DNA from: a virus
Taxonomy: Duplodnaviria; Heunggongvirae; Uroviricota; Caudoviricetes
Reading direction: 5' to 3' (one strand)
IMG/VR virus record: IMGVR_UViG_2778261280_000009
Coordinates: 1 to 34,933 of that record
Length of the DNA stretch: 34,933 bases
Shown: piece after piece, positions 1 through 34,933 of the stretch
Numbering within the stretch: position 1 is the first letter of the stretch
Layout of the letters: each line of letters opens with the position of its first letter
Notes under the pieces: generated by a model
The model's input: the letters and a program-made list of their open reading frames with translations, nothing else
What the model was told of the DNA's origin: nothing
The model's database searches: none
Translations under genes and position numbers: made by a program

Positions 1-162
1 CTCCTCACGGGGGACAGAAAGCGTCACGCTGTACGTTTTCAGGTTGGCATTCAGCCCGGCAGGCGCTCGCTGGGAATAGCCATCACCAAAGCGCACCTTT
101 CTTACAGATGGGGCCGAAGCCACATCCATACCGGGTTTCACTTTCCAGCGGAAGGTTTTCAT
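1..162 (-). CDS. M: Tail protein gpM, N-terminal part only (gene continues beyond window start)
   Basis: Reverse-complement of 1..162 translates MKTFRWKVKPGMDVAS..., matching the lambda gpM N-terminus from recollection; its ATG overlaps the H stop (ATGA). Confidence 0.8.
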   Translation of the reverse strand, partial: MKTFRWKVKPGMDVASAPSVRKVRFGDGYSQRAPAGLNANLKTYSVTLSVPREE

Positions 163-2720
163 CGTCCACCTCCGGAGAACAGGCCACCATCACGCATCTG
201 TGTCTGAATTTCATCACGGGCACCCTTGCGGGCCATGTCATACACTGCCTTCATCATCTGTGGACCTGGCAGACCATTCGTACCGTCGTTCTGAATCACC
301 ACGTGATTGTTCTGATTAAAATTAATGCCTTCAGCCCGCCGCATCTGCGCCGGACTTCCGGCACCGCCCACATAACCACCTTCCGCATAGCCCCGCATCA
401 GGCGGTACAGGTTGCCGACACCAATCCGGCTGGTTGCCTCCTTCGTGAAGACAAATTCACCACGGTGAACAATCCCCGCTGGCTCATATTTGCCGCCGGT
501 TCCTGTGAATCCTCCGGTTGCAAAATGGAATTTCGCCGCAGCGGCCTGAATGGCTGTACCGCCTGACGCGGATGCGCCGCCACCAACAGCCCCGCCAATG
601 GCGCTGCCGATACTCCCGACAATCCCCACCATTGCCTGCTTAAGCAGAATTTCTGTCATCATGGACAGCACGGAACGGGTGAAGCTGCGCCAGTTCTGTT
701 CACTGCCGGTCAGCATCGCCGCCATATTCTGTGCAATACCATCAAAGGTCTGCGTGGCAGCACTTTTAACCTGCGACATACTGTCCGTGGCGCTCTCTTT
801 CCACTCGCTCCAGCCGGACTTGAGGCCTGCCATCCAGCTCCCGCGAAGCAGGTCTTCAGCCGCCCAGGTCTTTTTCTGCTCTGACATGACGTTATTCAGC
901 GCCAGAGGATTATCGCCATACTGTTCCTTCAGGCGCTGTTCCATGGCTTCCCGTTCTGCCTGCCGGTCAGTCAGCCCCCGGCTTTTCGCATCAATAGCGG
1001 CCCGTTTTGCCCGTTGCTGCTGTGCGAATTTATCCGCCTGCTGCGCCAGCGCGTTCAGGCGCTCCTGATACGTGACCTTATCGCCAAGTGCAGCCAGCTG
1101 GCGTTTGTACTCCAGCGTCTCATCTTTATGCGCCAGCAGGGATTTCTCCTGTGCGGACAGCTGGCGACGTTGTGCCGCCTCCTCCAGTACCGCGAACTGA
1201 CTCTCCGCCTTCCACAAATCCCGGCGCTGCTGGCTGATTTTCTCATTTGCTCCGGCATGCTTCTCCAGCGTCCGGAGTTCAGCCTGAAGCGTCAGCAGGG
1301 CAGCATGAGCACTGTCTTCCTGACGATCGCCCGCAGACACCTTCACGCCGGACTGTTTCGGCTTTTTCAGCGTCGCTTCATAATCCTTTTTCGCCGCCGC
1401 CATCAGCGTGTTGTAATCTGCCTGCAGGATTTTCCCGTCTTTCAGTGCCTTGTTCAGTTCTTCCTGACGGGCGGTATATTTCTCCAGCGGCGTCTGCAGG
1501 CGTTCGTAAGCCTTCTGCGCCTCTTCGGTATATTTCAGCCGTGACGCTTCGGTATCGCTCTGCTGCTGCGCATTTTTGTCCTGTTGAGTCTGCTGCTCAG
1601 CCTTCTTTCGGGCGGCTTCAAGCGCAAGACGGGCCTTTTCACGATCATCCCAGTAACGCGCCCGCGCTTCATCGTTAACAAAATAATCATCCTTGCGCAG
1701 ATTCCAGATGTCGTCTGCTTTCTTAAACGCAGCCTCTGCCTTAATCAGCATCTCCTGCGCGGTATCAGGACGACCAATATCCAGCACCGCATCCCACATG
1801 GATTTGAATGCCCGCGCTGTCCTGTCTGCCCAGGTCTCCAGCGTGCCCATGTTCTCTTTCAGGCGGCGGGTCTGGTCATCAAACCCTTTCGTTGCGGCCT
1901 CGTTCGCCGCCTGCAATGCCCCGGCTTCATCGCCGGAACGCTGCAACTGAGCAACATACGCAATCTGCTCCGCCGTCACGTTATGGAACTGGCGTGCCAT
2001 CGCCGTCAGCCCCGACGTCGGGTCTGTGGTCAGCTTCCCGAAGGCTTCAGCGACCTTGTCCACCTCCACGCCGGATGCAGAGGAGAAACGCGCCACACTC
2101 TGGCTGATGGACGCAATCTGAGCCTCACCGCTTACCCCCGCCTTAACCAGTGCGCTGAGTGACTCGCTGGTCTGGTTAAACGTCAGCCCTGCCGCCTGCC
2201 CGGCTCTGGACAGGACCAGCATACGATCTGCCGTCAGTCCCGCCTGATTGCCGGAAAGGACCAGCGTTTTGTTGAAATCGGACAGGGTTGAGTTGCCCTG
2301 ATACCAGGCATACGCCAGCGCACCGGTCGCCACCGCCAGCGAGGTGGCCCCCACCATCGGCAGGGTGATCGCACCGGCAAGCCCCCTGAACATGGGGATC
2401 ATCCCGCCGAAGGAGTCCTTCACCTGCCCCCCCTGTTGCAGCAGGATCAGCCACGGACTTTGCCCGCCTGCAAGCTGCGTGGCCACGTCGGTGAACTGTG
2501 CAGGCAGCATACGCATGGCGGCTTTATACTGCCCGACGGAAATCCCCGCTTTCTGTGCAGCCAGCGCCTGTCGGCTCAGCGACTGTTCAACGACTGCCGC
2601 TGTTTTTTTCGCATCACTTTCCGTACCGGAAAAATGACGCCTGACTCTGGCCATCTGCTCGTCAAATCTGGCCGCATCCAGACTCAAATCAACGACCAGA
2701 TCGCCTACCGGTTCAGCCAT
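159..2720 (-). CDS. H: Tail tape measure protein gpH
   Basis: 853-aa ORF, same length as lambda gpH and near-identical to the lambda H sequence as I recall it; Gly-rich C-terminal segment; sits downstream of G/T. Confidence 0.9.
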   Translation of the reverse strand: MAEPVGDLVVDLSLDAARFDEQMARVRRHFSGTESDAKKTAAVVEQSLSRQALAAQKAGISVGQYKAAMRMLPAQFTDVATQLAGGQSPWLILLQQGGQVKDSFGGMIPMFRGLAGAITLPMVGATSLAVATGALAYAWYQGNSTLSDFNKTLVLSGNQAGLTADRMLVLSRAGQAAGLTFNQTSESLSALVKAGVSGEAQIASISQSVARFSSASGVEVDKVAEAFGKLTTDPTSGLTAMARQFHNVTAEQIAYVAQLQRSGDEAGALQAANEAATKGFDDQTRRLKENMGTLETWADRTARAFKSMWDAVLDIGRPDTAQEMLIKAEAAFKKADDIWNLRKDDYFVNDEARARYWDDREKARLALEAARKKAEQQTQQDKNAQQQSDTEASRLKYTEEAQKAYERLQTPLEKYTARQEELNKALKDGKILQADYNTLMAAAKKDYEATLKKPKQSGVKVSAGDRQEDSAHAALLTLQAELRTLEKHAGANEKISQQRRDLWKAESQFAVLEEAAQRRQLSAQEKSLLAHKDETLEYKRQLAALGDKVTYQERLNALAQQADKFAQQQRAKRAAIDAKSRGLTDRQAEREAMEQRLKEQYGDNPLALNNVMSEQKKTWAAEDLLRGSWMAGLKSGWSEWKESATDSMSQVKSAATQTFDGIAQNMAAMLTGSEQNWRSFTRSVLSMMTEILLKQAMVGIVGSIGSAIGGAVGGGASASGGTAIQAAAAKFHFATGGFTGTGGKYEPAGIVHRGEFVFTKEATSRIGVGNLYRLMRGYAEGGYVGGAGSPAQMRRAEGINFNQNNHVVIQNDGTNGLPGPQMMKAVYDMARKGARDEIQTQMRDGGLFSGGGR

Positions 2721-3153
2721 ACCGGACTCCTCCTGCGATCCCTTCTGATACTGTCATCAGCATTACGTCATCCTCCGTCATGTCCGCCACATCCGGGGAA
2801 GTAGGGATAACTTCATTCCCGTCCGGGCCAAAGCGGACACCTCCGGCAAGCCCTGCCGCTTTCTGCATCAGCACATCATCTTCAGGCTCTTCGTCAGCCT
2901 CACGCCGGTTCAGCAGACTGAAATCCAGCGGATGCATATCCGGATCGCTGAAAAACAGGCTGAGCACGGTGTACGTCAGCCCGGAAAAGTGCATATCCAG
3001 CAGAACATCATGAAAATAATGGGTACTGTAAAAGCGGTGCCAGTCGGCATACTCCGTGGATGACATCCCGGCAAGCATGGCACGCCAGTCGGGTCGCCCC
3101 ATCTCACGCGCCAGTTTCAGGGCAAAACTCAGCTCACCGTCGAACACTTTCCC
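2713..3153 (-). CDS. T: gpT segment, made only as a G-T fusion through a programmed -1 frameshift
   Basis: The -1 frame after the slippery site reads GKVFDGELSFALKLAREMGRPDW..., matching lambda gpGT; there is no independent start codon (the leading M in the track is an artefact). Confidence 0.8.
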   Translation of the reverse strand, partial: GKVFDGELSFALKLAREMGRPDWRAMLAGMSSTEYADWHRFYSTHYFHDVLLDMHFSGLTYTVLSLFFSDPDMHPLDFSLLNRREADEEPEDDVLMQKAAGLAGGVRFGPDGNEVIPTSPDVADMTEDDVMLMTVSEGIAGGVRYG

Positions 3154-3551
3154 GCAGAAACAGGCTCTGCGGGCCCGGCGTCCTCTGTCTGTTCAGGGGC
3201 ATTATTCACAACAAACTCATACATACCAGACAGCCGGTACACCACGTTTTCAGCATGAGAAATTGCCTCTGTAGGCCAGGTGGTAAGCACTTCCTGCTCA
3301 ATCTGTTTAACGGCTTCATTCATGGACGGCATCTGCGTCTTCTGCGGATGGTTATGCCACAGGGACATCGCCACCAGAAACGCGCCGGTTCTGATGGCGT
3401 CTTCCACAGTAAACTTCCGGTTGCTGTCTGACTCCGCCTGTTCTGCCTGCCGTTTCATCAGGGCGAGATGCTCAATACGCTGCAGGGCTGACAGTTCAGA
3501 AAGCGTGACGGTCACGCCGTTATGTTCAAATGATTCGGTTTTCAGGAACAT
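3129..3551 (-). CDS. G: Tail assembly chaperone gpG
   Basis: 140-aa ORF immediately upstream of H; C-terminus ...PVSAGKCSTVS contains the G GGA AAG slippery heptamer. Confidence 0.85.
   Translation of the reverse strand: MFLKTESFEHNGVTVTLSELSALQRIEHLALMKRQAEQAESDSNRKFTVEDAIRTGAFLVAMSLWHNHPQKTQMPSMNEAVKQIEQEVLTTWPTEAISHAENVVYRLSGMYEFVVNNAPEQTEDAGPAEPVSAGKCSTVS
3147..3153 (-). other. Programmed -1 ribosomal frameshift slippery heptamer GGGAAAG (G to G-T)
   Basis: Minus-strand GCG GGA AAG lies 6 codons before the G stop; the -1 frame continues into the T ORF. Confidence 0.8.
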
Positions 3552-3566
3552 CGCTGACTCTCCGGA

Positions 3567-4307
3567 TTAACTGTCGGTGACAGTGATTTCTGCAACCGCA
3601 GCAAGTTCACCATTACCGGATACAACCGGAATGTTGACCTTACCTGCAGCAACGCCTTTCACGGTGATGGTCATACCACTGACCGACACGGTGGCTTTTG
3701 TTTTATCCGCTGACACCGCACGGAAGCTCTTGTCAGTTGCGCCCTCCGGCTGGAATGCCACGGTCAGCGTGGTGCTCTGCCCTTTCACCACCGAGGAGCT
3801 GGCAGGCGTCACAGTCATACCGGTTGCCGCCGTCACCGTACTGCGATCTTCTGCCATTGACGGACGGCCCACATTGGTGACCTTCACCGTACGGGTGATC
3901 ACTTCCTTCGCCGTCACCGCCTTACCGATACTGCTGACCCAGCCACGGAACACATCGACCGTGCCGTTCGGGAAGCGGATTTTATAGGCACGGGTATCAC
4001 CTTCATTAAACCACGCCAGCAGCGCCTGCTGCCCCTGCTCTCCGGGCATCCACGCCAGCGTGAAGCTGGTATCTCCGGCGGATTTCTGCCCCTGCCCGGT
4101 CGCGGTCCAGTCCGCATCTTCATCATCGAGATAACTGTCGTCATAGGACTCAGCGGTCAGTTCGCCGGGCGTCAGGTCTTTAACTTTAGCCAGACGCGAC
4201 CAGTCAACGTCTGAAAGCGGGTTCGCATAAGGGTCGCCGCTCCCGTTATAAACCCACAGGGTGGTCCCGGCACCTTTCACCGGTATTGCTGGATTTGGTA
4301 CAGGCAT
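3567..4307 (-). CDS. V: Major tail tube protein gpV
   Basis: Start trimmed to [16 protein letters not shown] (246 aa), near-identical to lambda gpV as recalled, including the C-terminal Ig-like region; the track ORF is extended upstream. Confidence 0.9.
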
Positions 4308-4314
4308 ATCGTCC

Positions 4315-4710
4315 TCACATTTCATAGGTAATGACATAAGTCAGATCGGCAGAACTCCACAGGCCCGCATCATCGTCGCGCCGGTAGTCATAGCCACTGG
4401 CCACCATACTGGTGAGCAAATCTGACAGTGCCGGGATATCGCTCATCACCGGATAAATCCGGGACTCCATCCACGAATCCAGCTCTGAATCCGGTACCTG
4501 AGCAGGCAGGAAAACTTCGATATGCAGCTCCGCCTGCCAGGTATCGCTGTCCAGCTCTTCGCCCGTGTATTCAGCGCCGGTGAGATAAACGGCAACTGCC
4601 GGAAAATCCGCCTCATCAAAAACAGCGGGGCGACCATCAAAAAACGTCGCCCCGGTGTCATGCTTCTCCAGTGCATCCAGTACGGCTGCACGGAGTTCAG
4701 TATGTTTCAT
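4315..4710 (-). CDS. U: Tail terminator protein gpU
   Basis: 131 aa, [18 protein letters not shown]..., matching lambda gpU in length, sequence and position. Confidence 0.85.
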
Positions 4711-5285
4711 CGCTTTATTACCATCCTCAGTTGATGCTGCAGCGCATAGCCCAGCTCTTTCGGAAGACGTTCACGCCGGATCCGCTCAATATTTTGTTTA
4801 AACGCCGTGGTCAGCGGCACCGCCATCGGGATTTTCACCACATCAATGGGGTAACGGTTTTTCCCGGCCACACGCTGCATGACATGCCACCGGCCATTTT
4901 TCAGTTGCTGAATAAACACGCCGGGAATACGACGGTTTCCCACCACAAGCACGCTGCCGCCACCTTTCAGGGCTGAACGCTGCCCCTTTTTACGACGCCT
5001 GCGTCGGGACAGGACAATCCGCGCGTTACCCAGCTTGATTACGGGCAAATCCCCCCGGTTAACCTTGATTCTGGCCTGCGGATTTTTGACCGTGGCCCTT
5101 TTCAGCCTGGCCCTTTCCTTTACCAGTTTCCGGCGTACCTTTGTCTCACGGGCAACCTGTGACGCCGACTGCGATATCGCGGATGAAGCAACGCGGTTAA
5201 TGGCCATTGCGGCGGCACCGGGCACCGCCGTTCTGCTGATACGGCTGAGGTTTTCAACGGCCTGCTCAAGACCCTGTATGGCCAT
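4707..5285 (-). CDS. Z: Tail completion protein gpZ
   Basis: Start trimmed to MAIQGLEQAVENLSR (192 aa), matching lambda gpZ; Arg-rich central segment. Confidence 0.85.
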   Translation of the reverse strand: MAIQGLEQAVENLSRISRTAVPGAAAMAINRVASSAISQSASQVARETKVRRKLVKERARLKRATVKNPQARIKVNRGDLPVIKLGNARIVLSRRRRRKKGQRSALKGGGSVLVVGNRRIPGVFIQQLKNGRWHVMQRVAGKNRYPIDVVKIPMAVPLTTAFKQNIERIRRERLPKELGYALQHQLRMVIKR

Positions 5286-5296
5286 ACATCCCCCTT

Positions 5297-5650
5297 TCAG
5301 CGACGACGGCTGGCGGCAGGTGGTTGCCCCCGGTTGAGCCAGAGATAACAACTCCCTCCGTCATCCGGAGAAACACGGTCCACCCAGAACATCTCGCCGT
5401 TAATGGTCAGCGTGTCACCACGCCGTACAGCACAAACCGTATCCGTAAGCACAAATAATGACGGGTTACTTCCTTCAATACGGATCCCACTACTGGCAAA
5501 ACCCAGCGACTCCGGATCGTCAAAAACGCCATGAACCTCGCCGCCACGCTGTGCACCGGAGGTGAACTGCGCACTGATGCCCATCACTTCAACAATCGTA
5601 CTGTCCACCCCGGCAAGGGCGGCATCAAAGGCATTCTGAAAATCACGCAT
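5297..5650 (-). CDS. FII: Head-tail joining protein gpFII
   Basis: Start trimmed to MRDFQNAFDAALAG (117 aa, the lambda FII size); C-terminus ...WVDRVSPDDGGSC.LWL resembles lambda FII. Confidence 0.75.
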   Translation of the reverse strand: MRDFQNAFDAALAGVDSTIVEVMGISAQFTSGAQRGGEVHGVFDDPESLGFASSGIRIEGSNPSLFVLTDTVCAVRRGDTLTINGEMFWVDRVSPDDGGSCYLWLNRGQPPAASRRR

Positions 5651-6017
5651 AAACAGCCATTCCACCATCAACGTGTGTTTTTGCATCTGAGGACATAATC
5701 AGAATCACCCGACCAACATCCGCAAGCTCAACGGATTCCCCCGTTTCACCATCAACGCCACAGAGATGGAGGCAGGTCAGAACTCTGATGCGCGTTAACG
5801 CGCCGGATGTTTCCTCACGAACATCATGAGCCGCGGTTTCCCGCTCCCGGATATCCATATTCATAACCTGTACATCATCGCCGGATGACTGCATTTCCTC
5901 TTCCCATTCTGCCACCCGCTGCGCTATCTCTGCGGCACTCCCGGATATATCCGGCTCACGCCCCAGAATCAGGGCCAGTTCATCAAGCCGTTTCAGATTT
6001 TGCTCTTTCGTTGCCAT
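5643..6017 (-). CDS. FI: DNA-packaging / head completion protein gpFI-like
   Basis: Sits between E and FII; start chosen at MATKEQNLKRL, preceded by an AGGGGG Shine-Dalgarno; acidic mid-region; diverged from lambda FI. Confidence 0.55.
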   Translation of the reverse strand: MATKEQNLKRLDELALILGREPDISGSAAEIAQRVAEWEEEMQSSGDDVQVMNMDIRERETAAHDVREETSGALTRIRVLTCLHLCGVDGETGESVELADVGRVILIMSSDAKTHVDGGMAVYA

Positions 6018-6068
6018 ATCAGCCCCCTGTGAAAAAAGACACGGGGGCATTTCGCCCCCGCTCACGGA

Positions 6069-7097
6069 TTATTTCACCTGTACCACCACAAACTCATCCG
6101 GGTCCGGCAACACCATCAGCGGCGCGGACTGCGTCATGGTAAATTCACGGGCGGGATCCCCTACCGTCAGCCAGTGTTTCGGATAACGGGAAGAGGCCAC
6201 CACACCTTCGGACAACGCCTGAGCATCCTGAATGGCACCGTAACAACGGATCCCATCTGCAGCAGTATTCCCCAGAACCAGCATGCCATCTGGAAGATAA
6301 CGTTTTTCGATACCGTCTTCTGCTATATAAGACGTTTTCGCCACCACAATGGCCAGATCGCCGTAATACCCCTTGAAGGACACCACTGCGCCCAGATCTT
6401 TCACTGCCGTTTCGAGTTGAGAATTTGAACCGCGACGGGTATCCAGTTTTTCGCGGAACAGCTTAAAACCATTCAGAAGACGCCAGACGGTACCGTCCAT
6501 AATGGCAATATTCACAAGACCGCTGGCCTGGTCGCAGTAGAGGTCAATATCATGTGTAGGATCGAACGTGTCACGATCCTGTTTTGACCACTCCTTACCA
6601 CCACCCTGAGTGATGTTATTCTTCGTCGACCTGCCAAAATCGACCTCAATTTTCTCGAACTGGTCTCCTTCCATGGTGTATTTGCCATACAACACAGCAT
6701 TTACCGCCTGCATTTCTTCCACCTGGACAATCGCGTGCTCTTCCTGTTTGAGGTTATCGGTAATGATACGCAGACGGCGGTAAGCCGGATCATTCAGTTG
6801 AGATGGATCTTCACCAGGAAGGCGCTCAACCGCCTGCTGGTAATTAAATTCGTGTTTCGGCTTGACGTAGCCCGGACGCAACACGCGGGTTTCACCACCA
6901 CGATGACGCAGCACTTTTCCTTCAACAACCGGGGAGACATAGGCCGCCACCGGCGTTTTTCCGGTAATTTTGTCCAGCATCACCTCTTCGGTATGGAAAT
7001 TCACCGTACGGCGGAAAAACAGCTCCAGAAACAGCGCACGAAATTTAACTTTTTGTTCGGTATAACCGAGTAACTGGCGGGTCGTAAACAATCCCAT
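6069..7097 (-). CDS. E: Major capsid protein gpE-like
   Basis: 342 aa (lambda gpE is 341); shares conserved blocks with lambda E (e.g. PGYVKPKH, QVEEMQAV, DTRRGSNS, TGDPAREFTM) but is clearly diverged. Confidence 0.85.
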   Translation of the reverse strand: MGLFTTRQLLGYTEQKVKFRALFLELFFRRTVNFHTEEVMLDKITGKTPVAAYVSPVVEGKVLRHRGGETRVLRPGYVKPKHEFNYQQAVERLPGEDPSQLNDPAYRRLRIITDNLKQEEHAIVQVEEMQAVNAVLYGKYTMEGDQFEKIEVDFGRSTKNNITQGGGKEWSKQDRDTFDPTHDIDLYCDQASGLVNIAIMDGTVWRLLNGFKLFREKLDTRRGSNSQLETAVKDLGAVVSFKGYYGDLAIVVAKTSYIAEDGIEKRYLPDGMLVLGNTAADGIRCYGAIQDAQALSEGVVASSRYPKHWLTVGDPAREFTMTQSAPLMVLPDPDEFVVVQVK

Positions 7098-7154
7098 AAA
7101 TCAGTTCCTTTCATTCAGAAATCAGTCAGGCCACCGCGGTGGCCTGATAACGTG

Positions 7155-7502
7155 TTACGGCAGCGCCGCGTGACTCAGGGCACTGCCAGCAAAGGCGTTG
7201 GCCTTTTTGTGTTCATCCACACTTTCAGGCCAGTGGATTGCCTCCGTCGCAAAGGTTCCCGACTTGTAATACGTCAGCGCCGTCTCTGTGCCGTCAAGCG
7301 GCAGTACCAGTATGCCAACCGCACTACCGGCTTTCTGTCCGTCCCAGACCACCAGTTTCCCGGTGGCTTCATCCAGCATCAGGGGCGTCAGTGCCGGTGT
7401 TGGCGAGGAAATCCCGCTGCTGCCTGTGGCGGTATGAGCCGGATCATTACCGGCAAAAATACGTACTTCCGCACGCTGTTCAGTGATGGTTTTCGTCACC
7501 AT
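7155..7502 (-). CDS. D: Head decoration protein gpD-like
   Basis: 115 aa, directly downstream of C and upstream of E; shares LTPLMLD, WDG and YKSGTF motifs with lambda gpD. Confidence 0.7.
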   Translation of the reverse strand: MVTKTITEQRAEVRIFAGNDPAHTATGSSGISSPTPALTPLMLDEATGKLVVWDGQKAGSAVGILVLPLDGTETALTYYKSGTFATEAIHWPESVDEHKKANAFAGSALSHAALP

Positions 7503-7538
7503 ATTGTAAAAACCTCCTATTGATGGTCAGCACTGGCT

Positions 7539-9044
7539 TCATGGCATGGCCATGAGCATTTTCACGTCCGCATCACCATCTGCTGACGTCTGTGGCACGC
7601 CACCCTGTACCGCTGCCGGTGAATGGTTCGCCATGAAATGTTCAAACATGGCGGTTGTAGATGCAGAGACCGGTTCTGCCTTACCTGATCCCGCAGCCAG
7701 CACAGCCCGGGCGCTCTCCACAGTCATTCCCGGGCAGGCAGCCAGCTGTTCAGCCTGCACCTCAGCCCCTTTTGCCTCATCCAGTGCCATGATCTGATCA
7801 CGGAGTGATGGTCCGGCATCCGCCTGCGGTGAAGCAGCCAGGATCGGGCGGGCTTTTTCCACCGTCATCTCCGGCATCGCCGCCAGTGTTGCCGCCAGTT
7901 GTTCACGACCGTTCGCTTCTTCACACGCCATAATGCGATCGGCTTCACTCTGCGTGGATGCCACCGGCTGCTGCGGTGCCGCCGCGGCCAGAATCGCCCG
8001 GGCCTGTTCAACGCTCATGCCCTGTTGTCCTGCCAGCATCGTGGCAAGCTGTTCACGTCCTTTCGCTTCCTGGCATGTCAGGATCCCCATCACTCGCTGG
8101 TTCTCCTGCGCGGCGGCTTCCGTTGCAGTTAATTGCGGCATAGTGCCTCCTCTGACATTACTGTTCAGCGCCGTGGCCATCACACTGATGGCATCCGACG
8201 CATTGATTAATTCATCCGCCAGCCCGGCCTCAATGCCGGACTGACCTTCAAAAACGGCGGCCTCTGTTCCCGTGACTGCATCAACAGACAGACCGGTAAA
8301 CATCGCCACTTTTTCGGCAAACATCCGGCGCGCCGCATCAATCCGCTGCTGCATGTCCTGGCGAACCTCTGCCGGCAACGCTTCAAACTGATTGCCATCC
8401 ACCTTGTGCGCCCCTGAGTAAATCAGCGTGATATCCACACCGGCCTGCGCCAGATGACCGGCATAGCTGACATGGCTCATCATCACGCCAATGGAACCGA
8501 TACGGGATGTCTGGGTAACCAGCCGTCGGGAGCAGGCCGACGCCAGCAGCATGGCTGCAGAACAGGCCGTGTCATTGCACAGTGCCCAGACCGGCTTCTG
8601 CTGACGGAGGCGGTAAATCATGTCAGCGCAGTCAAACGCGCCGGCGGCCTGCCCGCCCGGACTGTCAATGTCCAGCAGTACGCCCCGCACCTGGCTATCC
8701 GCCATTGCCTGCTGAAGACAGGCGACAATACCGTCATAGCCTGTCATTCCGGAAAATGGCCGCATACCACCCAGCCGGTGCACCAGCGTGCCGGTCACCG
8801 GCAGTACAGCAATACCGTTCACCACCCTGTAAACACGGGCAGGTCGTTTACCTCCGGCCATGTACTCGTCCGTTTCAGCCAGCATTCCGGGAGCATCAAA
8901 CTGTACCTGCTGTTGTGGTACCGAAAGACTTGCTGCCCCCATCTCGCGCCCGAGCGCGCAAAAGAAAACCCGCGCATAGGCGGGCTCCAGAAGCAGCGGT
9001 TCATTGAATGCTGCGGCAATAATGTGTGAAAGATTACGTCTCAC
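7539..9044 (-). CDS. C: Head maturation protease / scaffold (gpC-like S49 peptidase with Nu3-like C-terminal region)
   Basis: 501 aa; N-terminal 300 aa resemble the lambda gpC peptidase core; C-terminal region carries three tandem copies of the Nu3-like module; overlaps the B stop. Confidence 0.8.
   Translation of the reverse strand: MRRNLSHIIAAAFNEPLLLEPAYARVFFCALGREMGAASLSVPQQQVQFDAPGMLAETDEYMAGGKRPARVYRVVNGIAVLPVTGTLVHRLGGMRPFSGMTGYDGIVACLQQAMADSQVRGVLLDIDSPGGQAAGAFDCADMIYRLRQQKPVWALCNDTACSAAMLLASACSRRLVTQTSRIGSIGVMMSHVSYAGHLAQAGVDITLIYSGAHKVDGNQFEALPAEVRQDMQQRIDAARRMFAEKVAMFTGLSVDAVTGTEAAVFEGQSGIEAGLADELINASDAISVMATALNSNVRGGTMPQLTATEAAAQENQRVMGILTCQEAKGREQLATMLAGQQGMSVEQARAILAAAAPQQPVASTQSEADRIMACEEANGREQLAATLAAMPEMTVEKARPILAASPQADAGPSLRDQIMALDEAKGAEVQAEQLAACPGMTVESARAVLAAGSGKAEPVSASTTAMFEHFMANHSPAAVQGGVPQTSADGDADVKMLMAMP
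7686..8096 (-). repeat. Three imperfect tandem in-frame repeats (about 50 codons each) in the 3' part of gene C
   Basis: Protein segments ~317-356, 369-405 and 416-453 all follow the pattern IM.[CL].EA.G.E....LA...GM.VE.AR.ILAA; the matching DNA periodicity is visible. Confidence 0.7.
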
Positions 9045-10626
9045 GTGGTGTTGTCTCCTCTTCCGGCCTGCGACTCTCCGCTATCTGCTGCTGATACGCC
9101 TGCGCTATCCACACCGGACGTGAGAGTCCGGCTTTTTGCCGCTCAGCAGATTCCCTGACCTGCTGGCGGAAAATGTCCTGATAATCCTCGCCCATCAGCG
9201 CCAGCTCTTTCTCATACGTGCTCAGTCCGGCCTCAATGCGCATCACTGATTCCTGGACTTCCTTGAGCCCGTCAATGGCCATTCTTCCGGCACCAATCCA
9301 CTCTGCCCGTGACCAGGCTGATCGCGCCTGATAAAAATCAAAACGTGCCCGTGGCGGACGAATAATCCCCCGAAGAAGTGCCTCTTCCAGCCAGCAGGAA
9401 AACATCTGCGTGGCCAGCCGGGCCGCAATAAATTTTCGCCGCCCCATAAAATAGCGCCACGACTCATTGGCGGAGGCGCGGGCACTTGAGTAACTGACCT
9501 TCGAGTAATCACGGGACAACTGTTCGTAGGAAACGCCAAGACCGGCGGCGATATACCGCAGCAGCGCCTGTTCAAGCGCAGAAAATCCATTGTCTGAATC
9601 CTGCGCAGTCTGTAGTTTCAGATCATCACCAGGGAAAAGGTGCGGAATTTTGACACCGCCCAGTGTCACGTTATTCGTGTCATACCAGCTGGAGAACTTC
9701 TCCAGAATATTAATAAGCGGATTATCCTTCTGCTCCTGTGGCGCGCCGGCGATATATTCAAAGGCCTTTTCGGTATCAAGTTCACTTTCAATCGTCGCTG
9801 CATACATCGCCTTCACTATGGCCGACTGAAGCTGTGTTGCCTGCAGGGAATCGAGCATCTTCAGCCGTTCCATGACGCTGTAAAACTGATTAGCCCCACG
9901 GGTCTGCCCGTCCTCCACCGGCTCGAAAATATGCAGCATGGCCGGACGCCCGGTGGGAAGTTCACGCGGGATCCGTTCCCATCGTCCACTACCAGAGAAC
10001 GGAAAATCATCCTCACAGATATGGTACGCGACGGCACGGCCATATCGATCGACCTCCACACCGGCCCGCAGAAAACGGTTCCCCATACCGTGTCCAGGCG
10101 TGTCCACCCGTTTCGGACTCACGGCTTTAAAACGCGTACGGAATAACTGCGTGGTTTCCGTATCCCAGACCGGCTGCACAAAGATTTCGCCGTTAAACGC
10201 ATGAACGCCCACACCTTCACGGATAAATTCCGTGAACGTGCGTTTTCCTTCCACGTCGATCTCGCCAAACATCCCTTCGGCGTATTCCGACCAGGCCGCC
10301 TCCACCTCATCGACAAAGCTTTTTGCTGCGGTCTCCCGCATCCCCAGCCAGCGCCAGTTCGGACGGTAGCTGATCAGAAACATATGCCCGACAATGTGAT
10401 CCTTATGCAGAGCCACCGCATTAGCCGCTATTCCGTTATTGCGCACCAGATCATCTGCCCGGGCATTCCCCAGACGCAACGCGGGCAGCAGGGCCGCATC
10501 GGCACTCTGCGCCGGTGGCAACCACTCAGCCATTTGCCCGCCAAATCCTGCACCGCCCCCGTTGTAGCTGAGACTCTCACGAAGCGGAACGCCGTTCACA
10601 TCAATCAGGACAGGCGTTCGTTTCAT
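9034..10626 (-). CDS. B: Portal protein gpB
   Basis: 530 aa (lambda gpB is 533), MKRTPVLIDVNGVPLRES...; sits between W and C. Confidence 0.85.
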   Translation of the reverse strand: MKRTPVLIDVNGVPLRESLSYNGGGAGFGGQMAEWLPPAQSADAALLPALRLGNARADDLVRNNGIAANAVALHKDHIVGHMFLISYRPNWRWLGMRETAAKSFVDEVEAAWSEYAEGMFGEIDVEGKRTFTEFIREGVGVHAFNGEIFVQPVWDTETTQLFRTRFKAVSPKRVDTPGHGMGNRFLRAGVEVDRYGRAVAYHICEDDFPFSGSGRWERIPRELPTGRPAMLHIFEPVEDGQTRGANQFYSVMERLKMLDSLQATQLQSAIVKAMYAATIESELDTEKAFEYIAGAPQEQKDNPLINILEKFSSWYDTNNVTLGGVKIPHLFPGDDLKLQTAQDSDNGFSALEQALLRYIAAGLGVSYEQLSRDYSKVSYSSARASANESWRYFMGRRKFIAARLATQMFSCWLEEALLRGIIRPPRARFDFYQARSAWSRAEWIGAGRMAIDGLKEVQESVMRIEAGLSTYEKELALMGEDYQDIFRQQVRESAERQKAGLSRPVWIAQAYQQQIAESRRPEEETTPRET

Positions 10627-10829
10627 AACCTCACTCCCAGCGGACGACGGCGACGCCGGGTTGTCCCCAGTACCGACTCCGCATCATTGATCGCCCGGTT
10701 AAGCTCATCCAGAGAAGCCGCCGTATATTCAATTCTGCGACCATCTTTCTGGACAGACACCACCCGTTTACCGGTTAATAAATCAAGGCGCGCCTGACGC
10801 AGCGCCTGCAGTTCAGCGACTGTAACCAT
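10623..10829 (-). CDS. W: Head-tail connector / head completion protein gpW
   Basis: 68 aa, the same length as lambda gpW, with the TGKRV.[ST]VQKDGRR motif; between A and B. Confidence 0.8.
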   Translation of the reverse strand: MVTVAELQALRQARLDLLTGKRVVSVQKDGRRIEYTAASLDELNRAINDAESVLGTTRRRRRPLGVRL

Positions 10830-12741
10830 TCACTCCTCCGGACAGCTTCGCTGCCAGTTCTTTAAGGGTTGGCCGGGTCGTCTCTTCTTCCCGGGATTTT
10901 GCCAGTACAGCCAGATCAAGCTGCCAGCGTTGCACGGACACACGTAATGCCGCGTAGGCATACACCAGGCAGTCCAGCGCTTCGTTACGCCGCTTTTTGT
11001 TATCCCACAGCAGACGCATCTTTCCTTTTTCCCACTTCTCCACAAGCTCTTCCGCGACCAGTTGCTGCGCCTCTGTCTGCGAAAAAATCTCCGGATCATC
11101 AGGAAAACGGATGGCATACGACGTGGCTTCATCCACAGGCGTGGGATCGGCTTTCATACGGGCATAGAGAATTTCTTTTGCGGTGTCCGTCCCCACTTCA
11201 CACAGATACACGCCCCGCTGATTGCGGGTTTTTGGCATGGTGATCACCGGCTTGCCATAGACAGATGCGCCTTTTATCGGCAGCACCCGGAAAACACCAT
11301 GTTTTTTTGACCTCTGATAAACGATTTCGCCATCGATCCCCCCGATGTCCCAGCAGACACGAGAAATAGTCATTTCGGTTCCGTCTGCATGGCGGTATTT
11401 TTTGTTGATCGCCGCATCCACACGTAACAGCGTCTCTTCCTCATCGGGACGCCCCATAATGATGATTTTATCCACCAGAAAGGCTTCCTCTCCCGGAGCC
11501 CATCCCCAGACATACATCTCAAAACGGTTTCGCTGCGAGTCAATGCCCGCCGTCAGATAAACCACCCGGGCAGGCACCGCCGCCGTGTAACGCACAACCT
11601 TATCCATCAGTACCTGGTGATCGAGTTTTTCGCCCACGGCCTCTTCCCAGGTCTCGCCCAGCGTGGTGTTCACAAAGGTTTTCAGGCCGTTGGGATCTTT
11701 CAGTGCATCCAGCCAGTCATAGACAATCTGTACCCATGTGGTGAACGGACTGTACGCCGTCCAGATATGGAAAGTGATGGAGCGCGGCGGCGGAATTTCA
11801 TCACCCCGGGCGCTGAAAAACATCAGGCCGTCACGGGTCCACATGCCCGTGTTTTCACAGATCCACCGCCCGTTACTCTGGTCAAGCTCAGACTGATGGA
11901 TCACACAGCCATGATGCTCACAAAGGTAGAAAACACTTTCTGGCTTATTCTTCTCCCACTTAAGACCGAAAGGCGAGGCATCATCGCCAAATTTCAGATA
12001 CTGCTCCTCCCCACAGTGCGGACAGGGCACATAAAAACGCATGAAGTGTGCCGACTCGTTAGCGGCTTTTTCGATCTGGCAGGAGCCTTTGATTTTAGGC
12101 GTCGAGCCGCGAATGGATTTTGGCCATACAGAGCCCTCAATACGTTTATCCCCCAGCAGGGTTGGCGAACCCTCTTTTTCAACATCCGGTTCGAACGAGG
12201 AAAGCTCGTCATAACAGACCACATCCACGGATTTTTCACGGTAGTTTTTTGCTGCCGCACCACCCAGACACCAGAACCCCACACCGGAGGAAAAACGCTT
12301 CAGGGTGAGCGTATTATCGCGGTGTTTTCTTCCGAACCATGGAGCCAGCTCCAGCAATGCAGGAACATCCCTTATCGTTGGCTCAACATGAGATTTCATA
12401 AAATCTTCAGCAGCTGAGTCCGTGGGCTGAAAAAGAAGGCTGTTGCGTGATTTATGCTCAATAAAATAAGCCTCCACTCCCAGCAACATCTTTGTATAAC
12501 CAACACGGGCAGATTTAATCAGGTTAACCGTGCGAATCAGATCGTTGCCCATACAGTTCATGATGCCAACCTGAAACGGCAGTGTTTCCCACCGCCCCGG
12601 GGTATAAGACGACTCTTTAGGAAGGTAATAATGTTTATTGGCCCACTGAACTGTCGTCAGTGGAACAGGAATAATGAGAGATAAAAGCCCTGTAGCTATC
12701 GCACCGGCTGCATTAGCTGCCTTCTGCGCGTCTGAAATCAT
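10813..12741 (-). CDS. A: Terminase large subunit gpA
   Basis: Start trimmed to MISDAQK, giving 37 residues before YYLPKES exactly as in lambda gpA; conserved blocks [16 protein letters not shown] and LGETWE; 29-nt overlap with Nu1. Confidence 0.85.
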
Positions 12742-13261
12742 CGATCCACCCGCCCACGTTTTCACCGGCCTTAGCTGCAACATTGGAGGCTTTCGCGATT
12801 TCAGTTTTCACCACATCAAGGTGTGATGGTGAAATGTCCGGATATTTACGCTGTAATGTCAACGGCACACGCACAAGTATCCCCGAAATCTCCTGTGCCA
12901 CACGTTGCAGAATGAAGGTAAACAGTTCAGTTTCCAGCACTACTCCGTCTTCACGGGCATTTTTCAGTTCCTGCGCATCTGCCTGCGCTTTTGTGAGCCT
13001 GTAGCGTTCATAGTCAATGGTGCCGGGTTGTAAATCTGACTCCGCTGCCGCACGCAAATCGTCCAGTTCTTTGCGGAGCTTTTCGTTTTCGATATCAGTT
13101 TCCCTCTGCGCATACCACTGAATTGCCATGGCAGTATCAAATACAGATTCAATGCCCTTACTACCTTTGGAGGCGCAAGGGAGTCCCTGAGACTGCCAGC
13201 GTTCAATCGTCCGCGGGTCCACGTTGAAAATTTCGGCAAGCCTCTTTTTATTAACCTTCAT
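12713..13261 (-). CDS. Nu1: Terminase small subunit gpNu1
   Basis: 182 aa, [28 protein letters not shown] closely resembles the lambda Nu1 N-terminal wHTH; lies 176 bp from cosN as in lambda. Confidence 0.85.
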
Positions 13262-13437
13262 GAAAACAACCCATTATCAAATACAAGGCCCGACATGAAA
13301 ACGCCAGAAAAAGGCATTTTCGGACACTTTCATGTCGGACCTTTACGGATGAAATATTAAAAAAAACAAAAAGTTATATTCGAGAAGTACCGACACGATT
13401 TTCCCTGAAAAATTTTCATAAATAGTGAAAAACCGCG

Positions 13438-13449
13438 AGGTCGCCGCCC
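13438..13449 (-). other. cosN, the 12-nt cohesive-end sequence GGGCGGCGACCT (cosB lies between here and Nu1)
   Basis: Minus strand reads GGGCGGCGACCTCGCGGTTTTTCACTATTTATGAAAATTTTT..., almost identical to the lambda left end as I recall it. Confidence 0.8.
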
Positions 13450-13827
13450 CGTAACCTGTCGGATCGCCGGAAAGGACCCGTTGGCCGTTCTGGTCTACTT
13501 CGTAATGGGATTTAATAGCTGAACGACAAAAGTCTTGCGACCACAGTCACACATACCTGAATACACGTCCTGTTTCTTCCACCCCAGCACAGGACTGGCG
13601 AGCATGAGGGCCCCCCCCCGCGAACCATAAACGCGGTAAAAACCCGGTGTGCATCGTTTTTGATTATTCCCGCACACTCACGCAGAAGGAATTCCCTGTC
13701 GGGCTACAGTCTCTGTTAATACGGGAATACGGCGACGATACAGCGCATGATGTGTCAGGCTTAAATACCTTTATCCGTTAAAAGGGATATCAGTTAAGTT
13801 ATCCCGTGTAGGGTATAAACCATTATC

Positions 13828-13854
13828 AAAGCCACTCTGTAGGGAGTGGCTTTT
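13828..13854 (+). terminator. Rho-independent terminator candidate
   Basis: GCCACTC-tgtagg-GAGTGGC hairpin followed by TTTT. Confidence 0.45.
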
Positions 13855-13862
13855 GTAATGGC

Positions 13863-13888
13863 AATAAAAAGCCCCGCGAATGCGAGGC
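13863..13888 (-). terminator. Rho-independent terminator candidate downstream of Rz
   Basis: Minus strand GCCTCGC-ATTC-GCGGGGC (one G-U pair) followed by TTTTTATT; convergent with the plus-strand terminator 10 bp away. Confidence 0.5.
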
Positions 13889-14062
13889 TAAATCCTGGTA
13901 TTTGTAATGACTGGCTCTTATCTCAACGCAGCCCCTTACCGCGCGCAAGATGCTCAATATCAAGCATCAGCAATGAGATATTTAATCTGGATTCACTCCA
14001 GAAGTGATCACCACCCTGTCTACAGAGCCAGATGTGAAAGATGATGAGTAAAATTATCGCTA

Positions 14063-14530
14063 TCATCGAAGGCATTGCGTCCAGATGTATTCCTGAAGCG
14101 TTCTCAGTGCTGTTTGGTCGCTGATGATTCCGTCCCGGATACCGAGAACGTTTCGTCCAGCAACTGGAGAGAGTTCGACGGTGGCATCATTGCCCATGCC
14201 GGAGGCGCTGGAGGCTTCGGCTGAGGTTGGCACAGGACATTTTCCTTTGACGAACACCCGGCCACCATTATCAAGCTTGCGCCAAAGAGCATCATTTTCA
14301 GCTTTCGCATCAGCTAACTCCTTCGTGTATTTTGCATCGAGCGCAGCAACATCACGCTGACGCATCTGCATGTCAGTAATTGCCGCGTTCGCCAGCTTCA
14401 GTTCTCTGGCATTTTTGTCGCGCTGGGCTTTGTAGGTAATGGCGTTATCACGGTAATGATTAACAGCCCATGACAGGCAGACGATGATGCAGATAACCAG
14501 AGCGGAGATAATCGCGGTGACTCTGCTCAT
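14063..14530 (-). CDS. Rz: Spanin, inner-membrane subunit (i-spanin) Rz
   Basis: 155 aa; N-terminal [60 protein letters not shown] matches lambda Rz; TM helix plus coiled coil. Confidence 0.85.
14104..14310 (-). CDS. Rz1: Spanin, outer-membrane lipoprotein (o-spanin) Rz1, embedded in Rz in the +1 frame
   Basis: 68 aa, [19 protein letters not shown] with lipobox and Pro-rich segment [11 protein letters not shown]; the embedded architecture is as in lambda. Confidence 0.75.
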
Positions 14531-15003
14531 ACCTCAATCTCTCTGACCGTTCCGCCAGCCTCTTTGAATTTTGCAATCAGGCTGTCAGCCTTATGCTCGA
14601 ACTGGCCATAACCAGCGCCCGGCAGTGAAGCCCAGATATTGCTGCAACGGTCGATTGCCTGACGGATGTCACCGCGATCAATCATCGGTAAAGCGCCACG
14701 CTCCTTAATCTGCTGCAGTGCAACAGCGTCCTGGCTTTTTGGAGAGAAGTCTTTCAGGCCAAGCTGCTTACGATAGGCATCCCACCAACGGGAAAGAAGC
14801 TGGTAACGTCCGGCTGCTGTTGATTTGAGTTTGGGGTTTAGCGTGACAAGTTTGCGAGGGTGATCGGAGTAATCCGTGAATAACTCACCACCTACAATAA
14901 CGTCGTAGCCGTGATTGCGGGTTGGCTGTCGCCCGTTATCCGTTCCTTCTGACCACGCCAACATATCGAGGAAAGCTTTACGCTGGGAATTTAGTACCTG
15001 CAT
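14527..15003 (-). CDS. R: Endolysin (lytic transglycosylase), lambda R-like
   Basis: 158 aa; [47 protein letters not shown] is near-identical to lambda R as recalled. Confidence 0.9.
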
Positions 15004-15006
15004 AAA

Positions 15007-15342
15007 TTACTCCTTAGAGCCACCGAACTTGTTACCGATTACTCGCATTGCAGCCCCACGAATAGCATCGACCCCGATCAGCCCCACCCCACCACCAATG
15101 GCAACAGAAAGCGATTTAGGCCATCCGACATACTCAAGCGCGGATGCAAAGGTCAACGTCAGAGCGCCACATAGCAAAATCTCGAGCGTTTTTCGCTTCC
15201 AGCCACCACCACCACCAAAATAGGCGATGCGCAAACCAGCCATAACAATCGACATAATCACTGCGCCCAGCGGCGTATCTCCACGCCACCAGCTCTGGAA
15301 CAACTCCAGCCAGTCCGGCCAGGTATTTGGGTTATGAGGCAT
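15007..15342 (-). CDS. Holin (putative, three predicted TM segments)
   Basis: Start trimmed to MPHNPNTWPDW with a GAGGTG Shine-Dalgarno; 111 aa with three hydrophobic stretches; immediately upstream of the endolysin; not lambda S-like. Confidence 0.65.
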   Translation of the reverse strand: MPHNPNTWPDWLELFQSWWRGDTPLGAVIMSIVMAGLRIAYFGGGGGWKRKTLEILLCGALTLTFASALEYVGWPKSLSVAIGGGVGLIGVDAIRGAAMRVIGNKFGGSKE

Positions 15343-15390
15343 TTCGTCATCTCTCACCTCGCGATTATTTGCGGGTGCTGTGTTGGAAAT

Positions 15391-15412
15391 AAAAAGGCCA
15401 CCTGACGTGGCC
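15391..15412 (-). terminator. Rho-independent terminator right after the methyltransferase gene
   Basis: Minus strand GGTGGCCAC-GTCAG-GTGGCC followed by TTTTT, starting 7 nt after the methyltransferase stop. Confidence 0.6.
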
Positions 15413-15418
15413 ACCAGA

Positions 15419-16471
15419 TTATTTCCCCACCAGCTCGTTTATCTCTTTCACTGTCTGGTTAAACCGCTCTGACTCAAGCTCAACACCTAAGGCCCGACGC
15501 CCCAGCGCCGTTGCTGCTTTTATTGTGGAACCGGATCCCATAAAGAAATCAGCAACCAGATCGCCGGGTCGACTACTGGCATTGATTATTTGCCTGAGCA
15601 TATCCGCCGGTTTCTCACACGGATGTTTACCCGGGTAGAACTGAACGGGTTTATGCATCCAGACATCGGTATAAGGCACGGAGACTGATACGGAGAAATA
15701 GCGCCGGAGAGATTTAAACTCATCCAGCAATTCAGAATATTTGCGATTCAGTGAATCATAAGATGCCACCAACTGGTGGTGTGGTTGTTCCAGTTGTTGT
15801 TCCTGAAACTTCTCTGCCGCTATACGGGAAAACAGTGCCTGTAACTTCCGGTAGTCAGCCTCATTCGGCAACTGCCACTGACTGGCACCAAACCAGTGGG
15901 AAACCATATTTTTCTTACCTGTGGCTTCGGCAATTTGTTTTGCCGTTATACCCAGTTCGGCACGAGCATCCCTGAAATACGATATCAGCGGTGCCATTAT
16001 GTGCTGTTTGAGTTCCCTTTCTTTTGCCACATAGCCGTCACTTTTGCCGCGATATGGCCCCCGGTAATGTTCAGCAAACAGAACGCGCTCTGTGGCAGGA
16101 AAATATGCGCGCAGACTTTCTTTATTACACCCATTCCAACGTCCGGACGGCTTCGCCCAGATGATATGGTTAAGCACGTTGAAACGTTCACGCATCATGA
16201 TCTCAATATCAGATGCCAGGCGATGCCCACAGAACAGGTAAAGGCTTCCGGCAGGTTTCAACACCCGCCAGAACTGGGCCAGACAGTGGTCCAGCCACTT
16301 AAGGTAATCTTCGTCCCCTTTCCACTGATTGTCCCAACCGTTAGGTTTCACCTTGAAGTAAGGCGGATCGGTAACAATCAGGTCAATGGAATCATCAGGC
16401 AGGGACTGAATAAAATGCAGGCAATCAGCGTTGATTAAATCAACACTGTTTATTTTTACAGTATTTTTCAT
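15419..16471 (-). CDS. DNA methyltransferase (beta-class N6-adenine/N4-cytosine amino-MTase), orphan
   Basis: 350 aa; N-terminal DPPY catalytic motif (LIVTDPPYF) and C-terminal AdoMet motif (DFFMGSGST); no adjacent restriction endonuclease gene. Confidence 0.8.
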   Translation of the reverse strand: MKNTVKINSVDLINADCLHFIQSLPDDSIDLIVTDPPYFKVKPNGWDNQWKGDEDYLKWLDHCLAQFWRVLKPAGSLYLFCGHRLASDIEIMMRERFNVLNHIIWAKPSGRWNGCNKESLRAYFPATERVLFAEHYRGPYRGKSDGYVAKERELKQHIMAPLISYFRDARAELGITAKQIAEATGKKNMVSHWFGASQWQLPNEADYRKLQALFSRIAAEKFQEQQLEQPHHQLVASYDSLNRKYSELLDEFKSLRRYFSVSVSVPYTDVWMHKPVQFYPGKHPCEKPADMLRQIINASSRPGDLVADFFMGSGSTIKAATALGRRALGVELESERFNQTVKEINELVGK

Positions 16472-16620
16472 GGATCAGTAAGCGTAACTCTGGTAGGCTC
16501 ACTCTGCTTTTGCGCTAAAGCAGTGGGCCGTGGTTCGCTTGTGACCAGTAAGCATGAGCGAATGGCTGGCAGGTGCTACCAACACCCACCAGCCGCCCAT
16601 TTTCACAAATTAAAAGCCCT

Positions 16621-16815
16621 TCATTGCTGAAGGCGTCTGTAACAGCCGAACTGGTAATCTGCCAGCCCCGCCATAACCAGCTGGGTCAGTATTAACTGAC
16701 AGCGTTCGCGTGAAAGGTATGTGTTTTGTGCTATCTCCCCGACTGTTGCCGGTTTGCCGTTTAATTCATTAAAAACAACTTTCGCCGTTTCTGTCATATC
16801 TTGCTGTTTTAGCAT
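16621..16815 (-). CDS. Small hypothetical protein (64 aa), possible winged-helix fold
   Basis: ORF in the late-operon orientation with a hairpin overlapping its stop codon; function unknown. Confidence 0.35.
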   Translation of the reverse strand: MLKQQDMTETAKVVFNELNGKPATVGEIAQNTYLSRERCQLILTQLVMAGLADYQFGCYRRLQQ

Positions 16816-16938
16816 GTCTTTTTACCTTCATGGTTAACATGACATACCAATAACTCTTGTCTAAAAAGCCAGCAAGATAAAAAGTCAGTATTCACGACCA
16901 CCAGCGTGTTTACCGTACTGCACCAATGTTTAATTTAT

Positions 16939-16960
16939 AAAAAAACCGCGAGAACGCGGT
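16939..16960 (-). terminator. Rho-independent terminator downstream of the AT-rich moron ORF
   Basis: Minus strand ACCGCG-TTCT-CGCGGT followed by TTTTTT. Confidence 0.6.
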
Positions 16961-16996
16961 AAGTATTGTTAAAAAAAAACAGTAATTTCACTCAAC

Positions 16997-17527
16997 TTAT
17001 TTAATACATTCTTTTGCTTGCGCATAATAAATTTTATGAGTATTAGCAAGCTTAACGAAGTTATACTTAACTGCCCCTAACAGGGTTCCAACTCTTGTAT
17101 GCCCTTCCATTAAATGAAGCCCTGTTGTATTACTTTTCAGCAAAGCTCGATCTATAAAAAATGGAGGTTCACACCATGTGCCAAAATTACACCAATGCGC
17201 TTTTATTTCATCATCCATAAATACATCGCCTTTACGGGTTGTGAAATCTTCAACGACCTCATGCAAAAAATCAGGGTAAGTAGCATTATCCCCGATAGTT
17301 AAAAAATTTTTAGTGGGAAGTTCAATCAATTTCCATTCGATTTGGTCAATATTAAGATCCCCATAAAGCTCCTGAAATCTGTCATAACCTGCCAATCCAT
17401 AATAAATCTCCTGAATTACAGGAGTGGGGGCGGCGATAGAATATTGCTCACGAAGTATTCTTTCAGCCTCAGGAGCTTTAAATATGGGTCTTTCTGAGAA
17501 AATAGGCAAAAGATCTCGGTATAACAT
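16997..17527 (-). CDS. Hypothetical protein (176 aa) in an AT-rich moron between Q and the lysis genes
   Basis: Uninterrupted ORF with a GGGGA Shine-Dalgarno; local GC is visibly lower than the flanking phage DNA; flanked by terminators; no family recognised. Confidence 0.6.
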   Translation of the reverse strand: MLYRDLLPIFSERPIFKAPEAERILREQYSIAAPTPVIQEIYYGLAGYDRFQELYGDLNIDQIEWKLIELPTKNFLTIGDNATYPDFLHEVVEDFTTRKGDVFMDDEIKAHWCNFGTWCEPPFFIDRALLKSNTTGLHLMEGHTRVGTLLGAVKYNFVKLANTHKIYYAQAKECIK

Positions 17528-17540
17528 CCATATCCCCGTG

Positions 17541-17576
17541 TAAGAAAAAATAATTTAACCCGCTCGGCGGCGGGTT
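17541..17576 (-). terminator. tR'-like intrinsic terminator downstream of Q
   Basis: Minus strand AACCCGC-CGCCGA-GCGGGTT followed by AAATTATTTTTTC, about 100 nt downstream of the Q stop. Confidence 0.5.
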
Positions 17577-17621
17577 CTTGGACTCATCAACGGTAGACAT
17601 ACAAAGCCCATCGTTGGGAAA

Positions 17622-17650
17622 ATCTTATCCATATTTTTTGAGAAATGCAA
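17622..17650 (-). promoter_or_regulatory. Candidate late promoter PR' (-35 TTGCAT, 17-bp spacer, -10 TAAGAT)
   Basis: Sigma-70-like hexamers on the minus strand between the Q stop and the tR'-like hairpin; the position matches lambda PR'/qut/tR'. Confidence 0.35.
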
Positions 17651-17681
17651 GCATCATGTCGCCATCTTCGGTGAAAATCAC

Positions 17682-18434
17682 TTATCTCGTCACCTTTCTC
17701 AATTGTGCTTCAGCGAATGCTTCTTCCTGCCAGCACTTTGTTACCAGTTTATCAATGACGTCTGCATATCCTTTGTACCACTGATAATCAGTCAGGTCTG
17801 GTACCAGCTTCTGGACATGACGTCGTGCCAGTGTGGTCGGTAAACGACTAAACCGGTTTCCATTGCAACGCCCACAAATCTTATAAACAGGCGCGCCATG
17901 AAGCCGGGTTCTTTTTTCATCCAGGACAATGCCTTTACCCTTACACCCTCTGCAAGCCGTGCTGACTTCTCCCTTACCATGGCAATGCTGACATAATTCC
18001 TTCACCCACTCTTCCTTGATAACAGATTCCCCGCTTCTGGAGTGTTTCACCACTTCGCGCAATACACTATGAAATCCAGTACCAGCACAATGCTCACAGC
18101 GAGCCTTACTTGCCGCAGACCTGGAATAATCAGCAAAGGCAAAACTCACAAGGTAAGGGATGATCTGTAACCGGGTTTCTTCACTCAATTTGTTCAATGT
18201 CGGGTTATCCATTGCCATCGCGTAATTGAGCAGACCTTCAATCGCAAACTGAGGATCCTGAACACCAACTTTTGCCAGGAATAAGGCAAACCCAAGCGGT
18301 GCTTTCGACTGCACCATCCCCTGCGCAGCCATCACATCCGTAATCGTTAAACCACCTGAGCCTGTCGCCGGTGCGTCATCGCTCAATTTTGGAGATTTTG
18401 GGGAGTAATATTTTGGTAAGGCTTCAAGGTTCAT
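17682..18434 (-). CDS. Late-gene antiterminator Q (Qin-prophage QuuQ/YdfT-like)
   Basis: 250 aa with several CxxC zinc-binding motifs (CEHCAGTG, CQHCHGKG, CRGCKGKG, CGRCNG); sits immediately upstream of the late promoter/lysis region. Confidence 0.65.
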   Translation of the reverse strand: MNLEALPKYYSPKSPKLSDDAPATGSGGLTITDVMAAQGMVQSKAPLGFALFLAKVGVQDPQFAIEGLLNYAMAMDNPTLNKLSEETRLQIIPYLVSFAFADYSRSAASKARCEHCAGTGFHSVLREVVKHSRSGESVIKEEWVKELCQHCHGKGEVSTACRGCKGKGIVLDEKRTRLHGAPVYKICGRCNGNRFSRLPTTLARRHVQKLVPDLTDYQWYKGYADVIDKLVTKCWQEEAFAEAQLRKVTR

Positions 18435-18447
18435 GCTCGTTCTCCAC

Positions 18448-19443
18448 TTACGCCAGTACGCCTATTGCCAGCGCATGATCGATAAAACGAAATATCAGCT
18501 CCAGCTGGGAGCCATACATCTCTTCAAATGCCACGGTATCCGCATGCAGCTCGTCGTGATGCTTTCTGCACAAAGGCAACACAAAAAGGTCATGCGCTTT
18601 TGTTCCCATTCCACCCTGACCGTGGCCTATCAGGTGGTGGGGATCATCAGCGGGCTTTCCACAACATGCACACGGCTGTGTCTTAACCCAGCGCGTGTAC
18701 TTTTCATTAACCCAGCGGCGACGTTTTGGGCGTAACATAAAAGACTCCGGCGACTCCGGATCCACTTTCAGCGCCAGCACCTTTTTCGCTTTATCCTGGA
18801 TGATGCTGGTGGCAGGAACCGAAGGCACAAGGTCACTTTCCCGGGTGACAGACGGCACAACAGGCTTCGGTAATCTCAGTGCCTTACGGGCTGCACTTTC
18901 CGGTAAGGCATCCGCCAGGTCATTACGAACCAGCCACCAGCACAGTTCCGGCATTGTCACAACGTGACTATCATCAAAACCGAGATCCCGACGCACGACA
19001 GACAACACCCAGCGGGCACAGTTATCCGTTGCCATTGATTCCAGCCGTTCCGTGAATTGATCGCGCAGCTGGTTATCGCAGTGCCAGCACAGACGGATTG
19101 CGCCCGGAGCATGTCGCATTGTGGTCATGTTCTCGCTGTGCCAGTCGGAATGAGGCCACTGACAGCCTTTTTCACGAAGTAACCAGCTTTCAAGACATTC
19201 CACACCACCAGCACGACGGATCACTGCCTCATTACGGAACACGGCCCGAACGGCAGGATCATCCGCCAGTGGTTGTGATGCCGCCGGAACGGCACCACTG
19301 GCAAAAGATGAATAACGTTCCGGCTCAGGCTCCAGCAGGACACGCCCCTGCATAAACAGGGGCATCAGCTCTGAACCAGGCCTGAACAATACGATCCCCA
19401 TACGCGGGGCAATTTCAGGGGTCAGTAGTGCTCTCACGATCAC
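18448..19443 (-). CDS. DUF968-family protein (YdfU-like) with C-terminal HNH-like Cys/His motif
   Basis: 331 aa; C-terminus CACCGKPADDPHHLIGHG...CRKHHDELH; resembles proteins found just upstream of Q in Qin-type prophages. Confidence 0.55.
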   Translation of the reverse strand: MIVRALLTPEIAPRMGIVLFRPGSELMPLFMQGRVLLEPEPERYSSFASGAVPAASQPLADDPAVRAVFRNEAVIRRAGGVECLESWLLREKGCQWPHSDWHSENMTTMRHAPGAIRLCWHCDNQLRDQFTERLESMATDNCARWVLSVVRRDLGFDDSHVVTMPELCWWLVRNDLADALPESAARKALRLPKPVVPSVTRESDLVPSVPATSIIQDKAKKVLALKVDPESPESFMLRPKRRRWVNEKYTRWVKTQPCACCGKPADDPHHLIGHGQGGMGTKAHDLFVLPLCRKHHDELHADTVAFEEMYGSQLELIFRFIDHALAIGVLA

Positions 19444-19444
19444 C

Positions 19445-20254
19445 TCAATGAACGGTATCGAGCAGCTTTAACAGCTCAGGGAATCGGGATTCGAAGAAAT
19501 GCGGCTGCGTCTCGCGCGGATTTGCGGGACTGGTGATGTTCTTGCCGAACATGCAACCTTTCGCTGTCAGCGACCAGAATCTTTTGATGTTGTTAATCGC
19601 GGTACGGCTGTATCGTTCGCGCTGCTCGACGATCCCCAGTTTCACCATCTGGTGATATGCCTGATTAGCCGTCAGGCGTATACCATACTGTTTCAGCAGT
19701 GCGCTCAGTGACAGTGTCGGGCGACTTGAGCCATCGTGTGCATCAGCAGGAGCATCAATGGCATAGCGCGGTGCCAGATTCGGTAAGCCAACAGCCTCCT
19801 GGAGTTTCTGACAGGCACCAAGCACTGAAGAGTTAGACAGGTTTAACTCCCGGCGCATAAAGTCCAGCAGGATCACGCCAGCCTGCATCTTGTCAGCAGC
19901 CTGTCCGGATAATTTTTCCGGTGCGCTGGTTACCATATCGAAAGTACGGATCACCTTCAGATGGAATGACGGGCTGATCCACATTGCATAGGCATACACC
20001 AGTTCCTTGCAGACATACGTTCCCCGTTCATTTCCCCCATGAATCACACTCACCGGGTCAACACCCAAATTCTGGGTGTTGGTCAATTCATGAACAAGCT
20101 CAACAGTTTGTTGGCTGGAAAGAAACTTTCCCGGCTCCTTGGTTCTGGCATTTGCACCAGATGCTACTGCTGCGCGATGCAGATCGTTCAGGCTGTAACG
20201 TCCATAAGCATCACGACGAACTTCAATACCATCAATGACCATCAGATTATTCAT
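19445..20254 (-). CDS. KilA-N domain protein (putative)
   Basis: 269 aa; the N-terminal ~110 aa resemble KilA-N/APSES-type DNA-binding domains; located in the nin-like region. Confidence 0.4.
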   Translation of the reverse strand: MNNLMVIDGIEVRRDAYGRYSLNDLHRAAVASGANARTKEPGKFLSSQQTVELVHELTNTQNLGVDPVSVIHGGNERGTYVCKELVYAYAMWISPSFHLKVIRTFDMVTSAPEKLSGQAADKMQAGVILLDFMRRELNLSNSSVLGACQKLQEAVGLPNLAPRYAIDAPADAHDGSSRPTLSLSALLKQYGIRLTANQAYHQMVKLGIVEQRERYSRTAINNIKRFWSLTAKGCMFGKNITSPANPRETQPHFFESRFPELLKLLDTVH

Positions 20255-20273
20255 ACTTCGTTTCTCCTCTTAA

Positions 20274-20663
20274 TCAGGCGGCTGCACCCGCCGTTTTCTC
20301 GTACTTACTGATAGTGATCTCGACCTTCCCTTCCGGGATAACCGGTCCCCACTCCACCAGCATTCTTTTCACCTGACTGTCGTCTTCCCACACACCCGCA
20401 TGGGTCAGGGCGTCAAACAGCGCCTTGTTATAGTTGTCCAGATCGCGGATCCGGTTATCCGGAGGAAACAACACGATCTCCACTGAAGCAGGTGCCGACG
20501 TTGGTTTTGGCAGACGACGTAACTGCTCAACTATTGCTGCACACGCCGCGCTCTGGAATTTTCGCCCCGCCGCGCTTATCAGGCTCTTACCAGCAAACGC
20601 CCCTTTGTTGGGGTGTCGCCAGTACGTGTTCACGCTGGGCGGAAAAGGCAGAATCAGCTTCAT
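20274..20663 (-). CDS. rusA: Holliday junction resolvase RusA-like
   Basis: 129 aa; PSVNTYWRH...DLDNYNKALFDALT matches the RusA catalytic-core pattern (E. coli RusA is 120 aa). Confidence 0.8.
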   Translation of the reverse strand: MKLILPFPPSVNTYWRHPNKGAFAGKSLISAAGRKFQSAACAAIVEQLRRLPKPTSAPASVEIVLFPPDNRIRDLDNYNKALFDALTHAGVWEDDSQVKRMLVEWGPVIPEGKVEITISKYEKTAGAAA

Positions 20664-20986
20664 ACTTTCAGCTCCCTCTCATGTAACCAGTGGGCTGCAC
20701 GCAGCCTGGCGTTTTCCTCACCGGCAAGCAGTGCGCGGATAATCCCGACCGCCTCGCTGTCGTCGTCCTTCACCGCGGTATGAAGCGTTATCCCCCGGGC
20801 CACGCCACGCTTTATCGTGATGACGCCTTTTTTCTCCAGTGCGCGAAGATGCTCCACCGCTGCATTCACTGAACGGTATCCCAGCATGGTTGCCACCTCC
20901 TGATTGGTTGGCGGGAAGCCACGTTCTTGCTGGTAAGAAATCAGCATATCCAGCACCTGCTGCTGGCATTGAGTTAACGTCGTCAT
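20660..20986 (-). CDS. LexA-like DNA-binding domain protein without peptidase domain
   Basis: Start trimmed to MTTLTQCQQQVLDMLISYQQERGFPPTNQEVATMLGYRSVNAAVEHLRALEKKGVI, which aligns with the LexA N-terminal wHTH; AGGGAG Shine-Dalgarno; 109 aa with no S24 Ser/Lys domain. Confidence 0.65.
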   Translation of the reverse strand: MTTLTQCQQQVLDMLISYQQERGFPPTNQEVATMLGYRSVNAAVEHLRALEKKGVITIKRGVARGITLHTAVKDDDSEAVGIIRALLAGEENARLRAAHWLHERELKV

Positions 20987-21636
20987 GCCGCCATCTCCCT
21001 GACCAGTTTTTCCGCCTGCTGGCGAACCTGCGCCAGAAACGCCTCGCCACATGCCTCAAGTTCATCGCGCCCGATGTAGCTGATTGCCGGTCCCTTCCAG
21101 GTCTTGTCGAAAACAGCAATAGCACCAGCGAAGAAAGCGCCTGTCGGCACCTGCTTCTCATCCTTCGGGATAAACCAGGCAGGAAGTTCAAAACCAATAC
21201 GCCCGCGAATAAAAGCAATATGGTCTGCGTCTTCCGGCCACCACACTTCGCTGGTGGCAGCTTTGATCAGGAAAACATAGCGCCCGCCTTTATCACGCAT
21301 GGCACTGGCATGCTTCATGATGTAACGCATGCCGGTGATGTATTGCCCCTCATGCTGACTGGCGCGGCTGTATGGGGGATTACCAAAGGCAGCACCTTTA
21401 AGCTCCGCAAGACGTTCTGACCAGTCATGCGCCAGCGCGTTGTCTTCCGCCGTGTAATACGCGGCACATTTGGCGTTATCACCGTCAGTGAACAGATCCA
21501 GAACAAACGGGCCAAACAGGGTGTTAATTCCCCAGAAAATGTTATCCGGCGTGCGCCACTGATCGCCCACTTCCTTCAGTTCATGGGCTGGTTTGTTCCG
21601 CAGCTCCACCAGCGCCTGGCAATATTTATTACTCAT
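20983..21636 (-). CDS. Phage Dam-like N6-adenine DNA methyltransferase
   Basis: Start trimmed to MSNKYCQ (TAATG overlap with the upstream gene); catalytic FGNPPYS motif; 217 aa. Confidence 0.75.
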   Translation of the reverse strand: MSNKYCQALVELRNKPAHELKEVGDQWRTPDNIFWGINTLFGPFVLDLFTDGDNAKCAAYYTAEDNALAHDWSERLAELKGAAFGNPPYSRASQHEGQYITGMRYIMKHASAMRDKGGRYVFLIKAATSEVWWPEDADHIAFIRGRIGFELPAWFIPKDEKQVPTGAFFAGAIAVFDKTWKGPAISYIGRDELEACGEAFLAQVRQQAEKLVREMAA

Positions 21637-22130
21637 TAAGCCCCCACGTAATTCCCTGACAGATACCACTCTTCACCTGATGCAGCGCGCTTGCTGCTTT
21701 TCCGTAAGCACCGCTCACGACGCGCCAGAAAATTGTTTCGTTCTGGCTGGGAGTGGCTTTCACGGAATGCCGCCATCCACACCGTTGCAGCACGACGGTA
21801 TAAGCCCCTGGACTCCAGTTCTTCCGCCTGGCGGGTCAGGCACAAAATCACCCGGGGATCGTTAGTGCCGACATAGAAATTGCGCACAGGTCTGGTTTCA
21901 CGAACTGGTTGTGGTTCCGGCTCCTGCGCTCTCTCAGTCAGGCGTGGGAAATGTCTGCGTGTATCTCCTTCACAACGGTGAGCCACACGCCCACTCTGAC
22001 GTAACTTGCTTGCTGACTGCAGAAAGCGCTGCCGTGAGTAACCTGCAAAAGCATCCGCAATGTCTCCGGAAGTACAGCCCGGATGGGCTTCAATGAATTT
22101 CTGAACTTCATTCAAAAGACTCATGATCAC
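21636..22130 (-). CDS. Hypothetical phage protein (164 aa), possibly a transcriptional regulator
   Basis: ORF overlapping both neighbours in operon fashion; Arg-rich C-terminal half; family uncertain (size recalls YfdN of CPS-53). Confidence 0.4.
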   Translation of the reverse strand: MIMSLLNEVQKFIEAHPGCTSGDIADAFAGYSRQRFLQSASKLRQSGRVAHRCEGDTRRHFPRLTERAQEPEPQPVRETRPVRNFYVGTNDPRVILCLTRQAEELESRGLYRRAATVWMAAFRESHSQPERNNFLARRERCLRKSSKRAASGEEWYLSGNYVGA

Positions 22131-22969
22131 CCCCTGAATCCTGCCGGGATCTGGCTGTAGTCCACGTTGTCGTAACTGGCTTTGAAGTACGGGTCCTCGC
22201 GTCTGGCTGCAGATACCGCAGGAACTTCCCAGGATTCTTCGAAATGACGATCCGGACCAAAGAACGTGACAGCCTGTTTCACAAATTGTGTGCCGCTGTT
22301 ACCCATCGCAGATACCCAGCCCGCGTAGCGTTTCACACCTTCCAGCATGGTTTCGGGGTTTACCCCCTCATTCAAACGGGCTTTCCAGGCTTTGAAGGCT
22401 GCAGATTTTGAATTGCCACCAGCACGTTTGGGATATGCCAGCCATGCCTGCTCAAACTCCGGAGAGTATTCCGGTCGGTTTGAACTAACTCGCACAGACT
22501 CATCAGCAGATTCACCAACAGCTATTGGTTCATTGACTGGTTCTTTGACTGGTTCTTTGACTGGTTCTTTGACTGGTTCAAAAGAGTGACTGGTTCTGGG
22601 TGAATCTCCTGCACTACCCCCTAGTGCAACTCCTGCACTACCTAGTGAATTTGCTGCACCAGATAGTGAATTATTTGCACTACCCCCTAGTGAATCTCCT
22701 GCACCATCCAGATGAAGGAGATAGATATTACTTGAGTTACCTTTTTCACCTTTCCGGGTGACTTTTTTTACCAGCCCAGACTCACAGAGGGCCGCAATAT
22801 GATTCATCACAGAACGTTTGCTAATCTCGCACTGATCAGCGATATGCTGATAGCTGGGCCAGCACTCACCCTGATCGCTGGCATTATCAGCCAGCTTGAT
22901 CAGAACCAGTTTTCGCAATGGATTACCCACTCGAATTTTCATCGCTTTAACCATCAGCTCCATACTCAT
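22127..22969 (-). CDS. Replication initiator, O-like (N-terminal wHTH, repeat linker, C-terminal domain)
   Basis: 280 aa; N-terminal LRKLVLIKLADNASDQGECWPSYQHIADQCEISKRSVMNHIAALCESGLV is wHTH-like; internal EPVK x4 and Gly/Ser/Ala repeats are encoded by DNA direct repeats; sits downstream of cro/cII. Confidence 0.5.
   Translation of the reverse strand: MSMELMVKAMKIRVGNPLRKLVLIKLADNASDQGECWPSYQHIADQCEISKRSVMNHIAALCESGLVKKVTRKGEKGNSSNIYLLHLDGAGDSLGGSANNSLSGAANSLGSAGVALGGSAGDSPRTSHSFEPVKEPVKEPVKEPVNEPIAVGESADESVRVSSNRPEYSPEFEQAWLAYPKRAGGNSKSAAFKAWKARLNEGVNPETMLEGVKRYAGWVSAMGNSGTQFVKQAVTFFGPDRHFEESWEVPAVSAARREDPYFKASYDNVDYSQIPAGFRG
22535..22709 (-). repeat. Iteron-like direct repeats inside the O-like gene (putative replication origin)
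   Basis: GACTGGTTCTTT x3.75 at 22535..22579, plus five imperfect ~21-bp copies of TAGTGAAT.T.CTGCAC at 22598..22709. Confidence 0.5.
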
Positions 22970-23202
22970 GCTGCACCTCCGAGATGCTTCATGTTTTTTC
23001 CGGAGCGAAAGGTTATAAGCGGCATACTGACGCGGTAATTACGGCCCAGCGGTTCACAAATCACCTTCTGACATTCACGGTCAACCAGGCTAACACGTAG
23101 AACATGCCCTGCAGGCGTGGTGTACCACTGCCCAACTGTAGGAATTGATGTTTTTTTACGCTGAAATAAACGGTAAATGTTGAGGATCAACGGATTAAGC
23201 AT
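22966..23202 (-). CDS. Hypothetical protein (78 aa)
   Basis: ORF overlapping both neighbours in the early operon; no family recognised. Confidence 0.3.
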   Translation of the reverse strand: MLNPLILNIYRLFQRKKTSIPTVGQWYTTPAGHVLRVSLVDRECQKVICEPLGRNYRVSMPLITFRSGKNMKHLGGAA

Positions 23203-24031
23203 GACGATGCCCTCCGCTGATATTCAGGAGACGGTGAATATGAAAATTAGCCTTATCCGCCAGACGAATACGTTCAGCCTGCAAGTTAAGAAGGGTTTCT
23301 ACCAGAACCTGATGCGCCTGCGGATCCGAAAGAGTTACCTTGCGCAGAGCACGTAGTGCAGTTGTTACATAACTGAGTTTATGTAAGTCTTCATCATTCA
23401 GACGAGTGAGGGCTGGGACAGTAGCCATGATGGCAGCCTCCGTATGCAATGGATAACTTCCACCACCGGAAACGCCAATTTCGCTGGTGGTGAACTGAGC
23501 AGGGTTGGCGTAACCGGCGCATACGGAAACCGGCGCACCTTTCGGTGCCCCCACCCAGCCCACCATAATTTGGGTATAGCTGAGTTGTAGCAACAAAAAA
23601 GACGCTAACGCGCCAATTGTCGCCGTATGCAATTCCAGGACGCCAATCCCGGCACCCGCTTTATAAGGTGCCTGAACAGTGTAACGTCCCGGAATGGCAG
23701 AATCAATGTGCTGGTGGTCCTTCACACTCAACAAAATCACGCCTGAATTTCCACAAAGGACTAAAGCACTCATGCGGGTAGTCTTTGCGAAGATAGATAA
23801 CGCGCTGTGTTTCTGGCTCCCAACGAATAACATGGACATAAAGCCCTCTTCCGTCACGAAACCAGCGGTTAAGTTCCTGCACAACTCGCCCCCCACAGTC
23901 AGGTAAAGTTCTCTGTGGTTACTTACAGCCAGGTGATTTGGTAATCTGCATTCATGCCGTAACAACAGGTGTTCAGCGACACTGACCACCAGCTGTTGCG
24001 ACAAACGGTTATTTGCCGTTAAACTGTTCAT
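23195..24031 (-). CDS. Hypothetical phage early protein (278 aa)
   Basis: Long ORF in operon context between the CII-like and O-like genes; no family recognised. Confidence 0.4.
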   Translation of the reverse strand: MNSLTANNRLSQQLVVSVAEHLLLRHECRLPNHLAVSNHRELYLTVGGELCRNLTAGFVTEEGFMSMLFVGSQKHSALSIFAKTTRMSALVLCGNSGVILLSVKDHQHIDSAIPGRYTVQAPYKAGAGIGVLELHTATIGALASFLLLQLSYTQIMVGWVGAPKGAPVSVCAGYANPAQFTTSEIGVSGGGSYPLHTEAAIMATVPALTRLNDEDLHKLSYVTTALRALRKVTLSDPQAHQVLVETLLNLQAERIRLADKANFHIHRLLNISGGHRHA

Positions 24032-24591
24032 GCGTTAGTTTCTCCACAGACACAAAACGCCACGACGCCCGGAGCTGCACACTCGCGGGCGTCACTCTTT
24101 TCTGGAGCGCAAAAGATTTTGTAGACCAGTGCTGCATGCTCCTGGAGCTTCGAAATTGACAGATACAACTCATCATTAATTGCTGTCTGCTCGTGTGGCT
24201 CCACTACCCCATCTTCGATTGCCGAACGAATCTGCTTTGAGTAACTCCCGATCTGTTCGATGACTTCCAGCAGGCGCTGGTTTATATCGGCGTTCTCTAC
24301 TTCCTCAATTTCAGGAAGCGATACAAACACCCCACCAGCAGACTGTGCGACAGCATCCGCAATGTAGTGAGTGCCAGCCGCGCGCTGTAAAATCATTGCC
24401 CATCCCAGCGGGAAAATCTGATCGCCATCTGCACGAAGGCGGTTGAATAAAGCGTTCTCTGTTACATCCAGCCACTCAGCAGCTTCAGCGTAACCCCCCG
24501 GCAACGCCGCGATAGTTTTTCTGACAGCTTTCACGTACCACTCAGGCTGTTTTTCTACTTTCCAGTGATGCTTACCCACGGTTAGCCTCAT
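24028..24591 (-). CDS. Putative CII-like lysogeny regulator (position-based)
   Basis: 187-aa ORF immediately downstream of cro; assignment rests on position and size typical of CP76-type CII proteins. Confidence 0.35.
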   Translation of the reverse strand: MRLTVGKHHWKVEKQPEWYVKAVRKTIAALPGGYAEAAEWLDVTENALFNRLRADGDQIFPLGWAMILQRAAGTHYIADAVAQSAGGVFVSLPEIEEVENADINQRLLEVIEQIGSYSKQIRSAIEDGVVEPHEQTAINDELYLSISKLQEHAALVYKIFCAPEKSDARECAAPGVVAFCVCGETNA

Positions 24592-24622
24592 CGTTCTGTG
24601 GTTAAAAATTGAAGGTGTTCTG

Positions 24623-24823
24623 TTAATCTTTCGGATAGATATCCGGTCTTAAGTCAGATTTCGTAATTGCACCTGACGTGCATTGCTCAAGTTTTTTAGC
24701 CAGCACAAAACTGGCTTTTTTATAACCATTGAAAACCAGCCGTAAGTAGCCTGGTGTTGAGCCAACTTTTCCGGCCAACTCGCCCTGCTGTTCTTTGGTT
24801 AAAGAGTCCCAATACGCTTTCAT
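24623..24823 (-). CDS. cro: Cro-like repressor
   Basis: Start trimmed to MKAYWDSLTKEQ (66 aa) with a GGAGGT Shine-Dalgarno; divergent from the cI-like gene across a 90-bp operator region. Confidence 0.6.
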   Translation of the reverse strand: MKAYWDSLTKEQQGELAGKVGSTPGYLRLVFNGYKKASFVLAKKLEQCTSGAITKSDLRPDIYPKD

Positions 24824-24878
24824 ACAATATGTACCTCCAATATACATATTACATGATTGAGATGAACCTTCAAGATAC

Positions 24879-24897
24879 TTGTACCCTATCGGTACAA
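24879..24897. promoter_or_regulatory. Operator candidate, palindrome TTGTACC-N5-GGTACAA, in the cro/cI intergenic region
   Basis: Perfect 7-bp inverted repeat with a 5-bp spacer; overlaps a candidate PRM -35 (TTGTAC) whose -10 (TTTAAT) would place the start at the cI ATG. Confidence 0.45.
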
Positions 24898-24913
24898 AGG
24901 TTTTAATTTCGTT

Positions 24914-25588
24914 ATGAAAACAGTCCATGACATCCGGCGGTCTAACGCCAGAAAACTGAGAGATGGTGTTGGCGGGAATTCTTCCTTTGCCACCATGATT
25001 GATCGCGAGCCAACCCAGACCAGCAGGTTTATGGGAGATGGTGCTACTAAAAATATCGGTGACAGCATGGCACGGCACATCGAAAAATGTTTCGACCTGC
25101 CTGTCGGATGGCTTGATCAAGAACACCAGACAACAAACATCACAAAAAAACCTGATGTTTCAATTACTAACAAACAAATAACGTTAGTCCCCGTCATATC
25201 ATGGGTACAGGCCGGAGCATGGAAAGAAGTTGGCTATTCTGAGGTTGATTTGAGCACAGCAGAAACTTATCCCTGCCCTGTACCCTGTGGCGAAATGACT
25301 TATATCTTGCGGGTGATTGGTGATTCAATGATTGATGAGTACCGCCCGGGAGACATGATTTTTGTAGATCCTGAAGTCCCTGCCTGCCACGGTGACGACG
25401 TTATTGCATTGATGCACGATTCAGGCGAAACCACCTTCAAGCGGTTGATAGAAGATGGAACACAGCGTTATCTCAAAGCATTAAACCCAAACTGGCCTGA
25501 GCCTTACATTAAGATTAACGGTAATTGCTCTATAATTGGTACAGTGATTTTCTCTGGAAAACCAAGAAGATACACAATAAAGGCCTAA
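24914..25588 (+). CDS. cI: CI-type prophage repressor (S24 LexA-like autopeptidase domain)
   Basis: 224 aa; C-terminal domain with GDSM catalytic Ser and downstream Lys; C-terminus ...LNPNWPEPYIKINGNCSIIGTV resembles P22 C2. Confidence 0.8.
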   Translation: MKTVHDIRRSNARKLRDGVGGNSSFATMIDREPTQTSRFMGDGATKNIGDSMARHIEKCFDLPVGWLDQEHQTTNITKKPDVSITNKQITLVPVISWVQAGAWKEVGYSEVDLSTAETYPCPVPCGEMTYILRVIGDSMIDEYRPGDMIFVDPEVPACHGDDVIALMHDSGETTFKRLIEDGTQRYLKALNPNWPEPYIKINGNCSIIGTVIFSGKPRRYTIKA

Positions 25589-25600
25589 TCAATATTTATG

Positions 25601-25623
25601 AACCTGCTTCGGCAGGTTTTTTT
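25601..25623 (+). terminator. Rho-independent terminator downstream of cI
   Basis: AACCTGC-TTCG-GCAGGTT followed by a T run, 13 nt after the cI stop. Confidence 0.7.
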
Positions 25624-25627
25624 ATGC

Positions 25628-25655
25628 TTGACAATGTACCCATGAGATACATAAT
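25628..25655 (+). promoter_or_regulatory. Candidate PL-type early promoter (-35 TTGACA, 16-bp spacer, -10 CATAAT) with overlapping operator-like palindrome
   Basis: Consensus -35 and 5/6 -10; the palindrome AGATACAT-a-ATGTATCT (25645..25661) overlaps the -10; a TGTACC half-site sits in the spacer. Confidence 0.5.
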
Positions 25656-26256
25656 GTATCTAAAAGAAACATAACACAGGCAAGATTAAAACAAAATTTG
25701 GTTGTAACACGGCGTATGGCACATGCGTCGTTAGCGGTCTGGTGACGTTAAAGGGGACAATCCACTCCTTGCTCGGGCAAACAAACCAGGTAGCCGGAAT
25801 GTGCAAGTCAATGATGATGCTGATAAGACGCCTAACCAGCGTGGCGATTCGGTTTGACGCCTGGGAAGAGACCAGGGTGCAACGATGAGGGCATTTATGG
25901 AACCGCGACAAAGTGTGGTGCCGTAACTGGCTAAGTGCTCTCAGCGTTGTGGTAATCCGCGAAATGGCGCGGCGGTAAGTATGGCGGGGTTACTCTTTCC
26001 CCGTTGAGGACACCGGATTGTCAGGTTGACCATACGCCTGAGTGACAACCCCACCACAACAGCCACTGCTTTGGCGGTACCAGTTTGTACACTTGCTTCC
26101 GGCTGGTACCGCTCTTTTTACAAAACAGAGAAGAGCATCACCGGACGACGGGCTCATAACCCAATCCATCCGGGCGGCTGCCACCGCAGGTGTTCTTCTC
26201 TGTTTTGTGGAGAAACCAACCGACCTTACAGGGTCGATATGATGAGGAGCAGCAAA

Positions 26257-26619
26257 ATGGCTAGCGAACGCAGTACTGATGTGCAGGCATTTATCGGGGA
26301 GCTGGACGGCGGCGTATTTGAAACCAAAATCGGCGCTGTTCTCAGTGAAGTCGCTTCCGGTGTGATGAACACGAAAACCAAAGGTAAGGTCTCGCTCAAC
26401 CTGGAAATCGAACCGTTTGATGAGAACCGTGTGAAAATCAAACACAAACTCTCATATGTTCGCCCGACTAACCGCGGGAAAATTTCCGAAGAAGACACCA
26501 CCGAAACGCCGATGTATGTCAATCGCGGTGGTCGCCTGACTATTCTGCAGGAAGACCAGGGACAATTACTGACTCTTGCCGGTGAACCTGACGGAAAACT
26601 CCGCGCAGCAGGTCGTTAA
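26257..26619 (+). CDS. Hypothetical protein, YfdP-like (120 aa)
   Basis: Start at MASERSTD preceded by GAGGAG (an in-frame ATG at 26239 is also possible); first ORF of the rightward early operon. Confidence 0.5.
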   Translation: MASERSTDVQAFIGELDGGVFETKIGAVLSEVASGVMNTKTKGKVSLNLEIEPFDENRVKIKHKLSYVRPTNRGKISEEDTTETPMYVNRGGRLTILQEDQGQLLTLAGEPDGKLRAAGR

Positions 26620-26684
26620 TATCGTTCTTAATTAACCGATTATTTATCTCATCACTGAATATCTTTATATAGTGAGGACTTATT

Positions 26685-27509
26685 ATGTCTCAGAACTTAG
26701 ACGCAACCGCAATTAATCAAATCCATGCCCTTATTTCTGCTCAGGGTGTTAATGAAATTATCAGTAAGATTGGTGCCGATGCTGTGGCATTGCCTGAGAA
26801 TTTCCGCATTCATGATCTGGAAAAATTTAATTTAAATCGCTTCCGTTTCCGTGGTGCGCTTTCCACTGCCAGCATCGATGACTTTACCCGTTATTCTAAA
26901 GATCTTGCAGATGAAGGCACCCGCTGCTTTATCGATGCTGATAATATGCGTGCCGTCAGTGTGCTTAACCTGGGTACTATTGATGAACCAGGTCACGCAG
27001 ATAACACCGCCACTCTCAAACTGAAAAAGACAGCACCGTTCTCTGCCCTGTTGTCTGTTAACGGCGAGCGTAACTCCCAGAAGTCACTGGCAGAATGGAT
27101 TGAAGACTGGGCCGACTACCTTGTGGGCTTTGATGCTAATGGTGACGCTATTCAGGCAACAAAAGCGGCTGCGGCAGTCCGTAAAATCACGATTGAAGCA
27201 AACCAGACCGCTGATTTTGAAGATAATGACTTCAGCGGCAAACGCTCCCTGATGGAGTCTGTCGAAGCGAAGACCAAAGACATTATGCCAGTGGCATTTG
27301 AATTTAAATGCGTTCCGTTTGAAGGCCTTAAAGAACGTCCGTTTAAATTACGCCTCAGCATTATCACTGGCGATCGTCCTGTACTGGTTCTGCGCATTAT
27401 TCAGCTGGAAGCGGTGCAGGAAGAAATGGCTAACGAATTTCGTGATCTGCTTGTTGAGAAATTTAAAGACAGCAAAGTAGAAACCTTTATTGGTACTTTC
27501 ACCGCCTGA
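26685..27509 (+). CDS. Hypothetical protein, YfdQ-like (274 aa)
   Basis: 274-aa ORF with good spacing and Shine-Dalgarno; size and position match YfdQ of the CPS-53 prophage from recollection. Confidence 0.55.
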
Positions 27510-27636
27510 TTTCATTACTGCAAATGCCCCTGCGGGGGCATTTATGGAAACATAATTTACTCAATAATCGCCGGATGGTGATGGCTTCCTTTTACCAGAA
27601 TTCAGCGCGGTGCAGCGCATATACGTGGAGAACAAA

Positions 27637-28173
27637 ATGTCATTTATTAAAACTTTTTCCGGGAAGCATTTTTATTATGACAGGATAAATAAAGACGACA
27701 TCGTTATTAACGATATCGCGGTTTCCCTTTCAAATATCTGTCGCTTTGCAGGACATCTTTCACACTTCTACAGCGTCGCCCAACATGCGGTGCTTTGCAG
27801 CCAGCTGGTACCGCAGGAATTTGCTTTTGAAGCGTTAATGCATGATGCAACAGAAGCATATTGCCAGGACATCCCCGCACCACTGAAACGCCTTCTTCCT
27901 GACTATAAACGGATGGAAGAAAAAATAGACGCCGTAATCCGTGAGAAATACGGGTTACCTCCTGTTATGAGCACGCCAGTGAAATATGCCGATCTCATTA
28001 TGCTGGCAACCGAACGCCGCGATCTCGGGCTTGATGATGGCTCTTTCTGGCCTGTACTGGAAGGTATCCCGGCGACAGAGATGTTCAAAGTTATTCCACT
28101 GTCACCAGGCCATGCCTACGGGATGTTTATGGAACGTTTTAACGAGTTATCGGAGTTACGCAAATGCGCATGA
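27637..28173 (+). CDS. HD-domain phosphohydrolase, YfdR-like 5'-deoxynucleotidase
   Basis: Start at MSFIKTF with a GGAG Shine-Dalgarno (178 aa); His/Asp metal-binding residues consistent with HD (SHFYSVAQH...HDATEAY...D). Confidence 0.6.
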   Translation: MSFIKTFSGKHFYYDRINKDDIVINDIAVSLSNICRFAGHLSHFYSVAQHAVLCSQLVPQEFAFEALMHDATEAYCQDIPAPLKRLLPDYKRMEEKIDAVIREKYGLPPVMSTPVKYADLIMLATERRDLGLDDGSFWPVLEGIPATEMFKVIPLSPGHAYGMFMERFNELSELRKCA

Positions 28174-28529
28174 ATGTTTTCGAAATGGAAGGGTTTCTTC
28201 GCGGGAAATGTGTACCGCGAGATCTGAAAGTGAACGAAACAAATGCTGAGTACCTGGTACGTAAATTCGATGCGCTTGAAGCTAAATGTGCGGCACTGGA
28301 AAACAAAATAATACCAGTGTCAGCTGAACTACCACCAGCAAATGAAAGTGTTCTGTTATTTGATGCTAACGGAGAAGGCTGGCTGATTGGCTGGCGTTCT
28401 CTCTGGTACACCTGGGGACAAAAAGAAACCGGAGAATGGCAGTGGACATTTCAGGTCGGGGACATTGAAAGCGTCAATATCACTCACTGGGCAGTAATGC
28501 CAAAAGCACCGGAGGCTGGAGCACAATGA
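28164..28529 (+). CDS. Hypothetical protein, YfdS-like (121 aa)
   Basis: ORF overlapping neighbours in operon fashion; Trp-rich C-terminus. Confidence 0.45.
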   Translation: MRMNVFEMEGFLRGKCVPRDLKVNETNAEYLVRKFDALEAKCAALENKIIPVSAELPPANESVLLFDANGEGWLIGWRSLWYTWGQKETGEWQWTFQVGDIESVNITHWAVMPKAPEAGAQ

Positions 28530-29305
28530 CCACATTTACCGATAAAGAACTGATTAAAGAAATCAAAGAGCGTATCAGCAGCCTGGAGGTTCGAGACGAT
28601 ATTGAGCGCCGTGCTTATGAAATTGCTCTGGCATCGCTGGAAGAGGAGCCGGTGGCATGGCTACATTCAGACAATGGCTTAGGTATTCCAGCAATAACCA
28701 GGAGTAAAAACATTGCTGACAGTTGGTTATCAAAGGGCTGGTATGTTCAGCCGCTATATATAGCCAAGCCAGTGCCGGTGGTGCCAGATGCTCGTCCGTC
28801 TTTAAATAATGGCATAGTCGGTTTTGATGAAGGCTGGAACGCCTGCCGCGCCGCCATGCTTCATGGTGCCGAACCTGTAAACCAAACTTACAAGTCACCA
28901 CACACGCAGTTTGAACAAGTTGCTGACCTCTACGAAATGCAATTTGATGACGGTCGCACTTGTGCCTTTCACACTGATGCGCAAAAGGCTGCGCAATGGC
29001 TTCAGGTGTGCGACGGAAACAGGGTTCAGGAATACGTTAAGCTGGAACGGCTGCAGAACGTGCTGTCTGGCAACTCTCCGGTAAGTCCGGGTGGTTGGAT
29101 AAGCTGTAGTGAGCGAATGCCGAATGATAAACAGTATGTTTGGTGTTGGGGGAAGTCTTACGGCTGGACTGAGTGCGATACCTTCGAAGGGTATTACGAT
29201 TGGTCGAGAAACAAATGGTGGGCAGTTACTGACGATGGGGAAGAACCGGCATCGAAAGTAACCCACTGGATGCCGCTACCGGAGCCACCGCAGGAGGTGA
29301 AGTAA
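28526..29305 (+). CDS. DUF551-like domain protein (259 aa)
   Basis: C-terminal Trp/Cys-rich segment WISCSERMPNDKQYVWCWGK...THWMPLPEPP is typical of the phage DUF551 domain. Confidence 0.5.
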   Translation: MTTFTDKELIKEIKERISSLEVRDDIERRAYEIALASLEEEPVAWLHSDNGLGIPAITRSKNIADSWLSKGWYVQPLYIAKPVPVVPDARPSLNNGIVGFDEGWNACRAAMLHGAEPVNQTYKSPHTQFEQVADLYEMQFDDGRTCAFHTDAQKAAQWLQVCDGNRVQEYVKLERLQNVLSGNSPVSPGGWISCSERMPNDKQYVWCWGKSYGWTECDTFEGYYDWSRNKWWAVTDDGEEPASKVTHWMPLPEPPQEVK

Positions 29306-29499
29306 TGAACAACTTAATGACAACTAAACAAGTCGCCGACTTCTGTGGCGTTTCAGTATCGACCGTTCTTCGCTGGAACAGCGTAAACAGGAGAACTGGC
29401 CAGAAGTACAGGCCTGACTTTCCAGATCCTGATATTAAATCCTGCCCAAATAAATGGGCATCACGCAAGATATACAGGTTTGCTGGAGTTATTGAGTGA
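29305..29499 (+). CDS. Excisionase-like / AlpA-family HTH DNA-binding protein
   Basis: 64 aa; TTKQVADFCGVSVSTVLRW is an Xis/AlpA-type HTH; located at the integration-module end of the prophage. Confidence 0.55.
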   Translation: MNNLMTTKQVADFCGVSVSTVLRWNSVNRRTGQKYRPDFPDPDIKSCPNKWASRKIYRFAGVIE

Positions 29500-29533
29500 T
29501 GGGTATTAGCTCATATCAGAACTAATACCCATC
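29498..29533. repeat. Perfect 12-bp inverted repeat with 12-nt loop, overlapping the excisionase-like gene stop
   Basis: GATGGGTATTAG...CTAATACCCATC; no U tract follows. Confidence 0.6.
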
Positions 29534-29701
29534 AATGACACAGAGCCAACTACCCACCCTGTGTCAGGGGCTAACTTTTAACACCATAATTCACCGCTAG
29601 ATAAAAACTGTATTGCATTGCACGAGCGGCGCAGCATTATCAGTTAGAGTGTCTTTACCTTGTTAGGCTCCACAGTTCGCACTGTCCAACGCCTGTCACT
29701 T

Positions 29702-32700
29702 TCACACGCTGCGCCTTCGAGAATATTCATTTAATCGCTGATAACGAACATCTTGCTCCAGTTGTGGAGCAGCTTGAACAATTTGAAGCAAGCATTGCCC
29801 CAACTCTCGAGGCCCCCAGTGTTGGTCGGCAATCACGGCATTCAGCAGGGATAGAGCGTCCGCAGGATATCGGCTGCAAATATCTGATTTTAGCAAAAGG
29901 CGAACGTCGTAGCTAAGGTGTTCGAGCGGTTGCAGCCAGTCCTGCACCACTGCCAAAGCCGCCGGAAATTCACCTCGGGCAGCAATCACCATACGAGTCA
30001 ACGATTCGGATATGCGTGGGGTGGCCAAGTTGCGGGACTTTGGCCAAACCTGTTGCCAAAATGGCTGGACACGATTTTTCCAATACTCCTCGCGCTGATC
30101 GCCCGCACCTTCAAGTGCCTGGTATAACGCCTGCGCGGCTACCTCCAGACCTTCTTGTGGAAGAGCACTAATTGCCGTTCGGAACTCCTCCACGGTATAT
30201 CCCTCGGTAGGGCCCAGAGCTGCATAAGTCAGGAAAGTAGCGAATTGCTGCCGGTGCTCGCCAAGATCAGAATAGTGATTGGCGCTCTCCAAAAAATCTG
30301 ACTTGAAAGCTATCAGCAACGGTTCATACAGGCGTGGCGACCAGAGGAAGCCTTCCCACACAGCTTTTGCTTCGACGGGATTACTCCAAGCAAACAAGGG
30401 CAATAGATACTGTTCGGTCCAAGGTCGATCTACGCGAAAAAATGCGATCAGCCGCGACCCCAGCAACACCCGACCATGGCGGAATAGCTCTATCTGTACA
30501 TTACACAATTTGGTGAAAAGTGTTTTCAATTCAACAGGAAGCAAATCATTGTCATTCGGGTTCTGTTTGAACCATAGGGTGATCAGTGATTGCGTGACAT
30601 GCCCAATGGGATGATTGATCGCCGTAGAAACAGGATCATAGGTCTCAATTCCGTTTCGAATGGTGCTAGACTCTGGGCTTGTTTCTATCATCAGAACCCG
30701 ACGACAAAGGGCCAGTAGAATCTCCTCGTGGCAGAGGATGGACTTCGAAGCCTCCTCCATCCACCAAGTGACAGCGTGGGAAATCTCCTGAAGTACTGCG
30801 TCAGGCATGTCAAGCACCAACGGTGCGGCGTACCGCCACGAACGCAAAATCATCCCTGGTTCAGCCCAAGTCTGCAGAGCTTCACGCCACCGACCAACAG
30901 GCCACACATCATCTTGTGATAGTTTACGTAACGCATACAGACTGTGAAAAAAGCGCGTACGGCAAACATCACTCCAAGTGTCCTCATAGAAAGGCAGTCT
31001 TTCTGGCATAGGCTTTGCGAGCCATTGCACTAATTCCTGCCACTTACGGGGCGCAATGTCGACATCTATACTCTCCTCGAAGCCTGGATCACCGGTTCCG
31101 CTCATCCAGTGAGAGAATTCATCACGCTCGTTGGTTGCCAGTTGCCATTTTGGGTATGCTGTGGATATTTCCGTCAAACGTGTAGCCGCAGACTCTCCCA
31201 AAACAAGGCCCGCTCCCCTGAGCTTCGCTAGACACAACCAGACAGAATGAGCCACCAAATAATGCCACCTGTCTGCTTCCAAATTATCCTCGTACATCTC
31301 GCGCGGAGGCCCTGCCAAGATAGCAGTTTCCAGACGCTCTTGTGCAATTCCTGTCAGATGTCGTCCCTGCAAAACAAATAGTCTGAATACCTCTCGCCCA
31401 GTATCCGTGGCCCACAACCACCATGAACCGTCCTCTAACAACCAATTAACCCACCGCTCAGGTGGTATGCAGTTGTCTTGGCTTGCGGCAAACAGTGCCA
31501 GACGTTTGAAGGTGGGATATGGCAACTCAAACCAATTCTGAGCAATGCGCGTGGCCTGATCGCTGTCTTTGGCTCGAACGGCTAACCATGAATCCCGAAG
31601 TAATTCAATCAGGCTCACCCAATCGCGGAACCCCCGGTTCTGCCAGTGCGGAGTGATGGACGGCAAATCCCAATGCGAGCGGTCGTGACGATCGTCGGAC
31701 TCTCCCAACTCCCGCAACAAGTCCAGTGCATCACGCAACAACTGCTGAAAATCTTCCAACAGGTATGGCAAGGACGATTTCCATGACTCGTCAGCAAGGT
31801 CGAACAGGGTTGAACGTACGTAATCAGCAGTCAGCACCAGCTCCCAATCCACCAATTGCTTGATTCGCAAGGGCTCATCAGTGCTGCTCGAATCGTCTTC
31901 ACTATAGCGAAACGGCCGCCTCAACATAACCTTGGGAGAAAGCAACTCGCGTAACTCCAAGCGCAATGTAGTCGTCAAGCCTTCATTCTTTAAGCGGTTT
32001 TGCCAACGATACAAATCCAGGTTCTGCAATGGCGATTTCACACGACCACTAAGCAGAAGCCGCCATAAAGTAGACATAGGTGGACCAGGAATAGCCAGGG
32101 GGGAATGCAAGAGAATTTCATCTAACTCAGAAGTCTTACGCTCCCGCATCAGTGCTGCTAAGCGATCTAGTTCGCTCTCAATCAGAAACATCCAACGGTC
32201 GTGTATTTGTCCGCCGCGTTCAGCAATCCATATGATCAACCTAGGGTCGCCCAGATAACGAACTAGCCAACGGGCTATATGGGACATTACGTCATCCCAT
32301 TTGCTAGCACTGACACATCCAGAAACCAGCGACATCTGCGGGGCTAGCTCATAGGACGCAGGACGCTGAACCAGGCTGAATCGGAGTTTCGGGTCAATTT
32401 CGACATGCGGAGATACACAAAAGCGTGGCAGATCGCTGTATTTAAATCGTTCGTCCGAGAAAGCTTTCAATAACCAATCCAGCGGCGGTGCAGGATTGAG
32501 TTCCGCAAAACATTTTGCTGGTAAACCTGACTTATCAGATAAGGCCCACATCATCCGACCAACGAAATCGTCCTGCCGAGTACTATCCTGCGGGCGGGCC
32601 AGAGCATGTTTGACGACAATGGCTTCTTTGCCTTGTATACCATCGCGATAAATATTTGCCCAAGCGCACAATGTATGGTGCATCGCTGAATGATCATTGG

Positions 32701-33529
32701 AGTCCGCCGGTACGGTGTAAAGGATGGGGGTGACCCCCTTGGCCTCCCACTCGATAGATTTCCGGTGCTCCTGCCCCGGCTCACATTCTCCTAGTGCCCA
32801 TACTTGCGGCGTGACTTCACCGAGCCTCCGATCTGCTGCCAGTGCGTCCATCATATAGCGTAGCACCGGGTCGTTGATGCTGTAGCCCACGAAGCAGACT
32901 ACGTAGTTACGGAACAAGTCACTTACAAAACGGGCTGCCCAGCGTTCCGTGAGATAGGCTAAGCCAAAGTCTCCACTAGTGACAACCAGACGATTCAGAG
33001 CAGTATCGTCTGTCTTTTCCGGTAACAACCCATGCAGGTAGACTATTCCGTCCCAGCGACTATTTTTCGGAATTGGCAGCATCGGCGCTACATAAGCCTG
33101 AAACGCTTGGGCCGTGCGTTTAGCTGCCACATGAAATAAGCGGTCAAAGTTGGTAGTAACTAACCGAAGGGCACCATCGCGACTACGCGCCAAACGCAAC
33201 AGCGCCATCTGAGTATCAGTTGCGCCTCTATAGTGAAGTTTTGGCTTAAGGGCTTGTTCCAGCGCGCGACGGACGGCTATACGCTGTCCCGGTAGGCGCC
33301 GTTCCAACAAATCCAATGTGGCGTCGAACTGACCGCGCTTGAAGGCCTCACACTCAATTTCTGAAAGTGTTGTTCCGTTCAACTGGTAAATCCGCTTTAC
33401 CAATCCCTTGAAACCTGGCAAACCAGCAGGGTAGGAAATGCCTGCCCCGCAGAAGAACACCACGCGGCCTTCCTCGTGCGCCTGCAAAAGTTCATCCGGA
33501 ATATCAGGGCCGTTGGTGATAAATTGCAT
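29702..33529 (-). CDS. Large SIR2-like domain protein (1275 aa), candidate defence-associated sirtuin-type NADase
   Basis: AGGAGG Shine-Dalgarno 8 nt upstream of the ATG; N-terminal VVFFCGAGISYPAGLP, TTNFD (N127) and YLHG (H166) fit the SIR2-like fold; about 1000 aa of Trp/Leu-rich helical sequence with no Walker A motif. Confidence 0.7.
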   Translation of the reverse strand: MQFITNGPDIPDELLQAHEEGRVVFFCGAGISYPAGLPGFKGLVKRIYQLNGTTLSEIECEAFKRGQFDATLDLLERRLPGQRIAVRRALEQALKPKLHYRGATDTQMALLRLARSRDGALRLVTTNFDRLFHVAAKRTAQAFQAYVAPMLPIPKNSRWDGIVYLHGLLPEKTDDTALNRLVVTSGDFGLAYLTERWAARFVSDLFRNYVVCFVGYSINDPVLRYMMDALAADRRLGEVTPQVWALGECEPGQEHRKSIEWEAKGVTPILYTVPADSNDHSAMHHTLCAWANIYRDGIQGKEAIVVKHALARPQDSTRQDDFVGRMMWALSDKSGLPAKCFAELNPAPPLDWLLKAFSDERFKYSDLPRFCVSPHVEIDPKLRFSLVQRPASYELAPQMSLVSGCVSASKWDDVMSHIARWLVRYLGDPRLIIWIAERGGQIHDRWMFLIESELDRLAALMRERKTSELDEILLHSPLAIPGPPMSTLWRLLLSGRVKSPLQNLDLYRWQNRLKNEGLTTTLRLELRELLSPKVMLRRPFRYSEDDSSSTDEPLRIKQLVDWELVLTADYVRSTLFDLADESWKSSLPYLLEDFQQLLRDALDLLRELGESDDRHDRSHWDLPSITPHWQNRGFRDWVSLIELLRDSWLAVRAKDSDQATRIAQNWFELPYPTFKRLALFAASQDNCIPPERWVNWLLEDGSWWLWATDTGREVFRLFVLQGRHLTGIAQERLETAILAGPPREMYEDNLEADRWHYLVAHSVWLCLAKLRGAGLVLGESAATRLTEISTAYPKWQLATNERDEFSHWMSGTGDPGFEESIDVDIAPRKWQELVQWLAKPMPERLPFYEDTWSDVCRTRFFHSLYALRKLSQDDVWPVGRWREALQTWAEPGMILRSWRYAAPLVLDMPDAVLQEISHAVTWWMEEASKSILCHEEILLALCRRVLMIETSPESSTIRNGIETYDPVSTAINHPIGHVTQSLITLWFKQNPNDNDLLPVELKTLFTKLCNVQIELFRHGRVLLGSRLIAFFRVDRPWTEQYLLPLFAWSNPVEAKAVWEGFLWSPRLYEPLLIAFKSDFLESANHYSDLGEHRQQFATFLTYAALGPTEGYTVEEFRTAISALPQEGLEVAAQALYQALEGAGDQREEYWKNRVQPFWQQVWPKSRNLATPRISESLTRMVIAARGEFPAALAVVQDWLQPLEHLSYDVRLLLKSDICSRYPADALSLLNAVIADQHWGPRELGQCLLQIVQAAPQLEQDVRYQRLNEYSRRRSV

Positions 33530-33715
33530 TCCTTTTCCTCCTATCCAATGTGGATATTCATTCGAGCAAATTAGGGGACAATGGGGCTACAGATTATTAG
33601 ACCGACTATGCAAACACTGCTTCCTTGCAAGCTACCCTGATCTAGCCAAATCACAATGTCCGCTCTCCTATCAAAGCAAACGGCTAGATTTGATTGTATT
33701 ATGGCTACTCAAGGA

Positions 33716-34933
33716 TCAGTTAGAGTCTGAGCAAGTAATTATCGATTCAATCCTCTCCCACCATGCCAAGTAAGCTTTACGCTGTTCTTCTAGATAATCG
33801 CTCTTATCATAAACTTGCCATACCCCTGGCAGCTTATGACCAAGCATGATTTCTGCGATATGAGGCGCAGTAAGATCAGAAAAATTTGTTCGTGCTGTCC
33901 GTCTCAAGTCATGAAGAGACCAATGAGGGAATTGATACCCAAAACGCCGCCATGCGTATTGCATTAAATTGTAAGGTAGCGACTGCAAGGATGTCCGACC
34001 AACTGGTTCCCTGCTTCCTTCCTTAGTAAAAAGCATATCGGAACCATTGTTCATAGAGATAGTGTACTTTATAAGCTCTTCAACCTGTTCAATAATGGGC
34101 CGCTTTAGCGGTTCGCCTGTTATCTCCCCAGTCTTATGTCGTTCTGGTGGTACAGTCCATACCTTATTAATGAAATCAAAATCGTCTACCCTAGCGGTAA
34201 TTAGCTCTGAACTACGGCAGCCAAAATGCAGCAATAGTTTAATGAAGGCCCGGTATTTAGGAACCATTCGAGAACCATCGATCGCAGCATAAAGGATTTT
34301 AATTTCATCATGTGTCAGAAACCGTTTCTTCTGACCTTTACGGATATCCATATCTTTACCCGTGATATCCGACAGCGGGCGAGTTTCAATGAGCTTTCTC
34401 TTATACGCCCATACATGGGCCTGCTTTGCGTTAATTAGCAATCGGTCTGCTATTGCTGGAGTCTTAGTGCAAAGAGGTTCCAGGACTTCTAACCAATCAT
34501 GCAATGTAGCTGCATCGTGAGGGATATTCCCGATTTTAGAGAACAGGTGCAGCTCAAACGAGCGGAGTATCTGTTCAGAACCTTTTTTATTTTTTACACA
34601 ATATGCTTCATACCAGGCACGGATCACAGACTCTACCGTCATGGCTTCAGTAGCTTTTCGTTTTTCAGCCTGCTTGACCAATCGTGGATTGCGGTTTGAC
34701 TCGAGTTCACCACGGAGACGGATAACTTCTTCTCTGGCCTCTTTTAATCCAGTTGCCGGGTAAGTTCCGATATCAAGACGCTCACCTTTCCCCGCCCACT
34801 GATAACGATATTGGAACACTACGCGACCTTTCGGTGATACTCTGACAGACAGACCATCACGATCGGATTTAACCAAAACCTTATCACGTTCCTTTCCAAC
34901 GACTGAACGCAACCACGCATCAGACAGCGCCAT
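33716..34933 (-). CDS. int: Tyrosine site-specific integrase (P4 / CP4-57 type)
   Basis: 405 aa; N-terminal arm-binding-like domain (MALSDAWLRS...), catalytic HDLRRT box and C-terminal Tyr (WQVYDK); ATG is the last three bases of the window. Confidence 0.85.
   Translation of the reverse strand: MALSDAWLRSVVGKERDKVLVKSDRDGLSVRVSPKGRVVFQYRYQWAGKGERLDIGTYPATGLKEAREEVIRLRGELESNRNPRLVKQAEKRKATEAMTVESVIRAWYEAYCVKNKKGSEQILRSFELHLFSKIGNIPHDAATLHDWLEVLEPLCTKTPAIADRLLINAKQAHVWAYKRKLIETRPLSDITGKDMDIRKGQKKRFLTHDEIKILYAAIDGSRMVPKYRAFIKLLLHFGCRSSELITARVDDFDFINKVWTVPPERHKTGEITGEPLKRPIIEQVEELIKYTISMNNGSDMLFTKEGSREPVGRTSLQSLPYNLMQYAWRRFGYQFPHWSLHDLRRTARTNFSDLTAPHIAEIMLGHKLPGVWQVYDKSDYLEEQRKAYLAWWERIESIITCSDSN

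What the first reader, a model, noticed from the sequence alone, without database searches (positions are those of the whole stretch)
22535..22709. Two families of direct repeats inside the O-like gene, as expected for a lambda-type origin
The 12-bp unit GACTGGTTCTTT occurs 3.75 times (22535..22579) and an imperfect ~21-bp unit TAGTGAAT.T.CTGCAC about five times (22598..22709). Both lie in the middle of the replication-initiator gene, where they encode the EPVK and Gly/Ser/Ala linker. In lambda the iterons that bind O lie inside the O gene in just this way. Copy-number variation would also change the linker length.
Basis: partly seen in the sequence, partly recalled or inferred. Interest (0 to 1): 0.45.

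Follow-up and report, generated by a model that had tools for sequence, protein, structure and literature searches.

The report
Phage replication origin inside initiator gene
The repeats are real and are very probably the replication origin of an SfV/ST64B-type prophage, sitting inside its own initiator gene as in phage lambda; this is an expected kind of feature, but it maps the origin of a poorly understood "initiator-only" class of lambdoid phages.

Summary
Both repeat families exist as described. They lie in the minus-strand gene 22127..22969 (280 aa), which encodes an N-terminal winged-helix domain (Pfam HTH_36), a disordered linker and a C-terminal domain.

The ~21-bp family is five 19-bp sites with dyad symmetry (TRGTGCA-N5-TGCACYA), spaced 24/21/21/24 bp. 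These sites occur nowhere else in the window.

Comparative evidence points to initiator-binding iterons selected as DNA:
- Every relative examined has such an array at the same place.
- The half-site changes together with the recognition helix.
- Wobble positions are among the most conserved.
- In some relatives the spacing is 22/23 bp, so the same DNA repeat is read in different frames.

The 12-bp repeat is not a second iteron family. It is an expansion of a 10-mer, GAACCAGTCA, that belongs to a ~38-bp DNA block conserved across the family. In that block, codon identity among identical residues is 95%, against 39% in the N-domain. I infer that the block is the unwinding or helicase-entry part of the origin.

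Copy numbers vary: about 1-10 iterons (mode 5) and 2-5 copies of the 10-mer.

No helicase or loader gene follows the initiator. The initiator ends in a DnaT-like tail, SQIPAGFRG.

No binding or replication experiment was possible. This is a new member of a known kind.

The parts
22127..22969 (-). Replication initiator gene (280 aa), SfV orf39 / ST64B sb42 / E. coli 'helix-turn-helix domain-containing protein' type
   Evidence: ORF list. Pfam HTH_36 at aa 17-67, E=1.9e-11, and a weak DnaD_N match. PHROG 270 'replication initiation protein', E=7.8e-88. 95-97% identical genes in SfV, cdtI, mEp460 and Stx2 phages.
22706..22969 (-). Coding region of the N-terminal winged-helix DNA-binding domain (aa 1-88); recognition helix about aa 50-62 (SKRSVMNHIAAL)
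   Evidence: AlphaFold2 pLDDT about 85, helices plus a beta-hairpin wing. Foldseek hits are generic winged-helix proteins, including the DnaD N-domain. The recognition helix covaries with the iteron half-site across the family.
22688..22706 (-). Iteron 1, TGGTGCAGGAGATTCACTA
22664..22682 (-). Iteron 2, TAGTGCAAATAATTCACTA
22643..22661 (-). Iteron 3, TGGTGCAGCAAATTCACTA
22622..22640 (-). Iteron 4, TAGTGCAGGAGTTGCACTA (perfect 7-bp inverted arms TAGTGCA/TGCACTA)
   Evidence: It matches the dyad pattern on both strands.
22598..22616 (-). Iteron 5, TAGTGCAGGAGATTCACCC; its last three bases overlap the conserved block
22563..22600 (-). Family-wide conserved DNA block CCC AGA ACC AGT CAC TCT TTT GAA CCA GTC AAA GAA CC (encodes PRTSHSFEPVKEP). 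It contains direct 10-mers GAACCAGTCA 17 bp apart. Candidate unwinding or helicase-entry element.
   Evidence: Near-identical block directly 3' of lineage-specific iterons in phages of Escherichia, Salmonella, Aeromonas, Vibrio, Pectobacterium and Stenotrophomonas. Identical-codon fraction is 95% (288/302) in the block against 39% (692/1788) in the N-domain. The exact pattern occurs in at least 120 IMG/VR stretches, always inside this gene family.
22522..22579 (-). 12-bp tandem array (GAACCAGTCAAA)x3, then GAACCAGTCAAT, then a decayed copy. It is an expansion of the second 10-mer of the conserved block and encodes (EPVK)3-EPVN-EP.
   Evidence: TRF. Exact 10-mer copies at 22570-79, 22558-67, 22546-55 and 22534-43. 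Relatives carry 1-4 twelve-mers. Among 80 contigs with an identical N-domain, 10-mer counts range 2-5, mode 3.
22475..22705 (-). Coding region of the intrinsically disordered linker (aa 89-165) that houses the iterons, block and 12-mers
   Evidence: AlphaFold2 pLDDT about 30 for aa 91-165, with no secondary structure.
22705..22760 (.). Least stable duplex segment next to the array (AT 67%), on the side of the iterons opposite to the block. Alternative candidate unwinding region.
   Evidence: Nearest-neighbour stability profile: 22705-22745 is at the 98.6th percentile of the window, while the 12-mer region is at about the 88-90th percentile. AT-richest 40-nt window of the gene.
22130..22474 (-). 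C-terminal domain coding region (aa 166-280), presumed helicase-recruitment domain
   Evidence: PHROG 26426, 3729 and 1701 ('replication protein', 'DnaD-like helicase loader') match aa 149-280. Three helices at moderate confidence.
22130..22156 (-). C-terminal tail SQIPAGFRG, matching the extreme C-terminus of E. coli DnaT (SQIPPGFRG)
   Evidence: BLASTP 8/9 identical, both at the C-terminus. The tail is present in 59 distinct proteins, none of which has a DnaC-like gene downstream. It is absent in 4, all of which have one.

Best explanation
Window 22522..22760 is the replication origin of an SfV/ST64B-type lambdoid prophage, embedded in the linker-coding middle of its own initiator gene.

Shown:
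- Five 19-bp dyad-symmetric sites lie 21-24 bp apart.
- They are followed by a DNA block that is conserved at the nucleotide level across the whole initiator family, and then by an expanded 12-bp array derived from that block.
- The encoded peptide is predicted to be disordered.

Inferred:
- Dimers of the N-terminal winged-helix domain bind the five sites. This bends or wraps the DNA and destabilises an adjacent segment, which is either the conserved GAACCAGTCA 10-mer block plus 12-mers or the AT-rich 22705-22760 on the other side.
- The C-terminal domain then brings in the host helicase. The phage encodes no helicase or loader, so this probably happens through the DnaT-like SQIPAGFRG tail, which would couple to the host DnaC-DnaB/primosome route.
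- Transcription of the gene from the early rightward promoter passes through the origin, as in lambda.
- The extra 12-mer copies, and the gain or loss of iterons, arise by slippage or unequal recombination. They change linker length and are probably nearly neutral within limits.
For: 1. Anatomy. The 19-bp dyad cores are spaced 24/21/21/24 bp and occur only here in 35 kb.

2. Conservation of the feature with divergence of its sequence. All 10 N-domain relatives taken from annotated phages have 3-6 dyad repeats spaced 21-24 bp at nt ~260-380 of the gene. So do most of 53 further distinct IMG/VR variants.

3. Specificity covariation between recognition helix and half-site:
- SKRSVMNHI goes with TRGTGCA..TGCACYA
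- SKSAVRxHI goes with GCAYAG..CTRTGC
- DRSTVRRHI goes with GTAGGC..GCCTAC
- GRSTVKVHI goes with GGGCAG..CTGCCC
- TRRSAINHI goes with GTGAAA..TTTCAC
- SRKTAIGHI goes with GTGTAA..TTACAC
- DKRTAMRHI goes with GTGACA..TGTCAC

4. Selection acts on DNA, not on the peptide.
- In a logo of 60 distinct class-A copies, the wobble positions that were not used to select the copies (1, 19) are strongly conserved, and the consensus is palindromic.
- Between the window and Aeromonas phage AsXd-1, codon identity among identical residues is 100% (25/25) in the array against 50% (33/66) in the N-domain.
- In relatives L245, L240, L292 and L220 the spacing is 22/23 bp, so one DNA repeat is translated in two or three frames.

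5. The encoded region is disordered (pLDDT ~30), which leaves the DNA free to carry cis signals.

6. Genomic role. The gene sits in the lambda O position. In relatives, the same N-domain and iteron module is fused to other C-domains and followed by a lambda-P homologue, a DnaC-like loader, a DnaB-like helicase or a Toprim primase-helicase.

7. Conserved block. Codon identity is 95% against 39% in the N-domain, and substitutions are spread over all codon positions. The block occurs with every partner type.

8. Tail. SQIPAGFRG matches the DnaT C-terminus and is mutually exclusive with a downstream DnaC-like gene, 59 against 4.

9. Ori-lambda has the same plan: it lies inside O and has 19-bp inverted repeats that bind O dimers next to a region that opens (PMC5043065).
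Against: - There is no experimental evidence for binding, unwinding or origin firing for this family in anything I could read. PMC12315714 states that O-only lambdoid phages are unstudied.
- There is no strongly AT-rich tract like lambda's 40-bp region. The block and 12-mers are only ~58-62% AT, and the least stable segment lies on the other side of the array. The position of the unwinding element is therefore uncertain.
- There are no DnaA boxes or IHF consensus sites near the array.
- Variants with only 1-2 iterons exist in genomes. Whether those prophages replicate is unknown.
- The covariation table is qualitative, and lineages are not independent.
- The DnaT link rests on 9 residues. The rest of the C-domain is not detectably DnaT-like (hhalign probability 0.6%), and I found no paper on what that tail does in DnaT.
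Confidence: 0.8

Rival explanations
1. The repeats are selected only as a peptide: a flexible Gly/Ser/Ala and EPVK linker of adjustable length between two protein domains. The DNA repeats would be a by-product with no cis-acting role.
For: The region encodes a low-complexity, predicted-disordered linker. Spacing in this phage is a multiple of three. Copy number varies among otherwise near-identical genes.
Against: Wobble positions are among the most conserved, and rare codons (CTA, AGA) are fixed. The units are palindromic, which a peptide repeat has no reason to be. Relatives with 22/23-bp spacing translate the same DNA repeat into unrelated peptides. The half-site covaries with the recognition helix.
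Confidence: 0.04
2. The dyad sites are operators, not an origin. The winged-helix domain would bind inside its own gene to autoregulate or to block transcription, and replication would start elsewhere, or by recombination-dependent or host-primosome routes without a fixed origin.
For: Winged-helix proteins of this fold are mostly transcription factors. O-only lambdoid phages have been linked to recombination-dependent growth and are uncharacterised (PMC12315714). There is no strong AT tract.
Against: Relatives with the same N-domain and array are immediately followed by lambda-P, DnaC-like, DnaB-like or primase-helicase genes, which is a replication-module signature. The PHROG families are replication initiators. 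Five phased sites followed by a conserved non-coding-like block matches origin architecture better than an operator.
Confidence: 0.1
3. The conserved block and its 12-mer expansion have no replication function. The block would be a conserved junction ('linker') at which homologous recombination swaps C-terminal modules between phages, and the 12-mers would be neutral slippage products.
For: The block lies exactly where the shared N-domain and iteron module is joined to at least 14 different C-terminal classes. The 12-mer copy number ranges from 1 to 4 among close relatives, which argues against a strict requirement.
Against: Nucleotide identity is maintained across phages of distant hosts whose flanking N-domain has drifted to 39% codon identity. 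Second-order selection for recombination is weak. The block has an internal direct-repeat structure (10-mers at 17 and 12 bp) that is kept even in diverged members: Morganella phage, mEp044, Min27. About half of the newly sampled distinct variants lack the block, so it is not universal.
Confidence: 0.2

Closest known systems
ori-lambda within gene O of phage lambda (and the six-iteron origins of 933W-type Stx phages, PMC7466680)
   Same: The origin is embedded in the linker-coding middle of the initiator gene. It has multiple 19-bp sites with dyad symmetry, suited to dimers, about two helical turns apart. The type-specific sites are followed by a more generally conserved segment. The gene sits after cI/cro/cII and is transcribed through (PMC5043065).
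   Different: The initiator N-domain is Pfam HTH_36 and does not hit Phage_rep_O. There are five sites instead of four or six. There is no 40-bp strongly A+T-rich tract; instead there is a conserved GAACCAGTCA 10-mer block. There is no P gene. The statement that the right part of ori is shared among lambdoid phages (Grosschedl and Hobom 1979) is from memory.
'O-only' lambdoid replication modules, e.g. phage LLS (Genome Res 2025, PMC12315714)
   Same: A single O-type initiator gene with no helicase or loader. ST64B relatives are named in that paper. That paper counts 34 of 314 Enterobacteriales lambdoid phages in this class and says their replication is not understood.
   Different: That paper does not describe iterons (0 occurrences) or the DnaT-like tail. 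I did not test whether the LLS O protein belongs to the same sequence family.
Iteron plasmids (RK2, R6K, P1, pSC101 type)
   Same: An array of phased initiator sites next to an unwinding element made of short direct repeats. The initiator uses a winged-helix fold (PMC5043065).
   Different: Plasmid iterons are direct repeats bound by monomers and lie outside the rep gene. DnaA boxes and IHF or other nucleoid-protein sites are usual there, and none are found near this array. Here the sites are palindromic and intragenic.
Primosome adaptors DnaD (Firmicutes) and DnaT (E. coli)
   Same: Weak DnaD_N Pfam match (E=3.7e-5, below the cut-off) and a DnaD N-domain among the fold hits. PHROG 'DnaD-like helicase loader' matches the C-domain. 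The last nine residues match the DnaT C-terminus.
   Different: There is no significant similarity to DnaT beyond the tail. DnaD and DnaT are not known as sequence-specific iteron binders. The C-domain fold could not be resolved.

Membership tests
Lambda-type intragenic iteron origin | The repeats lie inside the initiator gene, between its DNA-binding N-domain and its C-domain | tested here: met
   Array at gene nt 264-372, after the winged-helix domain (aa 1-88) and before the C-domain (aa 166-280).
Lambda-type intragenic iteron origin | Several (at least 3-4) copies of a ~19-bp site with internal dyad symmetry | tested here: met
   Five copies, consensus TRGTGCA-N5-TGCACYA. Iteron 4 has perfect 7-bp arms.
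Lambda-type intragenic iteron origin | Sites phased at about two helical turns | tested here: met
   Spacing 24, 21, 21, 24 bp. Relatives show 21-24 bp, including 22/23.
Lambda-type intragenic iteron origin | Adjacent A+T-rich unwinding region | tested here: inconclusive
   The flanks are only 58-67% AT. The least stable 40-mer (22705-22745) is at the 98.6th percentile, and the block/12-mer side at the 88-90th. There is no lambda-like 40-bp AT tract.
Lambda-type intragenic iteron origin | The initiator binds the repeats specifically | not testable with these tools
   Only indirect evidence: the recognition helix and half-site covary across at least 7 specificity classes.
Lambda-type intragenic iteron origin | Replication starts there and depends on the initiator | not testable with these tools
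   No experimental report was found for this family.
Lambda O/P replication module | Initiator belongs to the lambda O family (Pfam Phage_rep_O) | tested here: not met
   Pfam scan at E<=0.01 returns HTH_36, DnaD_N and other HTH families, but not Phage_rep_O.
Lambda O/P replication module | A P-type helicase loader (or other helicase or loader) is encoded next to the initiator | tested here: not met
   The downstream genes are PerC-like, Dam, LexA-DBD-like and RusA. Relatives with other C-domains do have P, DnaC-like or DnaB-like genes.
Iteron-plasmid type origin | Direct (non-palindromic) iterons bound by Rep monomers, with DnaA boxes and IHF or other nucleoid-protein sites | tested here: not met
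   The sites are palindromic. There is no TTWTNCACA or WATCAANNNNTTR within the gene.
DnaT (primosomal protein i) family | Sequence similarity across the DnaT domains | tested here: not met
   Only the last 9 residues match. hhalign probability is 0.6%. No Pfam DnaT hit.
Coding tandem repeat (slippage-prone linker) | Copy number varies among near-identical genes and is always in frame | tested here: met
   12-mers range from 1 to 4 copies. Ten-mer counts range 2-5 in 80 contigs. Iteron counts range from about 1 to 10 in protein clusters of 242-302 aa. This is compatible with, not opposed to, the origin reading.

The most novel reading that the evidence does not exclude
Two linked proposals.

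First, the family-wide GAACCAGTCA 10-mer block, which this phage has expanded into the 12-bp array, is a previously undescribed universal origin element of HTH_36-type phage initiators. It would serve as the unwinding or helicase-entry site, and it would work whichever helicase system is used: lambda-P, DnaC-like, DnaB-like, primase-helicase or host-only.

Second, 'initiator-only' lambdoid phages dispense with their own loader because the initiator carries a mimic of the DnaT C-terminal tail. That tail would plug the origin complex directly into the host DnaT/DnaC-DnaB loading route.
Probability: 0.3. Interest if true: 0.65.

Novelty: new member of a known kind. Interest (0 to 1): 0.45.

Why it matters
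This initiator gene is widespread. Matches occur in 2718 of 5426 complete E. coli genomes, full-length in 880. It is also present in Shigella serotype-converting phages, Salmonella ST64B-like phages, the cdt phage and several Stx2 phages, including the Eru6 type representative Stx2a_WGPS2.

A 2025 survey states that replication of lambdoid phages encoding only an O-type protein "is not yet understood" (PMC12315714). A mapped candidate origin, defined binding sites with a specificity code, a conserved cis element and a candidate host-coupling tail turn that question into a handful of simple experiments.

There are practical uses too. Iteron number and 12-mer number are length-variable markers for typing these prophages. 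The origin fragment could titrate the initiator and so interfere with induction of toxin-converting phages.

Tried and rejected
- **Solved structures.** A sequence search of the PDB gave no meaningful hit; the best E-value was 0.95.
- **Fold search.** Foldseek with the full-length model found only generic winged-helix proteins for the N-domain, with nothing at E<=0.001.
- **C-domain model.** AlphaFold2 on the C-domain alone gave mean pLDDT 52, so I ran no fold search on it. The C-domain fold stays unresolved.
- **DnaT.** Profile comparison with DnaT showed no similarity beyond the tail.
- **Host-factor sites and signals.** I found no DnaA boxes or IHF sites in or near the gene. There was no promoter-like site in the array. 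One terminator-like hairpin on the antisense strand at 22746-22761 is at chance level.
- **RNA element.** No Rfam family matches at the site.
- **AT-rich tract after the block.** The averaged profile shows only the block itself as a mild AT maximum.
- **Literature.**
  - The SfV genome paper is not held.
  - The two Eru papers classify this region type but never mention iterons or origins.
  - Full-text searches for the motifs themselves returned only unrelated primer hits.
  - Searches for 'initiator-solo' and for HTH_36 plus iterons found nothing relevant.
- **Antisense ORFs.** The plus-strand ORFs 22347..22589 and 22600..22761 are antisense reading-frame artefacts of the repeats. They have no independent support.
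Full report
**1. The observation**

The finding lies in a minus-strand ORF, 22127..22969 (280 aa). Tandem Repeats Finder reports a 12-bp array at 22526-22579 (4.5 copies, 97% matches). It also reports a 21/24-bp array at 22600-22704.

The repeat finder resolves the second array into five copies at 22596-22706 with spacing 24, 21, 21, 24 bp. Read on the gene strand, the cores are 19-mers close to TAGTGCAGGAGATTCACTA. Iteron 4 (TAGTGCA GGAGT TGCACTA) is a perfect 7-bp inverted repeat.

The 19-mer with up to 3 mismatches, and the dyad pattern GTGCA-N5-TKCAC, occur only in this array in the whole 34.9-kb window. Shuffles predict 0.00 and 0.29 matches respectively.

**2. The gene and its neighbourhood**

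The protein has three parts:
- An N-terminal HTH_36 winged-helix domain (Pfam E=1.9e-11, plus a sub-threshold DnaD_N match).
- No Pfam match in the middle.
- A C-terminal part that matches only PHROG replication families. The whole protein matches PHROG 270 'replication initiation protein' at 7.8e-88. The C-part also matches 'DnaD-like helicase loader'.

It does not hit the lambda O family Phage_rep_O.

Upstream on the same strand lie:
- a small ORF (PHROG 1153);
- an Ash-family ORF that contains C4 antisense RNA and isrK Rfam matches;
- a CII-like gene (CP76) and a cro-like gene;
- a divergent S24-peptidase repressor.

Downstream lie a PerC-like regulator (yfdN type), a Dam methylase, a LexA-DBD-like ORF and RusA. 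There is no helicase, primase or loader gene.

This is the layout of Shigella phage SfV, where orf39 is annotated 'replication protein'. Near-identical genes occur in cdtI, mEp460, Ayreon, 2H10, ST64B and many Stx2 phages. One of these is Stx2a_WGPS2, the representative of the 'Eru6' replication-region type. Matches are found in 2718 of 5426 complete E. coli genomes.

**3. Is the 21-bp family a set of initiator-binding sites?**

I fetched ten phages whose only selection criterion was similarity to the N-domain (31-85% identity): Aeromonas AsXd-1, Vibrio D67/D173/D96a, Min27, Salmonella S107, Pectobacterium ZF40, Stenotrophomonas BUCT708, a Morganella phage and mEp044. Every one has 3-6 repeats, 21-24 bp apart, starting about 260 nt into the gene. 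Nearly all of 53 further distinct N-domain variants from IMG/VR show the same.

The repeats are dyad-symmetric in each lineage, but their sequence differs. The half-site tracks the recognition helix:

| Recognition helix | Half-sites |
|---|---|
| SKRSVMNHI | TRGTGCA..TGCACYA |
| SERSVQNHI | GGTGCA..TGCACC |
| SKSAVRxHI | GCAYAG..CTRTGC |
| DRSTVRRHI | GTAGGC..GCCTAC |
| GRSTVKVHI | GGGCAG..CTGCCC |
| TRRSAINHI | GTGAAA..TTTCAC |
| SRKTAIGHI | GTGTAA..TTACAC |
| DKRTAMRHI | GTGACA..TGTCAC |

Conserved position, spacing and symmetry, combined with sequence that co-varies with the reading head, is what one expects of cognate protein-DNA pairs.

**4. Is the selection on DNA or on the peptide?**

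Three tests all point to DNA.
- I compiled 60 distinct copies of the window-type site. Copy selection fixed positions 3-5, 7, 13 and 15-17. Among positions not used for selection, the wobble positions 1 and 19 (55/60 each) and position 6 (53/60) are strongly conserved, and the consensus T-R-G-T-G-C-A / T-K-C-A-C-Y-A is palindromic. Rare codons such as CTA and AGA are fixed.
- Between the window and AsXd-1, identical residues use identical codons in 25 of 25 cases in the array. In the N-domain the figure is 33 of 66.
- In relatives L245, L240, L292 and L220 the repeat spacing is 22 or 23 bp. The same DNA unit is therefore read in two or three different frames and gives unrelated peptides, for example SVLETSRS, SPQRRPLE and VRTGDLPY in L220.

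A peptide-repeat explanation cannot account for this. AlphaFold2 predicts residues 91-165, exactly the part encoded by the repeats, to be disordered (pLDDT ~30). The N-domain is a confident winged helix (pLDDT ~85). The protein imposes few constraints there, which explains why an origin can live in the gene.

**5. The 12-bp repeat**

Immediately after the lineage-specific iterons, most relatives share nearly the same nucleotides: CC AGA ACC AGT CAC TCT TTT GAA CCA GTC AAa GAA CC, encoding PRTSHSFEPVKEP.

Across nine lineages, identical residues in this block use identical codons in 288 of 302 pairwise cases (95%). In the N-domain the figure is 692 of 1788 (39%). The few substitutions fall on all three codon positions and are often non-synonymous.

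The exact 28-nt core occurs in at least 120 IMG/VR stretches. In each it lies inside a gene of this family, 258-417 nt from the start in intact genes. Among 53 newly sampled distinct variants, a set depleted of exact matches, 28 carry the block with up to 4 mismatches.

The block is itself a direct repeat of the 10-mer GAACCAGTCA, with copies at 17 and then about 12 bp. Diverged members (Morganella phage, mEp044, Min27) keep the repeated-10-mer structure even where the spacer changes.

The window's 12-bp array is simply extra copies of the second 10-mer. It has five exact copies at 22534-22596. SfV, cdtI and ST64B have three, Stx2c_EH0430 has two and Stx2c_JNE082796 has four.

Among 80 contigs with an identical N-domain, the 10-mer count is 3 in 62, 2 in 12, 4 in 2 and 5 in 1, with 3 loci not classified. 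Iteron counts are 5 in 73, 6 in 2 and 7 in 1. The remaining four are scored as 4 because one copy exceeds the mismatch limit.

Protein clusters of 242, 250, 272, 294, 296 and 302 aa correspond to about 1, 2, 5, 8, 9 and 9-10 iterons. The 272-aa form is by far the commonest, with 2852 member sequences.

**6. How it probably works**

By analogy with ori-lambda, I infer the following. Ori-lambda lies inside O and has four 19-bp inverted repeats that bind O dimers, with opening of the adjacent A+T-rich DNA (PMC5043065). Here, dimers of the winged-helix domain would occupy the five sites, and a neighbouring segment would open.

Which neighbour opens is uncertain.
- The conserved block plus 12-mers is my first candidate. 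It is conserved independently of iteron specificity and of helicase type. It consists of short direct repeats, and it is A-rich on one strand (AT skew -0.6).
- However, that side is only ~58-62% AT, at the 88-90th percentile of duplex instability.
- The least stable 40-mer (22705-22745, 98.6th percentile) lies on the other side of the array.

**7. Helicase recruitment**

The same N-domain, iteron and block module is fused to at least 14 different C-terminal classes. The next gene differs by class:
- a lambda-P homologue (L227, L278);
- a DnaC/IstB-like ATPase (L118, L268, AsXd-1);
- a DnaB-like helicase (L220, L265, ZF40, BUCT708);
- a Toprim primase-helicase (S107, Min27);
- nothing replicative, as in the window/SfV class.

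This modularity fixes the family's role as origin-recognition proteins. It also shows that the window belongs to the 'O-only' type. Zheng et al. (Genome Res 2025, PMC12315714) count 34 of 314 lambdoid phages in this type and call it experimentally unstudied.

The window protein ends in SQIPAGFRG. E. coli DnaT ends in SQIPPGFRG: 8 of 9 residues match, and both are at the extreme C-terminus.

Within the window-type C-domain class:
- 59 distinct proteins carry the ..PxGFRG tail, and none has a DnaC-like gene downstream.
- All 4 proteins with other tails do have one.

By Fisher's exact test this is p about 2e-6, but the lineages are not independent.

I therefore propose that the tail couples the origin complex to the host DnaT/DnaC-DnaB loading route. 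This is inference. The rest of the C-domain is not detectably DnaT-like, its fold could not be modelled, and I found no paper on what the DnaT tail does.

**8. Rivals**

- **Pure linker-peptide reading.** Essentially excluded by section 4.
- **Operator-only reading.** This cannot be excluded without experiments. It fits the replication-gene neighbourhoods of the relatives poorly.
- **Recombination junction.** The block might be a conserved recombination junction rather than an origin element. Its location at the module boundary favours this. Its internal repeat structure and strong nucleotide conservation across distant hosts argue against it.

**9. Novelty and verdict**

An iteron origin inside an O-type gene is textbook, and databases already label this gene 'replication initiation O-like'. 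The finding as stated is therefore a new member of a known kind.

In the library I could search, I did not find any of the following: the iterons of this family, the helix/half-site code, the nucleotide-conserved 10-mer block, or the DnaT-like tail and its exclusivity with a loader gene. The older, non-open literature could not be checked. That includes the SfV and ST64B genome papers and the 2006 review of phage replication modules.

These extras make a currently open question directly testable: how O-only lambdoid phages replicate. Interest 0.45.

Noticed in passing
window 22130-22156 (-): The initiator's last nine residues, SQIPAGFRG, match the extreme C-terminus of E. coli primosomal protein DnaT (SQIPPGFRG). 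Among proteins with this C-domain, the tail and a downstream DnaC-like gene are mutually exclusive: 59 with the tail and no such gene, 4 without the tail and all with the gene.
   Followed up: partly
window 23483-23570 (-) and 23595-23671 (-): Two Rfam matches, C4 antisense RNA (80.7 bits) and isrK Hfq-binding RNA (61.2 bits), lie inside the long 'Ash-family' ORF 23195..24031. SfV annotates this ORF as 'immunity region'. It suggests a P1/P7-type antisense immunity element between the cII-like gene and the replication gene.
   Followed up: no
window 20660-21052 (-): This ORF encodes a LexA N-terminal DNA-binding-domain-like protein without the peptidase domain (cdtI annotates its counterpart as 'RecA-mediated autopeptidases'). 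It sits between Dam (20983-21669) and RusA (20274-20663).
   Followed up: no
window 24623-25126 (-) versus 24914-25588 (+): The mechanical 167-aa ORF with a YdaS-like C-terminus overlaps the divergent cI-like repressor gene. The real cro-like gene is probably only the last ~66 codons, as in SfV cro (201 nt).
   Followed up: no
L237 (IMGVR_UViG_3300032135_000350), iteron region of the homologous gene: One relative carries an inverted pair of perfect DnaA boxes, TGTGGATAAcTTATCCACA, next to its iterons. This hints that some family members also use host DnaA. None is present in the window.
   Followed up: no
L245, L240, L292, L220 (IMG/VR relatives): The iterons are spaced 22/23 bp, so the same DNA repeat is translated in two or three reading frames within one gene. 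This is a clean natural demonstration of DNA-level selection inside a coding region.
   Followed up: yes
protein clusters P0040 (242 aa), P0031 (250 aa, 64 contigs), P0024 (296 aa): Natural variants exist with only one or two iterons, and one has five tandem copies of a single 21-bp unit (SAGVAPG x5) with a single 12-mer. Whether the low-copy variants mark replication-defective prophages is unknown.
   Followed up: partly
window 22347-22589 (+) and 22600-22761 (+): Antisense ORFs of 80 and 53 aa are created by the repeats (LTGS x4 and LLHYPLV repeats). They have no support as genes.
   Followed up: no

What the first reader, a model, noticed from the sequence alone, without database searches (positions are those of the whole stretch)
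25624..26256. About 600-nt structured untranslated leader behind a near-consensus promoter at the start of the rightward early operon
Right after the cI terminator there is TTGACA-N16-CATAAT with an overlapping perfect 8-1-8 palindrome (25645..25661). The first convincing start codon with a Shine-Dalgarno is not until 26257. The intervening RNA has many inverted repeats (e.g. GGTACCAG...CTGGTACC at about 26079..26113) and no N-like Arg-rich ORF. It could be a cis-acting antitermination RNA (nut/put-like) or an independent ncRNA.
Basis: partly seen in the sequence, partly recalled or inferred. Interest (0 to 1): 0.45.

Follow-up and report, generated by a model that had tools for sequence, protein, structure and literature searches.

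The report
Modular structured RNA leader with DicF-like sRNA
The 600 bases between the prophage repressor gene and the first early gene are a real non-coding region made of several conserved, folded RNA modules, including a relative of the DicF small RNA, and most of these modules are in no RNA catalogue although they occur in thousands of E. coli prophages and in phage P1.

Summary
A near-consensus promoter (TTGACA-N16-CATAAT, 25628-25655) follows the cI terminator and is overlapped by two repressor-operator repeats. The next good start codon is yfdP at 26257. The 594-nt leader folds far better than shuffles (z = -6.2) and holds no conserved ORF.

It is a string of separable RNA modules:
- A core (25707-25882), pseudoknotted, conserved across about 12 enterobacterial genera.
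- B (25946-26060), the pseudoknotted domain immediately 5' of dicF in K-12 Qin and in P1's annotated "dicF-like region".
- A DicF-like hairpin and intrinsic terminator (26061-26119).
- D (26119-26209), a 20-bp helix whose tip matches 14 nt of the initiator-tRNA anticodon stem-loop.

A, B and D all show compensatory base changes. Rfam 15 has none of them, and its DicF model does not match the window.

Best reading: a pL-type early leader equivalent to the dicF locus. It would give a terminated non-coding RNA or small RNA, plus read-through mRNA for yfdPQR. Expression and processing are inferred, not shown.

There is no nut/N and no sequence or model similarity to HK022 put. Cis-antitermination by a new RNA stays open (about 0.2). 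What A and B do is unknown.

The parts
25600..25626 (+). Intrinsic terminator of the cI-like (Peptidase_S24/LexA-family) repressor gene
   Evidence: Terminator scan: 8-bp stem, 4-nt loop, T-run. cI matches Pfam Peptidase_S24.
25628..25655 (+). pL-type sigma-70 promoter: TTGACA (25628-25633), 16-nt spacer, CATAAT (25650-25655). The transcription start is inferred at about 25662-25663.
   Evidence: 11 of 12 consensus matches. No other promoter-like site lies between here and yfdP.
25634..25673 (.). Two abutting 20-bp operator-like repeats, ATGTAYC-N6-GATACAT. Their junction forms the 8-1-8 palindrome at 25645-25661.
   Evidence: Four-copy repeat family shared with the cI/cro intergenic region. 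The palindrome is unique in the window.
25663..25706 (+). A-rich (52% A) 5' tail of the transcript. Conservation across phages of other immunity types begins at about 25690.
   Evidence: Composition. Alignment with phages that carry different cI and operators.
25707..25882 (+). Module A core. It is a long irregular hairpin (GGC/GYC, GCACAU/AUGUGC, YCG/CGG, GC/GC, UCYG/CRGG, with a variable apex). It is followed by hairpin P6, whose loop MACC pairs with the downstream GGUK (pseudoknot), and by hairpin P7 with loop GAAGAGA.
   Evidence: RNAalifold on 32 sequences from about 12 genera. 98.4% of cells are paired against 25-41% when partners are slid. 72 compensatory cells against 20 in shuffles, 0 of 500 shuffles as high. 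The covariance model scores 150.6 bits, E = 3e-40, with a single copy in the window.
25887..25942 (+). Stem GAGGGCAUU / AGUGCUCUC enclosing a variable insert. In other phages this insert differs, for example two T-loop-like hairpins in Stx2a_1447 and SPN1S.
   Evidence: Read directly from the sequence listings. GAGAGCA/UGCUCUC changes to AAGAGCA/UGCUCUU in other genera. No formal pair count was made.
25946..26060 (+). Module B. A closing helix (GUUGUGGU/ACCACAAC) encloses H1, P2 (CGGU/ACCG), H2 (variable, CU-rich loop) and H3, plus the pseudoknot GUAUGG/CCAUAC. It is the same domain that lies immediately 5' of dicF in K-12 Qin and in the P1 'dicF-like region'.
   Evidence: 89% identity over 123 nt to Qin, ending about 10 nt before DicF. 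The P1 record annotation. 70 distinct sequences give 96.9% paired against 31-56% slid, and 7 covarying pairs against 2.9 in shuffles (1 of 500).
26061..26119 (+). DicF-locus-type small-RNA segment. It comprises a 13-nt linker, a hairpin (stem GCGGUACCAG/CUGGUACCGC at 26074-26112, 19-nt loop) and the tail UCUUUUU (26113-26119). It is an intrinsic terminator and a candidate Hfq-type small RNA.
   Evidence: Fold of -22.5 kcal/mol, z = -3.2. Every non-truncated module-B instance is followed by a variable segment ending in a GC hairpin and T-run; the rough count is 143 of 144, and there are at least 9 sequence variants including canonical DicF. The motif UUUGGCGGUAYCAGUUU is shared with DicF.
26119..26209 (+). 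Module D. A 20-bp helix that starts at the terminator tail and encloses a three-way junction. It has the shape of an RNase III substrate. The apical hairpin CGGGCUCAUAACCC (26149-26162) equals the initiator tRNA-fMet anticodon stem-loop.
   Evidence: -47.3 kcal/mol, z = -8.0. 19 sequences, including Kosakonia, Pseudescherichia, Citrobacter and Salmonella ST64B, give 96.7% paired against 44-49% slid, and 7 covarying pairs against 2.1 in shuffles, 0 of 500. The 14-nt identity is to metZ positions 29-42; 0 of 500 shuffles reach 14.
26221..26259 (+). Small hairpin (26221-26236), Shine-Dalgarno GAGGAG (26244-26249) and the yfdP ATG (26257).
   Evidence: Sequence and ORF list. Fold. RefSeq annotates yfdP here.

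Best explanation
The region is the non-coding leader of the repressor-controlled early-left (pL-type) operon of an N-less, SfV/e14-like lambdoid prophage. It is built as a string of self-contained structured RNA cassettes.

Proposed sequence of events:
1. When the cI-like repressor leaves the two operators over the promoter, transcription starts at about 25662.
2. It runs through the module A core, then module B, then a DicF-locus-type hairpin and terminator at 26074-26119.
3. Part of the transcription stops there and gives a non-coding RNA of about 457 nt. Its 3' end is a DicF-family small-RNA module. It may be trimmed by RNase E as DicF is, or it may stay attached to B.
4. The remaining transcription reads through. 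The 19-nt loop suggests a leaky terminator.
5. Read-through transcripts enter module D. Its 20-bp helix is the positional counterpart of the RNase III site 3' of DicF. Cleavage there would separate the RNA part from the yfdP-yfdQ-yfdR mRNA.

In this reading the locus is the counterpart of ydfABC-dicF-dicB in Qin and of the Pban leader of P1: parallel output of regulatory RNA and early mRNA from one promoter.

What is shown: the promoter, operator and terminator anatomy; the absence of coding capacity; the conserved folds with covariation for A, B and D; the homology of B to the dicF 5' flank; and the near-constant B-to-terminator linkage.

What is inferred: actual transcription, the termination efficiency, RNase E and RNase III processing, Hfq dependence, trans targets, and any role of A and B. 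My working guess is that A and B are autonomous folding units. They would shield a long untranslated early transcript and set the ends of the adjacent small RNA or tRNA.
For: - Promoter, operators and terminator.
- Fold z-scores.
- No conserved ORF.
- Rfam 15 finds nothing in 25400-26500 even at E <= 10, and RefSeq annotates nothing under the leader.
- Module B is 89% identical over 123 nt to the sequence that ends about 10 nt before DicF in K-12 Qin. It is also the P1 'dicF-like region' just downstream of the C1-controlled Pban promoter.
- In 88 non-identical B instances, each one not cut off by a contig end is followed within 15-45 nt by a variable segment ending in a GC hairpin and T-run. 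Canonical DicF is the commonest variant and the window type is another.
- Structure counts: A; B; D. G-U pairs fix the plus strand as the RNA strand.
- The order 'A core, then closing-stem domain or tRNA-Arg, then terminator, then ORF' recurs in 20 of the 23 A-core instances examined.
- In at least 9 of 20 further A-core loci the A core sits downstream of a co-directional cI-like gene that is only 24-40% identical to this cI. In three of them yfdP-yfdQ (plus yfdR in two) follow.
- No promoter-like site lies between the terminator and yfdP, so yfdP needs read-through.
- DicF biogenesis by termination, RNase E and RNase III is described in PMC5069750 and PMC9438474.
- In Qin a 13-bp helix, GAAUUUUGUGAUG/CAUCACAAAAUUC, starts right after the DicF terminator, as D does here.
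Against: - There is no expression, 5'-end, 3'-end or Hfq-binding data for this locus.
- The Rfam DicF model does not match the window at E <= 10, so the small RNA is not a DicF orthologue. Its seed and targets are unknown.
- The linker before the hairpin is only 13 nt and lacks the AU-rich RNase E site seen in DicF. DicF-style trimming may not occur here.
- The sequences in the alignments are closely related, so covariation is modest for B (7 pairs) and D (7 pairs).
- The near-invariant internal loops of module A across genera suggest binding to a specific partner. A mere 'scaffold or protection' role does not explain that.
- The slot between CGUU and the terminator is filled by B, B' or E-type domains in different phages. 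This fits autonomous cassettes, but it leaves their purpose open.
Confidence: 0.6

Rival explanations
1. Cis-acting, factor-independent processive antitermination: a put-like function carried out by an unrelated RNA. Module A and/or B would fold on the nascent transcript, bind the elongating RNA polymerase, and let it read through the terminator at 26119 and any later stop signals. This would replace N in this N-less phage.
For: - The A core lies 10-45 nt downstream of promoters or operators in many loci.
- A is regularly followed by one or two intrinsic terminators and then ORFs.
- yfdPQR have no promoter of their own, so they need read-through.
- The window encodes a Q-type late antiterminator but no N-like protein.
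- In P1, module B and a terminator sit between Pban and the distant ban gene.
- The invariant internal loops of A across about 12 genera suggest a conserved host partner such as RNA polymerase.
Against: - BLAST finds no similarity to HK022 and the A-core covariance model finds nothing there.
- put is a V-shaped RNA of about 73 nt with two stem-loops (PMC9378689). The A and B architectures are different.
- The early-right operon of this phage has no copy of A.
- In P1, module A lies 2.3 kb from the promoter, directly after a tRNA.
- In Qin, module B lies after three ORFs.
- The same terminator is found behind three different domains (B, B', E).
Confidence: 0.2
2. Trans-acting tRNA-related decoy or mimic RNAs. 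The cassettes, above all module D with its initiator-tRNA anticodon stem-loop, would be released by processing. They would then titrate a host or defence factor that recognises tRNA parts, such as an anticodon nuclease of the VapC type, MetRS, or the 30S P site with IF3.
For: - 14-nt identity to the tRNA-fMet anticodon stem-loop. It stays invariant while the surrounding 20-bp helix covaries across genera.
- Module A lies directly 5' of tRNA-Arg in phiV10, SPN1S and a Klebsiella phage, and directly 3' of the CAU-anticodon tRNA (trnI) in P1.
- There are T-loop-like hairpins in the Stx2a_1447 insert (read).
- D-like words occur twice more in the P1 ban operon.
- From general knowledge: VapC of Shigella and Salmonella cleaves the initiator tRNA anticodon loop, and the thrS operator mimics an anticodon arm.
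Against: - ARAGORN finds no tRNA anywhere in the window, and Rfam's tRNA model has no match in 25400-26500 even at E <= 10.
- No binding partner is known, and the idea rests on resemblance only.
- D occurs in only 3 of 20 other A-core loci, so it is an optional cassette.
Confidence: 0.1
3. A riboswitch-like attenuator. A or B would be a ligand-sensing or factor-sensing aptamer that sets the termination frequency at 26119.
For: - Both are pseudoknotted folds of aptamer size with invariant loops.
- They lie in a 5' leader upstream of an intrinsic terminator.
Against: - There is no conserved alternative pairing between the domain and the terminator.
- The linker is hypervariable.
- B, B' and E are interchangeable in front of the identical terminator.
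- Module A also precedes tRNA genes and ban.
- The downstream genes share no metabolic theme.
Confidence: 0.05
4. Decayed remnants of a phage tRNA or small-RNA array with no present function. The conservation would reflect recent shared ancestry and recombination.
For: - The region has a mosaic distribution, tRNA neighbours, and tRNA-like fragments.
Against: - Helices are kept by compensatory changes across genera. Loop sequences stay invariant while the flanks diverge to 75-80% identity.
- The same architecture is kept next to cI genes of only 24-40% identity.
Confidence: 0.05

Closest known systems
dicF locus of the Qin prophage, E. coli K-12 (ydfABC-dicF-dicB-ydfD)
   Same: - A repressor-controlled early-left operon.
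- Module B lies immediately 5' of the small RNA at 89% identity over 123 nt.
- The small RNA ends in a GGCGG... hairpin and U-tail and shares UUUGGCGGUAYCAGUUU.
- A long helix follows directly after the terminator and before the first downstream ORF.
- The output is dual: a terminated small RNA and read-through mRNA (PMC5069750, PMC9438474).
   Different: - The Rfam DicF model does not match.
- The 5' UUUCUGGUGACG arm of DicF is missing and the loop sequence differs.
- Here the cassette lies directly behind the promoter, preceded by module A, not after three ORFs.
- The post-terminator domain is D, not the E-type domain of Qin.
Phage P1 ban operon leader (Pban, 'dicF-like region', tRNAs, trnI, ban)
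   Same: - A C1-repressed promoter is followed within about 35 nt by module B and a terminator hairpin.
- The module A core is present at 79% identity.
- D-like words are present.
- The region is long and untranslated, and distal genes need read-through.
   Different: - In P1 the modules are dispersed over 2.5 kb and interleaved with three tRNA genes and tciABC.
- A follows trnI and lacks the 3' stem.
- The P1 copy of B shows no obvious closing helix.
HK022 putL/putR antiterminator RNAs
   Same: - A structured RNA in the early leader of an N-less lambdoid phage, upstream of terminators.
   Different: - There is no sequence or covariance-model similarity.
- put is about 73 nt with two stem-loops and a triplex (PMC9378689). 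A is about 176 nt and B about 115 nt, and both are pseudoknotted.
- There is only one copy per phage here, not one in each early operon.
Lambda nutL / N leader with its RNase III hairpin
   Same: - The position between pL and the first gene.
- A long RNase III-type helix shortly upstream of the first ribosome-binding site.
   Different: - There is no N protein and no conserved boxA or boxB.
- The boxA-like word is the terminator tail and is not conserved.
Large prophage-associated, tRNA-adjacent RNAs of unknown function (GOLLD, ROOL) and the stable RNAs in the T4 tRNA cluster; this comparison is from my own knowledge
   Same: - Large, ornate, modular non-coding RNAs in phages or prophages.
- Often next to or embedding tRNAs, with a conserved core and variable peripheral inserts.
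   Different: - There is no Rfam match to GOLLD or ROOL.
- The size here is about 460 nt.
- The modules also occur separately.
- The resemblance is one of kind only and was not tested.

Membership tests
DicF RNA (Rfam RF00039) | Match to the family covariance model at or above the gathering score | tested here: not met
   No DicF match in 25400-26500 even at E <= 10. The same model scores 76.7 bits on Qin.
DicF-locus small-RNA cassette (wider sense) | Lies directly 3' of the conserved module B domain and ends in a GGCGG-type hairpin with a U-tail | tested here: met
   The window type is one of at least 9 variants found behind module B.
DicF-locus small-RNA cassette (wider sense) | Hfq-dependent trans-acting RNA, with 5' end made by RNase E and alternative 3' end made by RNase III | not testable with these tools
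   Needs Northern blots, RNA end mapping, and Hfq and RNase mutants.
HK022 put RNA | Sequence or structure homology to putL/putR (about 73 nt, two stem-loops) | tested here: not met
   BLAST of the leader against the HK022 genome gives only chance words. The module A covariance model gives no hit.
HK022 put RNA | Acts in cis on RNA polymerase (beta' zinc-binding domain) to suppress terminators without protein factors | not testable with these tools
   Needs in vitro transcription and rpoC mutants.
Lambda nut/N antitermination | boxA and boxB in the leader, plus an Arg-rich N protein encoded downstream | tested here: not met
   No N-like ORF. The boxA-like CGCTCTTTTTACAA is not conserved in related loci.
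Intrinsic (Rho-independent) terminator | GC-rich hairpin immediately followed by a U-tract | tested here: met
   10-12-bp stem, -22.5 kcal/mol, tail UCUUUUU. The loop is 19 nt, so the simple scan, which caps loops at 8, did not list it. Efficiency is unknown.
RNase III processing site | About two turns (20 bp or more) of near-perfect double helix | tested here: met
   The 20-bp helix is 98.4% paired across 19 sequences, with 4 covarying pairs. Cleavage itself was not tested.
tRNA gene | Cloverleaf recognised by ARAGORN or by Rfam RF00005 | tested here: not met
   No tRNA in the window and no tRNA match at E <= 10. Only a 14-nt identity to the initiator tRNA anticodon stem-loop.
Any Rfam 15 family (riboswitches, GOLLD, ROOL, C4, STnc families and others) | Covariance-model match within 25624-26256 | tested here: not met
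   Only sub-threshold chance hits, mostly on the cI terminator.

The most novel reading that the evidence does not exclude
Modules A, B and D are uncatalogued classes of functional phage RNA. Most excitingly, the A core (with or without B) could be a put-unrelated RNA that modifies RNA polymerase and supplies N-independent antitermination to the SfV/e14-like lambdoid phages, the P1 ban operon and Uetakevirus tRNA units. Module D could be an initiator-tRNA anticodon-arm mimic that decoys a tRNA-recognising host or defence factor. Either would be a new RNA-based mechanism, present in most E. coli genomes.
Probability: 0.2. Interest if true: 0.85.

Novelty: new variant of a known kind. Interest (0 to 1): 0.6.

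Why it matters
- Prevalence: 4,767 of 5,426 complete E. coli genomes carry at least one piece of this leader, and about 1,100 carry nearly all of it. RefSeq annotates nothing there, and Rfam 15 has no family for modules A, B or D.
- DicF: the classic small RNA DicF turns out to be the variable 3' end of a larger conserved cassette, a pseudoknotted 5' domain followed by an exchangeable seed and terminator. This gives a concrete model for how prophage small RNAs are made and how they swap seeds.
- Module A: a roughly 176-nt pseudoknotted RNA is kept across about 12 enterobacterial genera. It sits directly behind early promoters or next to phage tRNAs, including in phage P1, a long-studied model phage. 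That makes it a good candidate for a new RNA function.
- Open question: how N-less lambdoid phages read through their early terminators is unresolved, and this locus makes the question testable.
- Module D: the initiator-tRNA anticodon-arm copy is a ready-made hypothesis for molecular mimicry.

Tried and rejected
- Rfam at gathering and at E <= 10: nothing in the leader. On nine related loci only DicF and tRNAs matched.
- tRNA search: none in the window.
- put homology: rejected by BLAST and by the covariance model.
- boxA/nut: rejected, because the word is not conserved.
- Protein-coding reading: rejected, because of frameshifting indels and flat codon-position substitution counts. There is no Pfam hit for the 83-aa ORF.
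- Identity with published prophage small RNAs:
  - AgvB and AsxR lie in the PR' moron site.
  - Pas small RNAs lie in the late region.
  - HnrS lies in the late genes.
  - svsR lies at the 3' end of cI, next to but not inside the finding.
  - The Tree 2014 supplements hold neither the hairpin sequence, nor DicF, nor yfdP.
- Two key older papers (Faubladier & Bouche 1994; Lobocka 2004) are not held.
- Riboswitch reading: disfavoured, because three different domains precede the same terminator.
- Rho-evasion by base composition: module A has G > C, but this is not informative.
- The automatic terminator count stopped at the internal UUUU of DicF, so it is only a rough count. The sequences are the better evidence.
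- About half of the 54 genome-collection hits to the 17-mer were chance matches in unrelated phyla (about 70 expected). They were discarded by requiring the flanking motifs.
Full report
**1. What the window is.**
The leader is 98-99.8% identical to Stx2c-converting phages and to phages Ayreon, cdtI and 2H10. The window is an SfV/e14-like lambdoid prophage, with these features:
- A LexA/Peptidase_S24-type cI gene (24914-25588, plus strand).
- A divergent cro-like gene and a CII/YmfL gene on the minus strand.
- A Q-type late antiterminator (17682-18434, minus strand).
- An integrase at the right end.
- No N-like protein.

The genes after the leader are yfdP, yfdQ (DUF2303), yfdR (HD hydrolase) and two DUF551 genes. 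The operon runs in the same direction as cI, so it is the pL-type (early-left) operon.

**2. Check of the observation.**
- The cI terminator (25600-25619 plus T-run) and the promoter TTGACA-16-CATAAT (25628-25655, 11 of 12 matches) are real.
- The 8-1-8 palindrome is exactly at 25645-25661 and is unique in the window.
- The palindrome is the junction of two abutting 20-bp repeats, ATGTAYC-N6-GATACAT. The same repeat occurs twice between cI and cro. This supports repressor control of the promoter.
- yfdP starts at 26257 behind GAGGAG.
- No promoter-like site lies between the leader and yfdP.
- The 594-nt leader folds at -228.5 kcal/mol against -191.8 +/- 5.9 for shuffles, z = -6.24.
- Candidate ORFs are not conserved. 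Homologues carry 1-2-nt indels, and substitutions are spread evenly over codon positions. For comparison, yfdP itself shows mostly third-position changes.

**3. The leader is a mosaic.**
Different parts of it match different elements:
- 25696-25872 matches P1-like plasmids and phiV10-type phages.
- 25946-26068 matches the K-12 Qin prophage.
- 26071-26256 matches thousands of prophages.

Phages with other cI genes and operators share the leader from about 25690 onward. The leader is therefore a unit independent of immunity type.

**4. Module A (core 25707-25882).**
Where it is found:
- In P1 it follows trnI directly and precedes ban.
- In phiV10, O157 typing phage 9, SPN1S and a Klebsiella phage it lies just 5' of a tRNA-Arg gene.
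- In mEp390 it lies downstream of the repressor gene, as it does here.
- A scan of one genome per species gave 54 exact 17-mer hits, of which 23 are true homologues. They come from Kosakonia, Escherichia whittamii and an unnamed Escherichia sp., Phytobacter, Superficieibacter, Citrobacter, Kluyvera, Klebsiella, Candidatus Erwinia dacicola, Pseudescherichia, Pseudocitrobacter, Enterobacter and Buttiauxella, plus one contig of a metagenome bin labelled Bacillota. The rest are the expected chance matches.

Structure on 32 diverse sequences:
- RNAalifold gives a long irregular hairpin with invariant internal loops and two further hairpins.
- I added a pseudoknot between the P6 loop (MACC) and the downstream GGUK.
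- 98.4% of cells are paired, against 25-41% when the partners are slid.
- There are 72 compensatory cells, against 20 in shuffles (0 of 500 as high).
- The pseudoknot is 100% paired, with five C-G to A-U switches.

A covariance model built from this alignment finds one copy in the window (150.6 bits). It finds none in HK022, SfV, ST64B or Qin.

Context:
- In at least 9 of 20 further loci, A lies downstream of a co-directional cI-like gene that is only 24-40% identical to this one. In three of them yfdP-yfdQ (plus yfdR in two) follow.
- In 20 of the 23 A-core instances examined the order is the same: A core; then, 155-195 nt later, a GUUGUGG closing-stem domain or a tRNA; then one or more intrinsic terminators; then an ORF.

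**5. Module B (25946-26060).**
- It is 89% identical over 123 nt to the sequence that ends about 10 nt before DicF in Qin (Rfam places DicF at L002:3133-3184).
- It is also the 'dicF-like region' that the P1 record annotates just downstream of the C1-controlled Pban promoters.
- On 70 distinct sequences, the structure is a closing helix, H1, P2, H2, H3 and the pseudoknot GUAUGG/CCAUAC. It is 96.9% paired against 31-56% slid. Seven pairs covary, against 2.9 in shuffles (1 of 500).
- H2 varies freely but always forms a stem with a CU-rich loop.

**6. The DicF-like end (26061-26119).**
- In 88 non-identical instances, each one not cut off by a contig end has module B followed within 15-45 nt by a hypervariable segment. 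That segment ends in a GC hairpin and a T-run.
- The commonest variant is canonical DicF. At least eight other variants exist, including the window type and the P1 type (rough count 143 of 144).
- The window hairpin (stem 26074-26112, 19-nt loop, tail UCUUUUU) folds at -22.5 kcal/mol.
- It shares UUUGGCGGUAYCAGUUU with DicF, but it is not matched by the Rfam DicF model.
- In Stx2k, PhiR63 and Stx2a_1447 phages, B is replaced by another domain (B') inside the same closing helix and before the same terminator.
- In SfV and ST64B the slot holds an E-type domain.
- That E-type domain is homologous to the domain lying between DicF and dicB in Qin.
- The domains therefore behave as exchangeable cassettes, not as partners of a particular terminator.

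**7. Module D (26119-26209).**
- A 20-bp helix begins at the terminator tail and encloses a three-way junction (-47.3 kcal/mol, z = -8.0).
- On 19 sequences, including Kosakonia, Pseudescherichia, Citrobacter and ST64B, it is 96.7% paired against 44-49% slid. Seven pairs covary against 2.1 in shuffles (0 of 500).
- In Qin a 13-bp helix starts in the same place after DicF. This is the region where RNase III makes the 72-nt DicF species, according to PMC5069750 and PMC9438474.
- The tip of D, CGGGCUCAUAACCC (26149-26162), is identical to positions 29-42 of E. coli initiator tRNA metZ. That stretch is the three G-C pairs and the CUCAUAA anticodon loop. No shuffle out of 500 reached 14 nt.
- This tip stays invariant while the helix around it covaries.
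- D occurs in only 3 of 20 other A-core loci.

**8. Interpretation.**
The best-supported reading is a pL-type early leader equivalent to the dicF locus. A repressor-controlled promoter drives a non-coding RNA of about 457 nt that ends at a probably leaky terminator. Its 3' part is a DicF-family small-RNA module. Read-through transcripts carry an RNase III-type helix and then yfdPQR.

The roles of A and B are not known. Three observations show selection on the RNA itself:
- The loops are invariant.
- The positions are constant: behind early promoters, and next to small RNAs or tRNAs.
- The elements persist next to cI genes of 24-40% identity.

A put-like function by an unrelated RNA still fits the layout of promoter, structured RNA, terminator and promoter-less genes in an N-less phage. 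I give it about 0.2. I consider three other readings less likely: a tRNA-mimic decoy role, a riboswitch-type attenuator, and functionless remnants.

**9. Literature.**
- I found no description of modules A, B or D.
- DicF biogenesis and targets are described in PMC5069750 and PMC9438474.
- The P1 record notes a 'dicF-like region'.
- AgvB/AsxR (PMC4104026), the Pas small RNAs (bioRxiv 10.64898/2026.05.13.724894) and HnrS (bioRxiv 10.1101/2025.11.27.690950) lie in late regions.
- svsR (PMC12803456) lies at the 3' end of cI.
- Two older papers that may discuss the dicF flank were not available.

Noticed in passing
window 23483-23671 (minus strand), inside the ORF 23195-24031: Rfam finds C4 antisense RNA (80.7 bits) and isrK (61.2 bits) back to back. 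Both lie inside a 278-aa ORF that phage Ayreon annotates as 'immunity region'. The Pfam Phage_ASH match of that ORF (residues 117-210) covers exactly these two RNAs. The ORF, and perhaps the Pfam family itself, may be a translation of non-coding RNA genes.
   Followed up: partly
window about 25545-25626 (3' end of cI plus its terminator): This is the position where the small RNA svsR (co293-like, which limits infection by other phages) was reported in the SfV-like prophage NC-SV of E. coli NC101 (PMC12803456). I did not compare the sequences. The weak Rfam hits STnc50 and STnc370 on the minus strand here are below threshold and look like matches to a generic terminator.
   Followed up: no
window 24829-24848, 24862-24881, 25634-25653, 25654-25673: Four copies of a 20-bp motif, ATGTAYC-N6-GATACAT. 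Two lie between cI and cro and two lie over the pL promoter. They are likely the operators of this immunity type.
   Followed up: partly
window 29702-33529 (minus strand): A 1275-aa protein with an N-terminal SIR2_2 domain lies between the early-left genes and the integrase. This is the size and position typical of a prophage-carried anti-phage defence gene (DSR2-like).
   Followed up: no
L005 (phage P1 NC_005856) 2245 and 2524, plus strand: Two copies of the D-like word ACGGGKTCATATCCCAATC, a CAU-anticodon-like hairpin. They lie inside the annotated minus-strand genes plp and upl of the ban operon. Those small ORFs may overlap plus-strand RNA elements, or may be such elements.
   Followed up: no
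L009 (Stx2a_1447) about 1700-1790, and L233 (SPN1S) about 1620-1700: The variable insert after the module A core carries two hairpins with canonical T-loop sequences (CUGG-UUCAAUU-CCAG and GUCCG-UUCGAUU-CGGAC), although no tRNA is detected there.
   Followed up: partly
L002 (K-12 Qin) 3196-3345: The stretch between the DicF terminator and dicB is a conserved closing-helix domain (E type). It is homologous to the domain that precedes the small RNA in SfV and ST64B. The known RNase III site 3' of DicF appears to be the closing helix of this domain.
   Followed up: partly
L245 (Superficieibacter electus) around 4197-4358, minus strand: Here a B'-like domain end (…GGAGATCAGCGCCGGCCACCACAAC) directly precedes the module A core, and another GUUGUGG closing-stem domain follows it. 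This shows that the cassettes occur in different orders.
   Followed up: no
window 26026-26619: The yfdP reading frame stays open for 77 codons upstream of its ATG (TTG start, 197 aa), and some phage records start yfdP at 26239. The extension is not conserved as coding sequence: there is a 1-nt indel in Citrobacter and substitutions are spread evenly over codon positions.
   Followed up: yes

What the first reader, a model, noticed from the sequence alone, without database searches (positions are those of the whole stretch)
29702..33529. Giant SIR2-domain protein between excisionase and integrase: candidate single-gene NAD+-depleting defence system
The N-terminal ~270 aa carry SIR2-like hallmarks: GAGIS at residues 28-32 (DNA 33434..33448), TTNFD with N127 (33149..33151) and YLHG with H166 (33032..33034). 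The following ~1000 aa are helical and Trp-rich with no P-loop, so this is not a STAND/Avs-type protein. The architecture matches standalone defence-associated sirtuins, which deplete NAD+ when a phage protein is sensed. The gene has its own Shine-Dalgarno and sits in the cargo slot next to the integrase; the C-terminal sensor region could not be assigned and may be a divergent variant. A lambda-like prophage carrying such a gene would also need to avoid triggering it with its own structural proteins during induction.
Basis: partly seen in the sequence, partly recalled or inferred. Interest (0 to 1): 0.85.

Follow-up and report, generated by a model that had tools for sequence, protein, structure and literature searches.

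The report
Known Dsr1 anti-phage sirtuin on a prophage

Summary
The interpretation (a single-gene, NAD+-depleting, SIR2-based defence protein) is also right. It is not a candidate, though: it is Dsr1. The protein matches NCBIfam's Dsr1 equivalog end to end (2051 bits, cutoff 1400) and PADLOC's Dsr1 model (2715 bits). The exact sequence is deposited at NCBI as [quoted passage not shown]. 76 of 5426 complete E. coli genomes carry an annotated dsr1, and in the related prophages examined it lies beside the integrase at yjjG. The C-terminal "sensor" is not divergent; it is 75-98% identical to named Dsr1 proteins across Proteobacteria. Published work shows phage defence and NAD+ depletion by DSR1, a T4 counter-gene (nrdC.5) and NAD+-rebuilding phage pathways. 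A 2026 preprint identifies the capsid protein of a T1-like phage as the trigger of E. coli Dsr1. Minor extras: this allele is a chimera of two E. coli dsr1 lineages, and the prophage's own capsid protein is unrelated in sequence to T1's capsid protein. Verdict: already known, low interest.

The parts
29702..33529 (-). dsr1 coding sequence (1275 codons plus stop)
   Evidence: ORF. NCBIfam NF041818 Dsr1 equivalog 2051 bits against cutoff 1400, covering residues 1-1271. PADLOC Dsr1 PDLC02183 2715 bits, 1-1275 of 1275. The exact protein is in NCBI as Dsr1.
32723..33529 (-). N-terminal SIR2 (NADase effector) domain, residues 1-269
   Evidence: Pfam SIR2_2 covers residues 123-269, E=1.5e-22. Residues 12-245 align with the solved SIR2 NADase KomC.
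33434..33448 (-). GAGIS NAD-binding glycine-rich motif, residues 28-32
   Evidence: It aligns with GAGVS of KomC and is nearly invariant in 31 Dsr1 homologues.
33149..33151 (-). Asn127 codon (TTNFD), predicted catalytic residue
   Evidence: TTNFD aligns with TTNYD of KomC and is nearly invariant in the family.
33032..33034 (-). His166 codon (YLHG), predicted catalytic residue
   Evidence: It aligns with His146 of KomC, the residue changed in the deposited KomC(H146N) entry 9xvc (counted from the printed alignment).
29705..32722 (-). C-terminal all-helical sensor region, residues 270-1275
   Evidence: 2590 homologues. The top 120 are 75-98% identical, and every full-length one has an N-terminal SIR2_2 domain. 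2804 clusters at 50% identity match it. The AF2 model is all-alpha. Only generic alpha-solenoid fold matches were found.
33537..33542 (-). Shine-Dalgarno AGGAGG, 7 nt before the ATG
   Evidence: Read directly from the sequence.
33716..34933 (-). Tyrosine integrase of the prophage, directly upstream of dsr1 on the same strand (186-nt gap)
   Evidence: Pfam Phage_integrase, Arm-DNA-bind_3 and Phage_int_M. The same int-dsr1 pair lies next to yjjG in E. coli S3 and Z247.
29305..29499 (+). Excisionase, convergent with dsr1 (202-nt gap)
   Evidence: PHROG 1553 'excisionase', E=7.7e-36, full length.
32450..33860 (.). Recombinant patch: dsr1 codons 1 to ~360, the int-dsr1 intergenic region and the 3' end of int. 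It is 12-19% diverged from the common E. coli allele, while the rest of dsr1 differs by less than 0.5%. The boundaries are approximate (200-nt bins).

Best explanation
The gene is dsr1, encoding defence-associated sirtuin 1, a known single-protein anti-phage system. Here it is carried as cargo by a lambda-type prophage of E. coli, next to the integrase. Shown here: a full-length, intact Dsr1 with an N-terminal SIR2 domain that keeps the GAGIS, Asn127 and His166 catalytic signature, followed by a ~1000-residue all-helical repeat region and no NTPase module. Taken from the literature on close homologues: the helical region acts as a sensor, and in E. coli Dsr1 co-expression of the major capsid protein of a T1-like phage triggers cell death that depends on the NADase domain. 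DSR1 lowers cellular NAD+ during infection and blocks phage replication. Phages answer with nrdC.5 (T4) or with NAD+-rebuilding pathways. Inferred for this locus: in the lysogen, the prophage-borne Dsr1 protects the host, and so the prophage, against superinfecting lytic phages. It is expressed either from its own promoter in the 186-nt gap after int or by read-through from int.
For: Family assignment: NCBIfam Dsr1 equivalog 2051 bits (cutoff 1400), full length. PADLOC Dsr1 2715 bits, 1-1275 of 1275. Pfam SIR2_2 E=1.5e-22. The exact sequence is deposited as Dsr1 on 64 contigs, in a 418-member 90% cluster. It is annotated dsr1 in 76 of 5426 complete E. coli genomes, the closest at 99.7% DNA identity. 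Catalytic motifs are present and align with a solved SIR2 NADase. The sensor is conserved: 98% identical to the common E. coli allele and 75-82% identical across genera. The diverged N-terminal patch has 84 synonymous against 26 non-synonymous codon differences, so it is under purifying selection. It is a single-gene system: homologues in V. cholerae (Tn7-like CRISPR-associated transposon), Rahnella (integrase island) and Thauera (conjugative element) share no neighbouring gene. Function in homologues: defence and NAD+ depletion by DSR1. ECOR17 dsr1 with 300 bp of native upstream DNA protects MG1655, and T4 nrdC.5 counteracts it. A capsid-protein trigger and dependence on the NADase domain were reported for EcDsr1. 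NARP1 and NARP3 overcome DSR1.
Against: Nothing here contradicts the assignment. The limits are as follows. No experiment has been done on this exact allele, whose SIR2 half differs by about 8% in amino acids from the common E. coli allele. I could not obtain the sequence of the tested EcDsr1 (WP_029488749.1), so its identity to this protein is inferred, not measured. The capsid-trigger result comes from a preprint and from one phage gene library. ECOR17 Dsr1 also restricts a T4 mutant, so the sensor's range may be wider than T1-like capsids. In B. subtilis, DSR1 gave only transient NAD+ depletion without culture collapse, so the outcome (abortive or not) is unsettled. The promoter scan found nothing above chance in the region.
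Confidence: 0.95

Rival explanations
1. It is a DSR2-type sirtuin that senses phage tail tube protein rather than capsid protein.
For: It has the same overall plan: an N-terminal SIR2 domain, a long helical C-terminus and a single gene. The DSR2 literature is listed.
Against: No Dsr2 model appears among the PADLOC hits at E<=1, whereas the Dsr1 models match at full length. No DSR2 chain from the PDB matches by sequence at E<=0.01, although DSR2 structures have been published. The NCBIfam equivalog assignment is Dsr1.
Confidence: 0.02
2. It is a SIR2-STAND (Avs5-like) or Thoeris ThsA-like protein, which needs an NTPase switch or a signalling partner.
For: There are weak PADLOC hits of the N-terminal ~220 residues to ThsA (E=4e-6) and LmuA (E=4e-4).
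Against: Those hits cover only the SIR2 part of the models. There is no Walker A motif or GK[ST] anywhere and no NTPase or SLOG domain in Pfam. The neighbours are an integrase and an excisionase, not thsB. Homologues have no conserved partner gene.
Confidence: 0.01
3. It is a housekeeping NAD-dependent protein deacylase (CobB-type sirtuin) or an inactive relic.
For: It has the SIR2 superfamily fold. There is a trace hit to a deacylase model (E=0.2, 11 bits).
Against: The deacylase hit scores 11 bits against a cutoff of 221 and covers 24 residues. The gene is intact, keeps all family-invariant residues and shows purifying selection. It sits on mobile elements, not in core-genome positions.
Confidence: 0.02

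Closest known systems
E. coli Dsr1 (EcDsr1, WP_029488749.1; DSR1 as named by Gao et al. 2020, cited)
   Same: Same family by curated full-length models and same species. It has the same length as the PADLOC single model (1275 positions) and the same architecture: SIR2 plus a helical sensor with no NTPase. It falls in the same 90% identity cluster as the common E. coli protein.
   Different: This allele is a chimera. Residues 1 to ~360 are 92% identical to the common 1275-aa lineage and 97% identical to a 1276-aa lineage. Residues 361-1275 are 99+% identical to the common lineage. Identity to the tested accession itself could not be measured.
ECOR17 Dsr1 (Srikant et al. 2022, eLife, PMC9391042)
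   Same: A chromosomal E. coli dsr1 that is active from 300 bp of native upstream DNA. It restricts T4 lacking nrdC.5.
   Different: The sequence and genomic context of the ECOR17 copy were not compared here.
Bacillus subtilis DSR2
   Same: A single large protein with an N-terminal SIR2 NADase and a C-terminal helical sensor, giving NAD+-depletion defence (abstracts).
   Different: There is no detectable sequence match outside the SIR2 superfamily. DSR2 senses tail tube protein and is blocked by DSAD1. For Dsr1 the reported trigger is the major capsid protein.
Avs7 (STAND NTPase with a TPR sensor; preprint 10.64898/2026.01.04.697583)
   Same: According to the preprint, the sensor domain is homologous, bilobed and built of TPR repeats, and in both proteins it responds to the capsid protein of a T1-like phage.
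   Different: Dsr1 lacks the STAND NTPase module and carries a SIR2 effector. I could not verify the sensor homology independently, because the best 150 representatives were all Dsr1-type.
KomC, a solved SIR2-domain NADase (PDB 8zsf, 9xvc)
   Same: It is the closest solved structure by sequence for residues 12-245. The GAGxS, TTN(F/Y)D and HG motifs align.
   Different: KomC is a 264-aa protein from a different, multi-component system. The match is weak (E=5.6e-4) and it has no sensor region.

Membership tests
Dsr1 (defence-associated sirtuin 1) | Full-length match to the curated family model, above its cutoff | tested here: met
   NCBIfam NF041818 (equivalog) 2051.4 bits against cutoff 1400, residues 1-1271 on profile 1-1263. 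PADLOC Dsr1 PDLC02183 2715.5 bits, and PDLC04167 E=2e-192.
Dsr1 (defence-associated sirtuin 1) | N-terminal SIR2 domain with an intact NAD-binding and catalytic signature (GAGxS, Asn, His) | tested here: met
   Pfam SIR2_2 E=1.5e-22. GAGIS 28-32, N127 and H166 are present. They align with KomC motifs, including H146.
Dsr1 (defence-associated sirtuin 1) | About 1000-residue helical C-terminal sensor homologous to that of other Dsr1 proteins | tested here: met
   Residues 272-1275 are 75-98% identical to 120 listed homologues. Every full-length one has an N-terminal SIR2_2 domain, and many are named Dsr1. The AF2 model is all-helical, though at modest confidence (pLDDT 62).
Dsr1 (defence-associated sirtuin 1) | No NTPase module; single-gene system without a conserved partner | tested here: met
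   No Walker A motif and no other Pfam domain. Neighbourhoods in E. coli, V. cholerae, Rahnella and Thauera share no gene.
Dsr1 (defence-associated sirtuin 1) | Confers phage resistance with NAD+ depletion that depends on the SIR2 active site | not testable with these tools
   Shown for homologues only.
Dsr1 (defence-associated sirtuin 1) | Sensor is activated by a phage major capsid protein and is homologous to the Avs7 sensor | not tested
   This rests on the preprint only. No Avs7 sequence was available, and the top 150 representatives were all Dsr1-type.
DSR2 | Sequence match to DSR2 models or solved DSR2 chains | tested here: not met
   No Dsr2 model among the PADLOC hits at E<=1. No DSR2 chain among the PDB hits at E<=0.01.
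Avs5 / SIR2-STAND | STAND NTPase domain with a Walker A P-loop between effector and sensor | tested here: not met
   No [GA]xxxxGK[ST] and no GK[ST]. No NTPase Pfam domain. No Avs model among the PADLOC hits.
Thoeris ThsA | SIR2 fused to a SLOG/STALD signal-binding domain, with an adjacent thsB (TIR) gene | tested here: not met
   The ThsA hit is weak (E=4e-6) and covers only profile positions 12-208 of 478. The neighbours are an integrase and an excisionase.
CobB-type NAD-dependent protein deacylase | Match to the deacylase equivalog above its cutoff | tested here: not met
   11.1 bits against a cutoff of 221, over residues 19-42 only.

The most novel reading that the evidence does not exclude
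The prophage and its own Dsr1 may not be neutral to each other. In one version, the Dsr1 sensor also recognises the resident lambda-type (gpE-family) capsid protein, so the prophage must carry an undescribed Dsr1 inhibitor or timing mechanism to complete induction. In another, the swapped SIR2-plus-promoter patch seen in this allele reflects selection to escape phage inhibitors of the effector half. Neither idea is excluded by the data, and neither is supported beyond the mosaic pattern and the unknown breadth of the sensor.
Probability: 0.07. Interest if true: 0.45.

Novelty: already known. Interest (0 to 1): 0.1.

Why it matters
It matters little as a discovery. The gene is a named, curated and experimentally studied defence system, and automatic annotation pipelines already label it. 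It is useful as a positive control for the scan: a reader working from raw sequence alone correctly recognised a SIR2 defence protein, its catalytic residues and its lack of an NTPase. The locus is also a clean natural example of Dsr1 as cargo beside the integrase of a lambda-type prophage. That makes it a convenient system for asking whether a prophage-borne capsid sensor tolerates its own carrier's capsid.

Tried and rejected
(1) The original DSR1 paper (Gao et al. 2020) could not be read by PubMed id or PMC id, so it is cited only through papers that cite it. (2) No supplements are held for the Avs7/Dsr1 preprint, so the sequence of WP_029488749.1 could not be compared. (3) The structure prediction of residues 272-1275 used 32 sequences, all at least 75% identical, and gave only pLDDT 62 and pTM 0.40. 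Residues 272 to ~640 were poorly modelled. The Foldseek search of the PDB returned only generic alpha-solenoids (karyopherins, TTC7B, CAND1) at TM 0.05-0.25, which supports 'helical repeat' and nothing more specific. (4) The exhaustive search with the sensor region listed only Dsr1-type proteins in its best 150, so the reported link to Avs7 sensors could not be checked. (5) The promoter and terminator scan of 29300-33800 found counts equal to the shuffled expectation, so no dsr1 promoter can be named. (6) I considered diversifying selection on the SIR2 half and rejected it. The diverged patch is mostly synonymous (84 against 26 codons), has sharp borders, extends into the intergenic region and int, and matches a second E. 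coli lineage at 97%. It is therefore a recombination patch. (7) I considered Avs5, ThsA, DSR2 and CobB membership and rejected each (see the membership table).
Full report
OBSERVATION. The ORF exists as described: 29702..33529 on the minus strand, ATG start, 1275 codons. GAGIS is at residues 28-32 (33434..33448), TTNFD at 125-129 with Asn127 at 33149..33151, and YLHG at 164-167 with His166 at 33032..33034. The same script found no Walker A motif and no GK[ST] anywhere. Residues 281-1275 are 4.4% Trp, against 1.4% in the first 280 residues. An AGGAGG lies 7 nt before the ATG. The flanking genes are a tyrosine integrase (33716..34933, minus strand; three integrase Pfam domains) and a 64-aa excisionase (29305..29499, plus strand; PHROG 1553, E=7.7e-36). 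The window as a whole is a lambda-type prophage. The ORF pattern and the annotated E. coli relatives show tape measure, G/T, V, U, FI, an E-type major capsid protein, D, C, portal and terminase genes. They also show lysis genes, Q, a replication region and an S24 repressor.

WHAT IT IS. The protein is Dsr1. Pfam finds SIR2_2 over residues 123-269 (E=1.5e-22). NCBIfam's equivalog model 'anti-phage defense-associated sirtuin Dsr1' matches residues 1-1271 at 2051 bits against a cutoff of 1400. PADLOC's Dsr1 model of exactly 1275 positions matches end to end at 2715 bits. A PHROG of 1275 positions does the same. The exact amino-acid sequence is already in NCBI under that name from E. coli, on 64 contigs, within a 418-member 90% cluster. 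The DNA matches an annotated dsr1 in 76 of 5426 complete E. coli genomes. The closest is strain S3 at 99.7%, and most are 95-99% identical. It also matches an unannotated stretch of an Stx2c-converting phage record. In S3 and Z247 the gene has the same setting as here, directly downstream of the prophage integrase, with the prophage next to yjjG.

THE C-TERMINAL REGION. It is not divergent. Residues 272-1275 alone retrieve 2590 proteins. The best 120 are 75-98% identical over the whole length, and every full-length one carries an N-terminal SIR2_2 domain. Many are named Dsr1 and come from Rahnella, Pectobacterium, Enterobacter, Vibrio cholerae, Thauera, Ferrovum and others. An exhaustive HMMER search of 1.84 billion representatives found 2804 clusters at 50% identity. 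The full-length hits among the best 150 all have the Dsr1 layout, with the sensor starting near residue 273 of a ~1250-aa protein. An AlphaFold2 model is all-helical but only moderately confident (pLDDT 62, pTM 0.40; the last ~630 residues are mostly 70-90). A Foldseek search of the PDB gave only generic alpha-solenoids at very low TM-scores. No Dsr1 structure is in the PDB copy by sequence. The best match is the small SIR2 NADase KomC, whose GAGVS, TTNYD and His146 align with GAGIS, TTNFD and His166 here.

HOW IT WORKS. The steps shown here are the intact SIR2 active-site signature, the helical sensor, the absence of an NTPase and the absence of any conserved partner gene. Homologues sit in a Tn7-like CRISPR-associated transposon in V. 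cholerae, an integrase island in Rahnella and a conjugative element in Thauera, with nothing shared around them. The other steps come from papers on homologues. DSR1 defends against phage and NAD+ falls during infection, although in B. subtilis the fall was transient and the culture did not collapse. An E. coli ECOR17 dsr1 with 300 bp of native upstream DNA protects MG1655 against a T4 mutant, and the T4 early gene nrdC.5 restores infection. The phage NAD+-rebuilding pathways NARP1 and NARP3 overcome DSR1. A 2026 preprint reports that the Dsr1 sensor is homologous to the TPR sensor of the STAND protein Avs7. It also reports that the major capsid protein of the T1-like phage ZL19 was the unique trigger of EcDsr1 toxicity in a 73-gene screen, and that disrupting the NADase domain abolishes toxicity and defence. 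For this locus I infer that Dsr1 is a lysogenic-conversion cargo gene that protects the lysogen against superinfecting lytic phages.

SELF-TRIGGERING. The resident capsid protein (6069..7097, minus strand) is Pfam Phage_cap_E and is 62% identical to lambda gpE. The T1 capsid protein is Pfam Major_capside. T1 stands in here for ZL19, the T1-like phage whose capsid protein was the reported trigger. The two proteins show no detectable sequence similarity (best BLASTP E=2.0). This is compatible with simple specificity, but it is not proof. Both proteins are expected to share the HK97 fold (background knowledge). ECOR17 Dsr1 also restricts a T4 mutant, so the sensor's range is not fully known.

RIVALS. 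DSR2, Avs5-type SIR2-STAND, Thoeris ThsA and CobB-type deacylases were each tested against their defining features and failed. An inactive relic is unlikely. The gene is intact, keeps the family-invariant residues and shows mostly synonymous change where it has diverged.

SIDE OBSERVATION ON THE ALLELE. Against the common E. coli allele (Z247), differences are confined to a patch at about 32450-33860. The patch covers dsr1 codons 1 to ~360, the int-dsr1 intergenic region and the 3' end of int. It shows 17-39 differences per 200 nt, while the remaining ~2700 nt of dsr1 show 0-3 per 200 nt. The N-terminal 360 residues are 97% identical to a second E. coli/Shigella lineage of 1276 aa and 92% identical to the common lineage. 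The C-terminal 915 residues show the reverse pattern, 96% against 99+%. Within residues 1-300 there are 84 synonymous and 26 non-synonymous codon differences. This is a recombination patch between two dsr1 lineages, which is ordinary lambdoid mosaicism.

VERDICT. The feature is already known, named, curated and partly characterised, so interest is low.

Noticed in passing
window 32450-33860: The dsr1 allele is a chimera. Codons 1 to ~360, the int-dsr1 intergenic region and the 3' end of int are 12-19% diverged from the common E. coli allele, while the rest of the gene differs by less than 0.5%. The N-terminal part matches a second, 1276-aa E. coli/Shigella lineage at 97%. The changes are mostly synonymous.
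   Followed up: yes
window 15419-16471 (-): A 350-aa N6/N4 DNA methyltransferase (Pfam PF01555 E=3e-42; PADLOC MTase_II E=1e-151) lies in the moron slot between the antiterminator Q gene and the holin gene. No restriction partner was identified.
   Followed up: partly
window 16997-17527 (-): A 176-aa ORF lies in the lowest-GC stretch of the window (about 0.41). It has no Pfam or PADLOC match and hits only a PHROG of unknown function (phrog_8867, E=1e-96). It may be a second cargo gene.
   Followed up: partly
LC727881.1 positions 2049-5876 (Stx2c-converting phage record, hit H16): A 96.2% identical full-length dsr1 lies in this phage record with no annotated feature under it.
   Followed up: no
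L004 6001-9825 (Vibrio cholerae contig BOEE01000007.1): A Dsr1 homologue whose sensor region is 77% identical lies between Tn7-like transposition genes (TnsA-like, rve transposase, TniB) and type I-F Cas genes (Csy3, Csy4). It is therefore probably cargo of a CRISPR-associated transposon.
   Followed up: no
window 29305-29499 (+) and 33716-34933 (-): The excisionase and integrase genes are on opposite strands and separated by dsr1, unlike the adjacent, co-oriented int-xis pair of lambda itself. The excisionase gene ends a plus-strand operon that converges on dsr1.
   Followed up: no
dsr1 homologues P0016-P0037 compared with the window protein: Across genera, the SIR2 half (about 88% identity) is more conserved than the sensor half (77-81%).
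   Followed up: no
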